Source: Pseudomonas aeruginosa PAO1
GTDB taxonomy: Bacteria > Pseudomonadota > Gammaproteobacteria > Pseudomonadales > Pseudomonadaceae
Strand: one strand, 5' to 3'
Assembly (NCBI RefSeq): GCF_000006765.1
Contig: NC_002516.2
Length of the DNA stretch: 64,000 nucleotides
The notes under the pieces were generated by a model that was not told where the DNA came from, made no database searches, and worked only from the letters and a program-made list of their open reading frames with translations. Of this stretch, positions 1-64,000 are shown in pieces. Numbering within the stretch: the stretch's first letter is position 1; every line of letters starts with the position of its first letter. The translations under genes were made by a program, and so were the position numbers.

Positions 1-90
1 TCGCGGTGTTTTCCTGCGGCGCGCCGGTAGTCCGCCCGGCGGGCCTGGAGTAGACTCCGGGCTTCCGTGAAGTCCGCCGAACCGCCTCCG

Positions 91-1605
91 ATGCTCGAAC
101 AATACGTCAAGAAGATCCTCACCTCGCGCGTCTACGACGTCGCGGTGGAAACGCCCCTGCAACCCGCCCGCCAGTTGTCCGAACGCCTCGGCAACCAGGT
201 CCTGCTCAAGCGCGAGGACCTGCAGCCGGTGTTTTCCTTCAAGATCCGCGGCGCCTACAACAAGGTCGCGCAGCTCACCGAGGAGGAGAAGGCCCGCGGG
301 GTGATCGCCGCCTCGGCCGGCAACCACGCCCAGGGCCTGGCCCTGGCGGCCAAGCGGCAGGGGATCAGGGCGGTCATCGTGATGCCCAAGACCACCCCCG
401 AGATCAAGGTCCAGGCGGTGCGCGCCCACGGCGCCAAGGCGGTGCTGCACGGCGACGCCTTCCCCGAGGCGCTGGCCCACGCGCTGAAGCTGGTCGACGA
501 GAAGGGCTACACCTTCGTCCATCCCTACGACGATCCGGACACCATCGCCGGCCAGGGCACCGTGGCCATGGAGATTCTCCGCCAGCAGCCCGGCCGCCTC
601 GATGCGATCTTCGTCCCGGTGGGCGGTGGCGGACTGGTCGCCGGCATCGCCGCCTACGTCAAGTACCTGCGTCCGGAGATCAAGGTGATCGGCGTCGAGC
701 CGGACGAGTCGAACTGCCTGCAGGCGGCCATGGCCGCCGGCGAGCGGGTGGTGCTGGGCCAGGTCGGGCTGTTCGCCGACGGCGTGGCGGTGGCGCAGAT
801 CGGCCAGCACACCTTCGACATCTGCAAGGACCACGTCGACGAAGTGATCACCGTCAGCACTGACGAGATCTGTGCGGCGATCAAGGACATCTACGACGAC
901 ACCCGCTCGATCACCGAGCCGGCCGGCGCGCTGGCGGTGGCCGGGATCAAGAAGTACGTCGAGCGCGAGCGCGCCGAGGGGCAGACCCTGGTGGCGATCG
1001 ACTCCGGCGCCAACGTCAACTTCGATCGCCTGCGGCATGTCGCCGAACGCGCCGAACTGGGCGAGCGCCGCGAAGCGATCATCGCGGTGACCATTCCCGA
1101 GCGGCCGGGCAGCTTCAAGGCCTTCTGCGAGGCGGTCGGCAAGCGCCAGATCACCGAGTTCAACTATCGCTACCACAGCGGCAGCGAGGCGCACATCTTC
1201 GTCGGCGTGCAGACCCACCCGGAGAACGACCCGCGCGAGGCGCTGGTGGCCTATCTGCGCGAGAAGGGCTTCCCGGTCCTCGACCTGACCGACAACGAAC
1301 TGGCCAAGCTGCACATCCGCCACATGGTTGGCGGCCATGCGGTGAAAGTCAGCGACGAGATGGTGTTCCGCTTCGAATTCCCCGAGCGGCCCGGCGCGCT
1401 GTTCAACTTCCTCACCAAGCTCGGCGGGCGCTGGAACATCTCGATGTTCCACTACCGTAACCATGGTGCGGCCGACGGCCGGGTGGTGGCCGGGTTGCAG
1501 GTGCCGGAAGACGAGCGCCACCTGATCCCGCAGACCCTGGAGGCGATCGGCTATCCGTACTGGGACGAGACCGCCAACCCGGCCTACCAGCTGTTCCTCG
1601 GCTGA
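91..1605 (+). CDS. ilvA: Biosynthetic threonine dehydratase (PLP) with two C-terminal ACT-like regulatory domains
   Basis: PLP-lysine motif FSFKIRGAYN, ASAGNHAQG and VPVGGGGL motifs. The ORF track starts at GTG 67; ATG 91 (504 aa) fits the family N-terminus better. Confidence 0.96.
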   Translation: MLEQYVKKILTSRVYDVAVETPLQPARQLSERLGNQVLLKREDLQPVFSFKIRGAYNKVAQLTEEEKARGVIAASAGNHAQGLALAAKRQGIRAVIVMPKTTPEIKVQAVRAHGAKAVLHGDAFPEALAHALKLVDEKGYTFVHPYDDPDTIAGQGTVAMEILRQQPGRLDAIFVPVGGGGLVAGIAAYVKYLRPEIKVIGVEPDESNCLQAAMAAGERVVLGQVGLFADGVAVAQIGQHTFDICKDHVDEVITVSTDEICAAIKDIYDDTRSITEPAGALAVAGIKKYVERERAEGQTLVAIDSGANVNFDRLRHVAERAELGERREAIIAVTIPERPGSFKAFCEAVGKRQITEFNYRYHSGSEAHIFVGVQTHPENDPREALVAYLREKGFPVLDLTDNELAKLHIRHMVGGHAVKVSDEMVFRFEFPERPGALFNFLTKLGGRWNISMFHYRNHGAADGRVVAGLQVPEDERHLIPQTLEAIGYPYWDETANPAYQLFLG

Positions 1606-1724
1606 CCCGCGGCGGCTCGCCGACACGGGCTGCTAAGCTTCACGGGCAGGTGATCTCCTTCCTCGGGAACTGAGCCCGCCCCCGGCCCCTCAAACGGGCC
1701 GGGAACACGGACAAGGATGCGCTG

Positions 1725-2192
1725 ATGGAACATTTTCTCCAGATCAAGATTCTCCACGGAGTCGCCACCGTGCTGCTGTTCGGCGGCCTGCTCGGCCTGG
1801 CGTTCTACGCCTGGCGCAGCTGGCGGACGGGCGACGCGGCGCGGGTCGCGCGCGGTTTCAAGCGGGTCCGCCTGATCGGCTGGCCGCTGCTGGGGCTCAG
1901 CCTGCTGGCCCTGCCGGTCAGCGGCTGGTGGCTGGTGCACCTGGCCGGCTGGCCGTTGGGCCAGAGCTGGCTGCTGTTCGGCGCCTGCCTCTATCTGCTC
2001 GGCTGCATCTTCTGGCTGGTCCTCGCCGGCCGCCTGGCGCGGGTCCAGCACCAGGCCGGCGCCGCCGAGACGGCGGGGGCCGCGCTGGGCGAGCAGACCC
2101 TGCGCGAGATCAAGGTGGGCCTGGTCATGGCCCTGCTCGGTGCGGCCAGCTTCATCGCGGTGGCGGTACTGATGGTCAGCAAGCCGCTCTGA
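1725..2192 (+). CDS. DUF2269-family integral membrane protein, copy 1 (155 aa)
   Basis: About four hydrophobic segments, KILH in TM1, PVSG..VHLAGW and C-terminal LMVSKP; AAGGA RBS upstream; clear paralogue of 3511-3978. Confidence 0.75.
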   Translation: MEHFLQIKILHGVATVLLFGGLLGLAFYAWRSWRTGDAARVARGFKRVRLIGWPLLGLSLLALPVSGWWLVHLAGWPLGQSWLLFGACLYLLGCIFWLVLAGRLARVQHQAGAAETAGAALGEQTLREIKVGLVMALLGAASFIAVAVLMVSKPL

Positions 2193-2242
2193 AACGCCAA
2201 CGAAATGGACTTCACCGGCCTTCGCCGGTTCTGTAGGAACGC

Positions 2243-3514
2243 ATGCGTATTCTGCTGGTAGGCGCGGGAGGTTTCGTCGGGCGGCACCTGCTCCCGGCGC
2301 TGCTCGCCGCCGGACACGAACTGCTCCTCACCGCGCGCCGCCCGCCGGTCGATGCGCCTGCCGGCGTACGCTGGCTGGCGCTCGACCTGGAGCGGCTTGC
2401 GGAAAGGCCGGACAGCTTCGCCTGGCCCGCCGGGGTCGACTTGCTGATCAATGCCGCCGGCACCATGAGCCTCGACGAGGCGAGCATGGCTCGCGTCCAG
2501 GACAGCGGCGCGCGAACACTCTTCGACCTCGCTGCAGCCCATGGGGCGAAGGTCCTGCAGATTTCCGCGCTGGGCGCCGGTGCGCACCCGGACGTGGCCT
2601 TCCTCGCCAGCAAGGCGGCGGCCGACCGCCACCTGCTGGAACTGGGCATCCCGGCGCTGGTGCTGCGCCCGTCCCTGCTGCTGGGGCCGGGCGGCGCCAG
2701 CAGCGCCTGGCTGGAACGCCTGTCGCCGCTACCGCTGATTCCCTTGCTGGACAATCGCGCGCGCCTGCAACCGCTGCATGTCGAGGACCTGGTCGGCGCG
2801 GTGCTGGCCTTGCTGCGCTGCTGGCCGGAGCGGGCGCAGGTGATTCCGCTGGTGGGTCCGCAGGCGCTGACCCAGGGCGAGCTGCTGGACGAGCTGCGCC
2901 GCGCCCAGGGTTGGCCGCGCGGCCGCTATGTGGTGCCGCCCGCGGCGCTTCTCGATGCGTTGGGCGGGCTTGGCCGGCGTGCTGGCTGGCGGACACTGAG
3001 TCCATCGATGCTGAAGCTGGTGCGCCACGACAACCTGGCCGACCCGGCACTCCTCGATGAGGCCTGCGGCTATCGTTGCGCGCCGCTGGCCAGTCGGCTG
3101 CTCGGCTGGCCGCAGGCGGCACGCAGCCTGGCGGCTCTGATGCGGCCGCTGATGCTGGCGGCCCTGGTGCTGATCTGGCTGGGTACCCTGGTCGCCTGCC
3201 TGGGGCCGGGTTACGGCTGGGGCCTGCGGATCCTCGGCGAGGCCGGCATCCACGGCTGGCCGGCGAGCCTGGCGGTGATCGCCGGGGCCCTGCTCGACGG
3301 CGCGCTCGGCGTCGGCCTGCTGCTCCGCCGCTGGCGTCGGCGCGCGCTGCTGGCGCAGTTCTGGCTGATGCTTGGCTACAGCCTGGCGATCAGCCTGATC
3401 CTGCCGCACTACTGGTACGACCCCTACATGGCGGTCGGCAAGAACATCGTGCTGATGGTGGCCACGCTCTGGCTGCTGGGCGACGAACCTCGAACCAGGG
3501 AGGCCCGTGGATGA
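2243..3514 (+). CDS. NAD(P)-dependent SDR/epimerase-like oxidoreductase fused to a C-terminal DoxX-like membrane domain
   Basis: N-terminal Rossmann motif GAGGFVG, NAAG and the SKAAAD region; the last about 125 aa form roughly four TM helices. Confidence 0.8.
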   Translation: MRILLVGAGGFVGRHLLPALLAAGHELLLTARRPPVDAPAGVRWLALDLERLAERPDSFAWPAGVDLLINAAGTMSLDEASMARVQDSGARTLFDLAAAHGAKVLQISALGAGAHPDVAFLASKAAADRHLLELGIPALVLRPSLLLGPGGASSAWLERLSPLPLIPLLDNRARLQPLHVEDLVGAVLALLRCWPERAQVIPLVGPQALTQGELLDELRRAQGWPRGRYVVPPAALLDALGGLGRRAGWRTLSPSMLKLVRHDNLADPALLDEACGYRCAPLASRLLGWPQAARSLAALMRPLMLAALVLIWLGTLVACLGPGYGWGLRILGEAGIHGWPASLAVIAGALLDGALGVGLLLRRWRRRALLAQFWLMLGYSLAISLILPHYWYDPYMAVGKNIVLMVATLWLLGDEPRTREARG

Positions 3515-3978
3515 ACCTTTACCTGCTGCTGAAGACCCTGCATATCCTTTCCTCGACCATTCTCTTCGGCACCGGCCTGGGGTCGGCCTACTACGCCCTG
3601 CGTGCCTGGCGCAGCGGGCAGTTGCCGGTGATCGCAGTGACCTTCCGCCACCTGGTCACCGCCGACTGGCTGTTCATCGCCACCACCGCGGTGTTCCAGC
3701 CGCTCAGCGGCCTGGCCATGGTGCATGTCGCCGGCTGGTCGCTGGCCCAGGGCTGGTTGCTGTGGAGCCTGGGCCTCTACGTGTTCGCCGGGCTCTGCTG
3801 GCTACCGGTGGTGTGGTTGCAGATCCGCGTACGCGACATGGCCGAGGCGGCCTTGCGCGAGGCGCGGCCCATCGAACCGCTGGCGTACCGCTACATGAAC
3901 GCCTGGTTCATCCTCGGCTGGCCGGCCTTCATCGCCTTCATGGTCATCTTCTACCTGATGGTCAACAAGCCGGTCTGA
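3511..3978 (+). CDS. DUF2269-family integral membrane protein, copy 2 (155 aa)
   Basis: ATG 3511 overlaps the upstream TGA (ATGA) with a GGAGG RBS; begins MNLYLLLKTLHILSSTILFGTG and ends YLMVNKPV. Appears only as the tail of ORF 3076..3978 in the track. Confidence 0.85.
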   Translation: MNLYLLLKTLHILSSTILFGTGLGSAYYALRAWRSGQLPVIAVTFRHLVTADWLFIATTAVFQPLSGLAMVHVAGWSLAQGWLLWSLGLYVFAGLCWLPVVWLQIRVRDMAEAALREARPIEPLAYRYMNAWFILGWPAFIAFMVIFYLMVNKPV

Positions 3979-5189
3979 GGGTCCGCTCGGCGCAACCAGA
4001 GCAACGCCAGGACCAGGAACGCCAGGGAGCCGCCCCAGTACAACCAGGCGAAGCCGCCGGGCCGCTCCAGCAGGAGGAAGGCCAGGGCCGGGCCCAGCGC
4101 GGCACCGAGGTCCTGGACGATGGAGTAGCGGGTCATGAAGCCGACCACGTCGCCGGCGCGGGCGACGTCGGCGGCGAGGGCGTCGGTCAGGGTGGTGAGG
4201 GCGGTGGCGACCAGCATCACCAGCAGGGCGATGGCCAGCCAGGCGAGAATGGGCAGCCTGCTGGAAAGCAGGCCGAAGCCCATTGCGCCGACCAGTAGCG
4301 CAGCCACGTAGAAGCGCCGACGCCCGCGCGGGCCATCCGACCAGGCGCCGAAGCGCCCGGCCAGCCAGGGCTCCCAGGACCAGCGCAGGGCCTGGATGAT
4401 CCCGGAGAGGCCGGCGGCGCTGAGCGCCAGGCCGAGCAGGCTGACCTCGGTGCCGAAGCTGCGGGCGATCAGCGCGCTCAGGGTGGCGGCGAGCACGCCC
4501 TGGATCAGGAGCGCGGTGGCGAAGCCGCTGAGGATCACCAGGCCGCGCGGCGGCGGGCGCCTGGCGACGCTGGTGGATGCCGTTGCGGCGGAGGTCCGCG
4601 CATGTCCGGCGGGATTCTCCGGCAGGTCGAAACCCTTCGCCAGCAGCGGCAGGCCGAGCAGTGCCAGGAGCGCGAAGGACAGCGCCAGCGCCGGCAGGCC
4701 GAGGACCGGCACCAGCAGCCCGCCGAGCAGCATGCCGACCAGGCTGCCCAGGCGGTAGAGGCCGTTGTACAGGCCCATGGCGTGGCCGCGCTGGTGGTCG
4801 GCGGCGCAGTAGACCACCGCCGAGAGCCCGCCGATGCGGAAGAACGACCAGCCGATCCCCCACAGTCCGCGCAGCAGCACCCAGGCCAGGAAACCGCTGG
4901 CCAGGCCGTAGCCGGCGGTGCTCAGCACGCCGATGACGACCGCCAGGAGCAGGCCGGTCTTCAGTGCCAGGTGCTTGTACAGGCGGCCGATCAGCGGATT
5001 GAAGGGCAGGCGGATCAGGCGGTTGATCGACAGCAGCACGCCGACCTGCCAGAGCGCCTCCAGGCCGACCTCGTGCCAGTAGATCGGCAGGGCGATATAA
5101 AGCATCGAATCGCCGGCCAGGCATAGCGCGGTGACCAGGGCGACGATCACGACCGGCCGCAGCGAGCCGGGAGCGGGGGTGTGGGGCAT
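3951..5189 (-). CDS. MFS transporter
   Basis: 412 aa with about 12 TM segments and an MFS motif-A-like loop (IGRLYKHLALK); its 3' end overlaps the convergent DUF2269 gene by 28 nt. Confidence 0.85.
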   Translation of the reverse strand: MPHTPAPGSLRPVVIVALVTALCLAGDSMLYIALPIYWHEVGLEALWQVGVLLSINRLIRLPFNPLIGRLYKHLALKTGLLLAVVIGVLSTAGYGLASGFLAWVLLRGLWGIGWSFFRIGGLSAVVYCAADHQRGHAMGLYNGLYRLGSLVGMLLGGLLVPVLGLPALALSFALLALLGLPLLAKGFDLPENPAGHARTSAATASTSVARRPPPRGLVILSGFATALLIQGVLAATLSALIARSFGTEVSLLGLALSAAGLSGIIQALRWSWEPWLAGRFGAWSDGPRGRRRFYVAALLVGAMGFGLLSSRLPILAWLAIALLVMLVATALTTLTDALAADVARAGDVVGFMTRYSIVQDLGAALGPALAFLLLERPGGFAWLYWGGSLAFLVLALLWLRRADPQTGLLTIR

Positions 5190-5238
5190 CCTGGGTCCGC
5201 CGTGGCGCCGCCCGTCGGACGGCGCGCTTGTCAGTGGG

Positions 5239-5892
5239 TCAACGCAGGGAAATGATCGGCCAGCCGCGTTTTTCCGCCTCGGCGCGTAGGCGCGGATCGG
5301 GGTCGACGGCCACCGGCCGGCTGACCTTTTCCAGCAGCGGCAGGTCGTTCAGCGAGTCGCTGTAGAAGCTGGCGCCTTCCAGGTCCAGGCCGTTCTCGTC
5401 GAGCCAGCGTTGCAGGCGCACCACCTTGCCGCCCTGGAAGCAGGGCACGTCGAAGGTCTGCCCGGTGTAGCGGCCGTCGCGCATCTCGCACTCGGTGGCG
5501 ATCAGGGTCTCCACCCCGAGCCGTTCGGCGATCGGGCCGGTGACGAAGCGGTTGGTGGCGGTGATGATCACCAGCCGGTCGCCGGCGGCGCGGTGCTCGG
5601 CGAGCAGCGCCTCGCCCTTGGCCAGCACGATCGGCTCGATCACTTCCTGCATGAACTGGCGGTGCCAGGTTTCCAGCTGGGCCATCTCGGTGCGACCGAG
5701 GATCGCCTGGGTGAAGGCCTGGTAGGCAAGGACGTCGAGCTTGCCGGCGACGTAGTCGGCATAGAAGGCGTCGTTGCGCGCCTGGTATTCGGCGGCGTCG
5801 ACCAGGCCGCGCTGGCACAGCCATTCGCCCCAGCTATGGTCGCTGTCGCCGGCGAGCAGGGTGTTATCGAGATCGAAAAGGGCCAGACGCAC
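5239..5892 (-). CDS. hisN: HAD-IB hydrolase; histidinol-phosphate phosphatase in P. aeruginosa
   Basis: HAD motif I FDLDNTL, ITAT motif II, YSDSLND motif IV. The functional name rests on recalled synteny with PA0335. Confidence 0.8.
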
Positions 5893-6095
5893 GGGGTGAC
5901 TCCATCGGTTGGCGGGTGGCGGAAGGGCCGCGAGAGCCTTTTGCGAAGGCTCCCACCGGGCCTTGGGAAAGCCCCTAGCCTACCGGCTTTTGCCGGCCCT
6001 GTATCCTCCCCGCACGAGTCGCAAAGCCGCGCGTTGCCGCTATCACAAGCTTTATGGAACAATGCGGGCACATGCGATTTCGAGGATGTCCCAGC

Positions 6096-6575
6096 GTGAT
6101 CGATTCCGATGGTTTTCGCCCGAATGTCGGCATCATTCTCGCCAACGAGGCGGGGCAGGTGCTGTGGGCGCGGCGTATCAATCAGGAAGCCTGGCAGTTC
6201 CCGCAGGGAGGCATCAATGATCGCGAAACGCCGGAAGAGGCGCTGTATCGCGAGTTGAACGAAGAAGTCGGGCTGGAGGCCGGGGACGTGCGCATCCTGG
6301 CCTGCACCCGCGGCTGGCTGCGCTACCGTTTGCCGCAGCGCCTGGTGCGGACCCACAGCCAGCCGCTGTGCATCGGCCAGAAGCAGAAATGGTTCCTGCT
6401 GCGGCTGATGTCCGACGAGGCGCGCGTGCGCATGGATATCACCAGCAAGCCCGAGTTCGACGGCTGGCGCTGGGTGAGTTACTGGTACCCCCTGGGACAG
6501 GTGGTGACCTTCAAGCGCGAGGTCTACCGCCGCGCCCTGAAGGAACTGGCCCCGCGCCTTCTGGCGCGGGACTGA
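6096..6575 (+). CDS. rppH: RNA pyrophosphohydrolase (Nudix)
   Basis: GTG start after GAGG gives [14 protein letters not shown]; Nudix box [23 protein letters not shown]; GQKQKWF; adjacent to ptsP. Confidence 0.96.
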
Positions 6576-6597
6576 ACACGGAGACAAGGCCCCGAGC

Positions 6598-8877
6598 ATG
6601 CTCAACACGCTGCGCAAGATCGTCCAGGAAGTGAACTCCGCCAAGGATCTGAAGGCGGCGCTGGGCATCATCGTGCAGCGGGTCAAGGAAGCCATGGGTA
6701 CCCAGGTCTGCTCGGTGTACCTGCTCGACACCGAGACCCAGCGTTTCGTCCTGATGGCCACCGAAGGCCTCAACAAGCGTTCCATCGGCAAGGTCAGCAT
6801 GGCTCCCAGCGAAGGCCTGGTCGGCCTGGTCGGCACCCGCGAGGAGCCGCTCAACCTGGAGAACGCCGCCGCCCACCCGCGCTACCGCTATTTCGCCGAG
6901 ACCGGCGAGGAGCGCTACGCGTCGTTCCTCGGCGCGCCGATCATCCACCATCGGCGGGTGATGGGGGTGCTGGTGGTGCAGCAGAAGGAGCGCCGCCAGT
7001 TCGACGAAGGCGAGGAAGCCTTCCTCGTCACCATGAGCGCCCAGCTCGCCGGGGTCATCGCGCATGCCGAGGCGACCGGTTCGATCCGCGGCCTGGGCAA
7101 GCTCGGCAAGGGCATCCAGGAAGCCAAGTTCGTCGGCGTGCCCGGCGCCCCCGGGGTCGGGGTGGGCAAGGCGGTGGTGGTGTTGCCGCCGGCCGACCTG
7201 GAAGTGGTGCCGGACAAGCAGGTCGACGACATCGACGCCGAGATCGCCCTGTTCAAGCAGGCCCTGGAGGGCGTTCGCGCCGACATGCGCGCGCTGTCGA
7301 GCAAGCTCGCCAGCCAGCTGCGCAAGGAAGAACGCGCGCTGTTCGACGTCTACCTGATGATGCTCGACGATGCCTCCATCGGCAACGAGGTCAAGCGCAT
7401 CATCCGTACCGGCCAGTGGGCCCAGGGCGCCCTGCGCCAGGTGGTGATGGAGCACGTGCAGCGCTTCGAGCTGATGGACGACGCCTATCTCCGCGAGCGC
7501 GCCTCCGACGTCAAGGACATAGGTCGCCGCCTGCTCGCCTACCTCCAGGAAGAGCGCAAGCAGAACCTGACCTACCCGGAACAGACCATCATCGTCAGCG
7601 AGGAGCTGTCGCCGGCGATGCTCGGCGAGGTGCCGGAAGGGCGCCTGGTCGGCCTGGTCTCGGTGCTCGGCTCGGGCAACTCGCACGTGGCGATCCTCGC
7701 CCGTGCCATGGGCATCCCCACGGTGATGGGGGCGGTCGACCTGCCGTACTCCAAGGTCGACGGCATCGACCTGATCGTCGATGGCTACCACGGCGAGGTC
7801 TACACCAACCCCTCCGCCGAGCTGGTGCGCCAGTACAGCGACGTGGTCGCCGAGGAGCGCGAGCTGAGCAAGGGCCTGGCGGCCCTGCGCGAGCTGCCCT
7901 GCGAGACCCTCGACGGCCACCGCATGCCGCTCTGGGTCAACACCGGCCTGCTCGCCGATGTCGCCCGCGCCCAGGAGCGTGGCGCCGAGGGCGTGGGCCT
8001 GTACCGCACCGAAGTGCCGTTCATGATCAACGACCGCTTCCCCAGCGAGAAGGAACAGTTGGCGATCTACCGCGAGCAGCTCAGTGCCTTCCACCCGCTG
8101 CCGGTGACCATGCGCACCCTGGATATCGGCGGCGACAAGGCGCTGTCCTACTTCCCGATCAAGGAAGACAACCCGTTCCTCGGCTGGCGCGGCATCCGCG
8201 TCACCCTCGACCACCCGGAGATCTTCCTGGTCCAGACCCGCGCCATGCTCAAGGCCAGCGAAGGACTGGACAACCTGCGCATCCTGCTGCCGATGATCTC
8301 CGGCACCCACGAGCTGGAAGAGGCCCTGCACCTGATCCACCGCGCCTGGGGCGAGGTGCGCGACGAGGGCGTGGACATCGCCATGCCGCCCATCGGCATG
8401 ATGGTCGAGATTCCCGCCGCCGTGTACCAGACCCGCGAGCTGGCCCGCCAGGTCGACTTCCTTTCGGTCGGTTCGAACGACCTGACCCAGTACCTGCTGG
8501 CGGTCGACCGCAACAATCCGCGGGTCGCCGACCTCTACGACTACCTGCATCCGGCCGTTCTGCATGCGTTGAAGAAGGTGGTCGACGATGCCCACCTGGA
8601 AGGCAAGCCGGTGAGCATCTGCGGCGAGATGGCCGGCGATCCCGCGGCTGCCGTGCTGCTGATGGCGATGGGCTTCGACAGCCTGTCGATGAACGCCACC
8701 AACCTGCCCAAGGTGAAGTGGCTGCTGCGCCAGATCACCCTGGACAAGGCCCGGGACCTGCTCGGCCAGTTGCTCACCTTCGACAACCCGCAGGTCATCC
8801 ACAGCTCGCTGCACCTGGCGTTGCGCAACCTCGGCCTGGGTCGCGTGATCAACCCGGCGGCTACCGTCCAGCCCTGA
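6598..8877 (+). CDS. ptsP: PTS enzyme I-Ntr (GAF domain + PEP-protein phosphotransferase)
   Basis: 759 aa; N-terminal GAF domain, phospho-His motif SGNSHVAI, GLYRTE and ENPFLGWRGIR. Confidence 0.97.
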   Translation: MLNTLRKIVQEVNSAKDLKAALGIIVQRVKEAMGTQVCSVYLLDTETQRFVLMATEGLNKRSIGKVSMAPSEGLVGLVGTREEPLNLENAAAHPRYRYFAETGEERYASFLGAPIIHHRRVMGVLVVQQKERRQFDEGEEAFLVTMSAQLAGVIAHAEATGSIRGLGKLGKGIQEAKFVGVPGAPGVGVGKAVVVLPPADLEVVPDKQVDDIDAEIALFKQALEGVRADMRALSSKLASQLRKEERALFDVYLMMLDDASIGNEVKRIIRTGQWAQGALRQVVMEHVQRFELMDDAYLRERASDVKDIGRRLLAYLQEERKQNLTYPEQTIIVSEELSPAMLGEVPEGRLVGLVSVLGSGNSHVAILARAMGIPTVMGAVDLPYSKVDGIDLIVDGYHGEVYTNPSAELVRQYSDVVAEERELSKGLAALRELPCETLDGHRMPLWVNTGLLADVARAQERGAEGVGLYRTEVPFMINDRFPSEKEQLAIYREQLSAFHPLPVTMRTLDIGGDKALSYFPIKEDNPFLGWRGIRVTLDHPEIFLVQTRAMLKASEGLDNLRILLPMISGTHELEEALHLIHRAWGEVRDEGVDIAMPPIGMMVEIPAAVYQTRELARQVDFLSVGSNDLTQYLLAVDRNNPRVADLYDYLHPAVLHALKKVVDDAHLEGKPVSICGEMAGDPAAAVLLMAMGFDSLSMNATNLPKVKWLLRQITLDKARDLLGQLLTFDNPQVIHSSLHLALRNLGLGRVINPAATVQP

Positions 8878-8995
8878 TTTCCCGCGCGCCGGACGCTTCG
8901 TCGTGCGGCGCTTACGCTTTCCCCGCAAGCGTATAGACTGCCTGCCATTCGGTAGAGGCCACTGGCCAGTCGAACGTGCGAGGGATTGCCGCAAA

Positions 8996-10033
8996 ATGGA
9001 CGAACGGGCGTCGAAGCCGCCAGGTCTTCTTCCGCTGTCACGCGAAGACCTTGAGAAAACCCTGCGATATGCCCTGGAGATCGTCAGCGACGGGATCTGG
9101 GACTGGAACATCGCGACCAACCAGGTCAGCCGCAGCGCCGGCTGGTACCTGATGCTCGGCTATCCGCCGCATAGCCTGCCGGAGAGCGTGGAGACCTGGA
9201 AGAGCATCATCCATCCCGAGGACTATCCGCGGGTGATGGCCAGCTTCCAGGCCTACCTCGACGGCGAAAGCCCGGAATACTGCGAGGAATACCGCTGCCG
9301 CACCTACAGCGGGGATTACCTGTGGATCAGCGATCGCGGGCGTTTCGTCGAGTTCGACGAGCGCGGCGAGCCGCGGCGGATGATCGGTGCGCACCACGAG
9401 ATCCATCAGCGCAAGCTGGTCGAGCTGGAGTTGCAGCAGCGCAACGAGGAACTGTTCGACTGGAACCTGCGTCTCGAGGAACTGGTGGCCGAGCGCACCG
9501 AGGCGCTGCACCGGGTCAACCAGGCGCTGGCCTCGAAGATGGCCGAGGCCCAGCGCCTGAGCGAAATCGATCCGCTCACCGAGCTGTACAACCGACGCAA
9601 GTTCGAGCAGTGCCTGCACCATGAATGGATGCGCCGGCAGCGCCATGGACGCGCCACGGCACTGGTGATGATCGATGTCGATCACTTCAAGCGGATCAAC
9701 GACCTGTTCGGCCACTCCACCGGTGATCGCGTGCTGGTCGCCTTCGGCCGCCTGGTTGCCAGCGAGCTGCGCGAGGTCGACGTGCTGGCGCGCTGGGGTG
9801 GCGAGGAGTTCATCCTGCTGCTCCCGGAAACCGGCCTGGAGGCCGCGGCGGCCTTGGCCGAACGCCTGCGCCAGCGGGTTCGCTCGCAGTCCTTCGAGAT
9901 GGGCGAGCGGTTGACCGCCAGCTTTGGCGTCGGCGTGCTGAATGATGGCGAGACCCTCGACCTGCTGCTGTGCCGGGTGGACGACGCCCTCTATCGGGCC
10001 AAGCAGCGTCGCGATTGCGTGGCCTGTTGCTGA
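8996..10033 (+). CDS. PAS-coiled coil-GGDEF diguanylate cyclase
   Basis: PAS segment GIWDWN..IHPED, GGEEF active site preceded by an RxxD I-site (REVD). ATG 8996 has a GAGG RBS; the track extends to 8903. Confidence 0.9.
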   Translation: MDERASKPPGLLPLSREDLEKTLRYALEIVSDGIWDWNIATNQVSRSAGWYLMLGYPPHSLPESVETWKSIIHPEDYPRVMASFQAYLDGESPEYCEEYRCRTYSGDYLWISDRGRFVEFDERGEPRRMIGAHHEIHQRKLVELELQQRNEELFDWNLRLEELVAERTEALHRVNQALASKMAEAQRLSEIDPLTELYNRRKFEQCLHHEWMRRQRHGRATALVMIDVDHFKRINDLFGHSTGDRVLVAFGRLVASELREVDVLARWGGEEFILLLPETGLEAAAALAERLRQRVRSQSFEMGERLTASFGVGVLNDGETLDLLLCRVDDALYRAKQRRDCVACC

Positions 10034-10036
10034 AGG

Positions 10037-10792
10037 TCAGCCTGGCGGCAGCACCAGGCTGACCTCGCCGAGCCGGGCGCCGGACGGCCCGAAGCTGCGC
10101 TCGATCATCTCCCGCGTGCCGTCGGCGTGTACCCGTACGACGCTGCTGGCGCGAGTGCCGTAGCTCGGGCTGGCGATGAACACGCTGGAGAGCAGGCGTT
10201 CCGTGGCCAGACCCACGCCGGTATCCGGCAACTGGCCGTCGGCGGCCGGCGCTGCGTCGGCCAGCAGCTCCAGCAGGGCCTGCGGATGCGGCTCGGCAAG
10301 CCGCTCGGCGAGGGCGGCGCGAGCCTTGAGCAGCTTCGGCCAGGGCGTATCGAGGGCCGCGTTGGACAGCCCGTAGATCCCCGCCGGCAGCAGGCGCGGT
10401 GGCCCTACGCGGGGGTTGTAGTGCCAGAGCTGATGGCGATCGCCAATGAGCAGGTTGAAGCCGGAATAGTCCGCGGCGCGCCCGGCGACCTGCGCCAGGT
10501 AGTCGGCCGGGTTGCCGCCGCCGCGCAGGAAGTCCGCCACCAGTTCGCCACGGGAGCGCTTGCCGAGAGCCTGCGACGGATCGCGGACGTTGGTCAGGGC
10601 GGCGAAACGGCCGGCCGGGCCGAGCCCCAGCCAGGTGCCGCCGGCCTCCAGGTCGCGTCCGGCGAATACCCCCTCGGCGTCCTCCCAGGCCGCCAGCGGC
10701 AGGCTCGGGCGGGCATAGAATTCGTCACGGTTGGCGGCGACCAGCAGCGGCAGGGCGTGCCCCGGTTGCCAGGCGAAGACGATCAGGCACAT
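10037..10792 (-). CDS. NRDE/TANGO2-family protein
   Basis: Starts MCLIVFAW, with ANRDEFYARP, GGTWLG, SNAALDTPWPK and YGTRASS family motifs. Confidence 0.9.
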   Translation of the reverse strand: MCLIVFAWQPGHALPLLVAANRDEFYARPSLPLAAWEDAEGVFAGRDLEAGGTWLGLGPAGRFAALTNVRDPSQALGKRSRGELVADFLRGGGNPADYLAQVAGRAADYSGFNLLIGDRHQLWHYNPRVGPPRLLPAGIYGLSNAALDTPWPKLLKARAALAERLAEPHPQALLELLADAAPAADGQLPDTGVGLATERLLSSVFIASPSYGTRASSVVRVHADGTREMIERSFGPSGARLGEVSLVLPPG

Positions 10793-10913
10793 GCGCGATC
10801 CTTGGGATGGGCTGGCCGTCAGGCTAAAGGCATCCGCCATCGCCGTTCAAGCACGACGCCTGCCGCACGGCGCGCAATTCCGTTACCATGCCGGCTTTCC
10901 AACGGGGGCGTGC

Positions 10914-11717
10914 ATGGAGTTTCTCCTCTATATCGTGCTGGGCGCCTGTGCCGGCGTGCTGGCCGGACTGTTCGGCGTCGGCGGCGGCCTGATCATCGTC
11001 CCGGCGCTGGTCTTCAGCTTCACCGCGCACGGTTTCGGCGGCGACGTCCTGACCCAGATGGCGGTCGGCACCTCCCTGGCGACCATCGTCTTCACTTCGA
11101 TCAATTCCATTCTCGAACACCATCGGCGCGGCGCGGTGCGCTGGCCGGTGTTCGCCTGGATGACCCTCGGCATCCTCATCGGCAGTGCCCTCGGCGCGCT
11201 GACCGCGGCGCAGATCAAGGGGCCGCTGTTGCAGAAGATAATCGGGGTGTTCGCCATCCTGGTCGCTTTGCAGATGGTTCTCGACCTCAAGCCCAAGGGT
11301 AGCCGCGAGGTGCCCGGCAAGGGCGGCCTGACCCTGGCCGGCGCGGTGATCGGCTGGGCCTCGGCGATCTTCGGCATCGGCGGCGGTTCGCTGACCGTGC
11401 CTTTCCTCAGTTGGCGCAGCGTGCCGATGCAGCAGGCGGTGGCGACTTCCTCGGCCTGCGGCCTTCCTATCGCCATTTCCGGCGCTCTGTCGTTCATCGC
11501 GGTCGGCTGGCACAACCCGCAGTTGCCGGAGTGGAGCCTGGGCTACGTCTATCTGCCGGCGTTGGTCGGCATCGCCGCCACCAGTATGCTGTTCGCCCGC
11601 TTCGGCGCGCGCCTGGCGCATCGTTTGTCGCCGCGCGTACTCAAGCGACTGTTCGCCCTGCTGCTGTTCAGCGTGGGCATAAGTTTCCTGACCCCCGATC
11701 TCGCTTTTCTGTCGTAG
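10914..11717 (+). CDS. TauE/SafE (sulfite exporter family) membrane protein
   Basis: Two internal repeats GLFGVGGG..VP and IFGIGGGSLTVP with A.GTS/AVATS motifs; start taken at ATG 10914. Confidence 0.88.
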   Translation: MEFLLYIVLGACAGVLAGLFGVGGGLIIVPALVFSFTAHGFGGDVLTQMAVGTSLATIVFTSINSILEHHRRGAVRWPVFAWMTLGILIGSALGALTAAQIKGPLLQKIIGVFAILVALQMVLDLKPKGSREVPGKGGLTLAGAVIGWASAIFGIGGGSLTVPFLSWRSVPMQQAVATSSACGLPIAISGALSFIAVGWHNPQLPEWSLGYVYLPALVGIAATSMLFARFGARLAHRLSPRVLKRLFALLLFSVGISFLTPDLAFLS

Positions 11718-11726
11718 GAGTTATCG

Positions 11727-12527
11727 ATGCTGACGTATCCCCAGATCGATCCGGTTGCGCTGGCCATCGGCCCGCTGAAGATCCACTGGTACGGGCTGAT
11801 GTACCTGATCGGGATCGGCGGCGCCTGGCTGCTGGCGTCGCGCCGGATGAAGCGCTTCGACCCGACCTGGACCAAGGAGCGCCTTTCCGACCTGGTCTTC
11901 TGGGTCGCCTGCGGCGTGATCCTCGGTGGCCGCCTGGGCTACGTGCTGTTCTACAACCTGGACGAGTACATCGCCAACCCGACGCTGATCTTCGAGGTCT
12001 GGAAAGGCGGCATGTCCTTCCATGGCGGCCTGCTCGGCGTGATGCTGGCGGTCTGGTGGTTCGGCAAGCGCCATGGCAAGAGCTTCTTCCAGCTGATGGA
12101 CTTCATCGCCCCGCTGGTGCCCATCGGCCTGGGCGCCGGGCGCATCGGCAACTTCATCAACTCGGAACTGTGGGGCAAGGTCAGCGATGTGCCCTGGGCC
12201 ATGGTCTTCCCCAACGGCGGCCCGCTGCCGCGGCATCCCTCGCAGCTGTACCAGTTCGCCCTGGAAGGCGTGGCGCTGTTCGTCATCCTCTGGCTGTTCA
12301 CCCGCAAGCCACGGCCGACCGCCTCGGTCTCCGGCCTGTTCGTGCTGTGCTACGGGATCTTCCGCTTCGTCGTCGAATTCGTCCGCGTGCCGGATGCCCA
12401 GCTCGGCTACCTCGCCTGGGGTTGGCTGACCATGGGCCAGGTGCTCTGCGTACCGATGGTGCTGGCCGGCATTGCCCTGATGGTCTGGGCCTACCGCCGC
12501 GACGCGGCGCAGCCGAAGGCGGCCTGA
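11727..12527 (+). CDS. lgt: Prolipoprotein diacylglyceryl transferase
   Basis: [34 protein letters not shown] and HPSQLY motifs. Confidence 0.97.
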
Positions 12528-12546
12528 GCCGCTTTTCGTGCCCGGG

Positions 12547-12573
12547 GCGGATAACGTCGCAGGCGTCATCCGC
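12547..12573 (+). repeat. Degenerate REP-like palindrome between lgt and thyA
   Basis: GCGGATAACG-N7-CGTCATCCGC; same core as the copies at 23905-23988 and 26183-26214, but without the GTAG. Confidence 0.55.
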
Positions 12574-12732
12574 TCCGGGCAGCCGGCTTTCCGCTCCAGG
12601 GCGTGCATGGCTTGCGCCGGTCGCGCCGAACTGGCGATGCAGGCTCCGTCGCCGTAGACTTGGCCATCCTTCTGTCATCCCTCGGTGGGAGCCGCCACGT
12701 CGGCGCCGCACCGATATCGATCCGAGCCTCCG

Positions 12733-13527
12733 ATGAAACAGTACCTCGACCTGATGCGCCACGTGCGCGAGCACGGCACCTTCAAGAGCGACCGCACCGG
12801 CACCGGCACCTATAGCGTGTTCGGCCACCAGATGCGCTTCGACCTGGCCGCGGGCTTCCCCCTGGTGACCACCAAGAAGTGCCACCTCAAGTCGATCGTC
12901 CACGAGCTGCTGTGGTTCCTCAAGGGCTCCACCAATATCGCCTACCTCAAGGAGCACGGCGTCTCGATCTGGGACGAATGGGCCGACGAGAACGGCGACC
13001 TCGGCCCGGTGTATGGCTACCAGTGGCGCTCCTGGCCGGCGCCGGACGGCCGCCACATCGACCAGATCGCCAACCTGATGGCGATGCTGAAGAAGAATCC
13101 GGACTCGCGCCGGCTGATCGTCTCCGCCTGGAACCCGGCGCTGATCGACGAGATGGCCCTGCCGCCCTGCCACGCGCTGTTCCAGTTCTACGTCGCCGAC
13201 GGCAAGCTCAGCTGCCAGCTCTACCAACGTTCGGCGGACATCTTCCTCGGCGTACCCTTCAATATCGCCAGCTATGCCCTGCTGACCCTGATGGTGGCGC
13301 AGGTCGCCGGCCTGCAGCCGGGCGAGTTCATCTGGACCGGCGGCGATTGCCACCTGTACGCCAACCACCTGGAGCAGGCCGACCTGCAGCTGACCCGCGA
13401 GCCGCTGCCGTTGCCGAGCATGAAGCTGAATCCCGAGGTGAAGGATCTGTTCGACTTTCGCTTCGAGGACTTCGAGCTGGTCGGCTACGAGGCCCATCCG
13501 CACATCAAGGCACCGGTCGCGGTCTGA
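12733..13527 (+). CDS. thyA: Thymidylate synthase
   Basis: MKQYLDL start, DRTGTGT, catalytic [23 protein letters not shown]. Confidence 0.98.
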
Positions 13528-13534
13528 CCCTTCG

Positions 13535-13553
13535 GCGGAGCCGTCGGCTCCGC
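13535..13553. terminator. Hairpin between convergent thyA and the FkbM gene
   Basis: GCGGAGCC-gtc-GGCTCCGC, 8-bp stem with no clear U-tract. Confidence 0.4.
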
Positions 13554-14351
13554 TCAACCGAACAGGCGACGGTACCAGGGAAGCGCGCGCCAGTCCCGCA
13601 AAGCCCGCTCCGCATCTTCTGCGCGTTGCAGCGCCTGTTCCAGGGCCTGCTCCAGCGGAGCGACCGGATGGCTCATGGCATGGCCATGGCAGAGCTGGAA
13701 GTCGTCCAGCAGGTTCGGCGGTAGCGCGAAGGCGCCTTCCAGGCGTGCCTGTTCCTCCGCCAGGTAATAGCCGTTGAGGCCGTCGAAGTGGACGAAACGG
13801 TAGCCCGCGGCGAGCAGCGGCGCTTTCCACTCGGGGTCGTGGTCGAATGGAGTTTCCGCGAGGATCAGCCACGGGCGCCAGCGGTTCAGGTCGAGGCCGC
13901 GGAGCACCGCGCCTTCCAGCCCTTCGACGTCGATCTTGAGGAAGTGGATCGGCCCTTCGACATGGGCCGCGCAGATCGCGTCCAGGGTGCTGACCTTCAC
14001 TTCGCGCGGGGTGGCCGTGCAGCCCTCGGCCTGGCGCTGGCGGGCTAGCTCGGGGTCCAGGGTGGAGAGACCCGAGGCGGCCATCTCGTAGAGCGTGGCG
14101 CGGCCTTCGCGCTCGCCAATGGCGAGGTTCAGGTTGAGGTCTTCCGGCCGTTCCCGCTCCAGCTCGCGGTGCAGGTGGGGCAGCGGTTCGATGTTGATGC
14201 CGCGCCAGCCGCGCTCGTAGAACGCCAGGGTGACCGAGTCGATCCGCGGGTGGTTGGCGCCGACGTCGATGTAGAACCCCCTGGGGAAGAGTTTCAGGGC
14301 CCGCCAGAGTCGGACGTCTTCCAGGTTCTGCGCGTAGGAAACGAAGGGCAT
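13554..14351 (-). CDS. FkbM-family SAM-dependent methyltransferase with a short C-terminal coiled coil
   Basis: SYAQNLED, IDVGAN, INIEP and LKIDVEG motifs. Confidence 0.88.
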   Translation of the reverse strand: MPFVSYAQNLEDVRLWRALKLFPRGFYIDVGANHPRIDSVTLAFYERGWRGINIEPLPHLHRELERERPEDLNLNLAIGEREGRATLYEMAASGLSTLDPELARQRQAEGCTATPREVKVSTLDAICAAHVEGPIHFLKIDVEGLEGAVLRGLDLNRWRPWLILAETPFDHDPEWKAPLLAAGYRFVHFDGLNGYYLAEEQARLEGAFALPPNLLDDFQLCHGHAMSHPVAPLEQALEQALQRAEDAERALRDWRALPWYRRLFG

Positions 14352-14385
14352 GGGCCTACCTCTTGGGCGATCGTCGCCCAGTCTG

Positions 14386-15765
14386 TCATTCCCCGCGCCC
14401 GCTCTCCAGCAATTCGGCCAGCGCGTCGATCTGTTCCTGGCGGTCGCTGCCGCCCACCCGCCTGCCGTTCAGCGACGACCACTCCGGATGCGCGCGCGCC
14501 TTGCGCAGCGCTTCCGGCAGCTTGCCTTCGCGCCACTGCTTGTCCTCCGGGGTTTCCAGGCGGATCGCCTCGACCGCCGCGTGGCCGCGCGTTTGCAGGG
14601 CTGCCAGGAGCTGCCGTTGGCGCAGCGCGAGCAAGCGCAGCACGGCGTCGTTGACAGTCAGCTCGCGGGCGCCCTTGAGCTTGCCGAGCAGGCGCGAGCC
14701 GTAGTGGCCGACGGTCTGCCAGGCGCCGCCGGCGAGGGCGCCGAGGGCGGCGGCGGCGCCAAGGGTGACGCCGCCCACCAGCAGGTCGATGCCGGCGCCG
14801 GCCGCGGCACCGGCCGCAACCCCGCCGCCGAGGCGGATACCGAGTTGGCGCAGGGTCTCCGGATTGAACAGATCGTCGCCCCAGCGGCCGTCGAGCAGCG
14901 GCAGGTCGGCGGCGCGGGCGTCGTCCCTGGCGAAGGCGTAGAGCCGCAGCAACGCTTCCACGCAGGCCTGCTCGCGCTTGCGCACCTGCTGGTGCAGGTC
15001 GCGGGTGGCTTCCTGCACGGCGCTTTCGCCGCCGGGCACCAGGCGCCGGCAGGCGGCGACGTCGACCAGCAATTCGGCGATCAGCCGTTGCCCGGCGCGC
15101 AGGCGCGCGGCGGCCTGGGTCTCATGGTCGGCGATCAGCCGGTCGAGTTGCGGCCGGGCGCGCTCCAGCAGCAGCGCCAGGCTCTCGTAGAGGCGCCGTT
15201 CGCCGTCCAGCGGCGGCGCCACGCTGTCGAAACGCACCAGGGCGTGCAGGCCCAGGCGAGCGAGGGCGGCGCGCCACTCTTCCTCGCGATGCTGCGGGCT
15301 GGCGACGAAGTTCAGCACCGGCAGCAGCGGCCGGCCGCAGCCGGTGAGCACCGCCAGTTCGTCGCGATACTTGGCCAGCACCGGTTCGCGGGCGTCGATC
15401 ACGTAGAGCCCGGCGTCGGAGGCGAGCAACTGGCGGACCACCTTGGCTTCCTGTTCGAAACGCCCGCGCGCTTCGTTGCTGTCCAGCAACCGCGCCATGC
15501 GTTCCGGGCCATCGAGACGCTCGCCGGGGCGCTCCAGGGCGTCCAGGTAGTCGAGCAGGGCGATGGCGTCTTCCAGGCCGGGCGTGTCGTAGAGTTCCAG
15601 CAGCGCTTCGCCGTCCACCGACAGCCTGGCGCCCTCGACGTGGCGGGTGGTGCTGGGGCGATGGGAGACTTCGCCGAATCCACGGTCGCGAGTCAGGGTG
15701 CGCAGCAGCGAGGTCTTGCCGGTATTGGTGTGGCCGACCACGGCCAGGATCAGCGGCTCAGTCAT
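14386..15765 (-). CDS. P-loop GTPase with C-terminal DUF3482 (hydrophobic Gly/Ala hairpin)
   Basis: G1 GHTNTGKTS, G2 STT, G3 DTPG; Gly/Ala-rich segment GGGVAAGAAAGAGIDLLVGG. ATG 15765 overlaps the upstream stop. Confidence 0.85.
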   Translation of the reverse strand: MTEPLILAVVGHTNTGKTSLLRTLTRDRGFGEVSHRPSTTRHVEGARLSVDGEALLELYDTPGLEDAIALLDYLDALERPGERLDGPERMARLLDSNEARGRFEQEAKVVRQLLASDAGLYVIDAREPVLAKYRDELAVLTGCGRPLLPVLNFVASPQHREEEWRAALARLGLHALVRFDSVAPPLDGERRLYESLALLLERARPQLDRLIADHETQAAARLRAGQRLIAELLVDVAACRRLVPGGESAVQEATRDLHQQVRKREQACVEALLRLYAFARDDARAADLPLLDGRWGDDLFNPETLRQLGIRLGGGVAAGAAAGAGIDLLVGGVTLGAAAALGALAGGAWQTVGHYGSRLLGKLKGARELTVNDAVLRLLALRQRQLLAALQTRGHAAVEAIRLETPEDKQWREGKLPEALRKARAHPEWSSLNGRRVGGSDRQEQIDALAELLESGRGE

Positions 15766-17143
15766 GGCCGGTCTCCAGCCAGGCCAGCGGCGAGGTCTCG
15801 CCGTGCGGCAGTTGCAGGCGTTCCAGGGCGGCGTGCCAGTCACCCAGGCGGTCGCTGTCGAGCGCTTCGCCGGGCGGAGCCTGGAGCAGCCAGATGCGGG
15901 TGCTGGCGGCGCAGCGGGCGAGTTCGCCGAGCAGTGCCAGGGTGCCGCGGTCCGGCGAGCGACGCGGGTCGCAGGCGATGGCCAGGCGCGCCGGCGGGTA
16001 GCGGGTCAGTTGTTCGAGCAGGCGACGGCGCTGCTGGCCGTCGTCGAGGATGCCGGCGTCGGCGACGCCTTCGGCGAGCTTCGGCGGCCAGGGCCGGCGA
16101 TCGTCCAGCTCCACCGCCACCAGCACCGCTCCGGCGGCTTCCTGGCCGGACTGGCCGCCCTGCGGCTCCGGCAGCCAGTCCGGTGCCGCGTCGCTGACGC
16201 CGAGGCGTTCGCTGGCCGGCATCAAGCGTTCGCGCAGCAGGCTGTAGCCTGGGTCGTCGAGGTCCAGGTCGAGGTGGGCCAGGCCGCGTTTCCAGCGCCA
16301 CAGGCAGAGCAGACCGAGCAGCGCGCGCGGCAGGACCCCATAGACCAGCAGTACGCCTACCAGCCAGCCGGCCCAGGCGTGCCGTGCGGCTTCGCTGGCC
16401 AGGGCGGCGTCGCCGCTGGCGCGGATCAGCTCGGCGTCCGGCAACGGGAAGCCAAGCAACGCCGGCAGGGCGCCGAGCGCCTGGGTAAGGGCGATGAAGG
16501 TATCGCTGCCGAGAATGGTGGTTTCCCAGACGAAACCGTAGCGGCGGGTCGCCAGCAGGCCGAGGAGCATGGCCAGCGCGGTCAGCAGGCCGAGCAGCCA
16601 GAGCCCGTGGACCAGCGCGCCGAGGCCCCAGCGCGCCAGCCGGCGCCGGCCGAGCAGGACCAATAGCGCCGGCGCCAGGTGCGCGGCGCGGGCATCGCGC
16701 GCCAGCTTGCCGCTGAGCCACAGCCAGAGCCGGCCGAGCGCGCCCGCGGCCTCGCCGCCGGCGAGCAGGCCGAGGGCCCAGCCGAGCAGGGTCAGCAGGT
16801 GCAGGCCGAGTAGGCTGGCCAGCGCCCAGAACACGTTGACCGGGCGCTGGCCATCGCCGAGCGCGGCGAAGGCCAGTCCGGCGCCGCTGGCCAGGGCCAG
16901 CACCAGCAGCAGGGCCAGCGCCAGCCGCGAACCCTGGCGCCAGGTCCGCAGGGCGTCGAGCAGGCCCTCGCGGCGGCCCAGCCAGTGGGCGCGGGTGAGA
17001 ATACGGCGCGGCAGGGAACCGCCCTGGGCCAGCGCCTGGCGAACCGCCTCGCTGTCTTCCAGCGGACCGGCCTGCTCCTCGCGCAGGCGAACGGCCTCGG
17101 TCAGCCAGAGGGCGTCGAGGCCGGGATGCGTCGTGTGACTCAA
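15758..17143 (-). CDS. DUF2868-domain membrane protein
   Basis: 461 aa; N-terminal TM cluster with F.WETT motif and a soluble alpha/beta C-terminus; overlaps the GTPase start by 8 nt. Confidence 0.8.
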   Translation of the reverse strand: MSHTTHPGLDALWLTEAVRLREEQAGPLEDSEAVRQALAQGGSLPRRILTRAHWLGRREGLLDALRTWRQGSRLALALLLVLALASGAGLAFAALGDGQRPVNVFWALASLLGLHLLTLLGWALGLLAGGEAAGALGRLWLWLSGKLARDARAAHLAPALLVLLGRRRLARWGLGALVHGLWLLGLLTALAMLLGLLATRRYGFVWETTILGSDTFIALTQALGALPALLGFPLPDAELIRASGDAALASEAARHAWAGWLVGVLLVYGVLPRALLGLLCLWRWKRGLAHLDLDLDDPGYSLLRERLMPASERLGVSDAAPDWLPEPQGGQSGQEAAGAVLVAVELDDRRPWPPKLAEGVADAGILDDGQQRRRLLEQLTRYPPARLAIACDPRRSPDRGTLALLGELARCAASTRIWLLQAPPGEALDSDRLGDWHAALERLQLPHGETSPLAWLETGHD

Positions 17144-17333
17144 GTCACCTCCTGTGTCGATTTCCCTGCCGAGCGTGAATCGTGCCCGGCCAACGGCGTC
17201 TGATCAGCGCCAAACATAGCAAAAGCGCCCCGGCGGCTCATGCTGGCTTGCCAGCCGGCTGGCGGCGGGGTGTGGGATTTTGACTGGCGCCGTGGCGAAA
17301 GCGTTCGGCGCCGGTAGCGAGAGGAACACTGAG

Positions 17334-17696
17334 ATGAAGGTAGTACGCCGATACCCCCTGGCGCTGTTGCTGGGGATGGCGGGCGCGCTGGCCGACGAGT
17401 TGCCCGATGGCTCCTTGCTGCAACGCTATGGCGTGCAGGCCGACCAGTTGCCGACCCTGGCGGCGGATCCGCCGTCGCGCAAGGAGGAGAAGGAAACGCC
17501 GTCGCGCTTCCGGGTGGAGCCGGAGCAGCCCTTGGTGACCTTTGGCGTCAAGGACCACAAGGGCATGGAACCCACTGGCAACCCGTCGATCGACGCCATG
17601 CACGAGCGCGATCGGCGGATCTGCCGGAACATCAGGCGGCAGGCACTGGAGAAAGGCAAGGCACAGCCCTTCGACGGCTACATCGAGTGTCCATGA
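17334..17696 (+). CDS. Small exported hypothetical protein (120 aa)
   Basis: GAGGA RBS; signal-peptide-like start MKVVRRYPLALLLGMAGALA; two Cys near the C-terminus. Confidence 0.7.
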   Translation: MKVVRRYPLALLLGMAGALADELPDGSLLQRYGVQADQLPTLAADPPSRKEEKETPSRFRVEPEQPLVTFGVKDHKGMEPTGNPSIDAMHERDRRICRNIRRQALEKGKAQPFDGYIECP

Positions 17697-17732
17697 GGCC
17701 GGCGCCCGCGTACGAGCGCCGGTCGGGCTGCG

Positions 17733-18884
17733 TCAGCGCTGCTCGCGCAGGCGCACGGCGACGTCCGGCTGGTCGCTGAACAGGCCGTCGATGCCGGCGT
17801 CGAGGTAGGCCCTGATCTCGCCGGCCAGGTCGCCGCGCGACTGCGGGTTGCCGTCGGCGCTGCGGAACTCCGCCGGAAGGAAGCTGTTTTCCGCGCGGAA
17901 GGTGTAGGGATGCACCTTCAGCCCGGCGGCGTGGGCGTCGCCGACGAAGCGGGTCGGCTGGCCGAGGTTGCCGTTGGCATCGCGGGGAATCACGTAGCTC
18001 TTGTCCGGACCGACCCCGTAGGCGTAGCGCGCCACCTGGCGCAGGCCCTTGGCGGTGGCCATCTCGGCGTAGGTCAGGCTGCCGCCGGCAGCCTGCTGGT
18101 CGTAGGGCTGGCCGCTGCCGTAGAGCTGCACCAGGCGGATGCCGGTGAGGCGCTTGAGTTCCTTCAGGTTGTTCACCTCGAAGGACTGGATGAATACCGG
18201 CGCGCGCGGACCGAGGTAGCCGTTGCGGTGCAGGGTCTTCACCAGCGGGCGTTCCATGGCCAGGCCGAGGCGCTGGAAGTGGGTGCCGTGCTTGATCTCG
18301 GGGTACAGGCCGATGGTGCGCTGCTGGCTGATCTGCAGGCTTTTCACCAGGTCGATGATCTCCTGCAGGGTGGGGATCTCGAAGGTGCCGTCCAGGCGCG
18401 CATTGCCCGGGCGGATCGTGGGGATGCGCTCGATGGCGCGCAGGGTCTTCAGTTCGGCGAGGGTGAAGTCTTCGCTGAACCAGCCGGTGAGTTCCACTCC
18501 GTCGACTTTCTGCGTGCGCTTGCGGTCGGCGAATTCCGGGTGCTGGGCGACATCGGTGGTCAGGCCCAGTTCGTTGTCGTGGCGGGCGACCAGCTTGCCG
18601 TCGCGGGTCATCACCAGGTCCGGCTCGACGTAGTCGGCGCCCATCATCACCGCCAGGGCGTAGGCGCCCAGGGTGTGTTCCGGTACGTAACCGCTGGCGC
18701 CCCGGTGGGCGATGACCAGCGGCGAGCGTTCGTCGCTGGCCGGGTGGCGAACGGAGGCCTGGCCCTGGGCCCAGTCGATGGCGCGTTGTACGTTGCCGGT
18801 GTCGGCGTGGGCGGCGCTGGCCAGGCCAGCGGCGAGCATCAGGCAGGCGGCGCCGAGGTGGCGGCGCAGGAAGGCTGGTTGCAT
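17733..18884 (-). CDS. glpQ: Glycerophosphodiester phosphodiesterase, exported (twin-Arg-type signal)
   Basis: IAHRGASGYVPEHT, VEPDLVMTRDG..HD, EIKH, IQSFE; ATG 18884 with GAGGA RBS and FLRRHL signal. Confidence 0.95.
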   Translation of the reverse strand: MQPAFLRRHLGAACLMLAAGLASAAHADTGNVQRAIDWAQGQASVRHPASDERSPLVIAHRGASGYVPEHTLGAYALAVMMGADYVEPDLVMTRDGKLVARHDNELGLTTDVAQHPEFADRKRTQKVDGVELTGWFSEDFTLAELKTLRAIERIPTIRPGNARLDGTFEIPTLQEIIDLVKSLQISQQRTIGLYPEIKHGTHFQRLGLAMERPLVKTLHRNGYLGPRAPVFIQSFEVNNLKELKRLTGIRLVQLYGSGQPYDQQAAGGSLTYAEMATAKGLRQVARYAYGVGPDKSYVIPRDANGNLGQPTRFVGDAHAAGLKVHPYTFRAENSFLPAEFRSADGNPQSRGDLAGEIRAYLDAGIDGLFSDQPDVAVRLREQR

Positions 18885-18963
18885 GACGGGTCCTCGTCGG
18901 CGGTTCGGGAGTGTTCCAGTCCAGCAGATTGACGCAGCCAGGTGATACTTCTTTGCCCGTTTC

Positions 18964-18981
18964 GCGACATTCCCGTGACAA
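18964..18981 (-). promoter_or_regulatory. Putative Pho box (PhoB site) upstream of glpQ
   Basis: Minus strand reads TTGTCAC-ggga-ATGTCGC: two half-sites at 11-bp periodicity resembling CTGTCAT-N4-CTGTCAY. Confidence 0.55.
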
Positions 18982-19074
18982 TCGCCGCCAGCGTGACGAC
19001 GTCGGCGTTTTCCCGGCCAATCCAACGAAAGGGGCGGACGGCCGGGGCAGGGTATAGGGTGACGGCGCTCGCAT

Positions 19075-19082
19075 AACAATAA
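19075..19082 (+). promoter_or_regulatory. Hfq/Crc A-rich motif (AANAANAA) abutting the RBS
   Basis: AACAATAA immediately followed by GAGGA and the start codon. Confidence 0.55.
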
Positions 19083-19093
19083 GAGGATCGGTG

Positions 19094-20188
19094 ATGGCTT
19101 CCGCGCAACCTGCCTCCGCGTTTCCCTGCCTGTCGTTGCAACTGGCCTGCCTGTTGCTGGGCGCCTGGCTGGCCTTCGATGCCCACGGCGGCGGCCAGGC
19201 CGTGGCGCCGCCGGCCCGTGTCGAAGCGCGTGTGCCGACGGCCGCTACCGATGACTGGGGACGCCAGCCGGACAGCCTGATGAGCGCCGTGCCGCCGCGC
19301 ACGCTGGAGGCGAGCGTCGGCGCCCGCGGCTCGGGATCGGCGAGTTCGCGACTGTGGATCGCCGATACCGACTTCCGCCTGCACGACGACATCGGTTTCT
19401 TCATCCAGCGCATGCTGATCCGCATGGAGCCGACTCGTCCCGGCGCGCCCTTGTCGCTCGACGATCCGACGGCGATGGTGGCGCGGATCCAGGCCGGCGA
19501 GATATTCGTCAGCGACGCCACCCTGGCGACCCTGCTCAACCAGGACCTCGCTGCGTCCCGCGCGGCCGTGCGCAACCTCAGTATGAACACCCGCAAGGAC
19601 GGCCAGGAAGTGCGTGGCGAGTTGTTGCGCAAGGGGCGCTGGCGGCCGCTGCGGATGCTCACCGAGATCGAGCTGAGCGGTCCGCTGGAGGTGACCCTGG
19701 TACCCCGGCGGATTTTCGTCGACGGGGTCGAGGTCACTTCGTCGCTGGCGGCGGCCTCGATCGAGATGTCCGAGGTGCTGAAGCTGAAGACCCGGCACAT
19801 GGAATTGGTCGGCAACCGCATCCGCGTCGACCTCGACGGATTGTTCCCGCCGCCGCGCCTGGACTTCCGCGTCAGTCGCCTGGCCCTGGCCGACGGCGGC
19901 ATGCAACTCGCCCTCGGCGACTCCCTGGCCGACCTGCAATGGCCGGCATTACGGGCGCCGGACAGCTACATGTTCATCGAGGGCGGCGATATCAAGATGG
20001 CGCGCACCGTGCTGGTCAAGGCCTATGCCCTGTTCACCAGCCTCAGCCCGGGGCAGCCGCTGCTGTTCAATCTCTACGACTACCGGCGGCAACTGCAGAA
20101 CGGCGTGATCCGCCTGCGCGAGGACGGCATGGTGCAGATCGCCGTGTCGCCGGTGAAGGCGCCGGCGCCGCTGGAGGCACGGCTGTGA
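19094..20188 (+). CDS. Exported hypothetical protein, paralogue A (possible LmeA/DUF2993-like lipid-binding fold)
   Basis: Hydrophobic N-terminal signal/anchor and beta-rich body that aligns by eye with the next gene. GTG 19091 is an alternative start. Confidence 0.75.
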   Translation: MASAQPASAFPCLSLQLACLLLGAWLAFDAHGGGQAVAPPARVEARVPTAATDDWGRQPDSLMSAVPPRTLEASVGARGSGSASSRLWIADTDFRLHDDIGFFIQRMLIRMEPTRPGAPLSLDDPTAMVARIQAGEIFVSDATLATLLNQDLAASRAAVRNLSMNTRKDGQEVRGELLRKGRWRPLRMLTEIELSGPLEVTLVPRRIFVDGVEVTSSLAAASIEMSEVLKLKTRHMELVGNRIRVDLDGLFPPPRLDFRVSRLALADGGMQLALGDSLADLQWPALRAPDSYMFIEGGDIKMARTVLVKAYALFTSLSPGQPLLFNLYDYRRQLQNGVIRLREDGMVQIAVSPVKAPAPLEARL

Positions 20189-21225
20189 GCCGGCGTCCGT
20201 GGGGCGTACTGCTTGGCTGTTGCCTGTTGGCGGCCAGCGCGGCCCAGGCCGAAAGCGCCATCGACCGGCAGCAGCGCGAACTGGCCCTGCTGCGCGAGGG
20301 CTGGTACCGGCAGGTCCCGCCGGCGCCGGTGCCGCTGCCCATGCGTACGGCCGGGCCGGCGGATTCCGGCCAGGATGGCGTCGGCATACTGCTGCGCAAC
20401 GTGGACATGTACCTGCGCGGCAACATCGGTTTCCACGTGCCCGAGGTGAAGGGCTGGCTGGTGCCGAACCGGGCCGGCCAGCCGGTGGACTTCGACCGTC
20501 CGCAGGACATGCATTTCCAGGTGATGGAGGGCGAGGTGCTGCTCAGCCCGCGGCAACTGGCCAACCTGTTCAACGAGCACATCCTCGCCTACGACGGGAC
20601 CATGTTGAAGGACTTCCGCATGAGCAGTGCGGCGGGACGCCTGGAGGTGGAGGGGCGGGTGCGTCCGCTCGGCGTAGGGCCCTGGCTGCCGTTGCGGCTG
20701 GGCGGCGGCGTGGAGGTGGACGCGGCCAGCGGCGCGCTGGTCTATCGGCCCGACCAGTTGAGGGTGATCGGTCTGCCGCTGTACGGGGCGATGAGCCTGG
20801 TCGGCCTGCCGATGTCGGCGCTGGTCAGCCTCGATCGGCCGGGGGCGAGCCTGGTGGGCAGCGCCATGCGCCTGGACTACCGCAAGGTCTTCCCGCTGCT
20901 GGGCATCGACGGCCACGTACAGGAGGCCTGGCTCGACGACCAGGGGCTGCACCTGCGTTTCTCCCAGGCGCCCGGCCAGCCGTCGCCGGTGTTCAGCCCG
21001 CCGGCCGCGGCGGGCCCATCCTTCCTCTGGCTACAGTCGGGCGACCTGAAGATCTTCGAAATCCTCATCACCTACGCCCAGGTGCTGCTGAAGACCGAGA
21101 CCCCGGACCAGGTGCTGACCTTCAACCTGCAGGACTACCGCAAGGTGCTGGCGACCGGCACCACCCAGGTCAACGAGGATGGCACCTTCTTCATGCAGGT
21201 GCCGCCGTATGCCAATCCCTTGTAG
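20185..21225 (+). CDS. Exported hypothetical protein, paralogue B (346 aa)
   Basis: GTGA overlap with the previous stop; signal peptide MSRRPWGVLLGCCLLAASAAQA. Appears only as the tail of ORF 19354..21225. Confidence 0.8.
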   Translation: MSRRPWGVLLGCCLLAASAAQAESAIDRQQRELALLREGWYRQVPPAPVPLPMRTAGPADSGQDGVGILLRNVDMYLRGNIGFHVPEVKGWLVPNRAGQPVDFDRPQDMHFQVMEGEVLLSPRQLANLFNEHILAYDGTMLKDFRMSSAAGRLEVEGRVRPLGVGPWLPLRLGGGVEVDAASGALVYRPDQLRVIGLPLYGAMSLVGLPMSALVSLDRPGASLVGSAMRLDYRKVFPLLGIDGHVQEAWLDDQGLHLRFSQAPGQPSPVFSPPAAAGPSFLWLQSGDLKIFEILITYAQVLLKTETPDQVLTFNLQDYRKVLATGTTQVNEDGTFFMQVPPYANPL

Positions 21226-21307
21226 GCCGGCCCGCACAGTTGGCCTGGAGTCCGCCGGCGCGAGTGTTTATCCTCGCGCCTTTGTCCTTCCACGATGAGG
21301 TAACCCC

Positions 21308-21814
21308 ATGGCACGACCGCTGGCGATGATCGCCGCCCTTGGCGAGAACCGCGCGATCGGCATCGACAACCGCCTGCCCTGGCGCCTGCCGGCCGACCTC
21401 AAGCATTTCAAGGCGATGACCCTCGGCAAGCCGGTGATCATGGGGCGCAAGACCTGGGACTCGCTGGGTCGGCCGCTGCCGGGCCGGCTAAACCTGGTGG
21501 TCAGCCGCCAGGCCGGCCTGGCACTGGAGGGTGCGGAAGTGTTCGCCAGCCTGGACGCCGCGCTGGCGCGCGCCGAGGCGTGGGCGCAGGCGGAGGACGC
21601 CGACGAACTGATGCTGATCGGCGGCGCCCAGCTCTATGCCGAGGCCTTGCCGCGCGCCGCGCGTCTCTACCTGACCCGGGTTGGCCTGGCGCCGGAGGGC
21701 GACGCCTTTTTCCCCGAGATCGATGGTGCGGCCTGGCGCCTGGCGTCGAGCATCGAACACGCCGCGGCTGACGATGCGCCTGCCTACGCCTTCGAGGTAT
21801 GGGAGCGCCGCTGA
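21308..21814 (+). CDS. folA: Dihydrofolate reductase
   Basis: IAALGENRAIG, LPWRLPADLKHFK, IMGRKTW, IGGAQLY. Confidence 0.97.
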   Translation: MARPLAMIAALGENRAIGIDNRLPWRLPADLKHFKAMTLGKPVIMGRKTWDSLGRPLPGRLNLVVSRQAGLALEGAEVFASLDAALARAEAWAQAEDADELMLIGGAQLYAEALPRAARLYLTRVGLAPEGDAFFPEIDGAAWRLASSIEHAAADDAPAYAFEVWERR

Positions 21815-21829
21815 CGGTTCCAGGCGGGG

Positions 21830-22303
21830 TCAGAGGGTGATCAGCTCCGCCTCGATCTTCTTCCCCGCCACTTCCAGCACGCCGATCCCGATCGGCAAGC
21901 TGAAGCGCCGCGGCCCGGCGCTGCCCGGGTTGAGGTAGAGCACGCCGTCGCGCTCTTCCTTCAGTGGCTTGTGCGAATGTCCGGCGACCACCACGTCGAT
22001 GCCTTCGGCGGCCGGGTCGAGGTCGAGTCGCTTGAGGTCGTGCAGCACATAGAGGGTCAGCCGGCCGATCTTCAGCAGCAGGCGCTCGGGGATGTCCGCC
22101 GCCCAGTCCTGGGTGTCGTTGTTGCCGCGCACCACCGAGAGCGGCGCCAGGCGTTCCAGCTCGGCGAGGATTTCCGGCTTGCCGATGTCGCCGGCATGGA
22201 TCAACTGGTCGCAGCCGCGCAACCGTTCCAGCGCCTCGGGCCGGAGCAGGCCATGGGTGTCGGCGATCAGGCCGATGCGCAACGGGCGGCGGGACTGGGG
22301 CAT
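21830..22303 (-). CDS. Metallophosphoesterase (YfcE/MJ0936-like)
   Basis: DTHG, HAGD, VRGNND, GHSH and NPGS motifs; start taken at ATG 22303. Confidence 0.88.
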   Translation of the reverse strand: MPQSRRPLRIGLIADTHGLLRPEALERLRGCDQLIHAGDIGKPEILAELERLAPLSVVRGNNDTQDWAADIPERLLLKIGRLTLYVLHDLKRLDLDPAAEGIDVVVAGHSHKPLKEERDGVLYLNPGSAGPRRFSLPIGIGVLEVAGKKIEAELITL

Positions 22304-22441
22304 GGGCGCGGGTCCGGGTTGCGGGACGGAAGAGGGTGGCCGACGGGCATGGCCATGCCGTCGATCATACCCAACCATTGGCCGGGTACGAAAACCCTTC
22401 GGCGAAAACCGCGACGCCACCCGGAGGTGGCGCCGCCCCTA

Positions 22442-23827
22442 TCAGTGTCCGGCCTTCTGGACCGGGCTTTCCGGCAGGAACCAGTTCAGCAGCAGGGCGC
22501 AGATGCCGCCGGTGGCGACCCCGGATTCCAGCACGTTGCGCAGCGCCGCGGGCATGTGCGCGAGGAACTCCGGCACCTGCGAAACGCCCAGGCCGAGGGC
22601 CAGGGATACGGCGATGATCAGCAGGGCACGGCGGTCCAGCTGGATGCCGGCGAGGATGTTGATGCCCGAAGCGGCCACCGCGCCGAACATCACCATCGCC
22701 GCGCCGCCCAGTACCGGTTCCGGCACCGCCTGGATGACCCCGGCGACGCTCGGGAACAGGCCGAGCAGGACCAGCATGGCGGCGATCCACAGGCCGACGT
22801 AGCGGCTGGCCACGCCGGTGAGCTGGATCACCCCGTTGTTCTGGGCGAACACTGAACTGGGGAAGGTATTGAAGATACCGGCGAGGAACGAGTTGGCGCC
22901 GTTGACCAGCACGCCGCCCTTGATCCGCTGCATCCACAGCGGGCCTTCCACCGGTTGCTTCGACACCTTGCTGGTGGCGGTGACGTCGCCGATGGCTTCC
23001 AGGGAGGTGACCAGGTAGATCACCAGCATCGGGATGAACAGCGGCCAGGAGAAGTCCAGGCCGAAGTGCAGCGGGGTCGGTACCTGGAACAGCTCGGCCT
23101 GGTGCATGCCGGTGAAGTCCAGGCGACCGAGGTAGCCGGCCAGCGCGTAGCCGACGGCCAGGGCGATGACGATGGCGCAACTGCGCATCCATACCACCGG
23201 GATGCGGTTGAGCACCACGATGATGCCCAGCACCACGCCGGACAGCAGCAGGTTCTCGCCGTTGGCGAAGGTGCCGTTGGACATCGCCGAGAAGCCGCCG
23301 CCCATGCTGATCAGGCCGACCTTGATCAGGGTCAGGCCGATCATCAGCACGACGATGCCGGTCACCAGCGGGGTGATCAGCCGCTTGACGAACGGCAGTA
23401 TGCGCGAGATGCCCATCTCGACGAAGGAGCCGGCGATGACCACGCCGAAGATCGCCGCCATCACGCTTTCCACCGGCGTGCCCTGCTTGACCATCAGCGC
23501 CCCGCCGGCGATCAGCGGGCCGACGAAGTTGAAGCTGGTGCCCTGGACGATCAACAGTCCGGCGCCGAACGGGCCGAAGCGCTTGCACTGGACGAAGGTG
23601 GCGATGCCGGAGATCACCAGCGACATCGACACGATCAGATTGGTGTCGCGCGGCGATACGCCCAGCGCCTGGCAGATCAGCAGGCCAGGGGTAACGATCG
23701 GCACGATGATCGCCAGCAGGTGCTGGAGGGCGGCGAGCAGGGCGATGGGAGCGCTGGGACGGTCGTCCAGGCCATAGACCAGGTCGTTGCGGGCGCTGGC
23801 GTCCGACGGGCTTTGCAGGGAACTCAT
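22442..23827 (-). CDS. Nucleobase:cation symporter-2 (xanthine/uracil permease)
   Basis: ALQH motif in TM1, NAT signature QNNGVIQLTG, many TM segments. Confidence 0.92.
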   Translation of the reverse strand: MSSLQSPSDASARNDLVYGLDDRPSAPIALLAALQHLLAIIVPIVTPGLLICQALGVSPRDTNLIVSMSLVISGIATFVQCKRFGPFGAGLLIVQGTSFNFVGPLIAGGALMVKQGTPVESVMAAIFGVVIAGSFVEMGISRILPFVKRLITPLVTGIVVLMIGLTLIKVGLISMGGGFSAMSNGTFANGENLLLSGVVLGIIVVLNRIPVVWMRSCAIVIALAVGYALAGYLGRLDFTGMHQAELFQVPTPLHFGLDFSWPLFIPMLVIYLVTSLEAIGDVTATSKVSKQPVEGPLWMQRIKGGVLVNGANSFLAGIFNTFPSSVFAQNNGVIQLTGVASRYVGLWIAAMLVLLGLFPSVAGVIQAVPEPVLGGAAMVMFGAVAASGINILAGIQLDRRALLIIAVSLALGLGVSQVPEFLAHMPAALRNVLESGVATGGICALLLNWFLPESPVQKAGH

Positions 23828-23904
23828 GGTGGCGGTCCGGGGAAAAAGAGCGCGATTTTACTGGGCGAACACGGTCTCGCCCAGGCCTGGCTGCGCCGCA
23901 TGTC

Positions 23905-23988
23905 GGCGGATAACGCCGGTGGCGTATGCGCCCTGCGGTTGGAGCGTGGGTGAGCGGTAGGGCGAATGACCGCTTGCGATTATCCGCC
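23905..23988. repeat. Inverted doublet of GTAG-type REP elements (BIME-like)
   Basis: Minus-strand copy 23905-23936 reads GCAG-GGCGCATACGCC-acc-GGCGTTATCCGCC; plus-strand copy 23957-23988 reads GTAG-GGCGAATGAC...GATTATCCGCC. Confidence 0.65.
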
Positions 23989-24012
23989 ATTCGGCGCGCG
24001 TACGCGTGAATG

Positions 24013-24042
24013 AAAAAGCCCGGCGCGGGACCGGGCTTTTTT
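24013..24042. terminator. Intrinsic terminator downstream of ilvD (symmetric A/T tails)
   Basis: AAAAAGCCCGG-N7-CCGGGCTTTTTT. Confidence 0.9.
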
Positions 24043-24056
24043 CGTCGCTGGACGAT

Positions 24057-25895
24057 TCAGCCGTCCAGCAGCGCCTTGTTGCGTACCGCGCCCTTGTCGG
24101 CGCTGGTGGCGAGCAGGGCGTAGGCCTTGAGCGCGGTGCTGACGCGGCGGGCACGCGGCGCGGCCGGCTTCCAGCCCTTCTTGTCCTGTTCGGCGCGGCG
24201 TGCGGCGAGTTCTTCGTCGCTGACCAGCAGGTTGATCGAGCGATTGGGAATGTCGATCAGCACCTTGTCGCCGTCCTGCACCAGGCCGATGGCGCCGCCG
24301 GCGGCGGCTTCCGGGGAGGCGTGGCCGATGGACAGGCCCGAGGTGCCGCCGGAGAAGCGTCCGTCGGTGAGCAGGGCGCACTGCTTGCCCAGGCCCTTGG
24401 ACTTCAGGTAGCTGGTCGGATAGAGCATTTCCTGCATGCCCGGCCCGCCCTTCGGTCCTTCGTAGCGGATGATCACGATGTCGCCGGCCTTCACCTCGTC
24501 GCCGAGGATGCCTTTCACCGCGGCGTCCTGGCTTTCGAAGATCTTCGCGCTGCCTTCGAACACGTGGATCGACTCGTCGACCCCGGCGGTCTTCACCACG
24601 CAGCCGTCGAGAGCGATGTTGCCGTAGAGCACGGCCAGCCCGCCTTCCTTGGAATAGGCATGCTCGACGCTGCGGATGCAGCCCTCGGCGCGGTCGTCGT
24701 CCAGGCTCGGCCAGCGGGTGTTCTGGCTGAACGCGGTCTGGGTCGGGATGCCCGCCGGACCGGCCTTGAAGAAGGTGTGCACGGCTTCGTCGCGGGTCTG
24801 GGTGATGTCCCACTGGGCGATGGCGTCGGCCATGCTCGGGCTGTGCACGGTGGGGACGTCGGTGTGCAGCAGGCCACCGCGGGCCAGTTCGCCGAGGATG
24901 GAGAAGATGCCGCCGGCGCGATGCACGTCTTCCATGTGGTACTTCTGGATGTTCGGCGCCACCTTGCACAGTTGCGGCACCTTGCGCGACAGGCGGTCGA
25001 TGTCGCGCAGGTCGAACGGCACCTCGGCCTCCTGGGCGGCGGCCAGCAGGTGCAGGATGGTATTGGTCGAGCCGCCCATGGCGATGTCCAGGGTCATGGC
25101 GTTCTCGAAGGCCTTGAAGTTGGCGATGTTGCGCGGCAGCACGCTGTCGTCGCCTTCGCCGTAATAGCGCTGGCAGAGTTCCACGGCCAGGCGCCCGGCG
25201 CGTAGGAACAGTTGCTCGCGGTCGGCGTGGGTGGCCAGGGTCGAGCCGTTGCCCGGCAGCGACAGGCCGAGCGCCTCGGTCAGGCAGTTCATCGAGTTGG
25301 CGGTGAACATGCCGGAGCAGGAGCCGCAGGTCGGGCAGGCGCTGCGCTCGTACTCGGCGACCTTCTCGTCGGAGCAGGAGTCGTCGGCGGCCACCACCAT
25401 GGCATCGACCAGGTCCAGGCCGTGGCTGGCCAGCTTGGTCTTGCCGGCTTCCATCGGCCCGCCGGAGACGAACACTACCGGGATGTTCAGGCGCAGCGCG
25501 GCCATCAGCATGCCGGGGGTGATCTTGTCGCAGTTGGAGATGCAGACGATGGCGTCGGCGCAGTGGGCGTTGACCATGTATTCCACGGAGTCGGCGATGA
25601 TCTCCCGGCTCGGCAGCGAATAGAGCATGCCGTCGTGGCCCATGGCGATGCCGTCGTCGACGGCGATGGTGTTGAATTCCTTGGCCACGCCGCCGGCCTT
25701 CTCGATCTCGCGGGCGACCAGTTGGCCGAGGTCCTTCAGGTGCACGTGGCCGGGCACGAACTGGGTGAAGGAGTTGGCGATGGCGATGATCGGCTTCTTG
25801 AAGTCTTCGTCCTTCATCCCGGTGGCGCGCCAGAGGGCGCGGGCGCCGGCCATGTTGCGGCCGTGGGTGGAGGTTTTCGAGCGGTAATCGGGCAT
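24057..25895 (-). CDS. ilvD: Dihydroxy-acid dehydratase
   Basis: 612 aa; [59 protein letters not shown]. Confidence 0.98.
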
Positions 25896-26182
25896 GACGA
25901 TTTCCTGCGGCTAATCAGGTTCGGGTTATGACTGTATCGTGAGCGTCGAAGGAACCGGATGCAAACGGGGAATAGCCGAGTGTACGGAGTTGGCCGGGGT
26001 CTGAATGGGGTCACCATTGGCGACGGCCTGGGCTCACTGCCCGCCGGGGGATGATTGGCGAGGAATGCCCGGATTCTAAGCCCAGAGCGGGCGAATGGGG
26101 AAGGCTGGCGGTCGGCGGAGCGGCGCGTCGCGACCAGGGTTGGCCTCTTGCGCCGCCCGTCGCGCCGCGAGAGGCGGTGGCC

Positions 26183-26214
26183 GTAGGGCGGATGAACGCA
26201 GGCGCTCATCCGCC
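26183..26214 (+). repeat. GTAG-type REP element
   Basis: GTAG followed by GGCGGATGA-N10-TCATCCGCC. Confidence 0.7.
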
Positions 26215-26223
26215 GGGACGGGC

Positions 26224-27420
26224 TCAGCCGTTGGGCAGCAGCCGGCAGGTCAGGCTCTTGATGTAGCGGGTTTCCGCGATCGCCAGGTGCACCGGATGGT
26301 CGGGGCCCTGGCCGCCGCGCTCGAGCAGCTGGATGTTGCGGTCGAGATGGCGGGCGCTGCCGATCAGGATGTTCTGCAGGTCGTCCTCGGGCAGGTGCAT
26401 CGAGCAGGAGGCGCTGACCAGGATGCCGTCCTTGCTCAGCAGGCGCATGGCCTGTTCGTTGAGACGGCGGTAGGCGGCCTCGCCGTTCTTCAGGTCCTTC
26501 TTGCGCTTGATGAAGGCCGGCGGGTCGGCGATCACTACGTCGAAGCGTTCGTCGGCGGCCTTCAGCTCGCGCAGGGCCTCGAACACGTCGCCCTCGACGC
26601 AGGCGACCTTCTCCGCCACGCCGTTCAGCGCCGCGTTGCGCTCGACGCCGTCGAGGGCGAAGGCGGACGCGTCCACGCACATCACTTCGCTGGCGCCGAA
26701 GGCGGCGGCCTGGATGCCCCAGCCACCGATATAGCTGAACAGGTCGAGGACCCGCTTGCCCTGCACGTAGGGCGCCAGGCGCGCGCGGTTCATGCGGTGG
26801 TCGTAGAACCAGCCGGTCTTCTGCCCGGCCAGCACCGGCGCCTCGAACTTCACGCCGTTCTCTTCCAGGGCGACCCACTCCGGCACTTCGCCGTAGGCAT
26901 TGGCCACGTAGCGCTCCAGGCCCTCGGCGTCGCGCGCGCTGGAGTCGTTCTTCCAGAGCACGGCGGCGGGCTTGAGCACCTGCAGCAGGGCGGCGAGCAC
27001 CTCGTCCTTGCGCAGTTCCATGGCTGCGGACGCCAGTTGCACCACCAGCACGTCGCCAAAGCGATCGACCACCAGGCCGGGCAGCAGGTCGGAATCGCCG
27101 TAGACCAGCCGGTAGAACGGCTTGTCGAAAAGCCGCTCGCGCAGGCTGAGGGCGATGTTGATGCGATGAACCAGCAGCGATTTGTCGAGAACGTGCTTGG
27201 TATCACGGGAAATGAGGCGGCCGCAGATGAGATTGTTCGGGCTCAGCGCGACGATGCCCAGCGGCTTGCCGTTGGCCATTTCCAGCACCGCCTGGTCGCC
27301 GGCGGCGAAGGCATTCAGCGGCGTCGCGGCGACATCCACCTCGTTGCTGTAGACCCACAGGTGGCCGGCGCGCAGGCGGCGCTCGGCGTTGGCTTTGAGA
27401 CGCAAGCTGGGCAGGGTCAT
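26224..27420 (-). CDS. rlmI: RlmI-like class I SAM-dependent rRNA m5C methyltransferase
   Basis: PUA-like N-terminus (GHLWVYSNEV), GQKTGWFYDHR, VLDLFSYIGG, DPP, SCS. Confidence 0.8.
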   Translation of the reverse strand: MTLPSLRLKANAERRLRAGHLWVYSNEVDVAATPLNAFAAGDQAVLEMANGKPLGIVALSPNNLICGRLISRDTKHVLDKSLLVHRINIALSLRERLFDKPFYRLVYGDSDLLPGLVVDRFGDVLVVQLASAAMELRKDEVLAALLQVLKPAAVLWKNDSSARDAEGLERYVANAYGEVPEWVALEENGVKFEAPVLAGQKTGWFYDHRMNRARLAPYVQGKRVLDLFSYIGGWGIQAAAFGASEVMCVDASAFALDGVERNAALNGVAEKVACVEGDVFEALRELKAADERFDVVIADPPAFIKRKKDLKNGEAAYRRLNEQAMRLLSKDGILVSASCSMHLPEDDLQNILIGSARHLDRNIQLLERGGQGPDHPVHLAIAETRYIKSLTCRLLPNG

Positions 27421-27492
27421 GGGAAAGGCTCCGGCAAAAGAGCGCGATTATAGCGCAGCGACGGGATTCACCGCTGCGCGAACGCGGGCCGT

Positions 27493-28032
27493 TCAGCCGG
27501 CGAGGATTTCGATGAATCGACGGTTGAAGGCCGGGATGTCTTCGGGTTTGCGGCTGCTCACCAGCTTGCCGTCCACCGCTACCTCCTGGTCCACCCAGTG
27601 GCCGCCGGCGTTGTTGATGTCGTCCTTGAGCGACGGCCAACTGGTCAGGGTACGACCCTGCACCAGTCCGGCGGAGATCAGCAGCCAGGCGCCGTGGCAG
27701 ATCACCGCCACCGGCTTGCTCGCCTGTTCGGCGCGGATCGCCAGTTCCTGGGCCTTGGCCAGGCTGCGGATCTGGTCGGAATTGATCACCCCGCCGGGCA
27801 GCAGCAGGGCGTCGTAGTCGTCCAGGCTGGCGTCTTCGAAGGTGCCGTCGACGCGGAAGGCCTCGGCTGGCTGGTGATGGTTCCAGCCGCGCACCTCGCC
27901 GGCCTTGTCGGAAAGAATCCTTACCGTGGCGCCGGCGTCTTCCAGGGCTTTTTTCGGACCGGTCAGTTCGACCTGTTCGAAACCGTCGGTCACCAGGGCG
28001 GCGACGACCTTGCCGTGCAGGGATTGGGTCAT
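27493..28032 (-). CDS. pfpI: PfpI/DJ-1 family protein (type 1 glutamine amidotransferase-like)
   Basis: DGFEQVEL, LPGG, nucleophile elbow ICHG, VSSRKPED; start at ATG 28032 (179 aa). Confidence 0.93.
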   Translation of the reverse strand: MTQSLHGKVVAALVTDGFEQVELTGPKKALEDAGATVRILSDKAGEVRGWNHHQPAEAFRVDGTFEDASLDDYDALLLPGGVINSDQIRSLAKAQELAIRAEQASKPVAVICHGAWLLISAGLVQGRTLTSWPSLKDDINNAGGHWVDQEVAVDGKLVSSRKPEDIPAFNRRFIEILAG

Positions 28033-28065
28033 GGCATGTCTCCCGATATCAGAAGGGGTATTCAT

Positions 28066-28094
28066 TCCGACCCTGGCGGCTGCGGGAAAAGTTC
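28066..28094 (-). promoter_or_regulatory. Possible AlgU/sigmaE-type promoter for pfpI
   Basis: GAACTT (28094-28089) and TCGGA (28070-28066); the 18-nt spacer is longer than the usual 16-17. Confidence 0.4.
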
Positions 28095-28193
28095 CATGTC
28101 CGTTGCCTGGCGCCGCTTTTCCGGTAGAAGCCCGCCCCATGGCGGGGTTCTCCGGGTAAACTGCGCGCACCGTCAACTTTCGCCTCCGTCCTC

Positions 28194-29072
28194 ATGGTCC
28201 AAGAACTCACCGCCGAGCAGATCCGCCAGGCCCTGCAAGGCATCAGCGTGCCGCCGCAACCCCAGATCATGGTCGACCTGCAGATGGAGCAGGTCATGCC
28301 CAATCCGGACCTGAAGAACATTGCCAGGCTGATCAGCCAGGACCCGGGCCTTTCCGGGGCTCTCCTGAAACTGGTGAACTCGCCGTTCTTCGGCCTGGCC
28401 AATCGCATCACTTCGATCCAGCGCGCGGTGAACCTGCTGGGCAGTCGTTCGGTGATCAACCTGATCAACGCCCAGTCGATCAAGGGTGAGATGAGCGACG
28501 ACACCATCGTCACCCTCAACCGTTTCTGGGACACCGCCCAGGACGTGGCCATGAGCTGCCTGAGCCTGGCCAAGCGGATCGGCTACGAATCGGTGGACGA
28601 AGCCTACGCTCTCGGCCTGTTCCACAATTGCGGCATCCCGCTGATGCTCAAGCGCTTCCCGCACTACATGGCGGTGCTGGAAGAGGCCTACGCCGCCGCC
28701 AGCGACGAACGCCGGGTGGTGGACACCGAGAACCGCGTGCTGAACACCAACCATGCGGTGGTCGGCTACTACACCGCGCGCTCCTGGCGCCTGCCGGAGC
28801 ACGTCTGCGAGGCGATCGCCAACCACCACAACGCGTTGTCGATCTTCGGCGACGAATCGGCACGCGATACCCAACTGAAGAACCTGCTGGCGATCCTGAA
28901 GATGGCCGAGCACATCTGCGGTTCGCACCGGGTCCTCGGCAACCAGCCGGAAGACCACGAATGGAACAGCATCGGTGCGCTGGTGCTGGACTACGTCGGG
29001 CTCACCGACTACGACTTCGAGAACCTCAAGGGCTCGATCCTCGAGCTGGGCGTCGGCCAGGGCAGCTACTGA
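28194..29072 (+). CDS. Stand-alone HDOD-domain protein
   Basis: PPQP, ISQDPGLSGALLKLVNS, RAVNLLG, GLFHNCG, W.LP motifs. Confidence 0.9.
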   Translation: MVQELTAEQIRQALQGISVPPQPQIMVDLQMEQVMPNPDLKNIARLISQDPGLSGALLKLVNSPFFGLANRITSIQRAVNLLGSRSVINLINAQSIKGEMSDDTIVTLNRFWDTAQDVAMSCLSLAKRIGYESVDEAYALGLFHNCGIPLMLKRFPHYMAVLEEAYAAASDERRVVDTENRVLNTNHAVVGYYTARSWRLPEHVCEAIANHHNALSIFGDESARDTQLKNLLAILKMAEHICGSHRVLGNQPEDHEWNSIGALVLDYVGLTDYDFENLKGSILELGVGQGSY

Positions 29073-29130
29073 CTGGCCGCGCCGCGGCGCTTCCTGCTAA
29101 GGTGCCGCGGTCAACCGGATTGCTGCCGCC

Positions 29131-29943
29131 ATGCCCGAACTACCCGAAGTCGAAACCACCCGCCGGGGCATCGCCCCCTACCTCGAAGGCCAGCGCGTCG
29201 AGCGCGTGATCGTGCGCGAGCGGCGCCTGCGCTGGCCGATTCCCGAAGACCTGGACGTGCGCCTGTCCGGACAACGCATCGTCAGCGTCGAGCGCCGCGC
29301 CAAGTACCTGCTGCTGGGCGCCGAGGCCGGTACGCTGATCAGCCACCTGGGCATGTCCGGCAGCCTGAGGCTGGTGGAGAGCGGCACCCCGGCCAGTCGC
29401 CACGAGCACGTCGACATCGAGCTGGCCTCGGGCATGGCCCTGCGCTACACCGATCCGCGGCGCTTCGGCGCCATGCTCTGGAGCCTGGCGCCACTGGAAC
29501 ACGAGTTGCTGCGCAACCTCGGCCCGGAACCGCTGACCGACGCTTTCGCCGGCCAGCGTCTGTTCGAGCTGTCGCGCGGGCGGAGCATGGCGGTCAAGCC
29601 GTTCATCATGGACAACGCGGTGGTGGTCGGGGTCGGCAACATCTACGCCAGCGAAGCGCTGTTCGCCGCCGGCATCGATCCGCGCAAGCCCGCCGGGAGC
29701 ATCTCCAAGGCGCGCTACCTGCGCCTGGCGGAGGAGATCAAGCGGATCCTGGCGATCGCCATCGAGCGCGGCGGCACCACCCTGCGCGATTTCGTCGGCG
29801 GCGACGGCCAGCCCGGTTACTTCCAGCAGGAATTGTTCGTCTATGGCCGTGGCGGGGAGTTCTGCAAGGTCTGCGGCAGCACCCTGCGCGAGATCCGCCT
29901 AGGCCAGCGCGCCAGCGTGTACTGCCCGCGCTGCCAACGCTGA
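29131..29943 (+). CDS. mutM: Formamidopyrimidine-DNA glycosylase
   Basis: [29 protein letters not shown] and C-terminal zinc finger CKVC..CPRCQ. Confidence 0.98.
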
Positions 29944-30019
29944 AGCGCCGCGCCGCGCATACTCTACCGCCACAAGAAGGGCCGCCACGGTGAGCGGCCT
30001 GCCATAAGAAAGGTGCACG

Positions 30020-30598
30020 ATGTCCGGCAATTACCTGCCTCGCAACACCCTGGTCGAGTCGCTCGGCCATGCCATGCTGAAACTCTCCGGCTGGAAGATC
30101 GAGGGCCAGTTGCCCGCGCTCGACAAGTTCGTGGTGATCGGCGCCCACCACACCTCGAACTGGGACTTCGTGGCCTTCCTTGCCGCCAAGTTCGTCCTGC
30201 GCCTGAACGCCCGCTGGTTCGGCAAGCACACCCTGTTCAACGGCCCGCTGGGCGGCCTGATGCGGCGCTGGGGTGGCATCCCGATCCAGCGCCACCTGAA
30301 GCTGAATACCGTGGACCAGGCGATCCAGGCCTTCCGCGAGCACCGCGAGTTCATGCTGATCATCGCTCCGGAAGGCACGCGCAAGAAGGTCGACCGCTGG
30401 CGCATGGGCTTCTACCACATCGCCCGTGGCGCCGGCGTACCGGTGGTGCCGGCGGCGCTGGACTACGAAAACCGGCGGATCGTCATCGGCGAACCCTTCT
30501 GGCCGACCGGCAACGAGGACGCCGACCTGTGCAGCCTGATCGGCTTCTACCGGCCGTTCATCCCGAAAAAGCCGCACTACGCATTCCTCGGCGATTGA
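30020..30598 (+). CDS. Lysophospholipid (PlsC-like) acyltransferase family protein
   Basis: HHTSNWD (HX4D) and APEGTR motifs. Confidence 0.88.
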
Positions 30599-30628
30599 AG
30601 GCGGTCACGCTGGCACTACCCGCAGCGC

Positions 30629-30637
30629 TGTTATAGT
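30629..30637 (+). promoter_or_regulatory. Extended -10 element upstream of 30681
   Basis: TG-T-TATAGT, 43 nt before the ATG. Confidence 0.4.
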
Positions 30638-30680
30638 TAGGCGATATCTGCCCAACCAAAAACCAGAAAGGACCGCCTCC

Positions 30681-31025
30681 ATGAACCTGTTTCGCACCAC
30701 CGCGCTCGTGCTGGCGCTGACCACCGGGCTCTCGTCCATGCCCGCGCTGGCGGATGCCGTGCAGGAAAACGCCAGCGGCGACCCGATGTACACCGTCGAA
30801 GCGCCCCCCGCGTACGCCATGATCGGCGATCTGCTCATCGCCCGTCCCTTCCTGATCGCCGCCACGGCCGTCGGGGCGGTGGCCTTCGTGGTCAGCCTGC
30901 CGTTCACCGCGGCCAGCGGCAGCGTCGGCAAGGCCGGCCAGGCGCTGGTGGTCGATCCGGGCAAGGAAGCCTTCGTCCGTTGCCTGGGCTGCACCACCAG
31001 CGGCTATAACCACGACGAAAGCTGA
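30681..31025 (+). CDS. Small exported/membrane hypothetical protein (114 aa)
   Basis: AAGGA RBS, signal peptide, central hydrophobic segment, RCLGC near the C-terminus; has its own terminator. Confidence 0.8.
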
Positions 31026-31040
31026 GTTTCCAACGGAATG

Positions 31041-31069
31041 AAAAAAAGCCGGTCATCGACCGGCTTTTT
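31041..31069. terminator. Intrinsic terminator
   Basis: AAAAAAAGCCGGTC-atc-GACCGGCTTTTT. Confidence 0.9.
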
Positions 31070-31294
31070 GTTTTCTCGATGCATTGCAGGGGGCACGGAG
31101 ATTGGGCTAAGTCTTTTCTTCCGCCACGGCAGGCGGCAGCTATAGCGCCGCATCGGCCGATGACAGATGTTCCGCACGGACCGTTCGCGGCACTTGATCG
31201 GACTCTCCGATGGTGACAGTGTCCTGCTGACCAGCAAGGTCACAAGGTCGACCAGGGGTGGCCGACCGGCTCAACCAAGATAAGGATTTCGCGT

Positions 31295-32281
31295 ATGTTC
31301 AGTCAGTGGGTGTTCCTGTCCGTCCTTGCTCTTGCCGTACCCTCGTTCGCCTGGGCGGAGGATGCGGTGTCCGACCTCGCCAGGGAGCAGTCCAAGGCCG
31401 AGCAGGGCGACAAGCGCGGCGATGAACTGTTCGCCGAATTCACCCGCCTCCGCCAGGCCGCCGAGACGGGGGAGCCGCAGGCTCTGTTCGATTTCGGCGC
31501 CTACTTCTACCAGCAACAGAACTACGCCAGCGCGCGCGAATGGTGGGGCAAGGCGGCCGCTGCGGGGATGGTCCGCGCGCAGATCCAACTGGCCATGCTC
31601 TATCGCGATGGTGACGGCGGGCCACAGGACAAGACCGAGGCGGCACGCTGGTTCCGGAAGGCCGCGGAGCAGGGGGATGCCGCCGCCCAGAATGAAATGG
31701 GCGTTCTCTACTGGAGAGGCGAAGGGGTCGACCAGGACCGGGTGAAGGCCGGGACCTGGTTCGAACGCGCGGCGGCCAGCGGTAGCGAAGACGCCGAAAC
31801 CAATCTGGGATGGTTCTACCTGGACGACTCGCAAGGCGTCTATTCCGCCACTTCAGACGAGGAAGCCGCCCTGCTGGACCGTTATGCCGGCAGCCGGGAA
31901 AAGGCCTTCCAGTGGTTCTGCAAGGCTGCGACCCAGGGAGATGCCCGTGCCCAGTTCAAGGTGGGCGAGGCCTACTGGAACGGTTCCGGTGCCGGGATGA
32001 ACAAGCTGCAAGCGCGGCTCTGGCTGGAAAAGGCCGCACAGCAGCAGGATGCGGATGCCATCGCCTGGTTGGAGAGCGCCGCGAACGCAGCCTGGTACAC
32101 CCGCCTGGAAAACTGGATTCACGCTGCGCTGGATGGAGAGCTGTCCGGCGTCGCCGACTGCTCCGGTGCCGCCGATCGCCGGCACTCCGGCCGAGGCATG
32201 GAGGGCGCCCCGTCTGACCCGGAGGCGGTGGAAGCCAGTGCGGAGGATGCGCAGCAGGCGGTTGAAGCGGCGAGCCAGTGA
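31295..32281 (+). CDS. Exported Sel1-repeat (TPR-like) protein
   Basis: Signal peptide; repeated A..W...AA.QG...AQ..LG..Y..G.G units; AAGGA RBS. Confidence 0.88.
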   Translation: MFSQWVFLSVLALAVPSFAWAEDAVSDLAREQSKAEQGDKRGDELFAEFTRLRQAAETGEPQALFDFGAYFYQQQNYASAREWWGKAAAAGMVRAQIQLAMLYRDGDGGPQDKTEAARWFRKAAEQGDAAAQNEMGVLYWRGEGVDQDRVKAGTWFERAAASGSEDAETNLGWFYLDDSQGVYSATSDEEAALLDRYAGSREKAFQWFCKAATQGDARAQFKVGEAYWNGSGAGMNKLQARLWLEKAAQQQDADAIAWLESAANAAWYTRLENWIHAALDGELSGVADCSGAADRRHSGRGMEGAPSDPEAVEASAEDAQQAVEAASQ

Positions 32282-32385
32282 GGCACGCCGCCTGGATTGC
32301 CAGCCGGACTCGTCGGCGAAATCCCTACGCGGCGCCTATCTGGGTGAGATCGTCGAACATTTTTTGAGCGCTGTCTCTCATTTGT

Positions 32386-34119
32386 TCAGTGCGGCCGAGG
32401 CTGCGCTTGCGCCTCCAGGGACAGAGACGAGTAGCCGATCCCGCGCGGGTCGCTGGCGGCGTCGACGCGGCCGCTGCGCTTGTCCCAGTAGAGCACCTGC
32501 TGGTTGCCGTAGCTGCGCTCCAGGCGTTTGAGCTGATAGCCGCGCCGGCGCAGTTCGGCGGCCTCGGCATCGCTGAAGGCGCGCGGTTCGTACTCGACGA
32601 CGTCCGGCTTGTACTGGTGGTGGTAGCGCGGCGCGGCGACCCATTGGCCGACCGGGCGACCGTCGAAGTACTGCAGCATGGAGATCAGAACCATGCTCGG
32701 GATGCGGCTGCCGCCAGGGGTGCCGAAGGCGGCGAAGTCGGTCGGGCTTTCCAGGAAGCTCGGACTCATGCTCGACAGCGGGCGCTTGCCGGCCGCCACC
32801 GCGTTCGCCTGGCTGCCGGCCAGGCCGTAGCTGTTGGCGCCCTGGGTGTCGGCGGCGAAATCGTCCATCTCGTTGTTCAGCACCACGCCGGTATCGGGAA
32901 CGGTGAAGGCGGCGCCGAACGGCAGGTTCACCGAGAGGGTGGCGGCCACCGCGTTGCCCTGGGCATCGATCACCGCGAAGTGGGTGGTGTGGTCGCCTTC
33001 GCGCCAAGCCGGCGCCTCCGGCAGCGCCGAGCTGGGCGTGGCGCGGCGCGGGTCGATGCCGGCGGCAAGGCGCTTCAGGTAGTCCGGCGCCAGCAAACTG
33101 GGCAGCGGGTTGGCGACGAAGTCCGGGTCGCCGAGCAGGCCTCGATCGCGGTAGGCACGGCGCAGGACCTCCAGCACGTAATGGGCGCGCTGTACCGGCT
33201 CGGCCTTCTGCCACGGCAGCTGTTCCAGCATCTGCAGGCTCTGCGCCAGGGCGACGCCGCCGGCCGAGGGCGGCGGTGCGCTGATCAGTTCGCGGCCGTT
33301 GGCCAGCTTCACCTCCAGCGGGCGGCGTTCGATCACCCGGTAGTCGCGCAGGTCGGCCGCGCTCCAGATGCCGCCGCCGGCGCGGACCCCGGTGAGCAGC
33401 TTGTCCGCTGTCTCGCCTTCGTAGAAACCGATCCGCCCGTAGCGCCCGAGGCGTTCCAGGGTACGTGCCAACTGCGGTTGGCGGAGCAGGTTCCATTCGT
33501 CGGGGATTCCGCCCTTGTCGAGGAAGATCCGCGCGGTTTCCGGGTCCTTGCGCATCGCTTCCAGGCGCATGGCGGCGCGGTCACGGTAGATCCGGTCGAC
33601 GGATACGCCATCCACCGCCAGGCGGATCGCCGGCACCAGATTGTCGGCCAGGGGCTTGCGTCCGTAGCGGCTGCTCAATTCGACCAGCGCCGCCGGCAGG
33701 CCGGGGATCGCCGCCGCCAGCGGGCCGTCGACGGACAGCCTGGGGTCGACCTTGCCATTGCGCCGGTACATGTCGGCGTAGGCGGCCTTCGGCGCGCGCT
33801 CGCGGGCGTCGAGGAAGCGATAGGTCGGCTGCGCACCGGCCTGGCGCAGAAGGAAGAATCCACCGCCGCCGAGTCCCGAGCCGTAAGGCTCGGCTACCGC
33901 CAGGGCAGCGGCGATGGCCGCCGCAGCGTCGAAGGCGTTGCCGCCATTGGCCAGGGTTTCCAGGCCGGCGACGGTCGCGGCCGGATGTGGCGTGGCGACG
34001 GCGGCCTGCTGCGGTGCGTGGGCGTCGCCGCGAAAGCTGTCGGCATGCGCCGCGAGGCTGAGCAGGGACAGGCCGCAGGCGGCGACCAGGGTACGGACGG
34101 GCAGGTTCAGGAAGGACAT
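32386..34119 (-). CDS. ggt: Gamma-glutamyltranspeptidase precursor
   Basis: Signal peptide, GGNAFDAA, SGLGGGGF, autocleavage Thr in HTTHF, LNNEMDDF, PLSSMSP, GTPGGSRI. Confidence 0.94.
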   Translation of the reverse strand: MSFLNLPVRTLVAACGLSLLSLAAHADSFRGDAHAPQQAAVATPHPAATVAGLETLANGGNAFDAAAAIAAALAVAEPYGSGLGGGGFFLLRQAGAQPTYRFLDARERAPKAAYADMYRRNGKVDPRLSVDGPLAAAIPGLPAALVELSSRYGRKPLADNLVPAIRLAVDGVSVDRIYRDRAAMRLEAMRKDPETARIFLDKGGIPDEWNLLRQPQLARTLERLGRYGRIGFYEGETADKLLTGVRAGGGIWSAADLRDYRVIERRPLEVKLANGRELISAPPPSAGGVALAQSLQMLEQLPWQKAEPVQRAHYVLEVLRRAYRDRGLLGDPDFVANPLPSLLAPDYLKRLAAGIDPRRATPSSALPEAPAWREGDHTTHFAVIDAQGNAVAATLSVNLPFGAAFTVPDTGVVLNNEMDDFAADTQGANSYGLAGSQANAVAAGKRPLSSMSPSFLESPTDFAAFGTPGGSRIPSMVLISMLQYFDGRPVGQWVAAPRYHHQYKPDVVEYEPRAFSDAEAAELRRRGYQLKRLERSYGNQQVLYWDKRSGRVDAASDPRGIGYSSLSLEAQAQPRPH

Positions 34120-34246
34120 GGCGGCTCACTGTTCAGCGGCGTTCGCGGGACGGGGCCGCGAACGCCTCAGACTGGATTGCCAAGGATAGCCAAAAGCGCG
34201 TCGGACGGGGCGCGAACCGTCCCTGAAGGACAGGCGCCGGCGGGGA

Positions 34247-34498
<252 letters not shown>

Positions 34499-34618
34499 CT
34501 AACAACTCCAACCGCGACGGACAGCCACGGCATCGGTAACGGGAATAGCGGAATTGTGCCGCATCGGCGCCCGCAGTGCACGCGGGACGCCGACGGGAGG
34601 CCGGCGGAGAGACGCGGA

Positions 34619-36845
<2,227 letters not shown>

Positions 36846-36900
36846 GAATGCACTCTCAGGCTAGGCGGCTTCGGGCTCTTCGTATTGTTCCGGGGGCGGC

Positions 36901-37449
36901 TCAAGCGATCTTCGGCGGTCCGGGGTAGCCACAATGGGCCCACGCCTCGGGGCGGGCGTACCAGGCCATCATCGCCAGTTGCATCAGCGAACTGTGGCCC
37001 ATCCGCAACAGGCCGATGAAGCTGTTTTCCCAGCGCGAAAGGAATGCCCGCACGTCGTCGCCGCTGGCGTTCTCCCAACTGCCCCAGATACCGGTGAGCG
37101 GGCCACGGGTGAGCGGCAGGGCGAGCACGTCGAAGAGTTGCTGGGTGAGCTTGAACATCTCCGGGGAGAGCCGCGCCAGGTTGTGGTCGAGGCTCTGGAT
37201 CGCGCCCTCCACGGCTTTCGGCATCTGCTCGGCGGAAACCGCGCCGAGCAGCATCACCGGCAGCAGCGCACGGAGGAACGGCAGGTCGGATTCGCGGACC
37301 TTTTCCAGGCCGCTCGCTGGTTTCTCCGCCGAACAGCCGGTGAGGCTGGCGGTGACGCCCGCGGTGGCGAGGAAGGCGCCGCCGATCAGGCCGACTTTCA
37401 TCAGGCTGCGTCGGGACAGGCCGGCGCTTTCAAGGGTGGTGTCGCTCAT
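36901..37449 (-). CDS. laoB: Twin-arginine accessory subunit of the GMC oxidoreductase
   Basis: SRRSLMKVG Tat motif; lies between the ALDH and GMC genes. Confidence 0.8.
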   Translation of the reverse strand: MSDTTLESAGLSRRSLMKVGLIGGAFLATAGVTASLTGCSAEKPASGLEKVRESDLPFLRALLPVMLLGAVSAEQMPKAVEGAIQSLDHNLARLSPEMFKLTQQLFDVLALPLTRGPLTGIWGSWENASGDDVRAFLSRWENSFIGLLRMGHSSLMQLAMMAWYARPEAWAHCGYPGPPKIA

Positions 37450-37456
37450 TGTTGTT
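37449..37456 (-). promoter_or_regulatory. Hfq/Crc A-rich motif at the laoB start
   Basis: Minus strand reads ATAACAACAATG; there is no Shine-Dalgarno next to the ATG. Confidence 0.6.
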
Positions 37457-37503
37457 ATGTCACCTGCAGCGTAGGAATGAGGGGGCGCCGCACGCGCCCC
37501 GGT

Positions 37504-38934
37504 TCAGCGCACGAACAGCTTGTAGACGAGCTTCTGGATCGACTTGCCGTAGGGGGGGTAGATCATTCGCGCGGCGTTGAAGCGCGGCTTGCTGAACACG
37601 CCCTTGGCCTTGCTGAAGGTGAGGAAGCCTTCGTGGCCATGGTAGTGGCCCATGCCGGAGGGACCGACGCCACCGAACGGGATGTCGTCCTGGGCGACAT
37701 GCAGCAGGGTGTCGTTCAGACACACACCGCCTGAGTGGGTCTCGTGCAGCACGCGCTGCTGCTGCGCCTTGTCGTAGCCGAAGTAGTACAGGGCCAGCGG
37801 TCGCGGGCGCTGGTTGACGTAGGCCAGGGCGTCTTCCAGGCGCTCGTAGGGGATCACCGGCAGCAGCGGGCCGAAGATTTCCTCCTGCATCACTTTCATG
37901 TCGTCGCTGACGTTCAGAAGCAGCGTCTGCGGCAGGCGCCGTTGCTGGCCTTCGGCGAACAGCGGGACGAGGGTCGCGCCCTTCTCGCGGGCGTCGTCGA
38001 GATAGCCCCGGAGGCGGCCGAGCTGGCGCTCGTTGATGATCGCGGTGTAGTCGGGGTTGTCCGAAAGACGCGGGAAGAAGCCCTGGACCACCTCCTTGTA
38101 CTGACTGACGAATTCCTCGACGCGCCGGCTCGGTACCAGCACGTAGTCGGGCGCGACGCAGGTCTGCCCGGCGTTGAGGCTCTTGCCGAAGGCGATCCGC
38201 TCGGCGGCGTCCTTCATCGGCACGCTGTCGGAGACGATCGCCGGCGACTTGCCGCCCAGCTCCAGGGTGACCGGGGTCAGGTTCTCGGCGGCGGCGCGCA
38301 TCACGTGCTTGCCGACGCTGGTGGCGCCGGTGAACAGCAGGTGGTCGAACGGCAGCTTGGAAAAGGCCACGCCGACGTCTACCTCGCCTAGCACCACGGC
38401 GACCTGGTCCTCGGGGAAGATCCGCGCCAGCAGGTCCTTGAGCAGGCGCCCGGTGGCCGGGGTCGACTCGCTCATCTTGATCATCACCCGGTTGCCGGCG
38501 GCGAGGGCCCCGGTCAGCGGGCCGATGGAGAGGAACAGCGGATAGTTCCAAGGCACGATCACCCCGACCACGCCCAGCGGCTGGTACACCACCTGGGCCG
38601 AGGCCGGCTGGAATTGCAGGCCGACCGCGCGGCGCGCGGGCTTCATCCATTTCTTCACGCGCTTGGCGGCGTAGTGGATGCCGTGCAGGCTGGGCATGAT
38701 CTCGGCGAGCAGGGTCTCGTCGGCGGAGCGCGCGCTGAAGTCCCGGTCGATGGCCTCGATCAGTGCCTGCTGTTCCTTGAACAGCAGGTCGCGCAGGGCC
38801 TTCAGCCACTGCACGCGCTGCGTGGCGTCGGGCATCGGCTGCGCCAGGTAGGCGGCGCGCTGGCGGGCGAAGAGGGCTTCGAGCTGGTTGATTTCCTGCT
38901 GGCTCTGCTGCAGGTAGGCGATATCGGCGACCAT
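37504..38934 (-). CDS. laoC: Aldehyde dehydrogenase (coniferyl/long-chain aldehyde type)
   Basis: PWNYP, FTGATSVG, LELGGKSP, AGQTCVAPDY, EEIFGP. Confidence 0.92.
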   Translation of the reverse strand: MVADIAYLQQSQQEINQLEALFARQRAAYLAQPMPDATQRVQWLKALRDLLFKEQQALIEAIDRDFSARSADETLLAEIMPSLHGIHYAAKRVKKWMKPARRAVGLQFQPASAQVVYQPLGVVGVIVPWNYPLFLSIGPLTGALAAGNRVMIKMSESTPATGRLLKDLLARIFPEDQVAVVLGEVDVGVAFSKLPFDHLLFTGATSVGKHVMRAAAENLTPVTLELGGKSPAIVSDSVPMKDAAERIAFGKSLNAGQTCVAPDYVLVPSRRVEEFVSQYKEVVQGFFPRLSDNPDYTAIINERQLGRLRGYLDDAREKGATLVPLFAEGQQRRLPQTLLLNVSDDMKVMQEEIFGPLLPVIPYERLEDALAYVNQRPRPLALYYFGYDKAQQQRVLHETHSGGVCLNDTLLHVAQDDIPFGGVGPSGMGHYHGHEGFLTFSKAKGVFSKPRFNAARMIYPPYGKSIQKLVYKLFVR

Positions 38935-39032
38935 GGGCTGGCTCCTCGGCGAAGCGTGGGCGGCTGCGTGGCCGCGCGTCTGTCGTTATGGCGGACCTGG
39001 TTCGGTCCGATGAATTTCGCTGCGTCGCTGGA

Positions 39033-39061
39033 TTTCTAGAGTAAATACTCTAAAGTGTCAA
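39033..39061 (-). promoter_or_regulatory. Sigma70 promoter of laoCBA with a palindromic TetR operator in the spacer
   Basis: TTGACA (39061-39056), 17-nt spacer, TAGAAA (39038-39033); perfect inverted repeat TAGAGTA-AA-TACTCTA at 39037-39052. Confidence 0.8.
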
Positions 39062-39223
39062 ACAGCATGCCTGCCAGCCCGGCGCTTGCGTACCCAACGA
39101 AAGGCGGGCCGGTCGCCGGCCGCCACCCCCGGGGGCTGACCCGGGCGGCCGGCTTTGTGTACCTTCTACGCTGTCACGGCGGGGCGCGCCCCGCACTGTT
39201 ACCCGAACGAGCCCGTCGTCCCC

Positions 39224-39871
39224 ATGGCACCACGCATCAAGACCCGCGATCGCATCGCCCAGGCCAGCCTGGAACTGTTCAACGCCCAGGGCGAGCGCAG
39301 CGTCACCACCAACCATATCGCCACCCACCTGGGTATATCGCCTGGGAACCTCTACTACCACTACCCGAACAAGCAGGCGATCATCGCCGAGCTGTTCGCC
39401 GAGTACGAAAGCCACGTCGAGAGCTTCCTGCGCCTGCCCGAAGGGCGGGGTCTGACGGTGGACGACAAGACCTTCTACCTGGAAGCGCTACTGGCCGCGA
39501 TGTGGCGCTACCGCTTCCTCCATCGCGACCTCGAGCACCTGCTGGAAAGCGACCCGGAGCTGGCGGCGCGCTACCGCGCCTTCGCCCAGCGTTGCCTGGT
39601 CAACGCCAAGGCGATCTACCGGGGCTTCACCGAGGCCGGCATCCTGCGGATGAACGAGACCCAGCTGGAGGCCCTGACCCTCAACGCCTGGATCATCCTC
39701 ACCTCCTGGGTGCGCTTCCTCTGCACCACCCTCGATCTCGACGGCGACCTCAGCGAGGCGCAACTGCGTCGCGGCATCTACCAGGTGCTGGCGCTGGAGA
39801 GCGGGCACATCGAGGCGCAGGCCCAAGATGCGGTGGACGGGATTTCCGAGCGGCTCTACGTGCCGCTCTGA
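39224..39871 (+). CDS. laoR: TetR/AcrR-family transcriptional regulator, divergent from laoCBA
   Basis: N-terminal HTH ..TTNHIATHLGISPGNLYYHYPNKQ; start at ATG 39224. Confidence 0.92.
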   Translation: MAPRIKTRDRIAQASLELFNAQGERSVTTNHIATHLGISPGNLYYHYPNKQAIIAELFAEYESHVESFLRLPEGRGLTVDDKTFYLEALLAAMWRYRFLHRDLEHLLESDPELAARYRAFAQRCLVNAKAIYRGFTEAGILRMNETQLEALTLNAWIILTSWVRFLCTTLDLDGDLSEAQLRRGIYQVLALESGHIEAQAQDAVDGISERLYVPL

Positions 39872-40266
39872 TCGCGCAGGGTTTTCTCCAGCACCTGCTG
39901 GATGTGGATGCCGTGGCGGCGGAAGAAGGCTTCGGTACCGAGGGTGGCGTCGGTGAACAGGTAGGCGCCGCGGTGATCCTCGGCGAAGCGCCGCAGCAGG
40001 GCTGCGCCGACGCCGCTGCTCTGTGCGCCGGGCAGCACGGCGATTTCCGCCAGCCAGACGCGAATCGGTGTTTCTTCCTCGGCGCGCAGCAGGCCGACCA
40101 GGCGGCCGTCGCGTTCGGCCAGCAGGGAATACCCGGAATGCTGGTACAGCGTGCGTAGCTCGGCAGGCGGCATGCGCCGGTCCCAGCCGACCGCCGCGTG
40201 GATCGCCAGGATCGCCTCGCAGTCGGCGTCGTCGAGCATCGGGTTGTGCCGCAGCGTCAGTTCCAT
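39856..40266 (-). CDS. GNAT-family N-acetyltransferase (136 aa)
   Basis: Tail of track ORF 39856..41295; ATG 40266 with a G-rich RBS; acetyl-CoA motif IAVLPGAQSSGVGAALL. Confidence 0.75.
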   Translation of the reverse strand: MELTLRHNPMLDDADCEAILAIHAAVGWDRRMPPAELRTLYQHSGYSLLAERDGRLVGLLRAEEETPIRVWLAEIAVLPGAQSSGVGAALLRRFAEDHRGAYLFTDATLGTEAFFRRHGIHIQQVLEKTLRDQSGT

Positions 40267-40328
40267 TCGCCCCCCTTTTTCCTTCAGCCTGTTCCTATTC
40301 TGCCGCCCGTCGCCGGACGCCGGCCAGC

Positions 40329-41327
40329 TCAGTGCTGCCGCAGGCGGGCCTCCAGCCAGTCGGGGATGCGTCGTTCCAGGTAGTAGGTGGGCTGGCGCGG
40401 AGAGCCGTCGACGAAGCCGACGTGACCGCCGCGGGCGTGCAGCTCCAGCTCGGTGCAGGGTGCCAGTTCGCTGCGATCGGGCAGGCTGCGGGCGAACACG
40501 AAGGGGTCGTCGCTGGAATGGATGATCAGGCTCGGCGTGCGGATGTCCGGCAGGTAGTAGCGGCTGGACGCGCGCCGATAGTAATCCCTGGCGTCGGCGA
40601 AGCCGTGCAGCGGCGCGGTGACCCGGCCGTCGAAGTCCCAGAAGGTGCGCATGCCCTCCAGCGGACCGAGGCGTTGCAGGGCGGCCAGGCCTTCCGCCTG
40701 GCCCTGCTCGCCGAACAGCCGCTGCTTGTCCTGCACGTAGGCCAGCATGGCCTTCATGAAGTGCGCCTGGTAGACCCGGGAAAAGCCCAGGCCGATGCGG
40801 TCGGCGCACTCGTCCAGGCGGAACGGCACCGACACCGCGACGCCGCCGAGCAGCGGGCAGTCCCCAGCGGTTTCGCCCAGGTACTTGAGCAGCACGTTGC
40901 CGCCCAGCGAATAGCCGACCGCGTACAGCGGCGCTTGCGGGCGCCTGGCGCGCAGGTGCGCGACCACCTCGGCGAGGTCGTCGCTGACCCCGGAATGGTA
41001 GCCGCGCGGCAGGCGGTTCGGCTCCCCCGAGCAACCGCGCCAGTTCAGCGCCACGCTGGCCCAGCCGCGCTCCAGCAGGGCGCGCTGCAGACCGAGGATG
41101 TAGTGCGACGAGGATGACCCGGTGAGGCCGTGCAGCGCCAGCACCAGCGGGGTCTCGGCATCGTGCGGGCCGGCCCAGTCGAGGTCGATGAAGTCGCCAT
41201 CGGCCAGCCACAGGCGTTCGCGCTGCCGTTCCAGGGTCGGCCCGCGGCGGAAGAACGGGCTCCACAGGGTCTGCAGGTGCGGATTGGGCAGCCACCAGGC
41301 GGGCTGGAAGGTCGGGGACGCGGTCAT
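40329..41327 (-). CDS. YheT-family alpha/beta hydrolase
   Basis: HGLTGSS, NWRGCSG, nucleophile GYSLGG, DDPFV, GGHVGF. Confidence 0.9.
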   Translation of the reverse strand: MTASPTFQPAWWLPNPHLQTLWSPFFRRGPTLERQRERLWLADGDFIDLDWAGPHDAETPLVLALHGLTGSSSSHYILGLQRALLERGWASVALNWRGCSGEPNRLPRGYHSGVSDDLAEVVAHLRARRPQAPLYAVGYSLGGNVLLKYLGETAGDCPLLGGVAVSVPFRLDECADRIGLGFSRVYQAHFMKAMLAYVQDKQRLFGEQGQAEGLAALQRLGPLEGMRTFWDFDGRVTAPLHGFADARDYYRRASSRYYLPDIRTPSLIIHSSDDPFVFARSLPDRSELAPCTELELHARGGHVGFVDGSPRQPTYYLERRIPDWLEARLRQH

Positions 41328-41363
41328 GCGCAGGTCATGGGCGGTGGTGGTGTGGCCACCAGC

Positions 41364-41930
41364 TTACCAGCCGAACTCGTCGGCGAGGTCCTCCGCCCGC
41401 TGGCGCGAACCGAGGATCGGTTGCAGTTCGTCGACGAGCTGCTGCCGATAGCGGGGCGCGACGCTGCAGTCGTCCAGCAGGATGTCCTCGCCGGCGCCGC
41501 TCCAGACCTCGCCGAAGCAGGCCAGGCTGGCCGCCATCTGCCACAGGTCGTCGAAGCACGGCGCCGGGTCCCAGCCCCTGCCGCCATGCAGGTCGAAGAG
41601 TATGCGCCCGCTGCCGGTCTCGAGGATGAACGGGTCGGCGCCCTGGTCGGCCACCACCAGCCAGTCGTCCTGCCAGCCCGACAGGCGCTCGCCGCTGATG
41701 CCGTGCCAGCGATAGCCGGCCTGGCGCTGCCAGAGGCGGGCCAGGGACGGCAGGAAAAATGGGTTGCCGGCACTCTCCAGGGTGCAGTCGAGTGGGCCGA
41801 CCTCGCGGTAGAAACGCTCCAGCTCGGCGGGCAGGGCGATATCGCCCTGTCAGTCGGCGGCGGGTTGCGCCGCGCAAGGCTCGCCAAGCGCCAGCAGGCG
41901 TTGGCGAATGCTCGCGGAAGCCGGGCTCAT
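41364..41930 (-). pseudogene. SMI1/KNR4 (SUKH)-like gene interrupted by an in-frame TGA at codon 27 (41850-41852)
   Basis: ATG 41930 lies 2 nt after the rsmD stop; the frame is open for 26 codons, then TGA, then 161 more sense codons to TAA. The track shows two fragments in the same frame. Confidence 0.8.
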
Positions 41931-41932
41931 CC

Positions 41933-42529
41933 TCAGGCTCCCCGCTGCCAGAGCGCGTAATGTACGTTGCCGGCTTTCTTTTCCCGGTGCAGCCGCCAGT
42001 TTCCGGGCAGGCCGAGGGACGAGGGGACGCTCTCGCTCTCGGTATAGATCCAGGCGTCGGGGTTCAGCCAGCCGCGGGTTTCGAGCAGGCGGCAGGCGTC
42101 CTGCAGCAGGTTCTGATGGAACGGCGGGTCGAGGAACACCAGGTCGAAGGCGCTCGGAGCCTGGTTTCCCAGGTAGCGCACGGCATCGCCGAGGACCAGT
42201 TGGGCGGTGCCGCACTTGAGCGCGTCGAGGTGGTTGCGCAGGGCCGCCACCGCTTCGCCGTTGGTATCCAGGGCCAGCCCTTCGCGGGCGCCGCGCGACA
42301 ACGCCTCGAGGAACAGCGCGCCGCTGCCGGCGAAGGGATCGAGCACCCGTGCGCCTTCGACATAGGGTGCCAGCCAGTTGAACAGGGTCTCGCGGACCCG
42401 GTCCGGGGTCGGTCGCAGGCCGGGCCCGTCGGGAAAGACGAAACGCCGGCTGCGCCATTCGCCACCGATGATCCGCAGCTGTCCCTGGCCGCCGTGGCGG
42501 CCGGGGGCTTTCGCAGTAGGTTTGCTCAT
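41933..42529 (-). CDS. rsmD: 16S rRNA m2G966 methyltransferase
   Basis: LRIIGGEWRSRR, RPTPDRVRETLFNW, LDPFAGSG, FLDPPF. Confidence 0.96.
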   Translation of the reverse strand: MSKPTAKAPGRHGGQGQLRIIGGEWRSRRFVFPDGPGLRPTPDRVRETLFNWLAPYVEGARVLDPFAGSGALFLEALSRGAREGLALDTNGEAVAALRNHLDALKCGTAQLVLGDAVRYLGNQAPSAFDLVFLDPPFHQNLLQDACRLLETRGWLNPDAWIYTESESVPSSLGLPGNWRLHREKKAGNVHYALWQRGA

Positions 42530-44016
42530 CAATGCTCCGGAACGCCGCTGGGTTGCTGGGCCGGCTTGGCGGTGGGTGGCGGCAGGGGTTTCTGCGGCAC
42601 GCTCGGGCCGGCGCTGACGATGACGAAGGCGTCGGCGTCCAGGTGCTTGGCCATGGCGGTCCTGACCTGTTCGACGCTGAGTCCCTCGACCTGCTTGAGG
42701 AAGCTTTCCAGGTAGTCCAGCGGCAGGCCGTAGAAACCGATGGCGCCGAGCTGGCCGACGATGTCGGCGTTGCTCGCGGTGGACAGCGGGAAGCTGCCGG
42801 CCAGTTCGCGCTTGGCGTCGTCCAGTTCCTTCTGGGTCGGGCCGTTGGCCAGGTAGTCGCGGACGATGTCCTGGACCAGCTTCAGCGCCCCCTCGCTGAG
42901 TTCGGCGCGGGTCTGGAAGTTGATCATGAACGGACCGCGTGCCTGCATGGCGGTGAAGCCGGAATAGATGCCGTAGGTCAGGCCGCGCTTTTCTCGCACC
43001 TGGTCCATCAGGCGGGTGCCGAAGCCGCCGCCGCCGAGGATCTGGTTGCCCAGGTAGAGCGCCGCGTAGTCGGGATCCTGGCGGTCGATGCCAAGCTGGG
43101 CGAGCATCAGGTGGGTCTGCTCGGAGGGGAAGTCGATGTGCGTCAGGCCGGGCTTGGGCGTTTCCGGCTGGACGGTCTTGGCCAGCGCCGGGCCCTGGGG
43201 CAGCGCCTTGGAGACTTCCGCGGCGATCGCTTCGGCCTCCTGCCGCGAGAGGTCGCCGACCAGCGCGATGACCACGTTGCCGGCGGCGTAGGCCTTCTTG
43301 TGGAACGCCTGCAATTGTTCGCGGCTGATCGTTGGAACGGACTTTTCGTCGCCGTCGCTGGAGTGCGCGTAGGGATGCTCGCCATAGAGGCGCTTGAACA
43401 GCTCCAGGCCGGCCAGCTTGCCGGGGTTCTGCTTCTGGTACTCGAAACCGGCCAGGACCTGGTTCTTGATGCGTGCCAGAGCGTCCTCGGGGAAGGTCGG
43501 CTGGCCGATCACCTGTTCGAACAGCTTCAGCGCCTGGGTCCGCTTGTCGGCCTCGGACAGGCTGCGCAGGCCGGCCACCGCCATGTCGCGGTAGGAGCCG
43601 TTGCTGAACGAGGCGCCGAGGTCCTCGAAGCCGGCGGCGATGGCAGTGGTGTCCTTGCCCGGCACGCCTTCGTTGAGCATGGCGTTGGTCAGCATCGACA
43701 GGCCGGGGGTGCCGGCGTCCTGGCTGCTGCCGGCGGCGAAGGTCAGGCGCAGGTCGAACATCGGCAGTTCATGGGCTTCGACGAACAGTACCTTGGCACC
43801 TTCGGCGGTCTTCCATTCCTGGATGTCCAGCTTGCGATGGACCGGCGCCTGCTTGGCGACGTCCTTCAGCGACTGCAACTGGTTTTCCTCGACCGCCGCG
43901 GCATGGGCCGCTGCCGGGGTCTGGGGGGGACGCGCGACGAAATAGGCCAGCGCGGCCAGCAACGCGATGACGATCAGGCCGAGCAGGCCATAACGCAGCC
44001 CTGTGCGCTCACTCAT
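42529..44016 (-). CDS. M16 peptidase-like protein lacking the zinc motif, with N-terminal membrane anchor
   Basis: M16 fold motifs but no HXXEH; has VREKRGLTYG. Confidence 0.85.
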   Translation of the reverse strand: MSERTGLRYGLLGLIVIALLAALAYFVARPPQTPAAAHAAAVEENQLQSLKDVAKQAPVHRKLDIQEWKTAEGAKVLFVEAHELPMFDLRLTFAAGSSQDAGTPGLSMLTNAMLNEGVPGKDTTAIAAGFEDLGASFSNGSYRDMAVAGLRSLSEADKRTQALKLFEQVIGQPTFPEDALARIKNQVLAGFEYQKQNPGKLAGLELFKRLYGEHPYAHSSDGDEKSVPTISREQLQAFHKKAYAAGNVVIALVGDLSRQEAEAIAAEVSKALPQGPALAKTVQPETPKPGLTHIDFPSEQTHLMLAQLGIDRQDPDYAALYLGNQILGGGGFGTRLMDQVREKRGLTYGIYSGFTAMQARGPFMINFQTRAELSEGALKLVQDIVRDYLANGPTQKELDDAKRELAGSFPLSTASNADIVGQLGAIGFYGLPLDYLESFLKQVEGLSVEQVRTAMAKHLDADAFVIVSAGPSVPQKPLPPPTAKPAQQPSGVPEH

Positions 44017-45379
44017 GACGGGCCTCCTTTTCCTCGGCCTTCACAGGCAGCACTTGCGCCAGGGTCAGGCGCGACGGGGTGAAATAGGTGCGGGCGGCTT
44101 TCTGGATATCGTCCGGAGTCACTGCCTTGAGGGCCTCCAGGTCCTGGTCGATCAGCTTCCAGGACAGGCCGACGCTTTCCAACTGGCCGATGCTGCTGGC
44201 CTGGGCGGCGATGGAGTCCTTCTCGTAGACCATCCCGGCGATCATCTGCGCGCGCACGCGCTCGATCTCCGCGGCGCTGGGCGGGTTCTGCTTGAGGTCA
44301 TCGAGCTGCTTCCACAGACCGGCCTCGACCTGCTCGAGGGTCTTGCCCTTCTGCACGTTCGGCGTGGCCGAGAGGACGAACAGGCTGTCGCCGCGGTTGA
44401 ACGCGTCATAGTAGGTGGAGGCGCCGGCGACCAGCTCCTCGCCGCGCTCCAGGCGCGAGGCCAGGCGGGCGCTGTAGCCGCCATCGAGCAGCGCGCCGAT
44501 CAGGCGCAGGGCGTTGACTTCGCGAGGGTTCTCGCTGCTGCCCAGGCTGGGCACGTTGAAGCCCATGATCAGGTTCGGCAGCTGGGTGCGTACGTACAGC
44601 TTGAGCCGGCGCTCGCCGGGCTCGGCCAGTTCCAGCGGCTTGCGCGCCGGCGGCAGCTGGCGCCAGGGGATCTCGCCGAAGTAGCGCTTGGCGAGGGTCT
44701 TGACCTCGTCGGCGGTGACGTCGCCGACCACTACCAGGGTGGCGTTGTTCGGCGCGTACCAGGATTCGTACCAGTGGCGCAGGTCGTCGATGGTCATGCG
44801 CTGCAGGTCGGCCATCCAGCCGATGGTCGGGGTGTGGTAGCCGCTGGCCGGGTAGGCGGCGGCCTTGAAGCGCTCGAAGGCGAGGGCGTTGGGATTGTCG
44901 TCGGTGCGCAGGCGGCGCTCCTCCTTGATCACCTCGATCTCGCTCTTGAACTGGTCGACCGGCAGGCTCAGGTGGGCCATGCGGTCGGCTTCCATCTCCA
45001 GCGCTACCGGCAGGCGGTCGCGGGCCAGGACCTGGTAATAGGCGGTGTAGTCGTCGGTGGTGAAGGCGTTCTCTTCCGCACCCAGGTCGCGCAGCACCCG
45101 CGAGGCTTCGCCCGGGCCGAGCTTGCGGCTGCCCTTGAACATCATGTGTTCGAGGGCGTGGGACAGGCCGGTGAGCCCGGGTGTCTCGTAGCTGGAGCCG
45201 ATCCTGTACCAGAGCTGGGAAACCACCACCGGGGCGCGGTGGTCTTCACGCACTATGACCTTCAGGCCGTTGTCGAGGCTGAACTCGTGGGTGGGCTGGG
45301 TTTCCGCCGCCTGGGCGAAAAGCGGGAGACAAAGGCTGGCTAGGAGCAGGCCGACGCGGCGGCGAGCTGGGGTTTTCAT
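44009..45379 (-). CDS. M16 zinc peptidase, catalytic subunit, exported
   Basis: Inverted zincin motif HALEH, NAFT, ERRLRTDD; signal peptide after ATG 45379. GTG 45406 is an alternative start. Confidence 0.9.
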   Translation of the reverse strand: MKTPARRRVGLLLASLCLPLFAQAAETQPTHEFSLDNGLKVIVREDHRAPVVVSQLWYRIGSSYETPGLTGLSHALEHMMFKGSRKLGPGEASRVLRDLGAEENAFTTDDYTAYYQVLARDRLPVALEMEADRMAHLSLPVDQFKSEIEVIKEERRLRTDDNPNALAFERFKAAAYPASGYHTPTIGWMADLQRMTIDDLRHWYESWYAPNNATLVVVGDVTADEVKTLAKRYFGEIPWRQLPPARKPLELAEPGERRLKLYVRTQLPNLIMGFNVPSLGSSENPREVNALRLIGALLDGGYSARLASRLERGEELVAGASTYYDAFNRGDSLFVLSATPNVQKGKTLEQVEAGLWKQLDDLKQNPPSAAEIERVRAQMIAGMVYEKDSIAAQASSIGQLESVGLSWKLIDQDLEALKAVTPDDIQKAARTYFTPSRLTLAQVLPVKAEEKEARHE

Positions 45380-45526
45380 GGTGATCTGGACCTTTCGTGC
45401 CGCCACCGGGGTCTCAGGTCACTGCGGGGCAGGACCCTTAGCCCCGTCGGGCGAGGAGATGCTAGGATACCCATCCGTTTTCCGGGCGGCCACGTCCCGT
45501 GCCGCTCCCTTGAGATACAAGCATTC

Positions 45527-46890
<1,364 letters not shown>

Positions 46891-46894
<4 letters not shown>

Positions 46895-47562
46895 TCCGCT
46901 TCGAGCAGGTCGGCAAACGCTATCCCAACGGCCACGTAGGCCTGCACGAGGTGTCCTTCCGCGTGCACCGTGGCGAGATTCTCTTCGTCACCGGCCACTC
47001 CGGCGCCGGCAAGAGCACCCTGCTGCGCCTCATCCTGGCGATGGAGCGACCGACCAGCGGCAAGCTGTTGCTCGGCGGCCAGGACCTGGGGCGCATCACT
47101 ACCGCGCAGATCCCTTTCCTGCGCCGGCAGATCGGCGTGGTGTTCCAGAACCACCAACTGCTCACCGATCGTACGGTGGCGGACAACATCGCCCTGCCGC
47201 TGCAGATCCTCGGCATGCCCAAGCCGGAGATCGCCAAGCGCGTGGCCTCGGCCCTGGAGCGGGTGAACCTGAAGGAAAAGGGCGAGGCGTTGCCTTCCGA
47301 CCTTTCCACCGGCCAGCAGCAGCGGGTCGGCATTGCCCGCGCCATCGTCCACCAGCCGGCCCTGCTGCTGGCGGACGAACCCACCGGCAACCTCGACCCG
47401 CGACTCGCCTCGGAAATCATGGGCGTGTTCGAGGATATCAATCGCCTGGGCACCACCGTACTGATCGCCAGCCACGACCTGGCCCTGATCGCCCGTATGC
47501 GCCATCGCATGCTGACCCTGCAGCGTGGCCGGATCATCGCTGACCGTGAGGATGAGGCCTGA
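46891..47562 (+). CDS. ftsE: Cell-division ABC ATPase
   Basis: GHSGAGKST, LSTGQQQRV, LLADEPTGNLD; in operon with ftsY and ftsX. Confidence 0.97.
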
Positions 47563-48569
47563 TGAGCGCCAACGATCTTCCCCGTGGCCCCGAAGAGGGC
47601 GCACCGGAACGCAAGACCCGCGAGAAACCGAGCCAGGAGCAGACCGACTGGAGCGGCTCGTTCAGCGCCTACCTGGAAAGCCATCGCGCCAGCCTGGTGG
47701 ACAGCCTGCGCCGGTTGTTCGGCCACCCGTTCGGCAGCTTCTTCACCTGCCTGGTGATGGGTATCACCCTGAGCCTGCCGATGGGCCTCTCGCTGCTGCT
47801 GAACAATGTCGAACGGCTCGGCGGCTCCTGGCAGCGGGCGGCGCAGATATCCCTGTTCCTCGACCTGAAGACCAGCGAAAATCAGGGCCAGGACCTGCGC
47901 GAGCAGATCGAGCGCCTGCCGGACGTGATCGAGGCCCAATTGATCAGCCGCGAGCAGGCGCTCAGCGAATTGCAGGAACAGTCCGGCCTGGGCGAAGCGC
48001 TCAAGGAGCTGCCGGAGAACCCGCTGCCGCCGGTGATCTCGGTCACGCCCAAGCAGATCGACCGGGCTGGCCTGGAGGCACTGCGCCAGCAGCTCGCGGA
48101 GCTGCCTCATGTGCAGCAGGCGCAGCTCGACCTGGTATGGGTCGAGCGCCTGAGCGCGATCCTCAAGCTCGGCGAACGCTTCGTCTTCGGCCTGACCATC
48201 CTGCTGGTGCTGACCCTCTTGCTGGTGGTGGGCAACACCATCCGCCTGCACATCGAAAATCGCCGTAACGAAATCGAGGTGATCAAGCTGGTCGGCGGGA
48301 CGGACGGTTACGTGCGCCGGCCATTCCTGTACATGGGCGCGTTGTACGGCCTGGGCGCGGGCATCCTGTCCTGGGCGCTGCTGGCCTATTCGCTGAACTG
48401 GCTGAACGGTTCGGTGGTCAACCTTTCAGGGCTGTACGGCAGCGACTTCGGCTTGCAGGGCGTGCCGCTGGACGACGGCCTGTCGCTGACCGTTGGCGCG
48501 GTGCTGCTTGGCTGGGTCGGCGCCTGGCTGGCCGTGGCCCGCCACCTGCGCGAGCTGGCGCCGCGCTGA
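47562..48569 (+). CDS. ftsX: Cell-division permease-like protein
   Basis: Four TM segments with a large periplasmic loop, NPLP motif, EIEVIKLVGGT. Confidence 0.96.
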   Translation: MSANDLPRGPEEGAPERKTREKPSQEQTDWSGSFSAYLESHRASLVDSLRRLFGHPFGSFFTCLVMGITLSLPMGLSLLLNNVERLGGSWQRAAQISLFLDLKTSENQGQDLREQIERLPDVIEAQLISREQALSELQEQSGLGEALKELPENPLPPVISVTPKQIDRAGLEALRQQLAELPHVQQAQLDLVWVERLSAILKLGERFVFGLTILLVLTLLLVVGNTIRLHIENRRNEIEVIKLVGGTDGYVRRPFLYMGALYGLGAGILSWALLAYSLNWLNGSVVNLSGLYGSDFGLQGVPLDDGLSLTVGAVLLGWVGAWLAVARHLRELAPR

Positions 48570-48609
48570 GGACAGGCGGATCACGACCGGCCAGCGGGTC
48601 GCTGTAAAG

Positions 48610-48653
48610 GAACTTATACACCCGCTTGCAGTCAGATATCCGAGTGCTACACT
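48610..48653 (+). promoter_or_regulatory. Overlapping AlgU/sigmaE and sigma70 promoters of rpoH
   Basis: GAACTT(48610)-N16-TCAGA(48632); TTGCAG(48626)-N16-TACACT(48648). SigmaE control of rpoH is established in gammaproteobacteria. Confidence 0.75.
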
Positions 48654-48682
48654 GCGCGAGTTTCGTGAATCGGAGGATTCGC

Positions 48683-49537
<855 letters not shown>

Positions 49538-49552
49538 TCGCCGCGCCTCGCG

Positions 49553-49584
49553 AAAACCGCACCCCGCAAGGGTGCGGTTTTTTT
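49553..49584 (+). terminator. Intrinsic terminator after rpoH
   Basis: AAAACCGCACCC-cgcaa-GGGTGCGGTTTTTTT. Confidence 0.92.
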
Positions 49585-49601
49585 CTGCCCGGAGGAATCC
49601 C

Positions 49602-50207
49602 ATGCCGCGCAATACCCGCTGGCTGTTCTACCTGTCGCTGGCGGTCCTGACCTTCGTCGTCGGCGCCTGGCTGGTCCGTACGCCGGAACCGGCGCGACCG
49701 TTGCCGTGGCTGGCCGACTGGCAGGAGCAGGTGCTGGCGCCGTTGGCGGACAACGCCTTGACCCTGCGCCAGCTGCACGACGCGGTGGATGGCGAGTTGT
49801 GGGTGGACCCGCGCCTGGATGGCGTGCGCCTGGCCTTCCGTGGCCGCCTGCTGGGCGACGGCGGCCCCTGGCAGGTGGAAGGCGAGCTGGGCCTGAGCGC
49901 CGAGGAGCAACTGAGCCTGCAGCGGGCATCTGCGTTGCAGCCTGGCAGCGCGCCGCAGCCATTGAGCGCCGGATTGGAAGGACAGTTGGGCGACAAGCCG
50001 ATCGTGGCGCTGAGCATGATTCCCGAAGGCAGGGTCGGTGCCGAGCGGCTGCTGGCCAGTCTCGGCCAGCCGCGCCTGCGCCTGCAACTGGCCCAGGGCG
50101 AGGCCTGGGTCTATCCGCAACTGGGCCTGACCGCGCACCTGCCGGACGACGACTTGCGACTGATGCTCGCGGTGCCGCGCCAGGCCCTGGAAAAACCGCC
50201 GCGTTGA
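49602..50207 (+). CDS. Hypothetical membrane-anchored protein (201 aa)
   Basis: GGAGG RBS before ATG 49602; N-terminal TM helix; no family recognised. Confidence 0.7.
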   Translation: MPRNTRWLFYLSLAVLTFVVGAWLVRTPEPARPLPWLADWQEQVLAPLADNALTLRQLHDAVDGELWVDPRLDGVRLAFRGRLLGDGGPWQVEGELGLSAEEQLSLQRASALQPGSAPQPLSAGLEGQLGDKPIVALSMIPEGRVGAERLLASLGQPRLRLQLAQGEAWVYPQLGLTAHLPDDDLRLMLAVPRQALEKPPR

Positions 50208-50211
50208 GCTT

Positions 50212-50910
50212 TCAGCGCTCCAGGCGCAGCAGGTAGTCGTCGCCGCCCAACTGCCACATCTGCTGGCGAATCCAGGCCGCGCGCTGGCGTACGTAGGGGC
50301 CCGGCCTGGCCGCGCTCCATTTCAGCGGGCTGGGCAGCACCGCGGCGAGCTGGCTGGCCTGGGTGCGGCTCAGGCGCTCGGCGTCGAGGCCGAAGTGATA
50401 GCGTGCCGCAGCCTGCGCGCCGAAGACGCCCGGGCCCCATTCGGCGCTGTTCAGGTAGACCTCGAGAATCCGTTGCTTGGTCCAGAGCGTCTCGATCAGC
50501 AGGGTGAACCAGGCCTCCAGGCCCTTGCGCAGCCAACTGCGCCCGGACCAGAGGAAGACGTTCTTCGCCACCTGCTGGCTGAGCGTACTGGCGCCGCGGA
50601 TACTGCCGCCGCGCTCGTTGTGCGCGAGGGCCTGCTGGATGGCCGGCAGGTCGAAGCCGTGGTGCTCGGCGAAGTGCTGGTCCTCGCCGGCGATCACCGC
50701 GACCTTCAGGCTGTCCGGCAACTGCTCCCAGGAGCGCCAGTCGCGCTGCAGGTCGATGGGCTGGCCGTCGACCCAGGAGCCGACCTTGCGTTCGACCATG
50801 ACCATGGTCCCCGGTGGCGGCACCCAGCGCAGGACCGCGACCAGCACGACGCTGGCGGCCATGAACCAGAGCAGGTACTTGAACAGGCGGCGGAACAGGG
50901 ATCGCAACAT
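50212..50910 (-). CDS. mtgA: Monofunctional peptidoglycan transglycosylase
   Basis: EDQHFAEHHGFD, RGASTLSQQVAKN, KQRILEVYLN. Confidence 0.95.
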   Translation of the reverse strand: MLRSLFRRLFKYLLWFMAASVVLVAVLRWVPPPGTMVMVERKVGSWVDGQPIDLQRDWRSWEQLPDSLKVAVIAGEDQHFAEHHGFDLPAIQQALAHNERGGSIRGASTLSQQVAKNVFLWSGRSWLRKGLEAWFTLLIETLWTKQRILEVYLNSAEWGPGVFGAQAAARYHFGLDAERLSRTQASQLAAVLPSPLKWSAARPGPYVRQRAAWIRQQMWQLGGDDYLLRLER

Positions 50911-50979
50911 GCGCGGCTTGGCTTGGAAGAAGGGGGCGGCCATTATAGCGGGCTGGATGCTATCACCGGAGTCTTGTCC

Positions 50980-51357
50980 ATGCTTCGTCCCTTCCTGTTG
51001 TTGGCGGCATTTTTCGGTTTCACCGGCGTGGCCCTCGGGGCGTTCGCCGCCCACGGCCTGAAGAAGCAGCTGAGCGCCGAGTACCTGGCGGTATTCCAGA
51101 CCGGCGTGCACTACCAGTTGATCCATGCCCTGGCGCTGTTCGGCGTGGCGCTGCTCGCCACCCGCCTGGACGGCCGCCTGGTGAGCGCGGCGGGTGGCCT
51201 GTTCACGCTGGGCATCCTGCTGTTCTCCGGCAGCCTCTACCTGCTGACCCTAAGTGGCATCGGCAAGCTCGGCATCGTCACCCCGTTCGGCGGCGTCTCC
51301 TTCCTCGCCGGCTGGCTGTGCCTGGGGCTGGCCGCCTGGCGCCTGGGCAACGCCTGA
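50980..51357 (+). CDS. DUF423 (YgdD/TMEM256) small membrane protein
   Basis: GAFAAHGL, YQLIHAL, LFSGSLY, TPFGG. Confidence 0.9.
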   Translation: MLRPFLLLAAFFGFTGVALGAFAAHGLKKQLSAEYLAVFQTGVHYQLIHALALFGVALLATRLDGRLVSAAGGLFTLGILLFSGSLYLLTLSGIGKLGIVTPFGGVSFLAGWLCLGLAAWRLGNA

Positions 51358-51397
51358 GACCGGTTGCCTCAGGCGGCGCACTTGTCGACAAGGCGCC

Positions 51398-51426
51398 TTG
51401 GTCATCGGGGTGGATCGGGCTAGAAT
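51398..51426 (+). promoter_or_regulatory. Sigma70-like promoter for thiS-thiG
   Basis: TTGGTC-N17-TAGAAT ending 33 nt before the thiS ATG. Confidence 0.5.
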
Positions 51427-51459
51427 GCCGCTCCCTTTCACTTTCGTGACCGTCCAGCC

Positions 51460-51660
51460 ATGCAGATTCAACTGAACGGCGAGCCCTTCGAGCTGCCCGA
51501 CGCGCAGAGCGTCGCGGACCTGCTGGCCCGCTTGGAGCTTGGCGGCCGCCGCGTGGCCGTCGAGCTGAACCTGGATATCGTGCCGCGCAGCCAGCACGCC
51601 AGCACCGCGCTCAAGGATGGCGACCGCGTGGAGATCGTCCACGCCATCGGCGGCGGCTAG
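51460..51660 (+). CDS. thiS: Sulfur carrier protein
   Basis: 66-aa ubiquitin-like protein ending IGGG. Confidence 0.96.
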
Positions 51661-51718
51661 GCCTGGCCCCCGAACCCTTCCATCGGCCCCGCAAGCCTTT
51701 CCATCCAGGAGTCATCCG

Positions 51719-52516
51719 ATGAGCCAAGCATCCAGTACCGATACCCCCTTCGTCATCGCCGGCCGTACCTATGGCTCGCGCCTGCTGGTGGGGACCGGCA
51801 AGTACAAGGACCTCGACGAGACCCGCCGGGCCATCGAGGCCTCCGGAGCGGAGATCGTCACGGTGGCGGTGCGGCGCACCAACATCGGGCAGAATCCCGA
51901 CGAGCCGAACCTGCTGGATGTGATCCCGCCGGATCGCTACACCATCCTGCCGAACACCGCCGGCTGCTATGACGCGGTCGAGGCCGTGCGCACCTGCCGC
52001 CTGGCCCGCGAGCTGCTGGACGGGCACAACCTGGTCAAGCTGGAAGTCCTCGCCGACCAGAAGACCCTGTTCCCCAACGTCGTCGAGACCCTCAAGGCCG
52101 CCGAGCAACTGGTGAAGGACGGCTTCGACGTGATGGTGTACACCAGCGACGACCCGATCATCGCCCGCCAACTGGCCGAGATCGGCTGCATCGCGGTGAT
52201 GCCGCTGGCCGGCCTGATCGGCTCCGGCCTGGGCATCTGCAACCCCTACAACCTGCGCATCATCCTCGAGGAAGCCAAGGTCCCGGTGCTGGTAGACGCC
52301 GGCGTGGGCACCGCTTCCGATGCAGCGATCGCCATGGAGCTGGGTTGCGAGGCGGTGCTGATGAACACCGCCATCGCCCATGCCAAGGACCCGGTGATGA
52401 TGGCCGAGGCCATGAAGCACGCGATCGTCGCCGGTCGTCTCGCCTACCTGGCCGGACGCATGCCGCGCAAGCTGTATGCCAGCGCCTCGTCGCCGCTGGA
52501 CGGCCTGATCGACTGA
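51719..52516 (+). CDS. thiG: Thiazole synthase
   Basis: [35 protein letters not shown]; start at ATG 51719. Confidence 0.97.
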
Positions 52517-52529
52517 TACCGACTACCTG

Positions 52530-52578
52530 GGGCGGGCTGTCCGCCGGATGCGGGAAGCGTCCGGCAGGCAGCCCGCCC
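52530..52578 (+). other. Long imperfect GC-rich hairpin between thiG and trmB
   Basis: Outer stem GGGCGGGCTG/CAGCCCGCCC, inner stem GCCGGATGC/GCGTCCGGC, loop GGGAA. Confidence 0.7.
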
Positions 52579-52606
52579 TTCTGTCTCTAGCAAGGTTTTC
52601 TTTTCC

Positions 52607-53341
52607 ATGAGCGATACCCCGCAATCCCCGGCCCAGGACTCCCTGGCGGAACACGACGAAGCACGGCCGATGCGCACCGTGAAGAGCTTCGTGATGCGCG
52701 CCGGGCGCATGACCGAAGGCCAGCAGCGTGGCCTCGACCTGGGCTGGCCGAAGTTCGGCCTGGAACTGAGCGATGAGGTCCAGGACTTCGACGCGATCTT
52801 CGGTCGCCAGGCGCCGCGGACTTTCGAGATCGGTTTCGGCATGGGCCATTCCACCCTGGAAATGGCCGCCGCTGCGCCTGACATCGACTTCATCGGCGTC
52901 GAGGTGCACAAGCCGGGCGTCGGCGCGCTGCTCAACGGCCTGCTGACCCAGGGCCTGGGCAACGTGCGGGTGTATAGCTGCGACGCGCTGGAAGTGCTGC
53001 GCCACTGCGTGGCCGACGCCAGCCTCGATCGGCTGCTGCTGTTCTTCCCCGATCCCTGGCACAAGAAGCGCCACCACAAGCGGCGGATCGTCCAGCCGGA
53101 ATTCGCCGAACTGGTGCGGCGCAAGCTGAAGGTCGGCGGCGTGCTGCACATGGCCACCGACTGGGAGCCCTATGCCGAGCACATGCTGGACGTCATGAGC
53201 GCGGCGCCGGGCTACCGCAACCAGGCCGAAGACGGCCGCTTCGTGCCGCGCCCGCAAGAGCGTCCGGTGACCAAGTTCGAGCGGCGCGGGGAGCGCCTGG
53301 GACATGGCGTCTGGGACCTCAAGTTCGAGCGCGTCGACTGA
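52607..53341 (+). CDS. trmB: tRNA (guanine-N7)-methyltransferase
   Basis: [36 protein letters not shown]. Confidence 0.97.
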
Positions 53342-53458
53342 TCCACCGCACCAGCGACGTACCCCTGGCGCCGAACCGGCGCCGGGACTCCAAGCAGACC
53401 GGGAACACCCGGCGGACCTCACCTTCAAGCTGCACGTTTCCCGGCTTCGGCCGGATCC

Positions 53459-53466
53459 AATAATAA
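53459..53466 (+). promoter_or_regulatory. Hfq/Crc A-rich motif in the leader of the DUF1329 gene
   Basis: AATAATAA, 37 nt before the start, in an otherwise GC-rich leader. Confidence 0.5.
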
Positions 53467-53503
53467 GAGCGGCACGGCTCGGCCGGCTGCAAAGGAGACT
53501 GCT

Positions 53504-54850
53504 GTGTTGAAGAAACTGGGCATCCTGTTGCTCGGGGCCGGTTGCGCCTGGGCGGCGCAGGCCAAGGTAGACGAAGTCCAGGCCGCACGCCTGGACCAGG
53601 ACCTGACCCCGCTGGGGGCGGAGCGGGCCGGCAACGCCGATGGCAGCATCCCGCCCTGGACCGGCGGCATCACCCAGGCGCCGGCCGGCTACCGGCCCGG
53701 CATGCATCACCTCGACCCGTTCGCCGCCGATCGTCCGCGCCTGGTCCTCGACAGCCGCAACATGGCCGCCTACCAGGCGCTGCTGACGCCGGGCACCCAG
53801 GCCTTGCTGCAGGCCAACCCGGACTACCACCTGCGGGTCTTCCCCACCCGCCGCAGCGCATCCCTGCCGCAGCGCCTGTATGACGCTACCCGCGCCAACG
53901 CCAGCCGCGCCGAGCTGATCGCCGACGGCAACGGCGTGCAGGGCGCTGCCGCCGGCGTGCCCTTCCCCCTGCCGCAGAGCGGCCAGGAAGCGATCTGGAA
54001 CCACATCATGCGCTACCGCGGCGAGCAACTGCACCTGCAGACCAACCAGGCGGCGGTGCTGGCCAACGGCAGCTACAACCTGCTCAAGCTCGACCGCTAC
54101 CTGTACTTCGTCTATGGCCGCGAGGGGATGATCCCGGAGAACCTCGACAACACGTTGTTCTACTACAAGTACAAGGTGGTCGCGCCGGCGCGCCTGGCCG
54201 GTTCGGCGCTGGTGGTGCAGGAAACCCTCGACCAGGTGCTGTCGATCCGCAAGGCCTGGCGCTTCAACCGTGGCGAGCGGCGCGTGCGGCGCTTGCCGAC
54301 CCTGGCCTACGACAGCCTGCAGCCGGATACCAACGGCATGGCCACGGCGGACACCGTGGATGTCTACAACGGCGCACCGGACCACTACGAGTGGGCGTTG
54401 CTCGGCAAGCGCGAGATGCTGGTGCCTTACAACAGCTACGCGGTGCACCAGAAGGGCCTCGCCTATGGCGACATCCTCAAGAGCCGCTTCATCAATCCCG
54501 ACCTGCTGCGCTACGAGCTGCATCGCGTCTGGGTGGTCGAGGCGACCCTGCGCAAGGGCTTCAGCCATCCCTACGCCAAGCGCCGCTTCTACCTCGACGA
54601 AGACAGCTGGCAGATCCTCGCCGCCGACATCTACGACAAGGATGGCGTGCTGACCCGGGCCCAGGAGGTCCATCCGATCAACTACTACGATGTGCCGCTG
54701 GTCTCCAGCACCCTGGAAGCGATCTACGACTTCAAGGGCGGCCGCTACTTCGTCGATGGGCTGGACAACAACGAGCCGATGTACGACTTCGGCGTGCAGG
54801 TTGGGCCGCGCGACTTCACCCCGCAGGCGCTGCGCCGGGAGGGGAACTGA
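53504..54850 (+). CDS. DUF1329-family exported protein (LolA-like fold)
   Basis: Signal peptide, LTPLGAERAGNADGSIPPWTGG, ERRVRR, YELHRVWVVEA. Confidence 0.88.
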   Translation: MLKKLGILLLGAGCAWAAQAKVDEVQAARLDQDLTPLGAERAGNADGSIPPWTGGITQAPAGYRPGMHHLDPFAADRPRLVLDSRNMAAYQALLTPGTQALLQANPDYHLRVFPTRRSASLPQRLYDATRANASRAELIADGNGVQGAAAGVPFPLPQSGQEAIWNHIMRYRGEQLHLQTNQAAVLANGSYNLLKLDRYLYFVYGREGMIPENLDNTLFYYKYKVVAPARLAGSALVVQETLDQVLSIRKAWRFNRGERRVRRLPTLAYDSLQPDTNGMATADTVDVYNGAPDHYEWALLGKREMLVPYNSYAVHQKGLAYGDILKSRFINPDLLRYELHRVWVVEATLRKGFSHPYAKRRFYLDEDSWQILAADIYDKDGVLTRAQEVHPINYYDVPLVSSTLEAIYDFKGGRYFVDGLDNNEPMYDFGVQVGPRDFTPQALRREGN

Positions 54851-54862
54851 GGCGGACGGCCC

Positions 54863-55120
54863 TCAGACGATCAGCTCGGCGCCGCGTAGCGTGCCGTCGT
54901 CGTCCAGGCGCGCCGGCGCCGGGCTGATCTGCAGGTACTTGATGCTGTCCCGCGGAATCAGCAGCAGGTCGCCGTCGACCTCGACGCTGAGATAGGGCGT
55001 GTCCAGTTGCTGACGGATGCTGCGGGCAACCTCGGCCGGGTCGTCCTGCTGGCGCGGGAAGCGCAGCGACAGGCGCTGGCCGTCGGTGAAATGCAGGTAG
55101 AGGTGCTTGATCGGTTTCAT
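54863..55120 (-). CDS. Small hypothetical protein (85 aa)
   Basis: GGAG RBS and typical codon usage; no family recognised. Confidence 0.7.
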   Translation of the reverse strand: MKPIKHLYLHFTDGQRLSLRFPRQQDDPAEVARSIRQQLDTPYLSVEVDGDLLLIPRDSIKYLQISPAPARLDDDGTLRGAELIV

Positions 55121-55181
55121 GCGGGCTCCCGGAGGCCATGACGCTCTTGGGGACGGCGCTGGCCGCCGGGAGACCGGGGGC

Positions 55182-55505
55182 TCAGCTGCGATCGGCGATC
55201 ATGCCGATCACGAAGAACACTAGCAGGAGCACGGGCGCCAGGGTGTAGTTGTTGAAGTAGCCGAGGCCCTTGGCCAGCCAGGGGGTGACGAAGACCATCG
55301 CCAGGCCGTAGCCGACCGCGCAGATCAACACGAACAGCAGGGTGCGGAAGACGAAGTTGAGGCTGCCGATGCGCTGCTGTACCCAGGCGTTGATCGCCGG
55401 GCCGAACAGCACCAGCAGGGTGGCCATGATGGCCAGGGAAATGTCCGACAGGTGGCTGCGGCTCCAGCGCGACAGGGTGGCGATCAGGTCCAGCGCGTAA
55501 TCCAT
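55182..55505 (-). CDS. Small membrane protein (DUF3392-like)
   Basis: 107 aa with three hydrophobic segments; family name from recollection. Confidence 0.72.
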   Translation of the reverse strand: MDYALDLIATLSRWSRSHLSDISLAIMATLLVLFGPAINAWVQQRIGSLNFVFRTLLFVLICAVGYGLAMVFVTPWLAKGLGYFNNYTLAPVLLLVFFVIGMIADRS

Positions 55506-55585
55506 CGAGGGTTCCTTGTAACGAATCGGCGTGTCGGTCGGCGGAGTTTACCTGCCTGCCGGCACGGATGGGCGTGCATCCGTCG

Positions 55586-56740
55586 TCACGGCAGGAAATG
55601 TTGCAGCAGGTCGTTGAGGAACAGCTGGCCGCGTTCGCTGGGACGCAGGTGCTGCGGGTCGTCGGCGAGCAGCCCGGCGTCGCGCGCGGCGGCGCAGGCA
55701 TCGGCGATCGCCGCCAGTGGCTGGCCGGTGCGCTGCGGGTAGAGCGCGGCGGGGACGCCGTCGACCAGGCGCAGCACGTTCATCATGAACTCGAATGGCA
55801 GGTCGGCCGCTTCCAGCGGGCGCTCGCCGGCCTGGAAGGCCTTTTGCGGGTTGAGGTAGTCCTTCGGCAGGCGGGTCTTCCAGGTCCGCACGATGCGTCC
55901 GTCCGGCGCGCTCAGCTTGGCGTGGGCGCCGGCGCCGATGCCGAGGAAGTCGCCGAAGCTCCAGTAGTTCAGGTTGTGCCGGGCGCGCAGGCCGTCGCGG
56001 GCGTAGGCGGAGGTCTCGTACTGGCGGTAGCCGTGCTCGTCGAGCAGGGCCTGGCCGGCTTCCTGGATGTCCCAGAGGATGTCGTCCTCGGGCAGCTCCG
56101 GCGGCTGGCTCCAGAACACCGTGTTCGGCTCCATGGTCAGTTGGTACCAGGAGAGGTGCGTGGGGGCCAGGGCGAGGGCCTGGCGCAGGTCGGCCAGGGC
56201 GTCGTCGAGGCTCTGCCCGGGCAGGCCGTGCATCAGGTCGAGGTTGAAGTTGTCGAAGCCGGCCTGGCGCGCCATGTCGGCGGCGCGCACTGCCTCGGCG
56301 CCGTCGTGGATGCGCCCCAGGGCCTGCAGCTTGTCGGCCTGGAAGCTCTGCACGCCGATGGACAGGCGATTGATGCCGAGGCGCCGGTAGTCGGCGAACT
56401 TGACCTGTTCGAAGGTGCCGGGATTGGCTTCCAGGGTGATCTCGATGCCGTCGGCGAAGCCGACCCTGCGCTCGACGCCTTCCAGTAGCCGGCCCAGGGC
56501 CTTGGCCGAGAACAGGCTGGGCGTGCCGCCGCCGAAGAAGATCGAACCCAGGCGCCGGCCGTGGACATGGCGCAGGTCTTGCTCCAGGTCGGCGAGCAGG
56601 GCGTCGACATAGGCCTCTTCGGGCAGCTCCGGGCCAGCGGCGTGGGAGTTGAAGTCGCAATACGGGCACTTGCGCACGCACCACGGGATGTGCACGTACA
56701 GGGCCAGGGGCGGGAGCTGGAACGGGGTGGCTTGGGTCAC
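55586..56740 (-). CDS. hemW: Radical-SAM heme chaperone (HemN-like)
   Basis: HIPWCVRKCPYCDF, FGGGTPS, HNLNYW; follows rdgB. Confidence 0.93.
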   Translation of the reverse strand: MTQATPFQLPPLALYVHIPWCVRKCPYCDFNSHAAGPELPEEAYVDALLADLEQDLRHVHGRRLGSIFFGGGTPSLFSAKALGRLLEGVERRVGFADGIEITLEANPGTFEQVKFADYRRLGINRLSIGVQSFQADKLQALGRIHDGAEAVRAADMARQAGFDNFNLDLMHGLPGQSLDDALADLRQALALAPTHLSWYQLTMEPNTVFWSQPPELPEDDILWDIQEAGQALLDEHGYRQYETSAYARDGLRARHNLNYWSFGDFLGIGAGAHAKLSAPDGRIVRTWKTRLPKDYLNPQKAFQAGERPLEAADLPFEFMMNVLRLVDGVPAALYPQRTGQPLAAIADACAAARDAGLLADDPQHLRPSERGQLFLNDLLQHFLP

Positions 56741-56860
56741 GGCGGGGCGGGGTGGAGGCGGTTTCGGGGCGCTATCGTGGCATGAGTTCGGCCAACCTCC
56801 AAGGCGGCCGGACGAAACGCCGTGCCGACGCCGCCCGGGGGCGCCGCCGGCGGTTGCGGC

Positions 56861-57454
56861 TCAGAGACCCAGGCGCTGCTTGAGCAGGGCCATGGCGCGG
56901 GCTCGGTGGCTGAGGCGGTTCTTCTCCTCGGGCGCCAGCTCGGCGCTGGAGCAGTCGCGTTCCGGCACCCAGAACAGCGGGTCGTAGCCGAAGCCGTGGG
57001 CGCCGCGGGCTTCGCGGAGGATGCGGCCTTCCCAGATGCCCTCGCAGAGGATCGGCAGCGGGTCGTCGGCGTGGCGCACCAGCGCCAGCACGCTGACGAA
57101 CTGTGCGCCGCGCTCGGCGTCCGGGACATCCTTCATGGCCTCCAGCAGCTTGGCGTTGTTCGCCGCGTCGCCCCGGCCGTCGGCATAGCGCGCCGAGTAG
57201 ATGCCCGGCGCGCCGCCGAGGAAGTCCACCGCCAGCCCGGAGTCGTCGGCCAGCGCCGGCAGGCCGGAGAGGCGTGCGGCGTTGCGTGCCTTGAGGATGG
57301 CGTTCTCGACGAAGGAAAGACCGGTTTCCTCCGGTTCCACCTGGCTGAACTCGCCGATCGAGCGCACCTTCACGCTGGCGCCGAGCATGGCCTGGAGTTC
57401 CTTGAGTTTGCCGGCATTGTGGCTGGCCAGCACCAGCTGTTCGAGCTTGATCAT
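56861..57454 (-). CDS. rdgB: Non-canonical purine NTP pyrophosphatase (dITP/XTPase)
   Basis: [32 protein letters not shown]; ATG 57454 overlaps the upstream stop. Confidence 0.96.
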
Positions 57455-57870
57455 TCGTCCGGGAAGATTTCCTTGTTGAAACTGAAGGTCTGCGCAGGTT
57501 CGCCCTTGGCCTCGACCTTGATGGTGAAGACCAGGGTCTCGCGCTGGCTGATCGGGAATTGCGCCAGGTTGTAGATGGCGCCTTCCTCGCTGACTCGGCG
57601 GAACTCCAGGGGGATGACCTTGCCGGTCAGGTCCTTGGCCGAGCCGGTCACGGCGGCCTCTACCGGCTTGCCTTTCTCCATCGGCACCACGTTGATCACG
57701 CCCTGCGCCTTGCTGCGTACCAGGCCGACCGCGCTGGCCACGTTGGGCTGGAGGAAGCTGGAGTTGAACACGTTGTAGTGGACGTCCAGGTCGCCGAAGC
57801 GCTGCACCTGCTCGGCGAGGACCGGCAGGCTCAGGCAGAGGCCGAGGACGAAAGCGGTGAAGCGGCGCAT
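57451..57870 (-). CDS. DUF4426-family exported protein
   Basis: Signal peptide, [17 protein letters not shown]. Confidence 0.8.
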
Positions 57871-58001
57871 GATGGTTTCTCCTGAAAGGTGGCATGGACG
57901 TTGTCCATGGTCTGCTGCCGGCGGCCTTGGCCGGCTTCGGCAGCGCTCTCCCGAGGACGAGCGGAGGGGCGCCCGGCCCTGGCCCGCAGCCTGGCGCGTT
58001 C

Positions 58002-58622
58002 CTAGACGGCGAGGTTGCGGGTCTGCACTCCGGGTCCGGTGACCCGGTAGATTCCAATCTCACCCAATAGATTAGGCCACAGCCGGCTGGCCCAGCCATG
58101 CCGGTGGTCACGGTCCACGGCCAGGCGGTCGAGCACGCGCATGCGCAACTGGCGGCACAGGCGCTCGAAGTCCTGGAAGGTGCAGAAATGGATGTTCGGC
58201 GTGTTGTACCAGGTATACGGCAGGAACTCGGAGACCGGCATCCGGCCGTTGCGCGCCAGGTACCAGCGGCAGCGCCAGTGGCCGAAGTTGGGGAAGGTGA
58301 TGATGCAGGTCTTGCCGACCCGCAGCATCTCTTCGAGGATCTTGTCCGGATAGTGCACGGCCTGTAGCGCCTGGGTCATCACCACCACGTCGAAGCTGTC
58401 GCTGGCGAAGTTGCCCAGGCCCTTGTCGAGGTCCTGCTCGATCACGTTCACCCCGTTTTCGATGCAACGGGCGATGTTGTCGGGGTCGATCTCCAGGCCG
58501 TAGCCGCTGACCTGCTTGTGGTCGCGCAGCCAGGCCAGGAGTTCGCCGTCGCCGCAGCCGAGGTCGAGGACGCGGCTGCCGGCGGGAATCCATTCCTGGA
58601 TGATTTCAAGATCGGCGCGCAT
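58002..58622 (-). CDS. metW: Methionine biosynthesis protein MetW
   Basis: [23 protein letters not shown]; directly after metX. Confidence 0.95.
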
Positions 58623-58629
58623 CGGGTCC

Positions 58630-59769
58630 TCACACGCTGATGCGGTTCATGTAACCGCTGAAGGCTTGCAGGTACCGGGGGATCGGCATGAGGAAGGCGT
58701 CGTGGCCTTGCGGGGCGTCGATCTCCAGGTAGCTGACGTTCTTTTTCGCCGCGATCAGGGCGTCGACGATTTCCCGCGAGCGGGCCGGCGAGAAACGCCA
58801 GTCGGTGGTGAAGGACATCAGGCAGAAGTCCGCCTCGACGCCCTCCAGGGTGCGCACCAGGTCGTCGCCGTGGGCGGCGGCGGGGTCGAAGTAGTCCAGC
58901 GCCTTGGTCATCAGCAGGTAGGTATTGGCGTCGAAGCGGGTGGAGAACTCCTCGCCCTGGTAGCGCAGGTAACTCTCGACCTGGAACTCGACGCTGTGCA
59001 GGTCGTAGTTGAGCTTCTCGGTCTTCAGTACACGGCCGAACTTGGCGCCCATGGCGTCGTCGGACAGGTAGGTGATATGGCCGACCATCCGCGCCAGCTT
59101 GAGGCCGCGCTTGGGAATCACGCCCTGCTCCTGGAAGTAGCCGCCGAGGAACTCAGGGTCGGAAAGAATCGCCTGCCGGGCGACTTCGTTGAAGGCGATG
59201 TTCTGCGCCGACAGCTTCGGCGCGCTGGCGATGCACAGGCAGTGACGGACGCGCTCGGGATAGCTGATGGTCCATTGCAGCGCCTGCATGCCGCCGAGGC
59301 TGCCGCCGACCACCGCGGCCCACTGGCGGATGCCGAGGCGGTCTGCCAGGCGCGCCTGGCTATGCACCCAGTCTTCCACCGTAACCATCGGGAAGTCCGC
59401 GCCGTAGACCTTGCCGGTCGCCGGATTGATGCTGGCGGGGCCGCTGGATCCGTTGCAACCGCCGAGGTTGTTGAGGGCGACGACGAAGAACTTGCGGGTG
59501 TCGATCGGCTTGCCCGGACCGATGCAGCTGTCCCACCAGCCCGGCTTGCGCTCGTCGACGCTGTGGTAGCCGGCGGCGTGGTGGTGGCCGGAGAGGGCGT
59601 GGCAGATCAGCACCGCGTTGCTCTGCGTGGCATTCAGCTCGCCGTAGGTTTCGATCACCAGGTCGTACTCGGCCAGGGACTTGCCGCTGGTCAGCTCGAG
59701 CGGTTCGTTGAAGTGCAGCGTCTGGGGGGAGACCAGACCGACGGAGTCGTCGGGGAAGACTGTGGGCAT
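58630..59769 (-). CDS. metX: Homoserine O-acyltransferase (MetX family)
   Basis: [29 protein letters not shown]. Confidence 0.97.
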
Positions 59770-59799
59770 CGACCCTGCTCTCGAACAAAGGAGGGCGCC

Positions 59800-59828
59800 A
59801 GTCTAAAGAGCGTCGCCCCCAGCGGCAA
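59800..59828 (-). promoter_or_regulatory. Sigma70-like promoter for metXW
   Basis: TTGCCG-N17-TAGACT ending 30 nt before the ATG. Confidence 0.6.
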
Positions 59829-59857
59829 GCGCGCTGGCGCGCGCCGTGGGAGCGGGG

Positions 59858-61825
59858 TCAGGCGCGCTGCGAGCCGGGCAGGTTGACCACCTTGGCCTGG
59901 CGCTGCAGGGGCGAGGGGCGGCGCAACTGGCGGAGGATGTCGCCGGCTTCGCGCAACTGTTCCTGCAATTCCCCGGCGAACCCGGCGAAGGCCTGGCTGC
60001 GCTGGCGTACCTGCTGGGTCTCCTGGGCCAGGCCCTTGAGGCGGAGCATGTGGCTTTCGAGCAACTGTTTGTTTTCCAGGGTGTGCTGCATCAGCGGCAT
60101 CAGCGCGTCGTTGGCCCAGCGCTCGGTTTCCTCGCGCAGGCGCTGGTGCAGGCCGACCACCTCCTGCACCAGGGTGGCGAAGAAGCGCCGGGTCAGCAGG
60201 CGTTGCTCGGTAAGCACGGTCTTCAGCTGCAGGCGGAACTGGTCGCCCTTCTTCTTCAGTTGCAACAGTTCGCGCTGGTAGCGCTGGACCCGTAGCTGCG
60301 GCGCGTCGAGGGCGTAGAGCGGGTTCTCCTCGTTGTGCCGGCGGTAGATGGCGGCGACCATGCGGTTGGCCATGCCGGCCTCGTGCTCGAGGTTGTCGAG
60401 GTCGTGCTCCACCGCGCGGAAGAACGCCAGGATCGCCTGGTTGATGCCGACCGTGGTCAGGCTGCCGTTGAGGTTGCGCCGCACCTTCTGCAGGTGCTGT
60501 TCCATGCGTTCGCTGCGGATCGTCTCGCGCAGCGTCGCGCCCTGGTGCTGCAGCAGGCGCTGGTTGGTCTTCAGGTTGAGCAGGCGGCGGTGGTGGCGGC
60601 CGTGGTCGTCCTTGGTCTTCGCGGTCAGTTCGAACAGCAGTTGGCCGCTGTCGCGCTGCTTGTCGTCGAGCAGCGCGCGCTGTTCCTCGACCTTCTCCAG
60701 GCGCAGGCGCAGCAGCTGCTGGCTGTTGTGCAGCAGGCCAAGGACCTGGCCGAGCACGGCGTTCTCCAGCAGCGCTTCCTTCTGCGCGACGATGCGCTCG
60801 CAGAGCAGCGCTTCCAGCCGATCCAGGCGACTGCGTTCGAGCAGCGCCGGTTCGCCGCGGACCTTGGCCAGCAGCGCCTGCTTCGCCGACAGCGGCAGCA
60901 CGTCGCCGCGCTGCAGGCCGAGCTGGCGGGCCGTGCCGTCCTGGATCAGGCGGATGGCGTTCTGTACGAAGCGCTCGCCGGAAAGGTCGTCCCAGAGCAC
61001 GTCGATCTTGTTCAGCACGGCGAACAGGCTGCTGTGGCCGTCCTCGCGCAGTGGCTGGATGTACTTCTGCCAGATTTCCATGTCCGAGGCGGTGACACCG
61101 GCGTCGGCGGACAGCAGGAACAGGATCGCCTGGGCGTTGGGCAGCATCGACAGGGTCAGCTCCGGCTCGCTGCCGAGGGCGTTCAGGCCGGGCGTGTCGA
61201 GGATCCGCAGGCCCTGGCGCAGCAGCGGGTGGTCGAAGTTGACCAGGGCGTGGCGCCAGGCCGGGACGCGCACCTGGTCGGGCTCGTCGGCGGCTTCCAG
61301 GGCATCCGGGTGGAAGCCGAGCTGGATCGCCTGTTCCACCGGCAGCGCCTTGGTCTTGGCGACCTGGGCGAAGGCCTGGGCCATGCCCTCCGGGTCGCCG
61401 GTGTCCAGCGGAATGTTCACCCAGTGGCGCGGCACGCGCTTGAACTGGGCGACGCTGGCGTCGGCCAGGCGCGTCTCGATCGGCAGCAGGCGGATGTAGC
61501 TGCGCTCGGCGCGCGGATCGTGGAACAGCTCGGTGGGGCACATGGTGGTGCGCCCGGCGTGGGACGGCAGCATGCGCTGGCCGTAGCCGGCGAAGAACAG
61601 GCTGTTGATCAGCTCGGTCTTGCCACGCGAGAACTCGCCGACGAAGGCCAGGGTGATGTGGTCCGCGCGTAGTTGGCGCAGGGCGCGTTCGAGCTTGGCC
61701 TCGACCGCCGGGCTGTTCAGCCGGCTGCGCTCCAGCCAGCCGCGATAGCGGGTGATTTCCCGCATCAGCTCGCGCTTCCAGGCGACGTAGGCGTCGATTT
61801 GATGGCTGAGTCTTTCCATGCTCAT
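59858..61825 (-). CDS. Bacterial dynamin-like GTPase with long helical C-terminus
   Basis: G1 GEFSRGKT, G2 GRTT, G3 DTPG, G4 NKID, followed by heptad-rich helices. Confidence 0.85.
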   Translation of the reverse strand: MSMERLSHQIDAYVAWKRELMREITRYRGWLERSRLNSPAVEAKLERALRQLRADHITLAFVGEFSRGKTELINSLFFAGYGQRMLPSHAGRTTMCPTELFHDPRAERSYIRLLPIETRLADASVAQFKRVPRHWVNIPLDTGDPEGMAQAFAQVAKTKALPVEQAIQLGFHPDALEAADEPDQVRVPAWRHALVNFDHPLLRQGLRILDTPGLNALGSEPELTLSMLPNAQAILFLLSADAGVTASDMEIWQKYIQPLREDGHSSLFAVLNKIDVLWDDLSGERFVQNAIRLIQDGTARQLGLQRGDVLPLSAKQALLAKVRGEPALLERSRLDRLEALLCERIVAQKEALLENAVLGQVLGLLHNSQQLLRLRLEKVEEQRALLDDKQRDSGQLLFELTAKTKDDHGRHHRRLLNLKTNQRLLQHQGATLRETIRSERMEQHLQKVRRNLNGSLTTVGINQAILAFFRAVEHDLDNLEHEAGMANRMVAAIYRRHNEENPLYALDAPQLRVQRYQRELLQLKKKGDQFRLQLKTVLTEQRLLTRRFFATLVQEVVGLHQRLREETERWANDALMPLMQHTLENKQLLESHMLRLKGLAQETQQVRQRSQAFAGFAGELQEQLREAGDILRQLRRPSPLQRQAKVVNLPGSQRA

Positions 61826-61870
61826 CCAGGGGCTCCAGGGCGCGGGACCGGCGGGGGAAGGATGGCGTGG

Positions 61871-61898
61871 ATTATGCGGGGGAGCGGAGGAGCGTCAA
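61871..61898 (-). promoter_or_regulatory. Sigma70-like promoter for the dynamin-like gene
   Basis: TTGACG-N16-CATAAT. Confidence 0.6.
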
Positions 61899-61932
61899 TT
61901 GGCCTGCTTCACATTCCTGCACGTAAGGTCGG

Positions 61933-62229
61933 TCAAGCGGGTCGAGCGGCGATCCCCAGTTCCTCCGGCAATCGGGTCGGACGGCGGATGCGCACCCGTT
62001 TCTGCCGGTTCAGCTCGCCGCTTTCGAGACTCACCAGGCTCTTGGCCACGCCGAAGGCCTTGCCGAGGAAGGTCAGCAGATGGGCGTTGGCCTTGCCCTC
62101 CACCGGCGGTGCGGTGAGGCGGATCTTCAGGCGCTCGCCGTGCAGCCCGGCGAACTCGTCGCGGCTCGCCTTGGGCTGCAGGTGGCAATCGAGGAGCAGG
62201 TCCTCGCCGTCCCAGCGGTAGAAGCTCAG
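61933..62229 (-). CDS. yggU: DUF167/YggU (UPF0235) protein with apparent CTG start; absent from the ORF track
   Basis: Hand translation: (L/M)SFYRWDGEDLLLDCHLQPKASRDEFAGLHGERLKIRLTAPPVEGKANAHLLTFLGKAFGVAKSLVSLESGELNRQKRVRIRRPTRLPEELGIAARPA*; APPVEGKAN is the family signature. Confidence 0.88.
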   Translation of the reverse strand: MSFYRWDGEDLLLDCHLQPKASRDEFAGLHGERLKIRLTAPPVEGKANAHLLTFLGKAFGVAKSLVSLESGELNRQKRVRIRRPTRLPEELGIAARPA

Positions 62230-62819
62230 AGGAAAATGCTCAACTGCTGGGGCATGCCGGTCATGGCCGCCAGGTTGTTGATCACCAGCATGTCGATCAG
62301 CTTCAGCGCGAGGAACGCGAAGATCGGCGAGAGATCCAGTCCGCCGAGGTTCGGCAGGAGCTTGCGGAACGGCATCAGCAGCGGTTCGCAGATCTGGTTC
62401 ACCAGTTGCGCGCCGGGGTTGTAGCTGCCCGGGGCGACCCAGGAAAGGATCACGCTGATGATCAGGGCGAAGAAGAACACCTTCAGGAACAGCGAGGTGA
62501 CGGCGATGATCGACCAGATCAGCAGTTGCATGATGAAGCCGCCGACGCCGTAGCCCATCAGCATCAGGATCAGGATCATCAGCACCAGCTGGATCAGGAT
62601 CGCCAGCACCAGCGAGGCCAGGTCGATCCCGCCGAAGCCGGGGATGATCCGCCGCAGCGGGTTCAGCAGCGGCTTGGTGGCGCGCACGATGAACTGGCTG
62701 AGGGGGTTGTAGAAGTCCGCGCGGACCAACTGCAGGATGAAGCGCAGCAGCACGATCAGCAGGTAGAGGCTGCCGAGGGTCTGGAGGATATAGATAGCAG
62801 CGGTGTTGAGGCCGATCAT
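62226..62819 (-). CDS. yggT: YggT-family membrane protein (two YggT repeats)
   Basis: FYNPLSQFIVRATKPLL..R and ILSWV..QICEPLL..LDLSP. Confidence 0.93.
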   Translation of the reverse strand: MIGLNTAAIYILQTLGSLYLLIVLLRFILQLVRADFYNPLSQFIVRATKPLLNPLRRIIPGFGGIDLASLVLAILIQLVLMILILMLMGYGVGGFIMQLLIWSIIAVTSLFLKVFFFALIISVILSWVAPGSYNPGAQLVNQICEPLLMPFRKLLPNLGGLDLSPIFAFLALKLIDMLVINNLAAMTGMPQQLSIFL

Positions 62820-62829
62820 CGACTACTCC

Positions 62830-63651
62830 TTATTGGCCAAGCTGTTCGGCCAGCTCGGCGGAGCGCTGGCTGGCGGCGTTCAGGGCCTGCTCCACCAGTG
62901 CTTCGAAGCCGTTGGCCTGGAAGGATTTGATCGCCGCCTCGGTGGTGCCGTTGGGCGAAGTCACCCGGCGCCGCAGTTCGGCCGGCTCGACCTCGCTGGA
63001 CAGCGCCATCTGCGCCGCACCGAGGGCGGTCTGCAGGGTCAGGCGCGAGGCTGTCTCGCGGGACAGGCCGAGCTTCTCGCCGGCGTCGGTCATGGCCTGC
63101 ATCAGCAGGAAGAAATACGCCGGGCCGCTGCCCGACACTGCGGTCACCGCGTCGATCTGCGCTTCGTCGTCCAGCCACAGGGCGATGCCCACCGCGGACA
63201 GCAACTGCCCGGCCTGCTCGCATTGCGCGGCGCTGACCTGCGCGTTGGCGTACAGCCCGCTGGCGCCCTGGCGCAGCAGCGCCGGGGTGTTGGGCATGCA
63301 GCGGACCACCGGGCGCGGCTGGCCGAGCCAGGCTTCGAGGCTGGCGCAGGGGATGCCGGCGGCGATGGAGACGATCAGTTGCTCCGGCTTCAGCGCCGGC
63401 GCCAAGGCCTGGCACACGGCTTTCATGGCCTGCGGCTTGACCGACAGGACCACGACGTCGGCGTCGGCCACGGCCTCGGCGTTGGACTCGACCACGTCGA
63501 TGGCGAACTCGCCGGCGATCTTCGCGCGTTGCTCGGCGCCCGGGTCGCTGGCGCGGATCTGCGCCGCCGGCACGCCTTGGGCGCGCAGGCCGCCGATCAG
63601 GCTGGCGGCCATGTTGCCGGCGCCGATGAACGCTATGCGGGGTGTGCTCAT
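62830..63651 (-). CDS. proC: Pyrroline-5-carboxylate reductase
   Basis: IGAGNMA, VKPQ, RCMPNTP, SGSGPAY, VTSPNGTT; start at ATG 63651. Confidence 0.97.
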   Translation of the reverse strand: MSTPRIAFIGAGNMAASLIGGLRAQGVPAAQIRASDPGAEQRAKIAGEFAIDVVESNAEAVADADVVVLSVKPQAMKAVCQALAPALKPEQLIVSIAAGIPCASLEAWLGQPRPVVRCMPNTPALLRQGASGLYANAQVSAAQCEQAGQLLSAVGIALWLDDEAQIDAVTAVSGSGPAYFFLLMQAMTDAGEKLGLSRETASRLTLQTALGAAQMALSSEVEPAELRRRVTSPNGTTEAAIKSFQANGFEALVEQALNAASQRSAELAEQLGQ

Positions 63652-63662
63652 AGGGGATTCCT

Positions 63663-64000
63663 TCAAGAAGCCGGCGCGCCGTAGTCGCGGGCGCCGAACA
63701 GGGCGGTACCGATGCGGACCCAGGTCGCACCTTCGCCGATGGCTGCCTCGAGGTCGTCGCTCATGCCCATGGACAGGGTGTCCAGGCCAAGGTTCAGGTC
63801 CAGCAGCAGTTCGCGCAGGCGGGCGAACGCGGCGTGTTGCGCGGCGCGTTCGGCGGTGGGTTCGGGGATGGCCATCAGGCCACGCAATCGGAGGTTGGGC
63901 AGTTGCTTCACGGCCTCGGCCAGGGCCGGCAGGTCCTCGGGGGCGCAGCCGGACTTGCTGGCTTCGCCGCTGACGTTGACCTGCAGGCAGACATTCAGGG
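63663..64000 (-). CDS. yggS: PLP-homeostasis protein YggS, 3' part only (5' end lies outside the window)
   Basis: LQVNVSGEASKSG, GLMAIP, LSMGMSDD, VRIGTALFG; the frame runs off the window edge. Confidence 0.93.
   Translation of the reverse strand, partial: LNVCLQVNVSGEASKSGCAPEDLPALAEAVKQLPNLRLRGLMAIPEPTAERAAQHAAFARLRELLLDLNLGLDTLSMGMSDDLEAAIGEGATWVRIGTALFGARDYGAPAS

Follow-up and report, generated by a model that had tools for sequence, protein, structure and literature searches.

Two adjacent genes of Pseudomonas aeruginosa PAO1, here termed A and B, were found to encode paralogous, beta-rich exported proteins, and sequence comparison indicates that they represent an old, unnamed family whose members are paired or fused. 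We put at about even the chance that the two products act as an LmeA/TULIP-like heterodimeric periplasmic carrier of hydrophobic molecules in envelope lipid traffic and homeostasis. According to this proposal, A and B would constitute a bicistronic, translationally coupled operon whose two exported products, of distant LmeA/TULIP likeness, arose by an ancient duplication and have been inherited together. The proteins would form a 1:1 periplasmic heterodimer, the split counterpart of BPI-type pseudo-dimers, which would bind fatty acids, lipids or similar hydrophobic compounds and hand them over between the inner membrane and beta-barrel channels of the outer membrane, a step in support of lipid traffic and homeostasis in the envelope. 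All positions refer to the window, the whole stretch of 64,000 nucleotides that was analyzed.

Gene A (19094..20188, plus strand) encodes 364 amino acids and carries AAGAGGA 6 nt before its ATG, and gene B (20185..21225, plus strand) encodes 346 amino acids from a GTG start. This GTG sits in ctGTGAgcc, which yields the GTGA overlap at 20185-20188 reported in the preliminary description, and the sequence of the junction (20173..20188, plus strand), in which GGAGG is followed after 7 nt by the GTG of B lying over the TGA of A, suggests translational coupling. As had also been claimed, A and B align along their length (29% identity over 315 aligned amino acids, E 4e-33, far past chance), and each of the three quoted motif pairs was recovered. 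Neither protein matched a Pfam or NCBIfam family, and a profile search of the PDB by sequence returned 0 matches at E≤10. The assertion that both carry export signals held fully for B, whose leader is a canonical Sec signal peptide (…LLAASAAQA, with cleavage before ES), and in part for A, whose leader in P. aeruginosa (MASAQPASAFPCLSLQLACLLLGAWLAFDA) is hydrophobic but has neither a charged n-region nor a clean AXA or lipobox cleavage site, and may therefore be a signal anchor; A orthologues from other species have ordinary signal peptides. As read from sequence, the A/B leaders agree with the exported or periplasmic location of LmeA-like proteins. Between B and folA, which starts at 21308 on the 3' side of the pair (Pfam DHFR_1), lies a terminator-like hairpin (GGCGCGAG…CTCGCGCC, then TTTGTCCTTC; 21257..21290, plus strand), a weak call because the region holds 3 such sites versus 2.0 by chance. 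No sigma-70 consensus promoter was found in a scan of 17200..21900.

A word-index homologue search reached only the P. aeruginosa group and gave a wrongly narrow family, which was corrected by an exhaustive profile search (E≤1e-3) that recovered 1162 clusters at 50% identity, with no curated family covering them. Gene order was compared at 45 genome and about 20 metagenome loci, for which the locus scan was queried with the narrower alignments A2 and A5. The A-then-B order was retained at every one of the 45 genome loci and at almost every metagenome locus with sufficient flanking sequence, and the pair spans Pseudomonas, Zestomonas and Ralstonia as well as contigs from marine and other Gammaproteobacteria. 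The leading member, be it a first gene or an N-terminal half, is invariably of A-type and the following one of B-type, with the A-type HMM scoring higher on the first gene. In the tree, A falls in an A clade and B in a B clade, and the two subtrees mirror one another. Fusions of A to B in the same order arose independently at least three to four times (P0046, P0047, P0048 and P0065/P0078). Overlapping junctions also recur, as ATGA in Zestomonas, P. nitroreducens and Ralstonia, and as 4-nt or 1-nt overlaps at loci L047, L051, L054, L056, L082 and L083. The mirrored trees and the repeated same-order fusions argue for a physical A-B complex; together with the fixed order and the 4-nt overlaps in distant genera, they make the heterodimer envisaged earlier plausible.

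AlphaFold2 produced confident models of both monomers (A, pLDDT 82.6 and pTM 0.76; B, pLDDT 84.8 and pTM 0.78), in which mainly long beta strands surround one helix of 12-15 residues, in agreement with the beta-rich character first read from the sequence. The fold search that was to follow gave no match at E≤0.001 against the PDB for either model (Foldseek, E≥0.05 and TM≤0.40). The best match of model B was the TULIP protein YceB (3l6i; probability 0.87, TM 0.40, E 0.07, not significant), and LBP, BPI and P47, also of the TULIP group, were among its best matches, none of them significant; for model A, nothing TULIP-like appeared near the top. At the sequence level, A and B of the window gave no match to LmeA (PF11209) at E≤1, and neither did the orthologue and subfamily consensus sequences. 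The consensus of the broad family matched the C-terminal part of this profile through its residues 98-238 (19.1-22.3 bits, E 1.5e-4), below the Pfam gathering threshold of 27.3 bits. Similarly, 7 of the 115 distant members matched PF11209 at 19-22 bits (best E 7e-4; cut-off 27.3), and this was the only recurrent Pfam match among the 115. The C-terminal part of DUF2993 has been assigned to the TULIP domain (Levine, 2019; PMC6791001). Thus the proposed LmeA/DUF2993 or TULIP likeness persists in the family consensus, in a minority of members and in the YceB match of B, all of them sub-threshold or not significant, and the resemblance is to be called weak in both sequence and models. Counting against the carrier reading, the P. 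aeruginosa proteins themselves match no lipid-binding family, the LmeA matches are sub-threshold and the Foldseek matches are weak.

Two further candidates were considered and rejected. An internal duplication within each protein was not borne out when the N- and C-terminal halves of the family alignment were compared (hhalign probability 0.9%). When the family members named 'DUF2125' and 'DUF2993' in UniRef were searched with current Pfam models, these names were not reproduced; for DUF2125/AsmA, there was no Pfam match at E≤10 for P0024, P0026, P0034 or the consensus sequences.

Genomic context in relatives points to a putative hydrophobic cargo at the outer membrane. One relative has an A-type domain joined in one protein to a FadL/TodX channel, with B as the next gene, alongside a TetR regulator, a fatty-acid desaturase and a P450; elsewhere, FadL lies directly upstream of the pair (L054/55), directly downstream (L082) or about 5 kb away (L056). 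Other contexts place a TonB-dependent receptor upstream and OmpA downstream, a 4HBT thioesterase upstream and a BBP2 porin downstream, or TetR and an acyl-CoA synthetase upstream, and one family member is fused to an OmpA peptidoglycan-binding domain. The FadL association is confined to a sister subclade, with none beside the pair in Pseudomonas or Ralstonia loci, which also counts against the carrier reading, and the window itself gave no sign of a channel partner near the pair. The Pseudomonas neighbors (folA and DUF2868/DUF3482) and pckA, which neighbors the pair in the marine lineage, are uninformative on lipids.

The variety of these partners, from FadL/TodX and TonB-dependent receptors to BBP2 porins and OmpA domains, might instead be explained if A and B were not a lipid carrier but assisted or tethered outer-membrane beta-barrels from the periplasmic side, in assembly, anchoring or gating. 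Lipobox-like (lipoprotein-type) leaders in about 40% of the distant members and the lack of significant fold matches to lipid binders would suit such a role. However, the partner that recurs is specifically the FadL/TodX channel for hydrophobic substrates, accompanied by TetR and genes of acyl or hydrocarbon metabolism, and the sole recurrent sequence link is to a phospholipid-binding family, LmeA; we consider the accessory role unlikely.

The preliminary description had placed A and B in a phosphate-starvation module with glpQ, to whose product they would deliver (lyso)phospholipids or glycerophosphodiesters; this model, with PhoB controlling both sides through a common intergenic region, now appears highly improbable. 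The layout that suggested it is as described: glpQ (17733..18884, minus strand), which encodes a secreted glycerophosphodiester phosphodiesterase, is divergent from A, and the spacer, given earlier as roughly 200 bp, measures 209 bp (18885..19093). Its product of 383 amino acids, read from the ATG at 18884 with the leader MQPAFLRRHLGAACLMLAAGLASAAHA (the list of open reading frames starts it further out, at a TTG at 19079), matches Pfam GDPD (PF03009; E 1.1e-42, 147.3 bits, above the 23.6-bit cut-off) and scores 212.9 bits with NCBIfam PRK11143, the equivalog of periplasmic GlpQ, under its 254-bit cut-off. The weak LmeA likeness of A and B would also fit, and PhoB binds the glpQ promoter in this common region, as found by ChIP-seq and EMSA (PMC4513871). 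However, in the locus comparison only P. aeruginosa and P. paraeruginosa (L001, L058-60 and L068) have glpQ and a small ORF adjoining the pair, and the pair is kept without glpQ elsewhere: glpQ was not within 6 kb of it at 22 other Pseudomonas/Zestomonas loci, at 21 Ralstonia loci or in any other lineage. As this co-occurrence fails, a module with glpQ is unsupported, and the comparison indicates that glpQ and the small ORF are a recent insertion in the P. aeruginosa lineage, outside the A/B unit. In addition, glpQ is PhoB-activated and TctD-repressed, and GlpQ leaves the cell through the Xcp type II system (PMC4513871, PMC4899797, PMC9769906). Since the enzyme is extracellular and its substrates are deacylated, water-soluble diesters (PMC4899797, PMC9769906), no lipid carrier is needed. 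PA0348 and PA0349, the probable locus tags of the pair, are unmentioned in the Pho-regulon papers that were consulted.

Candidate regulatory sequences lie on both sides of the spacer. A direct reading of the glpQ side revealed a Pho-box-like direct repeat (TTGTCAC-GGGA-ATGTCGC; 18964..18981, minus strand), with TATCAC (18947..18942) 16 nt after it. Measured from the start of A, the repeat is 113-130 nt upstream, yet its orientation and position suit glpQ, and the candidate PhoB site would fall on exactly these bases. A strict Pho-box scan (CTGTCATNNNNCTGTCAT, at most 3 mismatches) gave 0 sites in the intergenic region and 4 in the window versus 2.2 expected, and it missed the repeat because this has 5 mismatches to the consensus, which is that of E. 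coli. On the A side, a cross-species alignment defined a conserved block (19022..19087, plus strand) that reads CCAACGA … GGGTATAGGGTGAC … AAGAGGA, the last being the ribosome-binding site. CCAAGGA, TATAGGGTG and AACAAGAGG are kept upstream of A across 8 Pseudomonas/Zestomonas species, also where glpQ is absent, and the alignment indicates that the block is older than the glpQ insertion, which speaks against the module with glpQ.

Judged by locus-tag position, gene A is probably PA0348 and gene B PA0349. Of 938 PAO1 mutants, 19 grew poorly in rich LB medium, an operon deletion of PA0348-49 being one of them (PMC13680508), and by the same correspondence this defect would belong to A and B; that it appears in rich rather than phosphate-limited medium is a further point against the module with glpQ. 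The literature searches returned no expression data for A and B and no paper on the PA14 locus tags of the pair.

That A and B work with the DUF2868 and DUF3482 GTPase pair, supplying the periplasmic side of a system that remodels membranes, is scarcely probable either. In favor of it, these genes are directly divergent from A at each of the 22 non-aeruginosa genome loci of Pseudomonas/Zestomonas and at related metagenome loci. Against it, the link is limited to one genus-level lineage and is absent from Ralstonia and the other lineages examined, and in P. aeruginosa the glpQ insertion parted the two units from each other with neither being lost.

Returning to the periplasmic carrier of hydrophobic molecules, a bolder form of it may be offered tentatively, as a speculation that is doubtful in its entirety. 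A and B may be the missing periplasmic leg of Gram-negative hydrophobic-substrate traffic, a TULIP-like heterodimeric shuttle. It would dock beneath barrels of the FadL/TodX type, and of other types, to ferry fatty acids or lipids across the periplasm, and in P. aeruginosa it would have become a housekeeping factor for normal growth. To our knowledge, the way in which fatty acids, hydrocarbons and lipids traverse the periplasm once through a FadL-type channel has yet to be explained, as has the movement of envelope lipids between the two membranes in general. A widespread, uncurated family that is paired or fused, is FadL-linked in some relatives and whose loss reportedly slows P. aeruginosa growth thus provides a concrete, testable candidate for this periplasmic step. 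For annotation, the pair should not be labeled with GlpQ or Pho-dependent phosphate scavenging, and the present results correct this tempting guilt-by-association label.

Comparison with known systems places A and B beside several envelope proteins. Some B orthologues are labeled 'DUF2125 domain-containing' in UniRef, which recalls the AsmA-like/Chorein-N and DUF2125 bridge proteins, and DUF2125 has been linked to the N-terminus of DUF2993 (Levine, 2019; PMC6791001), but the same labeled proteins have no current Pfam match at E≤10. The FadL/TodX channels (PF03349) are fused to the pair or adjoin it in relatives, beside TetR and fatty-acid or hydrocarbon enzymes, whereas A and B are neither barrels nor FadL homologues. 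LmeA/DUF2993 (PF11209), the mycobacterial periplasmic phospholipid-binding protein, is like A and B an exported, beta-rich envelope protein with a long helix, although no match to it reaches the gathering score, and A and B of P. aeruginosa give none at all. In contrast to LmeA, A and B are about 100 residues longer, have an extra conserved C-terminal beta region with the motifs GGD.K and F.LYDYR, occur as an obligate pair or fusion, and are found in Proteobacteria rather than in Actinobacteria or Cyanobacteria. Finally, although no significant sequence or structural match joins A and B to the TULIP proteins (BPI/LBP/CETP, bacterial DUF4403 and YceB/DUF1439), these form head-to-head dimers or pseudo-dimers whose homologous halves are either joined or separate, a dimerization logic (PMC6791001) that parallels the A/B pairs and fusions.

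Gene A (19094..20188, +) and gene B (20185..21225, +) occupy a segment of the pseudomonad chromosome with a GC content of 67-70%, in which A starts with ATG 6 nt past AAGAGGA, and B starts with a GTG inside ctGTGAgcc, with GGAGG 7 nt upstream, so that the TGA stop of A and the start of B share four bases. Two P. aeruginosa-derived proteins, P0192 (648 aa) and P0018 (419 aa), carry A and B in one reading frame and are 94-99% identical to the window; either strain variation (a frameshift or a deletion where the genes meet at GTGA) or faulty assembly may account for them. Across a spacer of 209 bp, A is divergent from glpQ (17733..18884, -; Pfam GDPD, E 1e-42), behind which lie a small ORF (17280..17696, +; likely start MKVVRRYPLALLLGMAGALA, signal-peptide-like) without a Pfam match, a DUF2868 gene (15758..17143, -) and a DUF3482 GTPase gene (14386..15843, -), the latter two with an 86-nt mutual overlap. 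B is followed by folA (21308..21814, +), past which are genes for a calcineurin-like phosphoesterase and a xanthine/uracil-type permease, and ilvD. Close homologues of A and B carry P. aeruginosa labels, and glpQ is PA0347 (PMC4513871); from the gene order beside it we infer that A is PA0348 and B is PA0349.

The arrangement of A, B and glpQ described from the sequence was confirmed. The alignment of A with B takes in nearly the whole of both mature chains (315 residues at 29% identity, E 4e-33), and every motif pair quoted in the preliminary description was found. The beta-rich nature of both proteins was borne out by confident AlphaFold2 models (pLDDT 82.6 for A and 84.8 for B, from input alignments of 27-28 sequences), each consisting of one long helix ringed by long strands and then a second beta region with shorter strands. 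Export signals had been claimed for both proteins; the signal peptide of B is textbook, whereas P. aeruginosa A has a hydrophobic yet atypical leader, with ordinary signal peptides in its orthologues. The B signal peptide (20185..20250, +) starts with MSRRPWG, which is twin-arginine-like, but the RR is missing from orthologues and the leader is thus probably not a Tat signal.

The preliminary description placed the pair with glpQ in a phospholipid-scavenging module for phosphate starvation. PhoB and TctD bind the glpQ promoter (PMC4513871), and phosphate-starved cells secrete GlpQ to the outside through the Xcp type II system (PMC4899797, PMC9769906). The enzyme acts on the head-group diesters of phospholipids from which the acyl chains have been removed (PMC4899797). 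The sequence TTGTCAC GGGA ATGTCGC (18981..18964, -) forms a loose Pho-box-like repeat, followed 16 nt on by TATCAC, and is correctly placed for glpQ. Comparison of neighbourhoods in 45 genome loci mapped with the window proteins, and in metagenome contigs, failed to reveal the expected co-occurrence: glpQ and the small ORF adjoin A/B only in P. paraeruginosa among the genome loci, and only on P. aeruginosa-like contigs among the metagenomes. In the other Pseudomonas and Zestomonas genome loci (n = 22), the DUF2868 gene is directly divergent from A and folA comes after B, while the Pseudomonas neighbours are all absent from 21 Ralstonia loci and one gammaproteobacterial MAG. All other pseudomonads keep the DUF3482/DUF2868 pair next to A and divergent from it; in P. 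aeruginosa the glpQ insertion has parted the two. The small ORF was found only together with glpQ (P. aeruginosa and P. paraeruginosa), and is 72% identical between these two species, compared with 95-99% for the flanking genes. As the block upstream of A (CCAAGGA…TATAGGGTG…AACAAGAGG) is kept in species without glpQ at this position, the control region of A is older than the glpQ insertion. A lack of co-occurrence with glpQ had been named in the preliminary description as a refuting outcome, and the phosphate-scavenging reading of A/B is therefore not supported.

The pair belongs to a family that is large and without a curated name. Neither A nor B matched Pfam or NCBIfam, and no solved structure matched the family by sequence. 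A word-index search did not reach beyond the P. aeruginosa group (Zestomonas, P. citronellolis, P. knackmussii, P. nitroreducens and relatives), whereas exhaustive profile searching brought the family to 1162 representatives (clusters at 50% identity) at E<=1e-3, with 720 at E<=1e-10. Motifs conserved family-wide are FDDP (A residues about 121-125), L..L(F/L)N (144-149), FPPP (251-254), GGD.K (297-301) and F.LYDYR (325-331). Lipobox-like leaders occur in about 40% of distant members and are missing from the Pseudomonas pair.

The A-then-B order is retained in essentially all loci with adequate flank, and ATGA or GTGA junction overlaps recur in Zestomonas, P. nitroreducens, Ralstonia and several unrelated contigs. 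Two successive pairs (A-B-A-B) were observed on a low-GC metagenome contig (L071:1..3788). Subfamily HMMs always assigned the first gene, or N-terminal half, to the A type and the second to the B type, and the B-type sequences form a single clade in the maximum-likelihood tree (support 87/82). The same lineage groupings are repeated in the A-type and B-type sets (Pseudomonas with locus L051, Ralstonia with protein P0047, and the loci L047 with L054, L024 with L056, and L082 with L072); the two genes have therefore been passed down together ever since an ancient duplication. In addition, single A-B polypeptides of 630-780 residues in the same order had at least three to four origins (P0046, P0047, P0048 and P0065/P0078). 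Gene fusion is a classic sign of physical association, and its repeated occurrence points to physical association of A with B. The genomic evidence thus argues strongly for the proposed A/B partnership, in which the two proteins would form a heterodimer.

The suggested likeness to LmeA or TULIP proteins was recovered as consistent signals, all below significance. LmeA (PF11209, formerly DUF2993) was the sole Pfam family matched by more than one of 115 diverse members (seven, best E 7e-4), and the family consensus scored 1.4e-3 to 1.5e-4 against it (19-22 bits, below the threshold of 27.3 bits for membership), with consensus residues 98-238 aligned to profile positions 94-215 of 217. P. aeruginosa A and B themselves gave no LmeA match. 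In Foldseek comparison of B with the PDB, the TULIP protein YceB ranked first (probability 0.87, TM 0.40, E 0.07, below significance), and LBP, BPI and P47 were also among the matches, none significant; A had no significant match, with small lipid binders dominating its list. Taken together, these weak but consistent signals hint that A/B may bind lipids, and an LmeA/TULIP-like mode of action is the best lead.

Gene context in relatives bears on the same question. In P0061, a FadL/TodX outer-membrane channel (PF03349, E 2e-37) is fused to an A-type domain, an overlapping B gene follows, and genes for a TetR regulator, a fatty-acid desaturase and a P450 are nearby. In L054/55, TetR and DUF2147 are followed by a FadL gene directly upstream of the pair; in L082 a convergent FadL gene is directly downstream, and in L056 one is about 5 kb away. 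Of the roughly 11 independent lineages covered, four have FadL neighbours, and these all sit within one well-supported subclade with Pseudomonas outside; FadL therefore informs on the type of function of the family, and not on a partner in the window. At other loci the pair is flanked, upstream and downstream respectively, by genes for a TonB-dependent receptor and an OmpA-family protein (L072) or for a 4HBT thioesterase and a BBP2 porin (L024). TetR, MpaB/Lcp-type oxygenase and acyl-CoA-synthetase-type genes lie upstream in L051, and the family member P0134 ends in an OmpA peptidoglycan-binding domain. In Ralstonia the pair lies between the gene for a MerR regulator, upstream, and that for an adhesin-E-like lipoprotein, downstream, and marine gammaproteobacterial loci have housekeeping neighbours only. 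At one Ralstonia locus (L029:656..4400), a conserved operon of SDR, alpha/beta-hydrolase and PF10118 metal-hydrolase genes lies upstream of the pair, with the divergent MerR gene facing A.

Deletion of the PA0348-49 operon was among the 19 of 938 PAO1 hypothetical-gene mutants with impaired growth in a 2026 deletion library (PMC13680508), a phenotype easier to reconcile with a housekeeping function in the envelope than with one confined to starvation; the literature searched held no further paper on PA0348/PA0349. We propose, at roughly even probability, that A/B is a heterodimeric periplasmic carrier of hydrophobic molecules; overall confidence is moderate, since the lipid-carrier reading is based on sub-threshold homology and gene context in relatives. 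As members of a widespread, uncurated family of exported, beta-rich proteins that are always paired or fused, A and B are of greater interest than a glpQ accessory would be. Levine (2019; PMC6791001) attributes the C-terminal part of DUF2993, the part to which the family consensus aligns, to a TULIP lipid-transfer domain, and describes head-to-head dimers or pseudo-dimers for TULIP proteins, a state that resembles the pair-or-fusion pattern of the A/B family, which we class beside the TULIP/LmeA-like envelope lipid binders.
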